This document shows positions 1 through 64,000 of a DNA stretch of 64,000 bases, piece after piece. Under the pieces are notes generated by a model that worked only from the letters and a program-made list of their open reading frames with translations, was not told where the DNA came from and did not search any database. The translations under genes were made by a program, and so were the position numbers. Origin of the DNA: Saccostrea cucullata (taxonomy: Eukaryota); NCBI RefSeq assembly GCF_032062105.1, contig NW_026938421.1:682001-746000 (forward strand), written 5' to 3'. How positions within the stretch are numbered: the first letter of the stretch is position 1; each line of letters opens with the position of its first letter.

Positions 1-100
1 TAAAAGTACTTAGTACCACTTTAGTATTTTCAAAGTTATATTTTTAATTAATCCTAAGTGTTGATTCAAACTCTGTTATCTCTACATTGTACTAACATAC

Positions 101-3100
101 CTGCCAGCCAAGTCCACCAGATTGGTGACAGCTGATTTTGTGGTATCCTCTCCGGCAGCATTCTGGAATTTCTGAATAAATGTGATTCCAACAATGGTGT
201 GAGCTCGACTGAAAAATAATAAAAATATATTTATAAATTATAATTACCCATTTGTGATCAATAAAATTATTGATGAAATATATACTTCATTTTATTTAGT
301 TAATATTTTGTCTCTTGTCTAAAACATGTAAACTATATGAACAAAGAAGGCACTGATGTGTCCTTGCAGGACAGATTATCCATTTATAAGTGCACACTGA
401 CAATAAATGGATGAACGAGAAAAACATTTAACTAGCTGAAGTCAATATGGCAGTCAAGGTCAAATAGTAGGTTGCTGGAGTGATTTTGGCATACATAGGA
501 TCCCTGTCAACATTGTGGTATTTTTAGCTGTTACCATAGTTACCTGCTGGTGGCGTTCATGTTTGTAGAAGCAACAGTCCTGTTTTGTGTGCCTTCCTCC
601 ATTCTGGCCTCAATGTCGGTGTAACTCTTTACTGGTACAATTTTCAGACCTTCAGCTGAAATCACAAAAATCTAAATCAAATCATTTGTTGACATTTCAA
701 ATCAAACAATTCTCACATTTAAGATGCTGAGCTCCCTCCCTCCTCTCTCTCCAAAATGAAAACCCATATCGTACCGTAAAATCCCAGTTTTGGGTGCTGT
801 CGGACTCTAAGTCCACCTTTCTTTGTTCGACTGTCAAGGAGGTCACGAACTTGTTCATTGTAAATTTCCAACATGCTAAATGTGATCTGTCAAAATAAAA
901 ATATATTAATTAGAATATATATAGTCTCAACTACTTAAGGTTTGTTGTATGGTGTGAGCTGATATGTAATACTGGGAAATTAATGTAATCATTAGAATAA
1001 TTAATTGAATTGCTGATGAAGATTTCTTACATGTATTTCAGCAAACTGTGTGAGAATAAATTATTCAATTATACTGAGGTATATAGATATCTACATAAAT
1101 CATTGTCTGTACATTGAGAATCTTTTATATTTTTTTAATATTTCTATGTTCATGTTATCCATGAACTCTGTTGACTCGTACCTCAAATTCTGTTTTGTCT
1201 CCCTCGGCCTTCTTTGCTTCCACTTGCTTAAACACGTCGTCACAAAACATAGGTACAATACCTGTGTAGAATAATTCAAAATTGAATCTATGAACTGTAC
1301 GTAAGATTGTTTATAACTTTCAAGGAAGTCAAAGCTGCTTTTTCTTTAAAATTAAGATCTGTTCAGGATATTTTCTTCTCTGAATTAATTTTTTTTATAT
1401 ATACATACTGTAAAACGAGAATATTTGGCGCACTACTTATTTTAGCGCCTTTGGCGCAAGAGCCCCTGAGCGCTAAAATTAATTGTGCGCTAAAGGATTT
1501 CTAAATATCATTTTTTTGCATGTTTAAAGCTTTTACATAAGTACATGTAAACCGGAACGCGCGATTACGTAATGTCGAAGGGTCATTGGATTTTATTTAC
1601 ACACTAGTCCTTCACATGTTTGGAAGACAGAAAGTTTTGCCAAATTGTAATTTGATTAAATATTGTTACCCCAGTAGTTGTTACACAATTATTATCATTA
1701 GCCCCTTCAAAGTTTGGCTTCTCGGCGTGTCAATCATCTATCGCCTCGAGGTAAACAATGCAATCAAGCATGGCGATTGAGCTTGCACAATACCTGATTA
1801 GGATAACCGTTTTATCGAAGTAATTTTCTGTCGATGCATGCATTGTTTTAATATGATTTTAAATGAGTATATTCTCCATTTCTTTTAATATAAAAATATT
1901 TAACATTGTGTCACGTTCATGTATCAGGAACGCGTACCGCGGTAAAGTTAACGAATGTTTTCTGATATACTGGAGTACTTATGTGTTTCCGTGCTCGACT
2001 TACCATAAAATCAAATACGGGTGTGGATTAAAAAAAAACAAAATATAAAATATAAATATTTTACTGACATGTGCAAGCGCTAAAAATTATTTGCGCTAAT
2101 GCATTCCCACTTGCGTTTGCGCTAAAATATGTATGCGCCAAATTTTCTCGTTTTACAGTATACAGTAAATGTGGAATCATTTTAATTCATGGGGGTCAAT
2201 GTTCTTTGGTAAGCAAAATTTGACCTGTTCGTGGGGACGTAATTTTGAGGGTTAATCATAAATCTGATGGTTCACTTATGCATCAATATGTTGACAAAAT
2301 GAACGTTTGGGGGGATGTTAATTCATGGATACGGGTGACCCATAAAATCCACGAACATAGGTCCCCCACGAACAATGATGATTCCACAGTAAACAGGAAA
2401 TTAAGGAGGATGTTGCTCCACATTTTCTATGACAATTTTTTATCCATACACAAACCTTTGTTAATCCCATAACCAACGACGGACCAACTTTTTCCAGAGC
2501 CAGTCTGACCATAGGCAAACAATGTGCTGTTATAGCCCTCCCAGGCATTCTGAAGAACCGCAACTCCCAGCGAATCATAAACTTTTTTCTAAATATAACT
2601 ACAGTGATTAATTTCTCATCCTTTTCAATTACAAGTAAAGATTGAAGATCAAAGATAAAAAGTTTTAGTATGATCACATTATTTAATGCGAAAAACTGAT
2701 ACCTGATCAGCAAATTTCTTTCCATTTGGGTGTGAAGTGTCAGGGCCATAGTACCCATTGGATTCCTCTTTGCTTCCATCGTGTGACCAGAAACTGTAGT
2801 CAAATGTAAATTTCCTTGGTTCGTCACCTCCTTCTGGGTCTGTAATCTCTGTTGTGGCACCATTCATGTCAATAATAAGGGTAGCATTTCGCTCCCTTTC
2901 TCTGCGATTGTAAACAATGTTAAGGAACAACACATAATTCAGCTTTCATACACATGGTACATGAACAACTTATTATTATCATAATTTACCGAACTTTTCA
3001 ACCTTACACTATATAAGGTAAATCTATAGTGAGTATGTAGTTTTATGTGTCTGTCACTGGGCAAAAGCTGTGCAGACAAACAAGGAGCATCCCGTATAAA

Positions 3101-3466
3101 CTGGCAATTAACAAAAATACCTATACCTACAATACATACACTACTGTGACTACAGAATAAGCAGGATTTCTTTGCTATTGGTCTGTGACAATGCAGAGTT
3201 GTGCCCCCTTTATCACAGCCTTTAGAAAATCTTCATAAACCCAAAGCAAAATCTTCTGCGATAAAGAACTTCCGTCAATTACGTGTAAATACACAGCTTA
3301 AGCTAACATAAATTTCGTAAGATGCTGCTGATAGGATTTAATGACTTCAACCGGTACACTGTATGCCATGCAAGATCCACGCGGTAAATCTCCCCAAGGA
3401 AAAAAAATCAAAAAAGGATATGAAAGGTCGCACTCTCACAGCAACTCTAACGTTTTCCTCCGGCAT
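101..3466 (-). CDS. KIF28: Kinesin-3 family motor, KIF28-like (5' part; gene continues beyond the left window edge)
   Basis: Exons (-): 3466-3422 MPEENVRVAVRVRPF; 2909-2703 NRRERERN...FTFDYSFWSHDG...FADQ; 2588-2456 ...NAWEGYNSTLFAYGQTGSGKSWS (P-loop); 1261-1182 GIVPMFC; 886-775 FSMLEIYNEQVRDLL...HPKLGFY; 655-544 ...NRTVASTNMNATSS (switch I); 208-101 RAHTIV...NLVDLAG (switch II). Phases join consistently. The KIF28 assignment within kinesin-3 comes from recalled similarity. Confidence 0.85.
1408..2158. mobile_element. Non-autonomous TIR element (MITE) with TA target duplication
   Basis: TA|CTGTAAAACGAGAATATTTGGCGCA ... TGCGCCAAATTTTCTCGTTTTACAG|TA, plus subterminal GCGCTAA motifs. Confidence 0.75.
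2170..2391. mobile_element. Small MITE adjacent to the previous one
   Basis: TGTGGAATCATT...CATGGGGG versus CCCCCACGAACAATGATGATTCCACAGTA inverted ends. Confidence 0.55.
2910..3421 (-). other. U12-type (minor spliceosome) AT-AC intron, intron 1 of the kinesin gene
   Basis: On the - strand: donor ATATCCTTTT at 3421, branch site TTCCTTAAC (2927-2919) and acceptor TTTAC| ending at 2910. Removal joins RVRPF to NRRE in phase 0. Confidence 0.92.
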
Positions 3467-6238
3467 GATGAAAAGATTTTCAGTAATGCACCAAAATTTT
3501 TAAGTTCAGCTATTAAAATTTAGCTGGTGAACAATTTTGATCTCACAACTCAGCCATTCTTACTCAACAGCTGTTTGTAAACGTTGATTGGTTGCTATAG
3601 CACGCGTCATTCATTGTGGGGCCACCTGAGGGGGCACCTGTTACACTTCACAAGAACCCTACAGAAAAGAGCACCATGACGTATCTCTCAACTTAGCCTT
3701 CTTGTACGTCACCATGACAGGTTGAAAATTAGAACGGTTGACTGATTATTTTAATATTCCTATTTTATGTTTTTATTCATTCTTTTAATTTGTCGACTTT
3801 GCATTTATTTATAAGGAAATGAACATATATTGTACATTAATCATTAAAAGGGGGGGGGGGGGGTCTGTGACGATGTTTGTCAATCACTTAACTGTAACAT
3901 TCCTCTTTTAATTGATTTTTAGAAATCTCTTTGCTAGGAAATATCACACGTTGTTTTTAAATACATGTATTTTAAAATCACACTGTGTAATTTATTAATT
4001 AAATGATATTAATTAATAGACTTTATATAATATAAATTATGATTATCAGTGTCACTCAGTATAGATACTTGCCCCCAAACCATTATTTTCTTTCACTTTT
4101 TAAATTTGAAATCGATACCACTTCTTTCCTCAAGTCAAGTCAAGTCAAGTAATTTTTATTTATAGTCGGCATATATATACAATTCAACAGAAATAACATG
4201 AGCTGTGGTAAGCTCTTTAACCGACTTTTTCCTATAAATTCATATTTTTCCAATAAACTGATAAACACGCTAAATATGAAAAACATTATCTCTCGTCTCT
4301 TTAACATGTTTTAACTATTTCTGTGTAAAATATTTTACATTTTAGAAAATAAAAATACATGTAGAAGAATGTGACGATTCGACCCAGGATAAAAGTACAA
4401 GTGTTAGGCCTAAAGTTTCGTGCATGTGTCCCATTTTTAAGCACGTAAATTATCTCTCTTTTCCAAACAGAACTTTACTTTCATGATGCGTGCATTACCG
4501 AAGAACTCAATGACAATGAATGTTTTTTTTTTTGTTTTTTTTTTTTTTTTTAAAAAACACATAATGAAGTTGATTTTAAAAAATCCCTTATTTTACCTCT
4601 TGGTAGATATAGATTACTTATGACGACAAAATTTACAGGTATTTCAAAATGTGTATTAGACCTAGGCTAATTGTAATAATTGCTAAATGCAGAGCTCAAT
4701 AACCCACTTTTAAATATCCATATGTCACGATTAAATTCATGCACCCTCGACAATTGTATTTGTTCTATCATACCCAATCAAATATGGTCAGGTGCCAGTT
4801 ATAATAAATCTTTATATTATACTCTTGTGAAATAAACTTACGTAATATTGAGGAATTTAAATGGCAGGTAATGCTTTTAAACATTGGTTAGTGTGAATGA
4901 AAGGACCATATATGTGTGTATTCAGATTCATGATAAAGAAGGGAGGTGCAATTCCGTTTTTGGTTTGATGGCTGACAAAATTTAAACCACCCGGGTCAAA
5001 ATTGGAAAAGGAATCAGTGAAATGAATGACATTGATTTTCATATCAAAAGACCCCGTGAAAGAGTTAAAAGTTTAAACTTATATGAGACTTAGAGATCAA
5101 TGGAATTTAACACTATATGAATAACATCCCCCTTAATTTTCCCCCACCTGGATTGGGATTTTTTTTTTAACGGTTGTCCATCTGTCTTCAATTTTCCGTC
5201 GTCTACCGCCGTTGTCGGAAACTTTTTCACAATTTCATCCATTTTTTGCAAAACTACTAGACCATTTCAACAAGAGACATAAATATTTAGATATATATCT
5301 TCTTCAACTAAATCTGGCACTGAGTATTCTTATAGGTAAAGGGCCTGGGGATTCAAGATTGTCCAAATAAAGGTCCACATCCTCATCCAAGGGGAGATTA
5401 TAAAAAAAAAAGTAAAAATTGGATGGGGTCATTTAAAATTCTTTTTCTCAATTACAAAAAACCCACAGGGCCAGAAAATAATAAAATTAAAGCCTCCTGA
5501 CATAATACAGACCCAAATTTCTTTAAATCTTGACCCCAGAGTTACGATAGGGCGCCACAATGGGCGAGAAAGGTGTTTAAAAAAGGAAATCCAGAGGAAA
5601 GTCCTTAAAAATATACTTTTAAACTAACAACAAAGTCATGATGCGATTGGTCAGTATTAGTTAGATTCAAGTTCGTTCAAACCGTGTGAATAAAACAATT
5701 TTAAAAAACATTTTCGAAAAATGTATTTGAAACATTTTAAGAAAATGTTCTGATAACATTAGCTGAAACATTTTGCTAAAACATTACAAAAATGTTTTTT
5801 AAAAACATACAAAATCACGTGATTAAAACATTTTTAAAAATGTTTTCGTAACATTACAGTAAGAAATCAAAATGCAAATAAACTTACATGTCTACTTTCG
5901 TAAAGTGATTTTCACTTAAATAAATTAAAATGAAATTAAATAACTAAATAAATTAAAATAAGCTTAAATCTATATACGATTTTTGTTATCTTTTCGTGCA
6001 TTATGTGAATCCCAATAACTACTGACTTTATTTTAATTTAATTTACCATCCTTACTTGCAAAATCTTTTTATTGACATTCCAAACTGGACAACACTTGGC
6101 ATTAGATGATATTTTATGGGTTTGTACCTTAAAATCCCTATGAATAAAATTATAAAGCAAATCCGCTATCTTGCGGTAATTAGTCGCTTCCTCTGAAACT
6201 CTCTGAAGGGAAGTAACTGGACCTATTTCCTGTAGAAG

Positions 6239-6821
6239 TAGTCTCGTTCAACCAGACGCTCGGCTGTAAACTCCGACAAGCAGAGAGTCTGGTAAAGAAT
6301 CACGTAAGCGTTTGTAACCGTCAGAGGGCGCTATCTTGTTTTCATTTTGAAGATCCTTTTTGAAAACAAATGTTAAGTGTGTTTTTTCTTCTGGATTGTG
6401 ACTTTATATTAATAAACTAATCTTTAATTTGTGACTCCAAACGGAATTACAATATCAATCGAAGGAATGTGTATTACGCAGGTAGGGTTACCCTACTTTC
6501 ACTTTTGTTTTCGTACAGAATATTTGCAAGAAATAATAAGACACACTTACCTATAACTGGTGGGCATTACCGTAAATAATTCCTATCTAACATCTTTAAG
6601 TTTTAGACACAAGATTTTGACATCTTTAAGTTATTTTTCTGCTGATTTATCAAGTATTTATTTAAATCGTGTAGGTGTGTTCTTTTCAGCCAATCAAAAA
6701 CTTTACCAGAATTTCGGTAAGCCTCGTTTTGGCGTTACAAACGATAATACGTATCTTTACCAGACCCTCTGGCTGGTCGGAGACTTACGGAGACAGCCGA
6801 GGGTCTGGTTGAACGAGACTA
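6239..6821. mobile_element. Non-autonomous TIR element, TAG...CTA termini, 9-bp TSD (AcademH-like by termini and TSD)
   Basis: TIRs TAGTCTCGTTCAACCAGAC / GTCTGGTTGAACGAGACTA. CTGTAGAAG is duplicated at 6230-6238 and 6822-6830. The superfamily call is inference. Confidence 0.8.
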
Positions 6822-6839
6822 CTGTAGAAGTAGAAAAAT

Positions 6840-9800
6840 ATGGTTGCGACAGATCAGAAAGCAAGTCCAGCCGATGTTGTTCTAGTGGTGGAAGCCACAG
6901 CGAACCTCAGTGCATACATTGATGTACTGAAGAAGCAATATATTGTTCCAGCTCTTGAGTAAGATGTTTGAAATTGGATAGATTTAGTGACAGTAACCCA
7001 GAGACAAAACAAAAATGTTATTTATAGTCATTCTTTTTCTTTATTGAGTTTCTGGTTGAGTAGATCAAAAATTTTAACTATATGTAAAATCAACTCTTTT
7101 TCAGAGTGTTTAATGGTGGACCTCCTGATCCAACAGACATTGGACATGATGTAAGTAAATAAAATGTAACATGACGTACATTACTAAGATGACAAACAAG
7201 CCATCAGTCCTGATATGATCTTAATAAATCCTGTTTTAAGGGTATTCCCTTTTTCTCTAATGAAGACAGTTATAAACATAAAACACATTGTAAAATTGGA
7301 TTAGATATGCCATAATATGGACTGAATATTGTCTAGTGGTTTGAAATGTGTGATTAATATTCTGATGAATTTTAGAAAGTGAAAGTACATTCATTTTGTT
7401 TTCTTTGCAGTATAGCTGTTCCTTGTACAACCTAGTGACCTTCTACTCGGCTGATGTCATCCCAGACACAACATCACGATGTTCCAGTGTCACTACAAAT
7501 ATCCACGAGTTCATTACATGGCTGGATGATCTACCGTAAGATATAGAGGCTACTTTTATATGATGCCTGCCTTATTAAGTCCACTGTAAACGTCAAATGC
7601 TGCCTTCTCTTCTGTGTTCTTCATAAACATTATATACAACAGATTGTATTTTTATGAGCAAACTGCGATATTTAAAAATGCTATTTTCCCATTAATTCTG
7701 TTATCAAAAAAATGTGGGTTTAACTACAAATCAAATTCAGAACAGGTTGGCTTTGATGCTTTAACCTATACTGATTTTAATGCTTATATTAAAAGTACCT
7801 GGTACTCACATTGTTACTTTTGGGTTGCCTCTTTTTCTACACATTTTCATCTATCTTTTGAAATATCAGGTTTATTGGTGGTGGAGGGGAGTCATGTAGC
7901 CACATCACTGAAGGTTTGAGTACAGCTCTCCATGTCTTCGATGATCTCCAGAAAGTTCGCATTGATATTGGGTAGGTTCCTGTTCACTGAAAGTCTTTCA
8001 GAGCAAAGAAATCCATATTATCCGTATTTTATGAGCTCAGAATTTCATAGTGTTTGTAAGATGTACAATCTTTTATGCCCCAGGATCGAAAGATATGGGG
8101 GTTGGGGGTTTGGGGGTTGTCCTGTTTGTCTTTTGTCATCTAATACTACTACGCTGTCAAGGGTAAGTGTATACCACTTCAGTCTACGTCCCACTCCAGA
8201 ATTGTGTTACCATCGGGGGCATAGTGTTTCACAAACACATCTTGTTAAATCTAAAATGCAGAATTGCAATGGTAAGCCAGTTACAAATTATTCACAGAAA
8301 TAATTTAGGAATCTACTCACCAAAAATAACTAAAGACTTGAGAAGAAGTAAATGATGATGTTATTCTTTAGTTTTTATAACCATTGGTTAACATTTTAGG
8401 TTACCTGTGCAGCGACACTGTATCCTTGTCTGTAATTCCCCACCCTATAATCTACCCAGTCAAGAAGGGGTCCGTTATGTAGGTTATATGGCAGATCAGT
8501 TAGCCAGCATGATGGCCAAGGTTTGACTTTTTATCTATATGGTTTAATAAATGTTTCAACATAAAATGATTGAAAAAATGTGAATTTCAATTGATGCCTT
8601 AACCTATTATAATATAAAACAAGAAAATGTTTTTCTGTATCTGAGATTTGCAGAATTGCAGTTAAATTATAGTTGTCTAGTATTTTGGTTGTATGTTAGT
8701 TATATTTGACTTGTATTTTGACAGAGAGGCATCCATCTGTCCATTATATCCCCAAGAAAGATCCCTGCTCTTCAGAAACTGTATGAGGAGGTAATATATA
8801 CATCTCATTTTATCTAATTGCTGACATTTATAAATGCTTTCAATGGGCAAAGTTTTCAAGTGTTTTAATAAAGCTTTAAGTTTTAAGGTACAATTTCTTA
8901 GTTGATTAAAAAAATGTTTAACTTAGTGCTGACAGTTATTGGATTACCAATAGTAAATGTCTTTCAATCAGATTTAATGGAATTGTGTACATATATATTC
9001 CTGTTCATAGTCTAGTTCCCCTGCTGATATGTCAGCTCCAGTGAAAGACTTTACCACAGATCCACGGCATCATGTTTTACTCCACGGATTCCAGCTAGAA
9101 GGTTATTTTCCGACTACTTATACAGCCACATTTTGGGTGTAAAATTACCTGATTTGTTTCATTCTATATATACATCTATTAAATTTTATTGATGATTTTA
9201 CAGAACGAGCACACAGTCCAGCAGGAGACCATGCAGCGGTCATAGACAAACCTGTAGACAGTAAGTGTAGACATGTATATATCTGTAGACAAACCTGTAG
9301 ACAGTAAGTGTAGACATGTATATAGCTGTAGACAAAGCTGTGGACAGTAAGTGTAGACATGTTTATAGCTGTAGGCAAAGCTGTAGACAGTAAGTGTAGA
9401 CATGTATATAGCTGTAGACAAACCTGTAGATAGTAAGTGTAGACATGTATATATCTTTAGACAAACCTGTAGACAGTGAGTGTAGACATGTATATAGCTG
9501 TAGACAAAGCTGTGGACAGTAAGTGTAGACATGTTTATAGCTGTAGGCAAAGCTGTGGAAAGTAAGTGTAGACATGTATATAGCTGTAGACAAAGCTGTA
9601 GATAGTAAGTGTAGACATGTATATAGCTGTAGACAAAGCTGTGGACAGTAATTGTAGACATGTTTATAGCTGTAGACAAGGCTGTAGACAGTAAGTACAG
9701 ACATGGATGTATGTAGACAAACCTGTAGACAGTAAGTGTAGACATGTATATATCTGTAGACAAACCTGTAGACAGTGAGTGTAGACATGTATATAACTGT

Positions 9801-12800
9801 AGACAAAGCTGTAGATAGTAAGTGTAGACATGTATATAGCTGTAGACAAAGCTGTAGACAGTAAGTGTAGACATGTATATATCTTTAGACAAACCTGTAG
9901 ACAGTGAGTGTAGACATGTATATAGCTGTAGACAAACCTGTAGACAGTGAGTGTAGGCATGTATATAGCTGTAGACAGTAAGTGTAGACATGTATATATC
10001 TTTAGACAAACCTGTAGACAGTGAGTGTAGACATGTATATAGCTGTAGACAAAGCTGTGGACAGTAAGTGTAGACATGTTTATAGCTGTAGGCAAAGCTG
10101 TGGAAAGTAAGTGTAGACATGTATATAGCTGTAGACAAAGCTGTAGATAGTAAGTGTAGACATGTATATAGCTGTAGACAAAGCTGTGGACAGTAATTGT
10201 AGACATGTTTATAGCTGTAGACAAGCCTGTAGACAGTAAGTGTAGACATGTATATATATGTAAACAAACCTGTAGACAGTAAGTGTAGACATGTATATAG
10301 CTGTAGACAAACCTGTAGACAGTGAGTGTAGACATGTATATAGCTGTAGACAAACCTGTAGACAGTAAGTGTAGACATGTATATAGCTGTAGACAAAGCT
10401 GTAGATAGTAAGTGTAGATATTATATAGCTGTAGACAGTAAGTATAGACATGTATATATCTGTAGACAAACCTGTAGACAGTGAGTGTAGACATGTATAT
10501 AGCTGTAGACAAAGCTGTAGATAGTAAGTGTAGACATGTATATAGCTGTAGACAAAGCTGTAGACAGTAAGTGTAGACATGTTTATAGCTGTAGACAAAT
10601 CTGTAGACAGTAAGTGTAGACATGTATATAGCTGTAGACAGTAGTTGTAGACATGTATATAGCTGTAGACAAACCTGTTGACAGTTGGTGTAGACATGTA
10701 TATAGCTGTAGACAAACCTGTAGATGGTAAGTGTAGACATGTATATAGCTGTAGACAAAGCTGTAGACAGTAAGTGTAGACATGTTTATAGCTGTAGACA
10801 AATCTGTAGATAGTGTAGACATGTATATAGCTGTAGACAGTAGGTGTAGACATGTATATAGCTGTAGACAAAGCTGTTGACAGTAGGTGTAGACATGTAT
10901 ATAGCTGTAGACAAAGCTGTAGACGCTAAGTGTAGACATGTATATAGCTGTAGACAAAGCTGTAGACGCTAAGTGTAGACATGGTATATAGCTGTAGACA
11001 AATCTATAGACAGTAAGTTTAGAAAGCTGTACACAGGTACATGTACATCAAATTAAGATAAACCTACACTGAGTACAGACATTTATAAGGGTCACACTAG
11101 ACTATTTTAGCACAGACATGAGTAAAGACATTTATAGTTGTACACATACAGTATGTATAACTCAATGAAATAGATCTACAGACAGTCGGTGTAGAGGGTG
11201 TACTCAAACATATAACTTGGTACATGGTACAGTAGAAATTCTACGAACAGTGAGTATAGAGGTTTATATAGGTGAATACACACATGTATAACTATACAAT
11301 AAAAAGATCTATAGAGGTTTATAGGAGTATTCATAATTTTGTCTCAGAAGCAAAGATAAATGTACAGACCCTGACTAGAGAGGCTTATACACATATACGA
11401 GGGCTGTTCAATAAATAATGTCCTGAACTATTTTCCATAAAGAATAAGGGTCAGATTATTATAAAATTTGTTTTAACGCATGAATGGATCTTTAATCAAC
11501 TGACAACCGCTTATGTGATCACGTTTTATCGTGTAGTTTTATTTTGAGGACCTCTAAAACAAAGGCTTTTCGAGACACTGCGCGTAAAATGCCTAGTAAA
11601 GAATTGTTGAAGAAGACGGAAGTAAGAAGCTTCATAAAAGCTGCTGTTTTACTTGGTAAGCATCCCACAGAAATATTTACTGAAATGCGTGATGTGTATG
11701 GAAATCAATGTTTGTCATATAGACAAATGAACAGATGGATATTAAAATTCAAAAATGGTAAATTTGAGGTCAAAGATGAGTCCCGTCCTGGTCGACCAAG
11801 AACAAGAACATCTGATGCAATGATAGCTAAAATTCGAAAACTTGTTACTGATGATGGGAGATTGACTGTAAGACAATTAGCTAAGTTAGTGGGCATATCA
11901 TCGGGGGCAGTTTACACAGTTTTGAAGAAACATTTGGCCCTGAAAAAGATTAGCGCGCATTGGATACCGCACGTTTTGACAAATGAACAAAAAGAACATC
12001 GTGTAAGAATATCCAAACAATTATTGAAAAAATACAAAAACTGCAATGATCGACGTTTGTCAGAACTTCTAACGGGTGATGAAACCTGGATTCATTACTT
12101 TGAACCCCAAAGAAAAATTAATAACAAAATGTGGTTATCGAAAAGAGCAAAGCGCCCAGGGATAGCCAAAAGATGCCAAAGCACTAAGAAAGTGTTATAT
12201 GCTATTTTCTTCAATAGCAAAGGTCCTGTGGCTCAGATTCCTATTAGGAAAGGTCGTTCGATAACTGGACAAGTATATAAAGAAAAAGTGTTACAAAAGG
12301 TTAAACGAGTGTATGAGAGGAAGAGACCAAAGTCTGGTATCCGTCACATCAATCTCCTCCATGACAACGCTCCAGCACACACGTCACGTATAGTAAAAGA
12401 GTTTTTAGAGAAGGAAAAGGTTAATGTTTTACCACACCCACCTTATTCACCTGACCTGTCTCCCTGTGACTTTTTTCTATTTCCAAAGTTAAAAAAACAC
12501 CTCTCAGGAAAAAAGTACAACTCAAGGAACGCCATTGGATCTGCTATATTTCAGTATATGAAGGGCATACCCCAAATTGTGTATAAAAAGGCATTTAGGA
12601 ACTGGATAAAAAGGTTGCAAAAATGTGTTTCTGTTAAAGGAGAGTATTTTGAAGGAAATCATTAAAATAAAAACATTGACAATTGTTTTTTGTTTCTTTT
12701 TTAACACCGAGGACATTATTTATTGAACAGCCCTCGTACAGTCTTCATGTCAGATCTAGAATAAAGCTCACTGTATTTACATGTTCAGTCAAACCTTATT

Positions 12801-14974
12801 ATATCAATAGAACAAAGAGAAAAACCTATTTATCCAAGGATTTGAGGTATCGACAGTAAACTACCAAAAAATTCAAGTTATTTTAAGACTCATATCCATG
12901 ATATTTGAGATCTCAATGTTTGAGATACTGAAGTTCAGCTGTATTTGAAGTCCAATGCTAAAAAGATCTTGATCCAAGCATACAAATTAATTGGAGGTTT
13001 ACAAAATAAGCTAGCTTTCAGTATAATTACTAGAGGTTGTCAATACAATGCCTATTGAAATGCAAAGCTTACACCTCTGCTGTTGAAAACTTGAAATTGC
13101 TGATTTTAACCATTTCTTACTCTAGGACAATATCTTACTCCAAAAGTTTTGAATATATGACATGTCTCTCGCCTGAAGTTTTTAAATATATCTTAAAACT
13201 TATGTAAAAATATCTGTTTTATAGAGAACCCCACCAGCCCCGCCCCTCCCAGTATTTCTGCCAGCACAGGATTTTCTCCGGCGCCATCCCTCACGGATCA
13301 GATGTCTGTGGACTCTTCATTCAGGAAACCGAACACAACATCTACTGGAACTGGTAAGCCAAGCATCAGAAACAAAGCTGAAAATCTGTACCCAGAAGCA
13401 AATCACTAGTTTATTTTAAGGTTTATTAGTAATAGATGTAAAAGGATATTTTCACTAGTTTGGAAAGTGTTCCTTACAAACAATTAGATAAAGAAAACAT
13501 CATCTTTGTAGGAATAGCACTTTGTAAGCAGTTTACTGGTAACTCTGTAATGATGATTGGAGTTCTGGTTTTGTTTGTATAAATTTATTTTTGGTTTTGT
13601 CATTGTTTATCTCTTTATCAGTTTAAGTCTGAATGATTATACATGTACTAGGAAACATTTAATTTGATAGCACTGAGTACCCAGGACCACTCTATACAGT
13701 CCATGCCTTCCCCCCAGCAGCCCCTCAACCAGCCATCCCCCTCCCCCCAAGTCCCCCTCCAACACAGCCCAATGCCACAGCCACCCCAGCAACAGCAACC
13801 CCAGCAGCAACAAATTGTACAGCAACAAATGTCCAATCCCATGCCACCACAGTCACAGTATGACACACTTAAAATGGTGAGTACTCAGTACAAAATCTTT
13901 TAATCCATTTTTAGCTTATTTTTTACAGTAAAGTGGTTGGAATGTTAAAATTACTGTACTTATAGTTTGAAATCTTCTGATTTATGCTGAAATGTTTATG
14001 TTCCTAGGAGTATTCTTTCATAATTCTCCTTGCTGAGGTGTACAAAAATTCTGAAACATATTATTTATCTTTTAGAATCCCATGCAAGGCATGGATACCA
14101 GTATGCAGAATAGGAGCACAGGTTAGTTTTAATTGCTGTGTTTTTATTTTAAAAAAAAAATATCATTTTCAATGATGGTCTGTAATATATATGTAAGACT
14201 CCAAGGTCTGATGGTGACGCCAAAGTCCGATGGTCTCGCTAAACCCCGACGGTCTGCGCCAAACCCCGATGATATGTTGTCGGTGCGGATGCCGAAGTCC
14301 GATGGTCACGCCAAAGTCCGATGGCTCGTTTCCTATGAGACACGCTGCGCTAAAGTGTGATGATCTGACACGCCAAAGTCCGATGGTGTGGAGAAACAAT
14401 CGACTTTTATGACGCCACAATAATTCGACATCAATCCTTGACGCATTCAAATGCCATCATTTCTGAATTTATCCTTGCATAGTTATATTACGCTTTTATT
14501 TATTTTGCGTATTACTTACATGTATCAGAGATATTGGGATTAGTCCTCGCATACCACTCAACTGATAAGGGTTAATCTTTTTAATTGTTTTGATTTACTA
14601 TTGGTTCTCGCACACTAGTCGAGTTATTAGGGTTAGTGAAGCACCCACCCAAGATATCTGGATATCTATATAGTTGTTAGGCCTACACACTTTTCGAGCG
14701 ATTAAGGTTAGTTTCGCACCTATTCGGGAGATAAGGGTTAGTTTTCGGATGATGATAAGTATTTTAATACTTATTTCAAAACCTTGGCATGGTTACGGCA
14801 TTGTAGTTTGGCGCATTAGTACTATGACATCATAAGCGTTAATTGTTTTCAGCACCATCGGGGTTTGGCGTCTCAAACCATCGCGGATTGGTGCAGACCA
14901 TTGGACTTTGGCGTGACCATCGACTTTGGAGTCCCATCGCACTTTGGAGTCCTACATATGCAGTGAGTCAGAGT

Positions 14975-15006
<32 letters not shown>

Positions 15007-18000
15007 GATAAAAACAACCAAGGACTGATTACTTTGCGTTCTGTGTCAGTCCAAATGACCGGTAAATGTTGACAGAGGAACTTGCAAAAATCTGACAAAA
15101 TTTCATGCCAATTACATATAACATATATAAGTGTCAAACTATGATTGGTAAACTGATAAAACAGGTTTGTTGACAGTGCTACGGTAAGCCAAGTGAGAAA
15201 ATCAAACTAGATTAAAAACCTATGAAGAAAATTGACCCCCGAGATAATTTAAAGAAAATTGACGATCAAATCAGCATGAAGTATGCAGTGTTTATTGAAA
15301 CATGGTGCACAATGTATTGATAATAAAATCGAACAAAGTTTTCATCTTTTTATTTAATTTTTTTTTTTTGGACAGATAGAAATTTGTCCGGACTGACAAA
15401 CTTCACATGGCAGTCGGTCCAAATGATTGACTGTGAAAAAAAGATTTCAAGAACTCTGAATGAGTTCATTCAAATTTTTGAATTAATGTACATATATGTT
15501 TTGTTACAAAACTGAAGTTACTCGGAGATAAACAATGTTCTGTACTCTGTAATTGTATGATTTTTTTTTAGTCATGGTTACCAATCCCACAAGTCAGCCA
15601 ATGTTCTCCCAGCCCACCCCAGACCAGCAACAGAACGTGGGAATGTCGGCCCAGCCAGGACAACCCAATCCTATGAAGGACAGGAAAATCATCTGGCAGG
15701 GGATGTTAGAATGGCAGGAGAAGATGAAGGCAGGAGGACCCCAGACCCCCAAAGTCAACCGGCAGCTACAGTGTCACCTGTCCATAGGCCTAGCTGATCC
15801 AGACATGTATGTTATATACATCCACAGCCTGCTTTAGACCTAACCTTTCTTTGGGACCTGAGAATTTTAATGTAACTTTAGATTTATTGTCGTATTTTAG
15901 ACAGCAGACCCATAGAAATCCTATTGTATGAACTATTCTGTTGTTTAGCTAATATCGAGATTCTTACCAATCAATATTTCTTGAAGGCTTTTAATTTACA
16001 ATATTTTACAACATGTTTAATTAATTTGTTTTTCAGTAATGCCATGAATTGGCCCAAAGTTCTGATCATGCAGTTGATCCCTCAGTCACTCCTGAACTCA
16101 ACCCAACTTCAGCCTCTCTTTAAAAACTCCCGCCAGGTGGCATTTCACTTTGGCAATCAGAATCTGGACGATCTTAGAAATCTCTACAAAGTCATGGGCA
16201 CTGGTTTTGTGAGTAAATTTTACAACAGTTTATTTTTTAAAAATCATAACAGTAATAAGTATTGAAATCTCTATGTAAGAAGAAGGTACGGTTTGGGCTT
16301 TGCAGTGCCTTAAAAATTATTGTTTTTAGTAAGATATGAATTTGGCTTTAATATGAGTTGAGTATATAAATATGATAAATCATTAAAGAATATGGCATGA
16401 TGGTGGACCATTCTGGAAATATGACGTCATTAATTTTGTACATTTGTAAATTTTATGCAGAAAAGATTCAACAGGAGGTCGTATTGGAAAAAGATTTGTA
16501 TGTTTTCCTTTTCAGGCTGGTTGTGTACATTTTCCAGCAGGAAGTCAGTGTGAAGTTCGAGTGCTTCTTTTATTATTTAGCAACAAAAGGAAAGCCTTTA
16601 TAGGACTCATTCCAAATGATCAAACAGCCTTTGTTAATGGGATAAGGAATGTCATCTTCACACACAAAATGAGGGTTAGTATACTACATGTATATGCTAT
16701 TCATGTTGTATTGTGTTGAGATTGTCTTGTAACCCTAATATAACATCCTATCCTATCCCTTTCTTTTCATTTGTAAATTTTTTTGAAGGTGGAGAAATGC
16801 ATTGTGTATTTTACTGTCCATGCTAAGTACAATGACAGATTTGAACTCAGGATGGGTCATAACCCTATACTGTAAATATATTACATTTGGCGTGTACGAA
16901 ATTTGGCGGAATTTCAATTTTCAACAAGTTAGCGTAGATTTGATTTAGCGCTGTCTGAATTTGCTAGTTATAAAAGATAATAGACGACAAGACATTTAGC
17001 GATATACTTGAATTAGCAGACTCTGCTTTCCGCCAAAGTCGCTAAATAGAATACACCGCTAAATGTAATACGTTTACAGTATTAATATACATGTACCACG
17101 ACTCTCATTAAAATTCTTTAAAGTTCAAGGTCACATGGATCGAAAGTCTAGAATGCAGGTGTAATAGTTTTAGTGCTTAGATTTTGAAGGAAACTCTGTA
17201 TTTGACCATTGATTGTGACATAGCCTTGGGTAAGATATTACTCCCCTACTGATAAAACAGGAGGGGACTTTAGTTTTTCTTTTCATCAGTCTATCCATCT
17301 GTCAGTCTGTCCTGCTTTGTTTTCTCCATTTTTTCTGAGACAATTGCAGATATTATGCTGCTTTTTGGTATGTAAGTCAACCTTGATGAGTTGATGATTA
17401 AGTTTGCAATTTGTTCCTACGCTGAAATGAAAATAAATAAGATTTTTGGAAAGACTTGAACCACGTCTGGCCTTATAGGTCTGTTCTCCAGTTAAATGGA
17501 GGTAATCCTTATCTATGTTTTTGTTTTCATAGCAACAACAGCAACAGAGACAAGACCAGCCACAGCAGATGCCACAACAACAACCATTTCCCGGTCAGCA
17601 GCAGCCAGGCATGGCCGCCCAGCCCATGCAGAATCCCCAGGGGGCCCAGTTTGGGGTATGTCGTAGTCTACTTAACTTCAAATGAAATCTGTCAAATTAT
17701 TTCAGACCAGTGCTAGCAGTGGTAAAAAGAGGATGTCAAGGTAAACACTGGGAGATTTATCAAATAAAGTGAATAATCTGGAGTTATCTCACTTGGATTG
17801 AATGTTATAAACCCCATTAATAAAAAGTTTTTGTGCTTTATGTGTATTGGTTTACCTTTACTTGCTAGGTACAGCAGATGCCTCAGGTTAGCATGCAGAA
17901 CCCCATGATGACCCAGCAGCAGGCCAATATTGTAGGTACACATTTCTCTGTAAGGCTGAGAAATATCCGTTATATTACCAAGAGTGTTCATTTTCTATAA

Positions 18001-18709
18001 TCTCTGTAAATCTTTCTGTAGCAGAAGCAAATGCAGGCAACACAGTTAGCAAAGCAACAAGAACAACAAAAGTTACTAGGTAAGCAAAGGAATAATGTCA
18101 CATTCAATATTAAATTTTTTTGCTTTAACTGTTATGACATTGATACTAAATACGGTAGTAGAATGAATACAGTATACGATAATAAGTTTGATGCTTTGTA
18201 CTACATGTAATCCTTTTAATTGCAGCACAACAAAGACAGTTGCAGATGCAACAACAACAGAGGCAACTGCAAATGCAGCAACAAATGCAACAGCAGCAAC
18301 AACAGCAACCTGGTCTCAATCAACAGCAACAACAGTTAACACAGCTCCTGATGCAGCAGGTATAAAAAGAAAATATGTAAAGAGGAATTTAATTCTTAAC
18401 TATTAACCAAATATTTCTACATATTTATATGTCTTTGTGTTAGTAAGTGCTAGTAAAAAAAATATTTTGAATGGTATGTAAAAGTAAATATCTGTGTCAT
18501 CATTACAGCAGCAACAGGGCCAAAGACAACCCCAGATGATTATTCCTCATGGGGGGAGGGGACCAGTCCTACACCAGGGGCAGCAGCAGGTGATGGGAGG
18601 GGGGCAGGTGCTCCAGGGAAACATGCCCCAGATGGCTCAGCAGGGCCCCGCCACAGGACCCCAGGGCGCTAACATGTTTGACGACCTGGATATGAACTTC
18701 TTGAGCTAA
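6840..18709 (+). CDS. MED25: Mediator complex subunit 25 (VWA domain, ACID/PTOV domain, Q-rich C-terminus)
   Basis: 19 exons: 6840-6958, 7105-7150, 7411-7535, 7870-7971, 8400-8520, 8725-8790, 9011-9101, 9204-9260, 13225-13353, 13671-13876, 14076-14121, 15572-15806, 16037-16208, 16516-16674, 17533-17655, 17869-17931, 18022-18079, 18226-18359, 18509-18709. Motifs [86 protein letters not shown] and AGCVHFP...FIGLIPNDQ match MED25. AATAAA at about 18931. Confidence 0.93.
9243..11030 (+). repeat. Minisatellite, 43-bp unit (about 40 copies), starting inside MED25 exon 8 and spanning its 5' splice site
   Basis: Consensus GTAGACAAACCTGTAGACAGTAAGTGTAGACATGTATATAGCT, built from three TGTAGACA subunits. 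Some units are shortened to 31 bp. Confidence 0.95.
11398..12736 (+). mobile_element. Full-length mariner (Tc1/mariner, DD34D) transposon in MED25 intron 8
   Basis: Perfect 27-bp TIRs CGAGGGCTGTTCAATAAATAATGTCCT, flanking TA duplications (11396-97 and 12737-38) and an uninterrupted transposase ORF. Confidence 0.97.
11589..12665 (+). CDS. Mariner transposase, 358 aa
   Basis: ATG at 11589 (MPSKELLKK). HTH region with RPGRP, WIPHVL linker, and catalytic TGDETW / HDNAPAH / [10 protein letters not shown] with 34 residues between the 2nd and 3rd Asp. Confidence 0.95.
   Translation: MPSKELLKKTEVRSFIKAAVLLGKHPTEIFTEMRDVYGNQCLSYRQMNRWILKFKNGKFEVKDESRPGRPRTRTSDAMIAKIRKLVTDDGRLTVRQLAKLVGISSGAVYTVLKKHLALKKISAHWIPHVLTNEQKEHRVRISKQLLKKYKNCNDRRLSELLTGDETWIHYFEPQRKINNKMWLSKRAKRPGIAKRCQSTKKVLYAIFFNSKGPVAQIPIRKGRSITGQVYKEKVLQKVKRVYERKRPKSGIRHINLLHDNAPAHTSRIVKEFLEKEKVNVLPHPPYSPDLSPCDFFLFPKLKKHLSGKKYNSRNAIGSAIFQYMKGIPQIVYKKAFRNWIKRLQKCVSVKGEYFEGNH
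14192..14956. mobile_element. Non-autonomous TIR element with tandem subterminal repeats
   Basis: TA|TGTAAGACTCCAA ... TTGGAGTCCTACA|TA. Repeated CGCCAAAGTCCGATGG units at the left end are mirrored as CCATCG(G)ACTTTGGCG at the right end. Confidence 0.75.
14969..15458. mobile_element. MITE with CAG termini (hAT- or P-like)
   Basis: CAGAGTTCTTGAAATCTTT / AAAGATTTCAAGAACTCTG. Flanks AGTGAGT and AATGAGT form an imperfect TSD. Confidence 0.7.
16870..17079. mobile_element. TA-TSD MITE
   Basis: TA|CTGTAAATATATTACATTTGGCG ... CGCTAAATGTAATACGTTTACAG|TA. Confidence 0.7.
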
Positions 18710-19267
18710 CACCTCAAAAGACTTCATGAAATCTTTGGTATTTGATCTGATCATTGTGTTAGCTTTAGGGGAGTTATTACCCCTGGAATCAGGAATCTGG
18801 TTCTTAAAGCTTTTGTGCTTATAACTAATGTGATGTAGGTATACAGGCATACCTATACAAATGGATAGCTCAGCGAAGTTGGCGTATTTTTATTCTGTAA
18901 TGGAAATTGTTGTAAATAATTGTTATGCAAAATAAAGTGCAATACGTCTTTCAAATTTTGTTTCTTCTTTTTATACAGCTAAATGTCTTACATTTAAACG
19001 TAAAAACATTATAGGCAAACATTCCATTCATTTTTTTTTTCAGATTTTGCTTGTTGGTATAGTATTTCAAGTGTAAATTTAAAGCTGAACAAATCATGTG
19101 CTGAACTATTTTTTAAGGGGTTATTTATTTCATAGTTCTACTGTATTGTGGAAAAATCCACCTCAAGCTTCTAAATGTGATTTTGAGATATTTAAAATAT
19201 TTGTAGAAACATAAAATCCAAGCAATATACTGTAGAATTCCTCATTTTGGTTTTGTCAAAGTTCTGG

Positions 19268-19730
19268 TTAGCTTACCTGAGACAAAGGCTCAAGTGAGCT
19301 TTTCTATCAGTTTTTCTGGTGTCTGTCTGTCCGCCTGTCTCTGTTAACATTTTACATTTTTGACTTCTTCTCAAGAACCACTGCCAATTTCAACCAAACT
19401 TGCCAAATAGTTATCCTGGGAAAAGGGGATTCAAGTTTATACAAATGAAGGGTCACACCCTCTTCCAAGGGGAGACAATTTCAAATTAGTGAAAAATTAA
19501 TGGCATCTTTTATACCGAATCATCCTCGGGTAGAGTAGATTCAAGTTTGTTCAAATAATGACCGCCGGAGGTAGGTCGGGACCAAATTGGATGATCAAAG
19601 TTTTACATAAGAATATATATAGAAAAATTTTCTTCTCGAGAACTTCATGTAAAATGTCATGATTTGGCATATTTAAATGAAAGCATTTTCAGGTAGCATG
19701 ACAATCTCACATGCATGGGCCTTTTGTTTT
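19268..19730 (+). mobile_element. Degenerate Helentron-type non-autonomous element (HINE/pearl-like); related decayed copies at about 5170-5690, 28870-30265 (-) and 36550-37380
   Basis: TTAGCTTACCTGAG...GGCTCAAGTGAGCTTTT start, CTGTCTGTCC microsatellite, core motifs CCACTG/TTTCAACCAAACTT/GATTCAAGTTTGTTCAAAT shared among copies, and a CATGGGCCT...TGTT end. Confidence 0.6.
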
Positions 19731-20121
19731 AGTATTGGTTCACATGAAGGACATGAATTTGTGGGTTTCCACATACCAAGGATTAAAAATTAGAAATTGA
19801 AATGTCCCAAAAAGTTATTTCACAGCATATGCTGCAACCAAATTTTTTTTCAGGAGAATTACAATGCATTTTTCTATCTTTATGAAGTTTTATCCCATGG
19901 ATATGACTCTGTGACATTTTTTTATATCCCACAATTAAGTGCAGTTGTTACATCACAATGGTTTTTGCGTTAGCGTGAGGAAGTAAAATAAAGTTGAGTT
20001 CCTATACTAGTATATAAACAGTGTAATTCACTTCATGTGATTTTTAAACATGGGATAAAAAGAATCTCGCCATGGCTCGGGGATAAAAAACACAACTGGT
20101 TGGATAAAAATCATATCCAAG

Positions 20122-23100
20122 GGGTGACTGGAAAAACCCGAAACCCCCCGATTTTTGGAGAATACCCATACAGGAGGGGTGAAACCCCAATAAAGTGGTG
20201 GAAACCCCATAAAATTGAACGTAATGGGGTACAATAAGGCCTAAGGTGATGTTTAATTGAATGATATTGACATCCGTAAATTTTTATAGCCAATTTTACC
20301 TCAGAATCGACGGAAATCGGGCGCCATTACGAGTTTACCGTACACCACGCCCGATCTAAATTCAAAGCGAGCTGTTTGTCAATATAATTGCATAGATAAT
20401 AATAAAATAATTCATAATAATTTCCACAATTATATTTGTTTTACAATGATAATAGTAAAATATTAATTATGTAATAAGTATTTAACAAAAAATGTAAGGA
20501 CGTTAGCCATTTTGTGTACTAATTATTCATATCATCTCAATGTAACCAGCTCTAGCCATGTGGAGGCCTCCTTTTTGTAGAGCCATAATTTAAGATGATT
20601 TTAGAGAAATTCTGAATTTAGAGATATAAAAATATCCAAAAGTTTCAAAGGAACAATAATAATAAAAAAAAAATAGTAATGGTAATTAATTAATAATTAC
20701 TTATACATGTATGTTAGAAAGAGAGCAAAAAACTAGATAAATTTCAAAATATGAAAATACTGAACTTATTTTTGAGATTATAGACAAATTCTGAATTTAA
20801 AGCAACAATAATAATTTAGAATAAAAATAATAATTACTTATATGTAAAATACAAAGAGAACAAAAAATGAATCATTGTCAAAATATGAAAATACTGAAAC
20901 CTGGAAAGAAATAGTAAATTAAAAGAATATATTAATAAATTTTCAAATATACAGATATTTTATTTCAAAGTAACCTTTTTCTGTTCTTTTCTTAGAAAAA
21001 AAAATCAGATGCTTTAAATATTTCAGTTGTTTACATTTTGAATTGTCTTTATATTAAAACAAATATGAAATAAAGAAAAAAAAGAAAAGTAAAAAAAAAT
21101 TACACCACAAAATAAAATAACAGAAGTTTTGATTGAATTTTAACTATGAAAAAATCTTAGTCTGGACTGGTTGAAAGTGAACTGAAAATATTTGATCATC
21201 TTCAAGCATAGGTATTTTATGTAATTTTACATTTCATCGCCAGTTGAATCTGTCGACTAAAAATTTCCATTGCCTCTCTGTTCAAACTATTCCCATTCTC
21301 ATGCCAAACGTTTTTATTCAAATATTCTGAGATTTCCATATTTCCTTTGTAGTGCTTTATTTATGTCAAAAACCGTAGAATAAATTATTGTACTTTCCTG
21401 GATTCATGGTTCCACAATTAAATCATTTGCCTAAACAGACTTCCAATGAATATTTTTTGAACCGAATCTTTACTTAACAGTTTTTCAAGAATGTTTTGGA
21501 TTTATTAACACTATTTCTGACACAGAAGATGAATTTATGTCTTTTTCTCCCACTTGCAGAAACACTTTTGTTGGACAAAATTCAACTGCTCTTCCGCGAA
21601 AGATTGACTATAAATAAAGCTTTTTGTTGTAGCTAGTATCTTTGTCACTAAAAAATTGAACTCAATATAATTATTTAGCAACGTAAAATTCACACAACCA
21701 TTTGCTACACTATTCTCTAATTCTAGCACATGATTTTGACCAATTACCGCAATTCGTTCTGAATAAGTAATAGATGGAACGGGTGCCTGAGGAGTTGTAG
21801 GAATTACTACAGAGGAAGCTCAGAAAAAGTAGGAGTAATTAAGGGAGCTGCTGAAGGACTTGGTACGGGTATACAGGTGGAGGAATTGATGAAGCTGCTG
21901 TCGGGATTGGTGCTGGATTTGACGGAGCTGATGCAGGACCTTGGATGGGTACAGGGTGCCTTGTAAAAGGGGAATAGTTGAGGGAGTCATGCAGTCATTA
22001 GAGATCAGGGGAAAGCACCCTGTTTAATCCTATACACAGAAGACGAAATTACTGACATTAAAACTTTATGTTGCAGTGGACAGACAATTTTAGGTGTTGA
22101 CAAAACTTTTAATCTTTGTGACATGCATGTCTTTAAATATCAGCCATCCTTTGCTCAATTATTTATTAAGGTTAGAACTTAGAGTAGGGTTGGTATCAGG
22201 CAGTATTCCTCCCCCGCCAGACAGGTGCTGACCAGTGAATACTGCTTGGTGTTTTGTTAGGTTAGGTTACGTTAGGAATATAATTGTTTTTTTAAATGTT
22301 GCTAATAAAATTATAAATTCCTTTCTCTAAAATTTTTATAATGTTATTTTATTTTATGTATATTACTTTCATTTGGCTGTAATATTTTTATATTTGAACA
22401 AAAGATTGACTAGGAATAATGATACAGTATCTTTAAGTCTTTTAAAAAACTTTTTAATAAAAGTTTTTTTTTATTTTTTTATCTTTTGGTCATCTTTCGG
22501 TTCTTTGGCTTTAATATTTTTCTGTTTCAAAATTCAAATCATGGCTCTACAATTAAGGAGGCCTCCACGTGGGCTAGAGCTGGGAACATAAGGAAACTAT
22601 GAATATTTTCAGGTATTACTAATTTGAAAGGTCTTTATTTATTAATTTGTCATGAATTATCAAAATTATCAAAATTCATATTTTCCTTATGTGTGTGCTA
22701 ACGTCCTTTAAAATGAAATTCTGTAAAGCATAACTGTACAATTGAGAATAGTAAAGGTTCAGTGTATATACACATGCCCTTCCAGAGGGGGGTTGGTCAG
22801 ACTAGCTGGGAACCCAGGTGTTTAAACAAAAGGTGTTTATTATCAAGTTGACCAAGTGTCAACAGCTGTGTATATATTGCATGTACACACACAGGGGTGC
22901 CTGTCTATCCCAGTATAAAACAACAGAGCTAGCTGAGGTGTGAATAATATTCTCACAACAATGTTACAATGCCCACTGTACAAGGATTCACATATGCAAC
23001 ATGCACATTTTTATTATTTTTTATCAGACTTTTTTATTTCATAGACCTGGATTCTAATAATTTCATTGTAATGGATACATGTTGCTTTCTCATATCAATG

Positions 23101-24020
23101 AGTATATTTTTTTCTACTACCTGCATAAAAAACAAAACAAACAAACAAACAAAAAAACACTCTCTCCCCCCCCTCCCCCCCAAAAAAAAACAGAACCAAA
23201 AACATTAAAACAAAAAATTAGTAACTGAAAAATAATAATGAATGAATACTGAATTTAAAAATTAATTATTAAACATAGAAGAAAACATTTCAAAACAAAC
23301 ACCTTAATTAAAAATTAAATAAATTAAACAAATTCATTCATTAGTTAATTTAATTTGATTACATGTTATACATGATTGGAATTGGGAAAAATTACTTTAT
23401 TCCTTGATTAATGGACTAGTTAAATTCATAAAAAAAAACCAAAAAAAACATTCAATTAAAAATTTCACTGTAATGTCTTTCATTATGATAATTACATTAA
23501 CAAATTCAGTCATTAATTAATTTAATTTAATTACATATTATAAATGATTGGAATTTATAAAAATGACTTTATTTCTTGATTAATGGACTAGTTAAACTCT
23601 TTAAAAAAATGCACTGTAAATAATTTCAACATGATAAATATTTCATACTTCTTTTATATTCTTAAGGTTTCCTTACAAATAATTTTTTAAAAAATAATAT
23701 TCATACATAATATAATATTCATATTGATCAAGGTTACAGTAATTATTTCCACGGATTACTCGAAACGACTTCAGCGATCGCGAATTTAGATCGGGCGTGG
23801 TGTGCAGTATATCAAGAAAAGAAGAAACCCGTCGATTCTGAGGTAAAATTGGCTATAAAAATTTACGGATGTCAATATCATTCAATTAAACATCACCTTA
23901 GGCCTTATAGTACCCCATTACATTCAATTTTATGGGGTTTCCACCACTTTATTGGGGTTTCACCCCTCCTGTATGGGTATTCTCCAAAAATCGGGGGGTT
24001 TCGGGTTTTTCCAGTTACCG
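20122..24020. mobile_element. Mutator-like (MULE) non-autonomous element, 3.9 kb
   Basis: Near-identical TIRs of about 190 bp (20122-20312 vs 23829-24020), a 9-bp TSD ATATCCAAG (20113-21, 24021-29) and an internal MULE-transposase-like fragment. Confidence 0.85.
21991..22131 (+). pseudogene. Fragment of MULE-type transposase
   Basis: Translates AVIRDQGKAPCLILYTEDEITDIKTLCCSGQTILGVDKTFNLCDMHV. The xGVDxTFNL stretch resembles the first catalytic Asp motif of invertebrate MULE transposases (recalled similarity). Confidence 0.55.
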
Positions 24021-24274
24021 ATATCCAAGTACTAATCATGGGAGATCCTATATTAAATCAGTGAGGACCTGAAGCATTTGGCCTTTTATTCTAACAGTAA
24101 ACATGAATCTGCTGTTGTATCCTTCTCTTATTTGTGTATCAAGGAAGTTGATAAAAGTGAGGCCCCTGTTTTCTAACTAGAGAATGGAGAATGACAAGGC
24201 TCTGGACTTCAGACTGACAAAAGTCCTGTACAAAACACTGTCATTTTAGGGAGTCAGGTAATTTTGGACATATA

Positions 24275-25335
24275 CGAGGGTTGTCCCATAAAATCGTGGA
24301 CAAAGCGTTTTTCTCGAAAAGTAATGGGCGCACTAAGCTGAAATTTTCAGTAAATGTTTATTCATCATATTTAAGTGAATCATAATGTTTTTTATAATAC
24401 ATATTCAAAAATAAAGATTTAATTCTGATTTAATGTGCACAAGGTATTGTCCTACGGCGCATGGTAAAAATAGCAAGGTTATATTAGAGAAGACATAAGA
24501 ATTAATTCGTAATAAAAGTTTTCAATACATAAGATTAGGATGAAAATTATCCTTATTCCATTCCTTAATCAATTTTGTCGTCTTTTAAAAAAAATTCAAG
24601 GCATTTGGTTAATTTTTGGCAGTGTCCCGAGCTTTTGAAATGGGAAAGTAATAAACACAATACACGAAAAATGGCGACTTTTTATGACGTTACGGCGCAC
24701 CGGAGAGCAGTTCAGATAGATTAGGATGTTGTAATGACGCCTTAAAGAGACTTTAAATGAATACAGAAGAAAGAAAATGTGAAAAATATCATCAGATTTT
24801 TAGTATATAAATGAAATGAAAGTTTTCTTAGCGATTTCTTCGTGGTCGAGTCCCCAGATAGTACAAAACACATGGACAGACTGCCATTTGTAATAGCAAA
24901 GGACGCTGTCACTGTCGACCGTCGATGCGAGATTCTCTTTTAGTTGAATGGTGGTGAGAAAACTGTCTGTAACTTGCTAATAAATATTCAGAAGATCGCA
25001 TGAGTGTGTCACATTGGTTTCTTAACTGGTTATATATACTCACATATGTAAATCAATAAAAAAACTAAATTTAAGTGGGGCTTATCCAACTTTAAGTTTA
25101 GCAAAGATGAAACGTGACGCTGTTTTAGACTCTTTGACGTTATCATCCGTGCGCCGTAGGGCGATACAGTATATTACATAAAATTAACAATTTGTTTACC
25201 TATGCATATATCTACTTGAAATTTGATATGTATATTCATAATTTATCCACTAAAAAGAAGTGAAAATTTCAGAACGCAGTGATGATTATTTTTCAAACTA
25301 GACAACTTGTCCACGATTTTACGGGACAACCCTCG
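24275..25335. mobile_element. Mariner-type non-autonomous element (MITE), 1061 bp
   Basis: TA|CGAGGGTTGTCCCATAAAATCGTGGACAA ... TTGTCCACGATTTTACGGGACAACCCTCG|TA (29-bp TIR, 1 mismatch); no ORF. Confidence 0.85.
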
Positions 25336-25850
25336 TAATGATGTATAAAAGTCAAAACATAATACTTAAAAATATTTATTTGGTCATAAAAGAAATACAA
25401 TAAGTAGTTGGTGTGATAAAATCATACTGCTGTCTCTAAAATATTTTTTAAAAAATTAAAAGACTTTTAAAATGCAATATAATCAAATAGATGGGACACA
25501 AAATGATCAATACAGATAAAATTACATTAATTTAACACTACCCTGTAAGTTTATTTTTACTTACGGAATCACTCAAAAATATATCACAAGATATCCAGTA
25601 AAAATGCATCATACATGTACATCTATTAAAATGTACAATCATTTCAAAACAAATACAGATCATATAAAATTAGGTATTTTAAAAACAAAAAACATTAATA
25701 AATCAATGATATTTTAGAAGAATCACAGGGAAAAAATCTGAATACTGTAATTATCCTGCTAACACATGAACTTGTACCAAACACTGATATGTTTTACAAA
25801 GAGGAGGAAGGAGAAGATAGTTCCTATGATCAAGTTATGGTTGTTCTTGT

Positions 25851-25880
25851 TCACAGCTTGCTAGAGTCCTTATCTAGTCA
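25851..25880 (-). other. IDH1: Predicted stop-codon readthrough extension of IDH1 ending in PTS1 (X-LDKDSSKL*)
   Basis: - strand: TGA CTA GAT AAG GAC TCT AGC AAG CTG TGA. UGA-CUAG readthrough context and a canonical SKL immediately before the second stop. Confidence 0.85.
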
Positions 25881-28800
25881 GCTAGATTGTTTCTGGGTCA
25901 ACAGCTCAGCAATCTTGTCAATGAACTCAAATGTGTTCAGGTAATCTGATCTTTGGACACTGAAATTTAAAAAACAACAACTCATTTTTACCGCTGAATG
26001 TGAATATAAAAATGTTCATGGTATGTAATGTGCTGAATATGTGTGACACAATACCTCTCTCTATGTTCTAACTTGGTGCTATACATTGTTTGTATCTTTA
26101 TAGCAAGAGTTCGTAAATTCTTCTCGAACAAATCTAATACAAAACATGTTACGTAGGATCTCATAATATTAATATATTACATACATGTATATTACTTTTT
26201 TAAAAAAGAATTCCAATACAACATTCAGTATGAAAAATTCTATGAATAGTACTGCCTACTTGTACAATAACATTCCTTTGATTCAGATAATACTGCCTAC
26301 TTACTTCTCCATGACTTTGATACAGATAATATTGACTACTTGTTCAAGTCTTTTATTCAGATAATACTGTCTACTTACTTGTTCAAACCTTTGATACAGA
26401 TAATATTGCCTAATACTTGTTCATGCCTTTGCTACAGATAATACTGCCTACTTACTTGTTCATGCCTTTGATACAGATAATACTGCCTACTTGTTCATGT
26501 CTTTGATATAGATAATACTGCCTACTCACTTGTTCATGTCTTTGATACAGATACATGTAATACTGCCTACTTACTTGTTCATGCCTTTGTTACAGATAAT
26601 ACTGCCTACTTGTTCATGTCTTTGATACAGATAATACTGCCTACTTACTTGTTCATGCCTTTGATACAGATGGCTAGATCTTTGGTCATTATGCCTGATT
26701 CAATGGTTTCTATACATGCCCTCTCAAGGTCATCAGAGAACTTCTTTAGGGCATCATTCTTGTCCAGCTTAGCTCTGTGGGCAAGTCCCCGGGTCCAGGC
26801 AAAGATGGAAGCTTTAAAGAAATTGTTAAGAATTTTATACCTGTCATTTCAGATCTTGGTCTTGTATACAATTAGTATTTATATGCAAAGATAACTTTTT
26901 TTTTCTTCAGGAATCTTTGTCAGTCCTATAGACTTTTTTTTAAAGTAAGGTTTGATTTACACATTGACAACAAACCAGAAAACAAGACTATTTATCTAGG
27001 AACAAGTTTCATCTATATGTTTGCCAACTTTCTTATTTCAAACATAATGTAACTAATCTTAAATCATTCAGTTTATTTCAGGGAAACCATACATATTTTC
27101 TATAATTTGAGCTTTACCAATGGAGTTTGTCGATGTTTCGCTTCCTTTCTGATGTTGACGAAAATGCCTGGTTACTGTTCCGTGAGCAGCCTCGGCTTCA
27201 ATAGTTTTACCGTCTGGGCAGACCAATACGCTGGTCATCATTCCTAGGGATCCGAAACCTACAGACAGCCAGGCATAAAAATTACAAATAAACTTGTGTT
27301 TCACAGTGACCAATCTACTTCTCAGATAGACTTTTTTTGTTGCTGTGTTGTACATTTGGGTAAATATCACGAACCTTGAGCAACAGAATCAGACTGTACA
27401 TCTCCGTCGTAGTTCTTACATGCCCATACAAAGCCTCCCTCTGATTTCATGGCGTACGCTACCATGTCATCAATAAGTCGATGCTCGTACCAAATCTTTT
27501 TCTCCTCATAAGCCTTCTTGTAATCTCTAAATACATGTAAATTAAAGAATCCAATGTGTTTACTCTAAATGAATGAGAAAATTTGTTTATATATAAAATA
27601 TAATAATATTCTACTCACTTTTCATAAATTTCTTGAAATATATCTTTGAATCTTCCATCATATTTCTTCAGAATGGTATTCTTTGTACTGAAAAAGACTT
27701 CACCTTTAATACTGTATACAGGAAATTTTTGCCCCCATTTTATTTTCGTCCCTTTCGCCCTCTTCTTGATTCGGCAAATTTAAAACGGGGCAATTTCAAA
27801 TTATACAGCATAATTTCTTACACAAAACTATGACTGGGCGAATTTAAAACTGGGCAAAATTGCACGGAGTTGCAAAAGGGCTGTGCCGGAACTCAATCCG
27901 GAATTTAATTCGTTACTGTTCTAATTTTACTCTCGCTTTCATATTTCCCGCGTGGAGATCAGCAAGTTGTTTACCGATGGAATTTGGCTGTTTCATCTCT
28001 ATCAGATGACAGTGTAAGTTTGCAAACATGTTTTGATAATTATTTTTATGATATGTAACAAATTTAAAGCTATTCTTGTTATGTGCCACTTCATAAATGC
28101 AAATTTGAGCTGTTATGTACTGAAGGCTGATTTTGTCAATGTATGGTGCGCATTTTCTGTCACATGAATTAAGTGATAACTTTCATACTGGTTATGTGTG
28201 AGAATAATTGGCTGTTGAAAATCTTTGGTATTTTTTTTAATAGTTATTGATTATTTCTACATGTTATTGTTGTTTTCATTTGCAGTTTTTCACCTGATGG
28301 AATAAAGGAATCGCTACTGTAACACTCTTATGTTCATCATGTTAGCTGTCTGCAAACCTACCTAGAGGCAGCACAAGGGCGAAAATAACCCGGGGCGAAT
28401 TTAACCCTGTATACAGTATATGGTGTGCTACTGACAGATACAATAAATAAATGCTTACTGGTACAAAATCCAATTTCTTTCAATTCTGATCTGTTCACTT
28501 GTAAGCTTTAAGCTTGAGTACAGTTATCTGTAACTAAAATTTGTTTTTTTAAGATTGAACAAAATAAAAAATTCACCTCAAATATAGTGGCCATTCTTTT
28601 TGTAGAGTAAACTGGAATGAACTATGGGCAAATTCTCTTATACTCTTCAATGAAAAAAGAACATATTAATGTGAATAATATAAAATTAAAACAGTGAATT
28701 AGAATATTGCTTTTTGTAGAATTGAAAACTGCTCTCATGTCTCATAATATGCTTTGATTTATGAATGATCTTGTTATAATAATTGACTGCCACATAATGA

Positions 28801-31800
28801 ATAGAGCTTTGATTCTATTCCCAGAAAAATAGGAGAAAACCAGATATATGTTCAGTATTAAAAAGTTTAAATATACAAGTGGACCCCCTTAACCCCCACC
28901 CACCCAGGGGATAGAGTCATGATTTAGACAAAATTGAATCTGTGCTACTTGAGGATGCTTCGATATAAACATAACAAATCATGGCTTTTCTATTCTTGAA
29001 AACAAGATTTTTAAATATTCCTATGCAAATTTATGAACCCCCACTGTGATCCACCCTACCCCTGTGGCTTGTGGGGTCATGATTTGTACAATCTTTAATC
29101 TACACAATGTGATAAAGCTTTCACATGAATTTGTCTTTTCTGACCCTTTTGTTTTTGAGATTTTCAAAAGATACCATTAAATTATCTCCCCTTGAAAGAT
29201 GATATGAATAAACATAAATTCATGCTCTTTGTGCATGAATGCTTTGTGGCAAGTTTAGCTGAAATTGGCCCAGTGGTTCTTGAGAAGGAAATCCAGTCAA
29301 AGCGCCCCCTAATAAAACCGTCCCGGTCAAAGCGTCCCCTGATTTTGGTCAAAGCGTCCCCTGATTTTGGTCAAAGCGCCCCTTATAGAATTTTACAGTA
29401 AAATGATGTTACAAAACATCCCCCAAACCGCCCCCAAATATTGGTCAAAGCGTCCCCTGATTTTAGTCAACGTGCCCCGGCCCTGATTTTTGTCAAAGCG
29501 CCCCATTACATTTTTTACTTAGAAAAAATCGTCTGGGAACCGTCCTCAAGCAATGGTCAAAACGTCCCCGATTTTTGTCAAAGCATACCCTGATTTTGGT
29601 CAAGGCGCCCCCTAATTTATTTTTACAAACATGTTACGGAATAAAGCAATGGTCAAAACGTCCCCGACTTTGGTCTAAGCGTCCCCTGATTTTGGTCAAG
29701 GCGCCCCCTAATATATCTTTACAAACATATGTTACGGAATAAAGCAATGGTCAAAACGTCCCTGATTTCGGTCAAGGTGCCCCCTATTATATTTTTACAA
29801 ACGTGTTACGGAATAAAACTGTTTTGTATTTATAATATTATCATTCTTTGGCAGTTACCTGAAAAAATTCTATAAGGGGGCGCTTTGACCAAAATTAGGG
29901 GACGCTTTGACCAAACCCAGGGGACGCTTTGACCATTTCTTGGGGACAGTAAAGATTTGTTTGAATAAAAATATTTTTTTCTATAAAATATGTTAGGGGC
30001 GCTTTGACCAATATTTGGGGGCGGTATTTTTTCTATAAAAAAATTTTAGGGGGCGCTTTGACCAAAATCAGGGGACGCTTCGACTAAAACTTGGGGACGC
30101 TTTGACCGGGACATTTTTATTATGGGGCGCTTTGACTGGCTCCCCTTGAGAAGAAGTCAGAATGTTAAAAATTTACAGAGACACACAACAGAAGACAGAA
30201 CCAGGCAGACACTCTAGATCTTCAATCAGAAAGCTCAACTGAGCCTTCAGCTCAAGTGAGCTAAAAATTAATTAACTTACAATCTTATTTTTACTGCTTT
30301 ATTTAGCATTGATGAGAGCAATAATAAAACAGCAGTAAAATAATATTGTAAACAGTAGGTCTGGATACTCCAGTCCCTATAGCTCTTACCTTGTCTGTGT
30401 TATACATGGCCAGGGCTACACCTCCCGACTCTGTAAAGTCAAACACATTGTAGTTCTGTTCCTGGCCGCCATTAGCTGGTGTGAACTTGATCTCGAGTTT
30501 GCCAGGTCCAGGTACAACAAAATCTGTGGCGCGGTACTAAAAATAGAACACATCGTCTATAATACAACAAAATCTGTGGGGCGGTACTAAAAATAGAACA
30601 CATCATCAATAATACGACAAAATCTGTGGCACCGAACTAAAAATAGAACACATCATCTATGATACAACAAAATCTGTGGCACGGTACTAAAAATAGAACA
30701 CATCACCAATAATACAACAAAATCTGTGGCACGGTACTAAAAATACATCATCAATAATTCAATATGGTGGAAACTGAAACACTTGAACCTGACAAACTAC
30801 TGAATCAATATGGTGGAAATTAAAACAAATTAACCTGACAAGTTACTGAATCTTGTTCCCACATAGCTATAAAATAATCCTTTTTACCTGGTCTCCATAA
30901 GCATGACGGCCTATAACGATGCTCTTTGTCCATCCAGGTACAAGACGGGGAATGTTGCTACAGATGATGGCTTCACGAAAAACTGTTCCTCCTAAAATAT
31001 TTCTAATGGTTCCATTAGGAGACTTCCACATCTTCTTCAAATTGAATTCTGAAATTATCAAATTAAATTAATATCAATGAATTAGTTACAATAGAAAAAT
31101 AAATTAAATCATTGTGTAAAATGTGGTTCTTACCCTGCACTCAATAAAACAATGTTTGGTATCTACTCTCAACTCTGTAAAAATGTTTTTCTACCCAACT
31201 TCTATTCAATAATGTAATAATTATATGTGGTATATCATACACTACATATAATTATTACATTATTGAGTATATCTATATGTGGTGCCTAACTTAAGTGGTA
31301 ATCAGCCTTTACTTTATAATGTGAAATGTGGTGCCTTCCCTTTACTCTTTAAAGTAATATGTGATCATTAACTCTAATCTTTAACAAAATATAAGATACC
31401 TTCCTTCCACTGTTTAATATTAAATGTGGTAGCTATATACAGTATATGTACCCCAATCTGTATTAAACAAGAGATGTTGTGAAAGACTTGCCCCCCCCCC
31501 CCCTCCTCCTAGACATACACTGAAGTGTTTACAAGCCTTAATTATTTATTATGGGCAGTGTACATAGAAATGCAAAATAAATGTGTATAGATATGTGCAT
31601 AATTTGCATAGAAAACGAATGGAAACTGCAAATAAATAGAATTTTCTATCATGTCCAAGGGGCACAACTCTGTCAAAAATTGCTTGATTGCACCCAAAAC
31701 AGGAACATGACCTAGATATTCCTCTGATTAATCTGTAAACCAAATTTCATTTCAGTATGTGCAACCTCTGCAAAGAAAATGATTGAAACTGTTGGTACCA

Positions 31801-33178
31801 AAAGACAAAATAACCAACTGAAAGAGAGCAGCAAAGCAATAAGCCCACCCCTCTTCAAAGGGGGGCATAATAATATGGCACCTACCCTCCACTCTCTTCT
31901 CATCTGGGGTAATGGTGGCACACTTAATTCCCACATTGTACTTCTTAATAGCATTGGCAGCATCAATTGTTACTGAAAAAAAAATCAGAGGGAACAGATA
32001 AGTAAATCTTTATAAGGCTTTTATAAATCAGTATCACAAACAATGTAATATGTCAAATACAATACTCAAATACCCAATTACAAACTTGAACTTATTTAAT
32101 ATTCATGATTTTTATTTATTTATTTATTTTTCTTCTTTTTTTTTTTTTGAGTCCAGATGGTGAACTTTTCCTAATTCAGGAATTAAATTTTCTTAGTTTC
32201 CTTGTCTTTCCAATCCATTAAAATATTTTGCTCTATCAAATGATTTCAAAGTATTTATAATTTATTTAGCTAAACTTTTACTCTGGATTAAACCCTGTAA
32301 TATATTTTTATGTACAATCTAATATGATGAAATAACAATGTTGATTTTATAAGTTTTTTTTTTAAGCAATGAAACCTCCACTGAGGGAAATCCTTCATTG
32401 TTACCCTGTGTATACCCTGTGGTAATATTATATAACTGTTGAGTAACAAGTCTGTTATATAATCACATTCAATGTACCTTGGTCATCTGTCGCGTCTCGA
32501 TTTTCCATTCCAAGATCATAGGAATGGAGCTCTAATTCCACAAAAGGCAGGATCAACTTCTGTTTGATTAAATCCCAAATGACTCTGTAAAATTTTGAGG
32601 AAAAAAACTTTGTAGCAACTCAATCATTAATAACAATTTTAATTAAATGAAATATCATTTAGATTTTGTGAAATTAAAATAATTTAATGTTATAAAATGC
32701 CAAAGAAAACTATCAACCCTCCCTTGAATATTAAGGTGATATAAATGTAATTTGCCCCCATCCCCCCTTTTTTTAGACATGTTTCATGGCCCTTATTTTG
32801 AATGCTCTAATTATAGATCCGCCAATGAAATCCGACATGCCACATGTCATTCGATATTCTACTCATCTTTCAGAATTTAAGTAGAAACTCGTTCATGACC
32901 GAAAGAAAGCATTTAAAAAATAAATTTATATAGATAGATATTAATAACAATTTTTTCCCTCTTTCATTAGAGATGAAAATGATTTAGTATAATAAAAACA
33001 GCTGTGGACAGATGCTCCGCCCACTTTTGCATGTCTTACCGGGTCATTTCATCTCCTTGCATTTCAACAACTGGTCCTCCTGCAAAACAAAGCCAATTTA
33101 TTAATTTTTGTCATATCTTGAATTGCTTAACGATATTATTTTCTTCAGTTTAGATCGCATACCTTTGATTTTCCCCAT
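25878..33178 (-). CDS. IDH1: Cytosolic NADP-dependent isocitrate dehydrogenase
   Basis: 12 exons (-): 33178-33163, 33079-33040, 32584-32478, 31972-31886, 31048-30888, 30536-30390, 28644-28577, 27687-27619, 27526-27375, 27258-27118, 26811-26649, 25959-25878. [19 protein letters not shown] with no mitochondrial leader, [74 protein letters not shown]. Ends ...[11 protein letters not shown]. Confidence 0.97.
26250..26670 (-). repeat. Tandem repeat (35-39-bp unit, about 11 copies) of the IDH1 exon 11 end plus 5' splice site
   Basis: - strand unit ATCTGTATCAAAGGCATGAACAA|GTAAGTAGGCAGTATT. Copies degenerate with distance from the exon. Confidence 0.9.
27712..28416. mobile_element. TA-TSD MITE (related copy at about 45365-45560) carrying a nested solo LTR
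   Basis: TA|CTGTATACAGG...CCTGTATACAG|TA with GGGCGAA/TTCGCCC subterminal motifs. Confidence 0.75.
27882..28375. mobile_element. Probable solo LTR (494 bp)
   Basis: TGTG...CACA termini, 5-bp TSD AGGGC (27877-81, 28376-80), internal AATAAA at about 28301. Absent from the sister MITE at 45365. Confidence 0.65.
29287..30144. mobile_element. Foldback-like non-autonomous TIR element nested in an older HINE-type repeat
   Basis: Arrays of GGTCAAAGCG(T)CCCCTGATTTT at the left and the reverse complement at the right; TSD CTTGAGAA(G) at 29279 and 30145. Confidence 0.8.
30513..30750 (-). repeat. Tandem repeat (50-bp unit, 5 copies) of the IDH1 exon 6 3' splice site plus first codons
   Basis: - strand unit ...GATGTGTTCTATTTTTAG|TACCG(C/T)GCCACAGATTTTGTTGTA. 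The acceptor AG recurs at 30537, 30587, 30637, 30687 and 30737. Confidence 0.9.
31467..31871 (-). mobile_element. HINE-type non-autonomous element; family relatives at about 8070-8246 (+) and 42930-43350 (+)
   Basis: TTATGC(C/A)CC start, microsatellite-like segment and a shared end GGGGCATAGTGTTTCACAAACACATCTTGTT (or its degenerate reverse complement). Confidence 0.6.
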
Positions 33179-33563
33179 TTTTCTTGTACAGAGACCGGTA
33201 ATACACGCGTGCGTACAAGTTTGACGTTATCGCCTGAATGAACTTTGGACGCTACGGAAGAGCCCGTGTGTCATAAATTTGAGGCTCACCATGGGACACA
33301 GGCAGATTTTGAAATGTCGAGAAAAAATGAATACACGAACACCATCAACAATATTTATATTCTAAAGTAATTAAATTTTTCACTTAAAAAATATGATTCT
33401 GGGAGGGAAAAAAGGAAAGATATTAAAATACTAACGTAATTCAACAGTAGACTCTTTTTCCGGAAAAATACTTAATAGGCCAAGAGATGATGTAGGAACT
33501 GGATTTACACACATCTTTACTTTGCAATACGCAGTTTTTTTTTCCTGCAAACAATTCAACAAG
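33179..33563. promoter_or_regulatory. Probable bidirectional promoter between IDH1 and PARK7
   Basis: The two start codons are 385 bp apart and divergent. The region is locally CpG-enriched and contains CGGAA(G/A) ETS-like and TGACGT motifs. TSSs were not determined. Confidence 0.55.
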
Positions 33564-36500
33564 ATGCCGACTGCTGTTGTGTTGCTGGCAGAAGGTGCCG
33601 AAGAAATGGAAACTGTCATTTCGGTTGATGTCTTGCGTCGTGGAGGTGTACGTTTCCTTTCACTGAACATTTCTTTTTTCGTGTAAAGTGAAAGTAGAAA
33701 TTCATGCCGGCTGTGCAAATATATCGCATGTGTTACGGTTTCAGTATTTGACACTGTCAAGTATGTTTTGTTGTTGTAAACTAAATAAAAATGCCACTGT
33801 TCAGATACAACTCCCTTAAGAAGACACTGTATGCTAACACTAATTATTATACCTCTACTGATTTTTTTTGCTATATAAAAGTAATGCAGTGAAATGTGAA
33901 TAATTCCCTAGAAATCTCGGTGAATGGACGAATTCCCTGTGTTTTAGTTAAATGAGCTAATCCTTGTTTCTGTAGCTAAATCCCCGGTTATCCGTAATTC
34001 TCTAGATTTTACTTTTGTATTGGTCTAATATGTTAATGGATTAATTCCCCATGCGATAGTCTTGAAGCAAATTCCTCGCCATTCGTTAAACTCTATTTGT
34101 ATCTGTAACAGAGACAATTTTGTGCCTCTGCTGGGGATTGAACCCAGGGATCTGGCTTGCCAGTCCAGTGCTCTACCATTGAACTAAAGGGTTAACTCAC
34201 TAGCCCAAGCTAGTAGGATGCCATGTACCTTAAAATTACATTACTACATTGTCCCCCTCCAGGGAATGAAATGTCCTCATGTCTTTGGGAGTGCCACACC
34301 TAAGGGGCGAAGTTCTAGGGGCAATCACTCTCACCAGCCAGAGAACACCTGGGTCCCAACGTGGGCGCCAAATGTAACAGAGACAATTCTGTGCCTCTGC
34401 TGGGGATTGAACCCAGGACCTCTGGCTTGCCAGTCCAGTGTTCTACCAACTGAGCTAAAAGACTAGGCCAAGCTAGTACTGGATGCCATGTATCTTACAC
34501 TACTACATATCGGTATAATAAAACAGTTAAAAAGTATATCATTGAGGGAGTTAACAAGATTCCAGTTCCTCTCGCCAGGAAAATTGTCCTGGTCTTGGGG
34601 AACTGAAATCTTGCTAACTCCCTCAATGATATGCTCTAACTGTATACTGTAATATTAATACTAAGGCCTAATTATGAGTCTGCTAGCTGTCTTTCTTCAA
34701 TTCTTGTGTCACATGTAAAAATTGTTCAGCACTAGAGCTGCATGAAAACTAGGACTTTTATATTTTGGAATTGTATTTCATATGACCAGAACTTTGTTTG
34801 GGGAGCAGTATTTTCTTTTGACCTTGACATTTGAATTTTAACAGGTGCCGCAGAAGTATACAAGAACATTGTTTATGATTGGAGCTTTGTTAGGGTTCCA
34901 CCATTTTCTTTTACCTTTTGACCTTAAACTTTGACCTTCTCTCATTAAATTTTAACCTTGGACATATTTTTTAATGGTGGGTGCCTGCAGGGGTTTTATT
35001 TATTATCACATATATTTCTTGTGACAGGCATTTCTTTGACAATGACCTTGACCCTTGAGGTTTGACCAACATTCAAGTTTGAAAAGAAATTAACTTTGCC
35101 TATACTTTTTAAATGCTTGGTGATAGGGCTTTCATATTTCACATGTCATGCATTCCTTGTGTTAATAAAATCTTTTCTTTGTTACTAAACTTTTACCTCA
35201 TGACCTTGACCTTGGAATTTGATCTAATTTTGAAAACTTTAATCTGCGCCATATTTTCAGAATCACTATTTGGGGGGGGGGCTTTTCTTTCACATATGTA
35301 TTTCTTAATTTGTGTCATGATTTTTGGGGGATTTTCACCTATATTTATTAACTTATGGTCTTGATGTTGAAGGTTTACCCACATTTGAAATCTTAGCCTT
35401 GAGCTGCTATACGGGGGACTAATTGTGTCTTAAACACATTTTGTTTCTACTGTACAACTAAGCAATTTTACTCTTGATTTCTCAAAATCTACATCTTTTG
35501 AAAACTTGCATTGTTTCATTGGATGATTCTAGACCCAGTTTAATCCGGTATGCTAATCTCTTTAAAAATTTTAATTACATGTATTGGTATTTAGGTAGAC
35601 AGACATCTCGGCCCATCGACACCTCTGCCTGTGACAGTTGACACCTAAGCCCTCACAGGTCGGCCCAAAATTATTGACACGTCGGCCCATATAAAAGACA
35701 CCTCGGCCCAAGCAAATTTGTGGTAGAAAAAATTAATTCAGTGTCTGAATTGAAGTTAATAATAAAAAGATGTCATTTTTTTGGACGGTTTAACATTTTT
35801 TAAAAATCAAATAAGGAAGGGGGATGGGTCTATCATAGACTCTATGAAAGATGATTAGTTTATTTCTTAAACTAAATAATTTTAAATTCATGGAAGGAAT
35901 TTTCTTAATGTACAATGTGGCTGAAACCATAACTTATAACTTTTGTGAATGTTTTCATAAGAAATGTTGGAGATGTTGTTCAGTGGAATTTTTAAAAAAA
36001 CGTGCAGACCCAAATTTAAGCCTGCTCATAATTAACCCCCATTGTCACTTGTATGGAGACTGCGGCTTTTTGTTTATCAATGTCTTCTCATTCCTTGATT
36101 ATAGTCAATATACTCGTGGAAGTTTTTGTATAATTAAAAAATTTATGACACAAATTCTGAAAACGGAAAAATACTTTATTTCTCAATGAATTTTTGCTTG
36201 GGTCGAGGTGTCTTATGTATGGGCCGACCTGTCTTTAATTTTGGACGGACCTATCTGAGCCAAGGTGTCACTGGACCGAGATGTCAATGGGCTGAGGTGT
36301 CTGACATTCGGTATTTATTATATAAAAGCAGGTTGAAATAGCTGACTTTTTTCTTAATTTGTAGATAGATGTGAAGTTAGTTGGGCTACATGGGACTGAG
36401 CCTGTACACTGCAGCAGAGATGTGAGAATTGTACCGGACACCACCCTGACAGAGGCCCAGAAGTCAGCTCCGTACGACGTAGTCGTCATGCCAGGGGGAG

Positions 36501-50543: not shown

Positions 50544-52643
50544 TTTGTATAACACAAGATTTTTTTCTGATACCTACAAATGATGTATTTAGATCTCTTG
50601 ACAGATGTGCCGTTACTAATTGTTTAAGAGCATCTGATGGTATTGATATCACACAATGGTGTAAATGATCATGTGTTATATAGCATCATTTATACACATC
50701 ATGTAAAATCTAAGTCTTGTTTATACTATGTGAAGCTGCAAGTATTTTGCGACAGTAGCTATTCAGAAGTTATGAGTATATTAGAATTTCTAATTACCGG
50801 GGTATAGATGTCAGAATAATAGAGTGCTACAGTATGAAACCTTGTCTGCTATGATGTATGTATTTACAGAGCCAGTTGTAAAGGGCACTCAGAAGTAACG
50901 TGTGATAAAATAAATTTATAATGGGGCAATCATAAATTTATTGTTGGGCACTCAAAGGTTATGTTTAACAAGAAAATCATTACGCTTGTTGATTCACATC
51001 ATTGTTTTTCATAGTGTCTATTGGTAGACACGAATGTGTATAAACATGCTCAGACATCACCACTATCGACGCTTACTGTCCATTTTTCTGTTAATTTAGC
51101 AGAGAAAAAATATAGAATGATGAACATAAATACAAATGTTTGATGCTTTTGTCGGTCAACATTACACAGTAAAAGATTGTATGTTGGAATTTAAATTAAA
51201 TATTTTGATATTAACTCTGACAGCTTGCAATATTTATGCTATATTTTTCTGTACATTGTTGTTAATTGAAATGTCATGAAGAAAACATATGTTACAAATT
51301 TGTAAAGGTATTATTCATGTAGGGGCAGTTTTGGTGAGTTTATAATTTGAAACTTGTTTCTTTCAATAAACTGGTTCACTTCAGATGCAAGTCTTCATAT
51401 TATTTTTTCTGTTAAATACAGTGTACATGTATATCAAAAAAATTTTCCCCATGATATATTCACGTAAACCTGTTTATTTTTTTTTTTTTTTCAAGATTAT
51501 GAAAGGTTTCATAACATGCCGAGTGTATTTGTTAATCAAAGTAATTCTCTTTATAGCCTAATTGTATTTTTACTGTAGCTAATTTTATAGGAAATTATGA
51601 TGAAAAGAAAGGTTTTATGGTGTCTTAATTTGTGATTGAATTATGTAAGTAAAACCTTGTAAGTTAATGTAACTTTTCCCTCCAAAAATATAAAATTAGT
51701 ATGAATAAAAGGTAATTAGGGTAAATTTAATAGGTGTCAGAGTGGGTTTGGGGAATTTATATATGGTTTTATTGGTTTATATATATTTGGTGTGTTTAAT
51801 ATTATTGTTACGTGTATAGTGTTAATAAATTTAAAGTGCTGTTAATTTTATTGTATTTTTCATACGGAATTATAAATAATTTGAAGATAGAAAGGATATT
51901 CAGAGTAATAGAAAAAAAAAATGCAACACAATTTACAGGCTAAACGATTGCAATAAAATAGCCCTTTTTTTTTCTTCAATGAGTATAAACATTATAATTC
52001 ATGTTGTACTTAGATACAGATGCAAATTATACAATTATGGACTTCGTTGTAGGTCGATGTGTGGTTATAAGGACTCATGGCAAGTGATATTGACCTTAGA
52101 CCCAGAAATTGATAGCAACTGAGCCTTCAAGGTAGCTACTGTTCACTGAAGTCCATAAAAGTTATATAATCACTCGAAGTGAATGATCTTTCACAGTCCT
52201 AACTGAAATGACTTCCCGATTATTTTAATTTTCAAAATGGTAAAAACATGCTTCATATATCATGACTTCGTTATATGAGCCAAGTATGTATCGCATCAAG
52301 TATAAAACAATTCAATTTTGGTAACATTTTGTTTAAGGTGAATTCTAACAAGCACATAAACATTCACCTGGTATAAGTTGGCCTGTGTTAGGAAAGTGTG
52401 TCACCGTGTGAAAGCTATTAATCTAATTGGAAGTTCTTAATGCTTTTGTATTTTTTGTTTCGAAATGATACATGTATCTGTAACAATCTGAGAAAAAGAA
52501 TTAGCAAAGTAAACGTAAATAAATTTATTTTACAGCACTTCACATACAATAACATTTGACTCCAAGACATGATAAACAGTGAGTTTCTTTTGTATATAAA
52601 GTGTAACACCCTCCGGTTATTCTGTATCTCAGAGCCAGCTGAT

Positions 52644-55600
52644 TTATTCTGGTTTAGGTCCAGAATCCGGCGTTTTCAGGTTCAGAGAATCGGCTGTTTT
52701 CTCCTCAATAATTGTAGCCAGTTTGGCCTCTGTGTTGGAATCACTCTCTGCAGCTTTATCTGTACAAAGACAAACTTCATTTTACATGGGTCTTTCGATT
52801 GATCCTGGAAAATTAAACTCTTTAAAAAGATATTTTATTTGCTTTCAGAAGTTGGTAGAAATTAAATATTCCACAGAATTTGCATGTGAACTAAGAAATG
52901 AAGGCAGATATCTGATAAGTACAGTGTTTATTTTAAATTATTGCAAGGTGAGATTAATTCGAGTGTAAATTAACATAGATGGAGAGCAATTTCCATATAT
53001 ATGTGTAGCGGGAAAGGAGAGAATGCAGCGGAACAGACCGGGATTCAAACCTGGTGGCCAGATAGCTCAGTTGGTAGAGCACCTGACTGGGGTTTCAGGG
53101 GGCCTGGGTTCAAATCCTGATCTAGTCCGCTGCATTTTTATCCTCTCCCGTTACATTTGGTGCCTTGCAATGCCCTGGAACTGACAGGTGAGAGGCCTGC
53201 CAGGGATGAGCCTGGGCTTTAAGGAGGGAGGAATGTGGCGGTCAGCTGGGTTCGATCACCAGTGGCCAGATAGCTCAGTTGGTACAGCACCTGACCGAAG
53301 TTTCAGGGGTCCTGGGTTCGAATCTCAGTCTGGTCCGCTGCATTTTCTCCTCTCCCCTTACACATGCATGAACGTTTAAATTCTGTATTTCCAACATGCA
53401 TTGAGTGGTACTTTACTTTTTGTAAATCTGCCATTTTAAAGCATAAGAAGTTATAAATTACCTCCATCAGTCTTTTCCTGGTTTTTAGGATCCACAATGG
53501 TGACCTTGACCTCACTGGGTGGTGGGGTAGGCGGTTTTGGTGGCGGATATATCACATTTTTATCAGCAATAATGTCCTTAAAAAATTAATGGTAATTTTT
53601 TTTTAAAAATACCCACAATATTGAAATAACCATCCCTAAAAATACTTAATAATTATAGGGATGCAAAAATATTTATATACTTTTCTTAGTCATGCAATTA
53701 CCAGTATTGCATTAAATTTAAATGATAGTTGGATATTCGAATCATTTTGGAATTTTTTTTCACAAACAATCAATAGGACTGAAAAGCAAATATTAAATAG
53801 GAGATATAGGCTTTTCTTTGGTTAATTCACAGATTACATGAACATATTTATAATTCTAAAACCCCTTGACACAAATGTTGGTGATGTATTGTTTACAGGA
53901 AGCTCGACATATGGACAGTCCACTGCTATATTGTGATTCCTCACCTTAATGGCTGCTTTAATTTTCTCCTTGATGGCATCAGTCTGCTCCAGGTCTTGTA
54001 CAACTGACCAGGAACCTTCAGGATTGATGGTCACAGGGAAGGAGCAGGGCAGGCCTTCAGGGACATCATACCATCCTAAAACACAGGAATATAACATATA
54101 ATCCAGTCATTAGTTTATAAGCTAGCTTTAAGAAACCTCTCTACACTGCACACTAAAGAGTTCTGATTCCAAGGCATTTTTCTGCACTTAGAGTGATCTG
54201 CCCTTAGATCTAAATTCTAAAAAATACATGAATATATATTTACAATGTATTACTCAATTTTCAATTAATTCAAGTATTCTTAATATTTTAAAAGGCCAAG
54301 ACAAATTAACTGAACGTGTTATTCACATGTATTTTCTCTACTGAATTAATTAACAGTGATTTCTATTCACCAATACTGTGTTGTCTTTGAACATTTTTCC
54401 TGGGGGTAAATGCCACACACCATACAGTGAAAATTAGATAAATAAGCTCAATATTAACTCCTTTATTCAATATATTTTTCTCAATGTCCAAAAAAAATTT
54501 TGCACTGGTGTAGAGAGGGTCCTTAACTGACATTCATCAACTTGAATTGAACCCAACGATGTTCTGTTGTTAACAAATACATATCTCTGCTCAATGCTTA
54601 AGATAAGGGGTGATAACTCTGTCCAACAACTTTATTACGCCCCGCAAACGAAGTTTGGGGGGGTATATAGGAATCACCTTGTCCGTCTGTCTGTATGTCC
54701 TTCTGTCTGTGCAATAAGATGCATAAAAGTGTCCGGTCCTTATCTTTCTTACAGAGGGACATTAGAATCTACTACTCCACACTTAGATTGCTCATGACCT
54801 AAGGTGTGTCATGACCTTGACCCAAGGTCATTTGGGGAAGTTCAAGGTCACTTGAAGAAAAATTTCATAATTCGTGTCCAGTCCATATCTTTTTTATTGA
54901 TAAACTTGGTAGGTTTTCATTTCACACAAAGATTGCCCATGACCCAAGGGTGTGTTGTGACCTTTACCCAAGGTCATTTGGGGAAGTTCAAGGTCACTTG
55001 AAGAAAAATTTCATAATTCATGTTTGATACATATCTTTTAAGGATAAACTTGGTAGGTTCTCATTTCACACAAAGATTGCCCATGACCCAAGGGTGTGTC
55101 ATGACCTTGACCCAAGGTCATTTGGGAAAGTTCAAGGTCACTGGAATAAAAATATAATTCATGTCCAGTCCATATCTTTCTTATGGATAAACTTGGTAGG
55201 TTCTCATTTTACACAAAGATTGCCCATGACCCAAGGGTGTGTCATGACCTTGACTCAAGGTCATTTGGAGAAGTTCAAGGTCACTGGTAGTAAAATTTCA
55301 TAATTCGTGTCCGGTCCATATCTTTCTTATGGATAAACTTGGTAGGTTCTCATTTCACACTAAGATTGTCCATAACCCAAGGGTGTGTCATGTTGACCCA
55401 AGGTCATTTGGGGAAGTTCAAGGTCACTGGAATAAAAATTTCATGATTCATGTCCGGTCCATGTCTTTCTTATGGATAAACTTGGTAGGTTCTCATTTCA
55501 CTCAAAGATTGCCCATGACCCAAGGGTGTGTCATGACCTTAACCCAAGGTCATTTGGGGAAGTTGAAGGTCACTGGAAGTAAAATTTCATAATTCGTGTT

Positions 55601-57658
55601 TGGTACATTATAATCTTTATTATGGAAAAACTTACTTCTGAAAAACCCAGCGGGGGGTATTTTGTCCCGTTTGGACAGTTCTAGTTTTCTTTGACAGTGG
55701 AATTCAGTTTTATATTGGGCAAGCTTTGTGCTCATTAATTGCTATTTAGAAAGTAAAAAAGATATAATTATGTGCTTTATTGGACAGAATATTTTAAGCT
55801 TACCTTCTGATGCCACAACAAAGGAAAAGATTTGTCCCTGCGGTGATCCATTCCACCAGTGAGCTAATGTGGTTTCTATAGCAGCCGCTCTGGACATGCT
55901 GGCTGAGTGTCCCATCAACTCCTGACTTTTCTGGTGCCGGTTCTTTACAAGCTCTGTAAAAGCCAGTTATATAATTCCCTTGTACCTATTCCATAACTGT
56001 ATATTATAAAATTCTAATGAACTTTTCAATGTAAAATTCTTTAAAAAATGAATTTACAGAAATTTATATTTTTAAAAAGTGTAATCTCATACCAACAAAC
56101 TCATTTTCCATCCACTTCTTATCCCAGATCATTTCAGCAGCAGGAAGTGAGAAGGAAGGAGGTCCCCAGATGGCGCCATCATAACCATGGACACGACATT
56201 TAGAGATGTCAATGAAGGAATCCCCATTGATGTTTCCCCAAACAATTAGATCCACCACCCCATTGGGATTTATGCTTAGTTTCTCTGCTACCACAGACTT
56301 TGCATTGTTTTCCAGTCTTCGGGAAAGTCCTACTATGTTTTGTTTTGGAATGTTTGGGGCATTTTCGATCATCATGTAAACATTTAAATTAGTTGGCCCA
56401 TTTCCTGTGACTAAGACTTTGACCTCTTTTTTCGCATTATCGTTGATGGCCTTGGCATATTTGACATGGTATTCAACAGACCGTTTAACAAAATCATCTC
56501 TGCTTTCTTTCTCTGATTGAATCAAGTCATTCATCACAACAATTGCATCACATCCTTCAAAAGCCTTGGAAACCTCTGAGGTCACAATTATTTCTCTAAG
56601 AAGTCCATGTGCCAGGTCCATAGCTTCCATTTTAAGTCCTTCTAATGATTCCATGTTAGATTTATCATCTAACAGATGCAAAGAAATCTCTGTTGAGTCA
56701 CCAAAGACATCCCCTCTAGCCATTGCATCAACTAAGTTGTAACATACAGGATTTGAGGCGTTTGTGATACATACATGCAGGGGGTGACTCAGGGCTTTGA
56801 ATGCTTCCTCCTCTTTATCCTCCTCTATTTTGTATGCTTTATTCTCCTCAGAAATCTTTTGCATGTCCTCACTGTTTTGTGTGGATTGAACGCCATAGTA
56901 TCCATTTGCATATTCCTGGAATTCATTGGCACCTCCTATGAGGACCCCCTTTCCTCCTCTATCAATGAGTTCTCGCCACACCAAAGGGGACTTCTTATGT
57001 TCCCATTCTCTCAAACTGCATGTGTCCTTCAGCCAAGTCTTCAATAAATGATAATGAAAACATATTGATACATATTTTGAACATATTTTAAAATATTTTA
57101 TTATGATATGTTATTCAAAATAATTTTTTTTAAAAAGGATCACGAAATACAACTAAAATTTTAAAAGTAAAAAACTACATGTATATAAATTTTTTTTTTA
57201 TCATGACTCTGAATATATGAAACAATTTCTTGCCATGAAGAAACAACTATTAACTGCAGCTAAAATATGTTCAGAATAAAATAAATGAATATCACTCACA
57301 TCCCATTCTTCTGGCTTCACAACTATTTTATGCAGTTGAAAGTCTGGTAGATTCCTTGAAAGTTTGTCGCCTAACAGCTCTGATCTGGCATAATATGGAC
57401 AATTGGATTTTCCTGCACAAAAAATCATCTGATTATAAGTACAAAGAAGATATGATTTGGAAGAAAAAAATATGAATGGGATTGGGCAGTAGACACAATC
57501 CTAATTTAGCATGTTTAGCCCTGTAAATTACATGTGCATCATACATGCTTTGAGAGGTGTTCATGTTTATTACGATTATTCCCATGTAAAAGCTAAATAG
57601 ATGATTTATTCAACATTTTAAGTTAAAAAATCTTACCAGCAATCACGATTTTAGCCAT
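52644..57658 (-). CDS. MDH1B: Putative malate dehydrogenase 1B
   Basis: Exons (-): 57658-57637 (MAKIVIA), 57412-57300 ([14 protein letters not shown]...LPDFQLHKI), 57038-56093 ([28 protein letters not shown]...[11 protein letters not shown]...IVWGNI...GAIWGPP), 55953-55804, 54075-53945, 53576-53462, and a probable last exon 52759-52644. N-terminal motifs are diagnostic of MDH1B; the last exon is less certain. Confidence 0.88.
53004..53362 (+). mobile_element. Second TRIM with tRNA-derived LTRs (Ajax-like), different family
   Basis: LTRs 53004-53155 and 53234-53362 (TG...CA), PBS-like TGGTGCC at 53158, PPT AAGGAGGGAGGAA at 53221-33. Core GGCCAGATAGCTCAGTTGGTA...GGGTTC(A/G)AATC. Flanks TATG and CATG. 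Confidence 0.75.
54632..55686 (+). mobile_element. Second copy of the 146-bp-array HINE element (about 6 units), in an MDH1B intron
   Basis: Same 5' module, core repeat and 3' end as 47918-49108. Confidence 0.85.
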
Positions 57659-58122
57659 GTTTACACAGTTGTCAAGTTTGATCGGATTCCCTTGGGAAAA
57701 ACAGATTCCCTAAGTGGTACAATTAGAGGTGTTCCGATAGTGCAGGCGGTAAATCTAGTACTATTGAAGCCCTCCGAATATTTTTTTCCCGTAAATATTC
57801 TCCATTTCGCTCAACAGATTCGATTAAAATTTTTCGGAAATATTAAGTATATTGAACTTCGTTTATATCCAAAATATTACGAATGATGACATTCATAAAC
57901 TAAGTTGTGCCGTTCAATGAATCGGGAACTTTTTTTGTCATTTTTTAATTATTTTGTAAAAAATGAAATATAGATTTTTTGTTAAATATTTGCATATGCT
58001 GAAAGAAATATTTGACTTCAAACAATACTTTTTAATTAAGAGTTTTTAAATGTCATATTTCAGTGCGCTTTTCTGGGGAAAGAAAAACAGTAAATGGATG
58101 ACATAGATTAATATAAAACAAC

Positions 58123-61100
58123 ATGGAAAAGGAGAAGCATGTGGCAAAAGTTAAAAAATCAGGAAAGGGTTTGGCTTTGGAGCCAGAAAAGCAAGAAGAA
58201 TTTAAAGAGAACTTGAAAAAAATCAAGGCAAATATTGAATAGAATGTGCGAGAGACTGCCCTAGACTTCACGGTTAAAAATTGTCAGATTGTGTGACTAT
58301 CAGCTCCAGCTTATTCCCTTGATAATGATTTAGCATTGGCTTGAAATAGCTAGAGAGCTGAAACAAATACCAAAAATCAATATTCGTTACTGTTATTCGA
58401 TTCGCATGAACATTCCGTAGTTAAATAAAGGTGTTATTACATATACTTGCAAATCCTATTGTTAATTACTATATATCATGGAAAAGGAGAAGCAAAGTCG
58501 TTTGACATGTACAAAAAGTTACGAAAAATCAGGAAAGGGCCCGGCCGGGCAAAAGACATCGGCTTTGGAGCCGGCCCAAATTTAAAGACATTTAAAGAGA
58601 ATGCCGTTATATATGAAAAAAATCAAGGCAAAGGTAATTGAATAGAATGTGCGAGAGACTGCCCGAGAAGATCATGTTTGAAAATGAAACCGGTTAAAAA
58701 TTGAAGAGATTGAGTTTTTAAAATTAAACAGACCAGGACATTGTGCTGGACTATCAGCTCCAGCTTATTAGTGTGACATAATGATTTAGTAAACAAATAC
58801 CTGATTTTTTTTAAACGATTTTTTTTAATTCCATATGGAATTTTTGTGAAAAAATAGCTAGTAGCAGCTGTTAATATTTTTAAACGAATACCAAAAATCA
58901 ATATTCGTTACTGTTATTCGAAATTGCCAGCATTCGGGTGATTTACATCAATTACACTTTTAGTTAAATAAAGGTGTTATTATGCCTTTTTCATATACTT
59001 GCAAATCCTAGGTGTTGTTAATTCAACGAGCACGGGCCGAGGTGTCGTTGGGCCGAGTAGTCGTTTACCTCTACGGACCCGGTTTAACGATAGAATTCGT
59101 TTATATATCGATAAGCATAGTGTAAGAAATAAACGTCTGTTCAAAGTCGTTTGACATGTACAAAGTACACACAGGCACCTGACGTTACTTATTTTTCTTT
59201 TAATAAAAAAAATATACCCTTACCTTATAATAAACCAAGGCTCCCAACGGCGCCATCTTGAATTTTTCAAGGTCTGCCACATCCACTTGTATTTTCGTCT
59301 GAAACTCCGTCAAATAAATTCCCTGCAACCATATTCTTTCTGTGGCCAGTCTTTCGAGGTCTAAACTTACGGACACTGCAGCCAGAAGGGCGCATCACAC
59401 TTGCAAATATTAAAAATCCCTCGTCAAACTCGATCTACTGCTTCAACAATCCGAGAAATCGCCAAAGGGGAAAAAAAATGTCGCCATGCCATTACTTTAT
59501 TGCAATACATAAAATTGTAGATCTCAACACTCCCTGGAATAATTTTAGTGTGGAACCCCCCCCCCCTCTCACACACGTGGGTACATACTTTGAATAAACA
59601 AAGTCAATCTTCTCCACGGATATCGCTCAATCAGGGCATCAATCATGACAGTGTTATTAATTATATCAAGTGCATGTAATTAGGGACTTACAACCGACTC
59701 AATATTTTGTCTCGAAAATGTTCATTGATCAGCTAGCATGATATCAGGCCGATCTTCGACATTTACAAAATATAATCGCTTTGATCAAGCTATATCGAAA
59801 TTATTTTAGAGAGAAATGCAATGAATGTTCTTACATGTATATTACGTTGTATTATTGTCTGAACTGTTTTTGGAATAAGTAGTTTATAACTTTCGCTGGT
59901 TATTTTTAAAAATAAATCAAACAAATATATTGACCAATCAAAAAAGGGCTTTCCTTAAGAATTTCAAGTCATATGTAAACTTCCGGCCCCCCTTTGGCGA
60001 TTTCTCGGATTGTTGAAGCAGTAGATCGAGTTTGACGAGGGATTTTTAATATTTGCAAGTGTGATGCGCCCTTCTGGCTGCAGTGTCTGTAAGTTTAGAC
60101 CTCGAAAGACTGGCCACAGAAAGAATATGGTTGCAGGGAATTTATTTGACGGAGTTTCAGACGAAAATACAAGTGGATGTGGCAGACCTTGAAAAATTCA
60201 AGGTGGCGCCGTTGGGAGCCTTGGTTTATTTTAAGGTAAGGGTATATTTTTTTTATTAAAAGAAAAATAAGTAACGTCAGGTGCCTGTGAAAGTACATTA
60301 AGACTTGCTTTTACTTTCAACAAATAACTAAATTAGAAAAAGAATCTTTATCAACAATCATAAGCCTCTTTACTTCTTAAAATTAGTTCAATGTCTTGCA
60401 TTCTGATTATGTAAAACGCTCAGTCACCAAACCAGCAGGTGCACGCCATGTTTTACTGTTATATTTAAAATAAACGAAAAACGGTCCGTTTCCAGAAATG
60501 TCCTGTAAATTTATTTAGACTATATTAAAATTTAAAATATTACATTCTCAAAAAAGTATAATGTAATGTATATTTTTTCACAAATGATTTCTGCAATTAT
60601 TTATAAATCGGAACAATCGATACTATTTGTTAATCTGGAATAATTTTCTCCGCACAATATAAATCTTTCATTATTTTCGATAGTAAAAATCATGGCGGTC
60701 TAGATCGGAGATACATGAGGCTGATGAATGTTTGTCTTGAAGATGATTAAATAGATTTGACATCATGCCTTTATCAGGCCAGTAGTACCATGTGGACAAA
60801 TATTTTCATTTGCGAATGTTTGAATGTTTGAACATCCGTTTCAGCTCTACTATCTAGCTTATTAAGCAATTCAGATAGCTTGAAAAAATTAAATGCAGTT
60901 TTTCACAAAACTGTTTTATTGTAAAAAAAAAAAAAAAAAAGAAAAAAAAAGGAAAAAAAAAATTGCTATCAAAAAAGCAACCCAAATTAAAGATAGATTA
61001 AGTACATTTATATATGCCATATAAATTATCAGCACTTAAGACTTAAAAAAATGATTTATTAGTCATCAAGGTTCAAACAAGGTTGCACAGAAATTCACCC

Positions 61101-64000
61101 TGTGTTTTATTTTATACATCCAGTGGCCAAAAGACCTAAGAGGCTCAATGTGTATGGAATGCAAGGTAAATATGTACACCTTGATTGGACCTGAATTACA
61201 ATTTTATTTCCATTGTAACCAAATAAATTCACTGTGAGGCCAAGTCAAATAAATTGTGCTTGAAACAAAGATTTAGTGCATACTAAAATGCATATAACAT
61301 CTTATTATTTGTTTTTGTATTGGAAAAACTGTGCATTGTTTATTCCCCTGGGGAGCAGGAATCGTAGAGTGAATGTAAATAAAACAGGCCCTTGAGGTTG
61401 ATTTGAAATTTTGATTTTGATTTACAAGGGAGAAAAAGAAAAAGGATCAGGAGTTGTCTACCTTGGACATCTTCCCCATGGATTTTATGAAGGCCAACTC
61501 AAGAAATACATGTCACAGTTTGGAAAAGTGAAAGCTGTGAAGGTTTCCCGTAGTAATAAGGTGAGATATACCAGGCTGGCCTAGTAGATTTAGAATTAAA
61601 TCTATGTTCAGGACTTCCTGGATCAAAAAACTTAAGTGGAAGTTCCAATCATTTTTCTATAAGGCCAAAAAAAATTAATTAATAGTTTCATCAGTTCAAA
61701 AATGGCTGCATTGATCAATTTTATTGACATATTGAAAAGGGAAATAACTCAATTTTTCTATTTTTCCAAGTTGAAAAAGAAAATCGAGTTATTCCCCTTT
61801 TCATTAATGCTAAGAAAGACGTTTTTATTAGAAAAACAATATATTTCTTCTAAATCTAAAGTATTTTATCAATTAACTTTTAAATAAATGTTTGGAATAA
61901 CATTATTTAACGTTGAAAACATATTATACCTAATTTCAGAGATCAAAACTTAAGAATTAGTAGATATTATCATTTCTATTGCACAAATGACTTACAAAAA
62001 AAGGTGTAAAACCTGCTTTCGAAAAAACAAAAACAAAAACAAAACAAAAAACAAAAAAAAGCCTGCCTGTCGCATTGAATTTTTAATTTTTTGGCCTGAG
62101 AAACTATTATTTTTTTTTGGCCTAAGTATTTTAACCTTGATTTTTTTTTTACAAATCCTCAAATATCCCAAACTTCCAGACAATAAGGTTTGACTGTAAT
62201 TACTATCCACGGCACTTCACTGAAGGAAGACAGATGAGGTGGGGTTTTCTGGTAGAATATTTACAATATAGAAAGTAGGAAATCTAACTAAATCACTCAG
62301 GTGACATGCTTATTTCTGTTGGTTGCTAAACAATTCCAGCTTCCTCTCTGAAACAAATATCAATTTTATCATAATTATAGCATGTATGGGTAAGAGACAC
62401 ACCAATGTGATGGGTTCTACTCTCCTAGGTGAATCTGCTCTTGGTATAAATGCATCTTCTCATTCCTATCTTTACTTGGTACATGTATTGTCAAAGGTAT
62501 ACTTTCATTTGTAGACTGGTAAAAGTAAAGGCTACGCTTTTGTGGAATTCCAGTCAGATGATGTGGCCAGAATTGTAGCAGACACTATGAACAATTACCT
62601 GGTGTTTGAAAGACTCATCAAGTGTAGGGTTTTATATTAGAGGTTTTCTTATACCAAATAGTAAAGGCAAATAGTATTCATATTTAAAATTTGGAAAAGA
62701 GAAAATTGAAAGTTTGAGCTGAATTTCATTAAGTGTAGGGTTTTATATCAGAGTTTTTAACCAAATAATGAAGGCAAAAAGTATTCATATTTAGAATTTG
62801 GAAAAGAGAAAATGCCAATTAATGAAAATTAGAGCTGACCTTCGAGACTGTATATTTTAGGCCAGTATATTCCATCCGAGAAACTTCATCCTAAAACAAT
62901 GGGCAGAAGAAGTGGCGTGTTTAAGCCACCAAAAGCACATATCATCGCTCGTGATAGACACAACAACAGGAAAGCCGAGTTCAAACAGGAAAAGTCGATA
63001 AAAAGACTTCTGAAAAAGCAGAAAAAGAGAAGCGACATGCTGAAGGTGTTAGGGATTGACCTGAAAATGAACACTCTTGTAAGTATCCACCAACAGTGTA
63101 TTAATGTCAAAATATTTAAAATATTTAAATATACATATTTAAAAAAATATGCTATCTGTGAACAATAATGTCATTGATAAAACATGTTTATGTTATGAGA
63201 TTGTGAATGAATGTATTTTAAAAAAATATATGATACACTAAATAGTGTTATGAAATAAAGTTTGGCATTCATAAATTGCAATCATTTCAGAATAATTCTT
63301 TTTTTACAGTCAAAATTTATTCTAATTTACAGGAGAAAGTTTTAGAAACAGGGAAGCAAATTATTGAAGAAAAAGAAAAGGAGAAATTGACCCATGAAAC
63401 AACAGAAACAAATGTGAAGACACATGTAAAATCTAATGCAAAAACACCGGACTCTGCTAAAAAATCTAAGTCAGATTCCAAGTCACCTCTGTCTTCTGCT
63501 GAAGCAACACCTAAGGGACCATCAACACTCTCTAAAGTCACTCCACTGTCCTCCAAGTCAACACCTGTATCATCAAAGAAAGCAAAAACACCTAAAGAAG
63601 CCCCAGCTGTGAGTGAAGGAAGGCAGCAAACTCCCAAAGGAAAACCTATAGCAGCAACCCCAGTAACAACAAAGGCAACACCTCCAACATCTAAGAAAGC
63701 AAAAACACCTAAAGGAACCCCAGGTGTAGGCAAAGCCACCCAACAAACACCAAAAGCAACAACAGCAACATCGAAGGCAACACCTGTACATAAACTAACA
63801 CCGATGCCAAAAAAGAAAAACAGGAAGACAATTAGTCCTCAGATCTCACCAAAAGATCAAAGTATGGAGATCTTAATGGAGGACAGTGAAGAGGAGGACA
63901 TTTCATTTAAAACTCCCCCCAACACCGTACGATCCTCCAAAACCCCGACCTTATCCACCTCCGTGAAAAAGAAGCGGCCTCAGTCAGGAAGCAGTAACAC
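58123..64000 (+). CDS. NIFK: Nucleolar protein interacting with the FHA domain of Ki-67 (RRM, Nop15 homolog); runs off the window end
   Basis: Exon 1 at 58123 ([36 protein letters not shown]; see duplication finding), 61429-61560 ([14 protein letters not shown]...SRSNK), 62515-62623 ([36 protein letters not shown]), 62861-63078 ([12 protein letters not shown]...LGID), 63333 to beyond 64000 (TP-rich tail, [12 protein letters not shown]). Confidence 0.88.
59170..60289. mobile_element. Non-autonomous DNA transposon with about 300-bp TIRs and 8-bp TSD (P- or hAT-like), in NIFK intron 1
   Basis: 59170-59470 is the near-perfect reverse complement of about 59987-60289. CACAG...CTGTG termini; AAAGTACA duplicated at 59162 and 60290. 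Confidence 0.9.

What the first reader, a model, noticed from the sequence alone, without database searches (positions are those of the whole stretch)
25851..25959. IDH1 hides a peroxisomal targeting signal behind a UGA-CUAG readthrough stop
Seen: the IDH1 ORF ends ...TQKQSS-TGA with no PTS1. The - strand continues CTA GAT AAG GAC TCT AGC AAG CTG TGA, which reads (X)-L-D-K-D-S-S-K-L-stop. Established: UGA-CUA(G) is the best-known leaky stop context in animals and fungi. Human MDH1 and LDHB use it to make peroxisomal isoforms, and vertebrate IDH1 carries a constitutive AKL PTS1. From memory, a similar readthrough PTS1 has been proposed for Drosophila NADP-IDH; this needs checking. Inference: this animal makes mostly cytosolic IDH1 plus a minor 9-residue-longer peroxisomal isoform that supplies peroxisomal NADPH, so dual targeting is achieved by recoding. 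An exact readthrough motif and a perfect SKL within 8 codons are unlikely to coincide by chance. Standard annotation would miss this isoform, and I know of no description in molluscs.
Basis: partly seen in the sequence, partly recalled or inferred. Interest (0 to 1): 0.92.

Follow-up and report, generated by a model that had tools for sequence, protein, structure and literature searches.

The report
Oyster IDH1 hidden peroxisome address tag
The oyster gene for the cytosolic NADPH-making enzyme IDH1 has a leaky stop codon followed by a peroxisome address tag that all 11 other invertebrates checked have kept, a real feature but one already predicted in 2014 for a sea slug and insects.

Summary
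Observation confirmed. The window holds the intact 12-exon cytosolic IDH1 gene of an oyster (its exons match a Saccostrea cucullata protein at 363/364 residues). The stop TGA (25880-25878) is followed by CTAG and 8 sense codons ending SKL, then a second TGA. The database protein stops at the first TGA. In 11 of 11 orthologs fetched (5 bivalves, limpet, chiton, octopus, brachiopod, annelid, horseshoe crab), the first stop is TGA and the in-frame extension (6-12 codons) ends in SKL, SRL, ARL, AKL or SQL. All bivalves keep CTAG. The second stop varies freely, and the IDH2-like paralog has no such tail. This is selection on a translated readthrough PTS1. Readthrough and import themselves were not shown here. 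New here: bivalves and the wide protostome spread. The scan had not noted this elsewhere. Verdict: new member of a known kind.

The parts
25851..33178 (-). IDH1 (cytosolic NADP-isocitrate dehydrogenase) gene, ATG to second stop, 12 coding exons, intact
   Evidence: ATG at 33178. Local tblastn of database protein P0412 (S. cucullata, 410 aa) maps residues 6-410 onto 11 exons, with exon edges read by eye as AG/GT; exon 1 codes residues 1-5. The M. gigas ortholog matches solved cytosolic IDH1 (759 bits) better than mitochondrial IDH2 (665 bits).
25881..25959 (-). Coding part of the last exon, ending TQKQSS, with no PTS1 at the annotated C-terminus
   Evidence: P0412 ends with the same residues.
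25874..25880 (-). Leaky stop context TGA-CTAG (first stop 25880-25878 plus the next 4 bases)
   Evidence: TGA in 12/12 species, CTAG in 6/6 bivalves, C at +4 in 11/12, CT at +4/+5 in 10/12.
25854..25877 (-). Readthrough extension, 8 sense codons LDKDSSKL
   Evidence: Against Ostrea edulis, the 9 codons including the second stop differ by 4 synonymous or stop-preserving changes and 0 non-synonymous.
25854..25862 (-). Cryptic PTS1 tripeptide SKL
   Evidence: Orthologs end in SKL (6), SRL (2), ARL, AKL and SQL.
25851..25853 (-). Second stop (TGA, followed by A)
   Evidence: The codon varies among species: TGA 4, TAA 4, TAG 4.
25550..25555 (-). First AATAAA downstream, a candidate polyadenylation signal (a second one at 25380), so the extension lies within the expected 3' UTR
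   Evidence: motif only, the transcript end was not mapped.

Best explanation
Functional stop-codon readthrough gives dual targeting. Most ribosomes stop at the UGA and make the 410-aa cytosolic IDH1. The CUAG 3' context weakens termination, so a small fraction (by analogy about 1-4%, as measured for human LDHB and MDH1) insert an amino acid (Trp or Arg for human MDH1) and continue to make a 419-aa isoform ending SKL. PEX5 imports this isoform into peroxisomes, where it regenerates NADPH (isocitrate/2-oxoglutarate shuttle, reduction of unsaturated fatty acids during beta-oxidation). Shown here: the sequence anatomy, coding-type conservation of the extension, its absence from the IDH2-like paralog, and peroxin genes in the genome. 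Inferred: readthrough and its rate, the inserted residue, import, and the metabolic role.
For: All 11 orthologs, picked by taxon before their 3' ends were seen and all reported, have TGA plus an in-frame extension ending in a PTS1-type tripeptide. The lengths differ by whole codons (6-12), the middle residues diverge, the SKL codons vary synonymously and the second stop is free, while the first stop is always TGA. The +1 and +2 frames never end in a PTS1. Oyster vs Ostrea: 4 silent and 0 replacement changes in the extension. The IDH2-like paralog has TGA-TGT and a 2-codon tail without PTS1. Vertebrate, Trichoplax and sponge IDH proteins carry the PTS1 constitutively, so the enzyme has a peroxisomal job. 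An RNA-type spliced M. gigas contig ends with CDS-TGA-CTAGC. PEX14 and Pex2/10/12-family matches are in the genome. UGA CUA was shown to cause readthrough in HeLa cells (PMC4207609); about 4% for MDH1, with Trp/Arg inserted (PMC5133446).
Against: No ribosome profiling, peptide or localisation data for any mollusc IDH was found. In Stiebler 2014 the animal IDH cases are predictions only. Two Drosophila/Anopheles readthrough surveys do not name Idh in their main text (one scanned only extensions of 12 aa or more for PTS1). The residues just before SKL in oyster are partly acidic (D-K-D-S), which from general knowledge is not the best PTS1 context; no PTS1 predictor could be run. Lottia (TGA-CAA) and Paralvinella (TGA-TTA) keep the PTS1 without the CU context, so the rate may be low in some lineages.
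Confidence: 0.88

Rival explanations
1. The tail is chance 3' UTR sequence or a dead relic of a once constitutive PTS1, no longer translated.
For: The oyster 3' UTR is itself partly conserved between genera (about 60% in the first 120 nt). Constitutive PTS1 in non-protostome IDH1 offers a source for a relic.
Against: A relic would not keep frame, tripeptide and TGA across bivalves, gastropod, chiton, cephalopod, brachiopod, annelid and chelicerate while the residues between them and the second stop change. The null rate of a PTS1-like end is 3.7e-3 per stop.
Confidence: 0.03
2. The PTS1 is reached by alternative splicing rather than readthrough (CTAG read as a 3' splice site).
For: CTAG ends in AG. 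Splicing-derived PTS1 isoforms are known for other enzymes.
Against: Every AG near the stop was tested against the phase-2 donor of exon 11. None gives SKL. The CTAG acceptor gives K-stop, and one gives NKL-stop but deletes the 26 C-terminal residues. Non-bivalve orthologs lack the AG yet keep the frame of the stop.
Confidence: 0.02
3. The extension is translated, but the UGA is recoded by another route: A-to-I editing of UGA to a Trp codon, or selenocysteine insertion.
For: The first stop is always UGA, which both routes also require. Editing is abundant in cephalopods (own knowledge).
Against: No Rfam family (SECIS included) reached its gathering score in 7 orthologous loci (1.2-1.5 kb of 3' flank). 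There is no conserved structure 3' of the stop (z between -1.2 and +1.8 in 11 of 12, only Pecten -4). The M. gigas RNA-type contigs read TGA. The conserved C/CU at +4/+5 fits ordinary leaky termination.
Confidence: 0.03
4. Readthrough occurs and the tail is selected, but its job is not a peroxisomal NADPH pool (for example weak or conditional import, or a stability effect).
For: Acidic residues upstream of SKL in several bivalves; no localisation data.
Against: What is conserved is exactly the last three residues in PTS1 consensus, and constitutive PTS1 sits at the same end in other animals.
Confidence: 0.04

Closest known systems
Aplysia californica, Drosophila, Apis and Tribolium NADP-IDH readthrough PTS1 (Stiebler et al. 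2014, PMC4207609, Fig. S3A/B)
   Same: Same gene, same TGA CTA context, in-frame extension ending in a PTS1 (SKL in Aplysia). This is an orthologous instance.
   Different: Shorter extension (8 codons here; N16-SKL listed for Aplysia). Bivalves, chiton, cephalopod, brachiopod, annelid and horseshoe crab were not in that table. None of the animal IDH cases was tested experimentally there.
Human LDHBx and MDH1x functional translational readthrough (Stiebler 2014; Hofhuis 2016, PMC5133446)
   Same: UGA-CUAG context, short extension, hidden PTS1, cytosolic redox enzyme dually located.
   Different: NAD-linked enzymes, with measured readthrough (about 1% and 4%) and shown import. Here the enzyme is NADP-linked and nothing is measured.
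Vertebrate IDH1 with constitutive PTS1 (AKL/PKL/SKL)
   Same: Orthologous enzyme with a C-terminal PTS1.
   Different: There the PTS1 is on every molecule; here it is behind a stop, so only a minor fraction carries it.
Yeast pre-duplication IDP2 cryptic PTS1 (Yanagida 2015, PMC4526572)
   Same: Cytosolic NADP-IDH partly sent to peroxisomes by a signal hidden in the 3' UTR.
   Different: Exposed by a +1 frameshift there, and by in-frame readthrough here (the +1 and +2 frames carry no PTS1).

Membership tests
IDH1 (cytosolic NADP-IDH, PF00180) | Full-length Iso_dh protein closer to IDH1 than IDH2, without a mitochondrial presequence | tested here: met
   410 aa starting MGKIKG; the ortholog scores 759 bits vs IDH1 and 665 vs IDH2; a separate IDH2-like locus lies on contig C11042.
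Functional readthrough PTS1 genes (MDH1x/LDHBx type) | UGA stop with CU(A)(G) 3' context | tested here: met
   CTAG in 6/6 bivalves.
Functional readthrough PTS1 genes (MDH1x/LDHBx type) | In-frame extension ending in a PTS1 tripeptide before the next stop | tested here: met
   ends SKL-stop.
Functional readthrough PTS1 genes (MDH1x/LDHBx type) | Phylogenetic conservation of both context and PTS1 (the filter used by Stiebler 2014) | tested here: met
   PTS1 and TGA in 11/11 orthologs; CT at +4/+5 in 9/11 orthologs (not Lottia, Paralvinella).
Functional readthrough PTS1 genes (MDH1x/LDHBx type) | Annotated C-terminus lacks a PTS1, and the organism has peroxisomal import machinery | tested here: met
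   ends KQSS; Pex14_N, Pex2_Pex12 over cut-off. PEX5 itself was not searched.
Functional readthrough PTS1 genes (MDH1x/LDHBx type) | Measured readthrough above background | not testable with these tools
   Needs a reporter, Ribo-seq or MS.
Functional readthrough PTS1 genes (MDH1x/LDHBx type) | Extended isoform imported into peroxisomes in a PTS1-dependent way | not testable with these tools
   Needs microscopy or fractionation; no PTS1 predictor was available.
Selenoprotein (UGA = Sec) | SECIS element in the 3' UTR | tested here: not met
   no Rfam match in 7 orthologous loci (3' flank 1.2-1.5 kb; the window's own 3' end was not sent); a divergent SECIS could be missed.
Structure-stimulated readthrough (3' stem-loop type) | Conserved RNA structure downstream of the stop | tested here: not met
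   the window's 120 nt fold no better than shuffles (z +0.8); only Pecten folds better.

The most novel reading that the evidence does not exclude
The readthrough PTS1 of IDH1 is a single ancient protostome trait. A UGA came to lie in front of a PTS1 that sponge, placozoan and vertebrate IDH carry constitutively, which turned full-time targeting into a tunable minor isoform. It has been kept for over 500 million years in molluscs, brachiopods, annelids, chelicerates and insects, with lineage-specific strength of the context (CUAG in all bivalves, CAA or UUA in some others). Stiebler 2014 listed only four invertebrate readthrough cases, and a later review calls such sites patchy.
Probability: 0.55. 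Interest if true: 0.45.

Novelty: new member of a known kind. Interest (0 to 1): 0.32.

Why it matters
It adds an unannotated 419-aa peroxisomal IDH1 isoform to oysters, mussels, scallops and clams, and it points to the source of peroxisomal NADPH in bivalves, whose peroxisome proliferation is used as a pollution biomarker (own knowledge). It also widens a 2014 prediction from four invertebrates to a set spanning five phyla-level lineages, with natural variants of the stop context ready for reporter tests. It does not change any principle: mechanism, gene and even a molluscan example were already published.

Tried and rejected
As a precaution I sent no letters of that stretch to any search tool afterwards; I searched with upstream exons (30390-30536, 30888-31046) and with other species' proteins and loci, and used that stretch only in local scripts. 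So there is no read evidence from this species for splicing, editing or the 3' end. The first homolog search (P0044) returned only bacterial IDHs and led nowhere. P0001 lay on a 961-base contig. Paper searches for mollusc, bivalve or Mytilus IDH readthrough found nothing further. The two other IDH1 copies in this assembly keep the 30-base stop-plus-extension unchanged, but at about 4% divergence in that region this is weak evidence and was not counted. Rejected: alternative 3' splice site (frame test), frameshift route (no PTS1 in other frames), SECIS, stimulatory stem-loop. No tree was built, so the direction of change is not tested.

Full report
Observation. The last exon begins at 25959 after a CAG acceptor and codes up to TQKQSS. 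The stop TGA is at 25880-25878 and is followed by CTAG. Eight sense codons read LDKDSSKL, and a second TGA follows at 25853-25851. Readthrough would add nine residues.

The gene. The start codon is at 33178. A database protein annotated as cytoplasmic NADP-isocitrate dehydrogenase of Saccostrea cucullata (P0412, 410 aa) is identical to nine window exons at 363 of 364 residues and ends at the first TGA, so the animal is a rock oyster and the annotation omits the extension. A local tblastn places its residues 6-410 on 11 exons between 33080 and 25881; with the short first exon the gene has 12 coding exons and no break. The Magallana gigas ortholog scores 759 bits against solved cytosolic IDH1 and 665 against mitochondrial IDH2. 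A separate IDH2-like locus lies on contig C11042.

Chance. Treating all 42,511 stop triplets in the window and fetched loci as first stops, TGA-CTAG occurs at 9.9e-4 and a PTS1-like end of the next open stretch at 3.7e-3, jointly 3.6e-6. The joint pattern occurred eight times, equal to the eight bivalve IDH1 stops in that set. Alone, the site is a moderate outlier for a whole genome; the comparative data decide the matter.

Conservation. I fetched genomic DNA for 11 animal IDH1 genes chosen by taxon and report all of them. Extensions after the stop: Magallana LAGRDPSKL, Ostrea LDKDSSKL, Mytilus LEESKL, Pecten LDMEDEPASRL, Mercenaria LDSNARL, Lottia QHNSNSKL, Liolophura LRKRSSQL, Octopus LGRFKPITESKL, Lingula LAAGEAQGLSKL, Paralvinella LCDCIVHAKL, Limulus LLKSSISRL. 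The first stop is TGA in all. All five other bivalves have CTAG; chiton, octopus, brachiopod and horseshoe crab have CT; Lottia has CAA and Paralvinella TTA. The second stop is TGA, TAA or TAG four times each (window included). Lengths differ by whole codons, and the other two frames never end in a PTS1. Between the window and Ostrea the extension and second stop differ by four silent and no replacement changes, whereas the next 120 bases carry several indels. This is the signature of selection on a translated C-terminal tripeptide in the frame of the stop. The IDH2-like paralog ends TGA-TGT with a two-codon tail and no PTS1. A spliced Logan contig of M. gigas ends with the CDS, TGA and CTAGC, so the context is in the mRNA of that species.

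Mechanism. Shown: the anatomy, its conservation, peroxin genes in the genome, and a constitutive PTS1 on vertebrate, Trichoplax and sponge IDH proteins. From the literature: UGA CU(A) promotes readthrough in fungal and human cells and yields about 1% extended LDHB, which the authors argue is enough for the small peroxisomal volume (PMC4207609). MDH1 is about 4% extended, with Trp or Arg at the UGA, and this is controlled by the 7-nucleotide context alone (PMC5133446). Yeast peroxisomal IDH supplies NADPH for oxidation of unsaturated fatty acids (PMC9549241). Inferred: a few percent of oyster IDH1 is made as a 419-aa SKL-ended form and imported by PEX5, perhaps carrying an unextended partner since IDH1 is a dimer (own knowledge), to regenerate peroxisomal NADPH. 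I put this at 0.88.

Rivals. Alternative splicing: no AG near the stop gives SKL in the phase of the exon-11 donor. Frameshifting, as in yeast IDP2: no PTS1 in the other frames. Selenocysteine: no Rfam match in seven orthologous loci. Stimulatory structure: none conserved. Editing cannot be excluded without reads, but nothing points to it. A caveat is that the residues before SKL are partly acidic in bivalves, so import strength is unknown.

What is known. Stiebler et al. 2014 state that Drosophila NADP-IDH has UGA CU and a predicted readthrough PTS1. Their Fig. S3B lists the same for Apis, Tribolium and the mollusc Aplysia californica (TGACTA, N16-SKL, score +9.7), with no readthrough in C. 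elegans and a constitutive signal in vertebrates. The animal IDH cases there are predictions; only the fungal Idp1 tail was tested. I found no later test and no bivalve report in the searchable library, which lacks most subscription papers. The scan's own notes on this genome hold no similar finding.

Novelty and score. This is a new member of a known kind. The added value is the breadth, 12 of 12 protostomes examined, which suggests one old origin rather than patchy gains; that reading was not tested on a tree. Interest 0.32.

Limits. There are no N stretches in the window, and no contig taken for human was handled.

Noticed in passing
L012 (G000:C15637 near 23127, - strand); L011 (C4884) and L014 (C7325): The MDH1-like gene of the same genome (PF02866 match; MDH1 by recalled resemblance) also has a readthrough PTS1: TGA-CTG then LPARL-stop in L012, but TGA-CCG then PPARL-stop in the other two copies. 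This is a natural variant of the readthrough context on an intact PTS1.
   Followed up: partly
window 26271-26671: A tandem repeat (period 39, 10.5 copies) in the last IDH1 intron is made of copies of the end of exon 11 plus its GT donor, with about 17-18 copies in the other two gene copies. An in-frame TAA overlaps the true donor, so use of any distal donor would truncate the protein.
   Followed up: partly
window 30513-30745: A tandem repeat (period 50, 4.7 copies) repeats the acceptor and the first codons of exon 6 upstream of the real exon, giving decoy 3' splice sites.
   Followed up: no
G000:C12436 (L005), G000:C16479 (L006) vs window: IDH1 is present three times in the assembly: two copies 99.4-99.7% alike and the window copy, which differs (exons 91-97.5%, intron-rich blocks 80-87%, 5 amino acids). 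MDH1 shows the same 2+1 pattern. This suggests uncollapsed, strongly diverged haplotypes or mixed lineages rather than a gene-specific duplication.
   Followed up: partly
window about 33558 onward, + strand; L015 and L018 positions 1-1160: A DJ-1/PARK7-like gene starts head-to-head with IDH1, about 380 bases away (ORFs). The same arrangement, labelled PF01965, is in Magallana and Ostrea but no gene is called within 1.5 kb in Mytilus or Pecten. Two redox genes may share a bidirectional promoter in oysters.
   Followed up: no
L020 15427-15546 (Pecten maximus): The 120 bases after the Pecten IDH1 stop fold much better than shuffles (z about -4), unlike the other 11 species.
   Followed up: no
P0484 (Halichondria panicea): The sponge NADP-IDH of 450 aa has both an N-terminal extension resembling a mitochondrial presequence and a C-terminal SRL, recalling the single triple-targeted gene of Aspergillus nidulans.
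   Followed up: no
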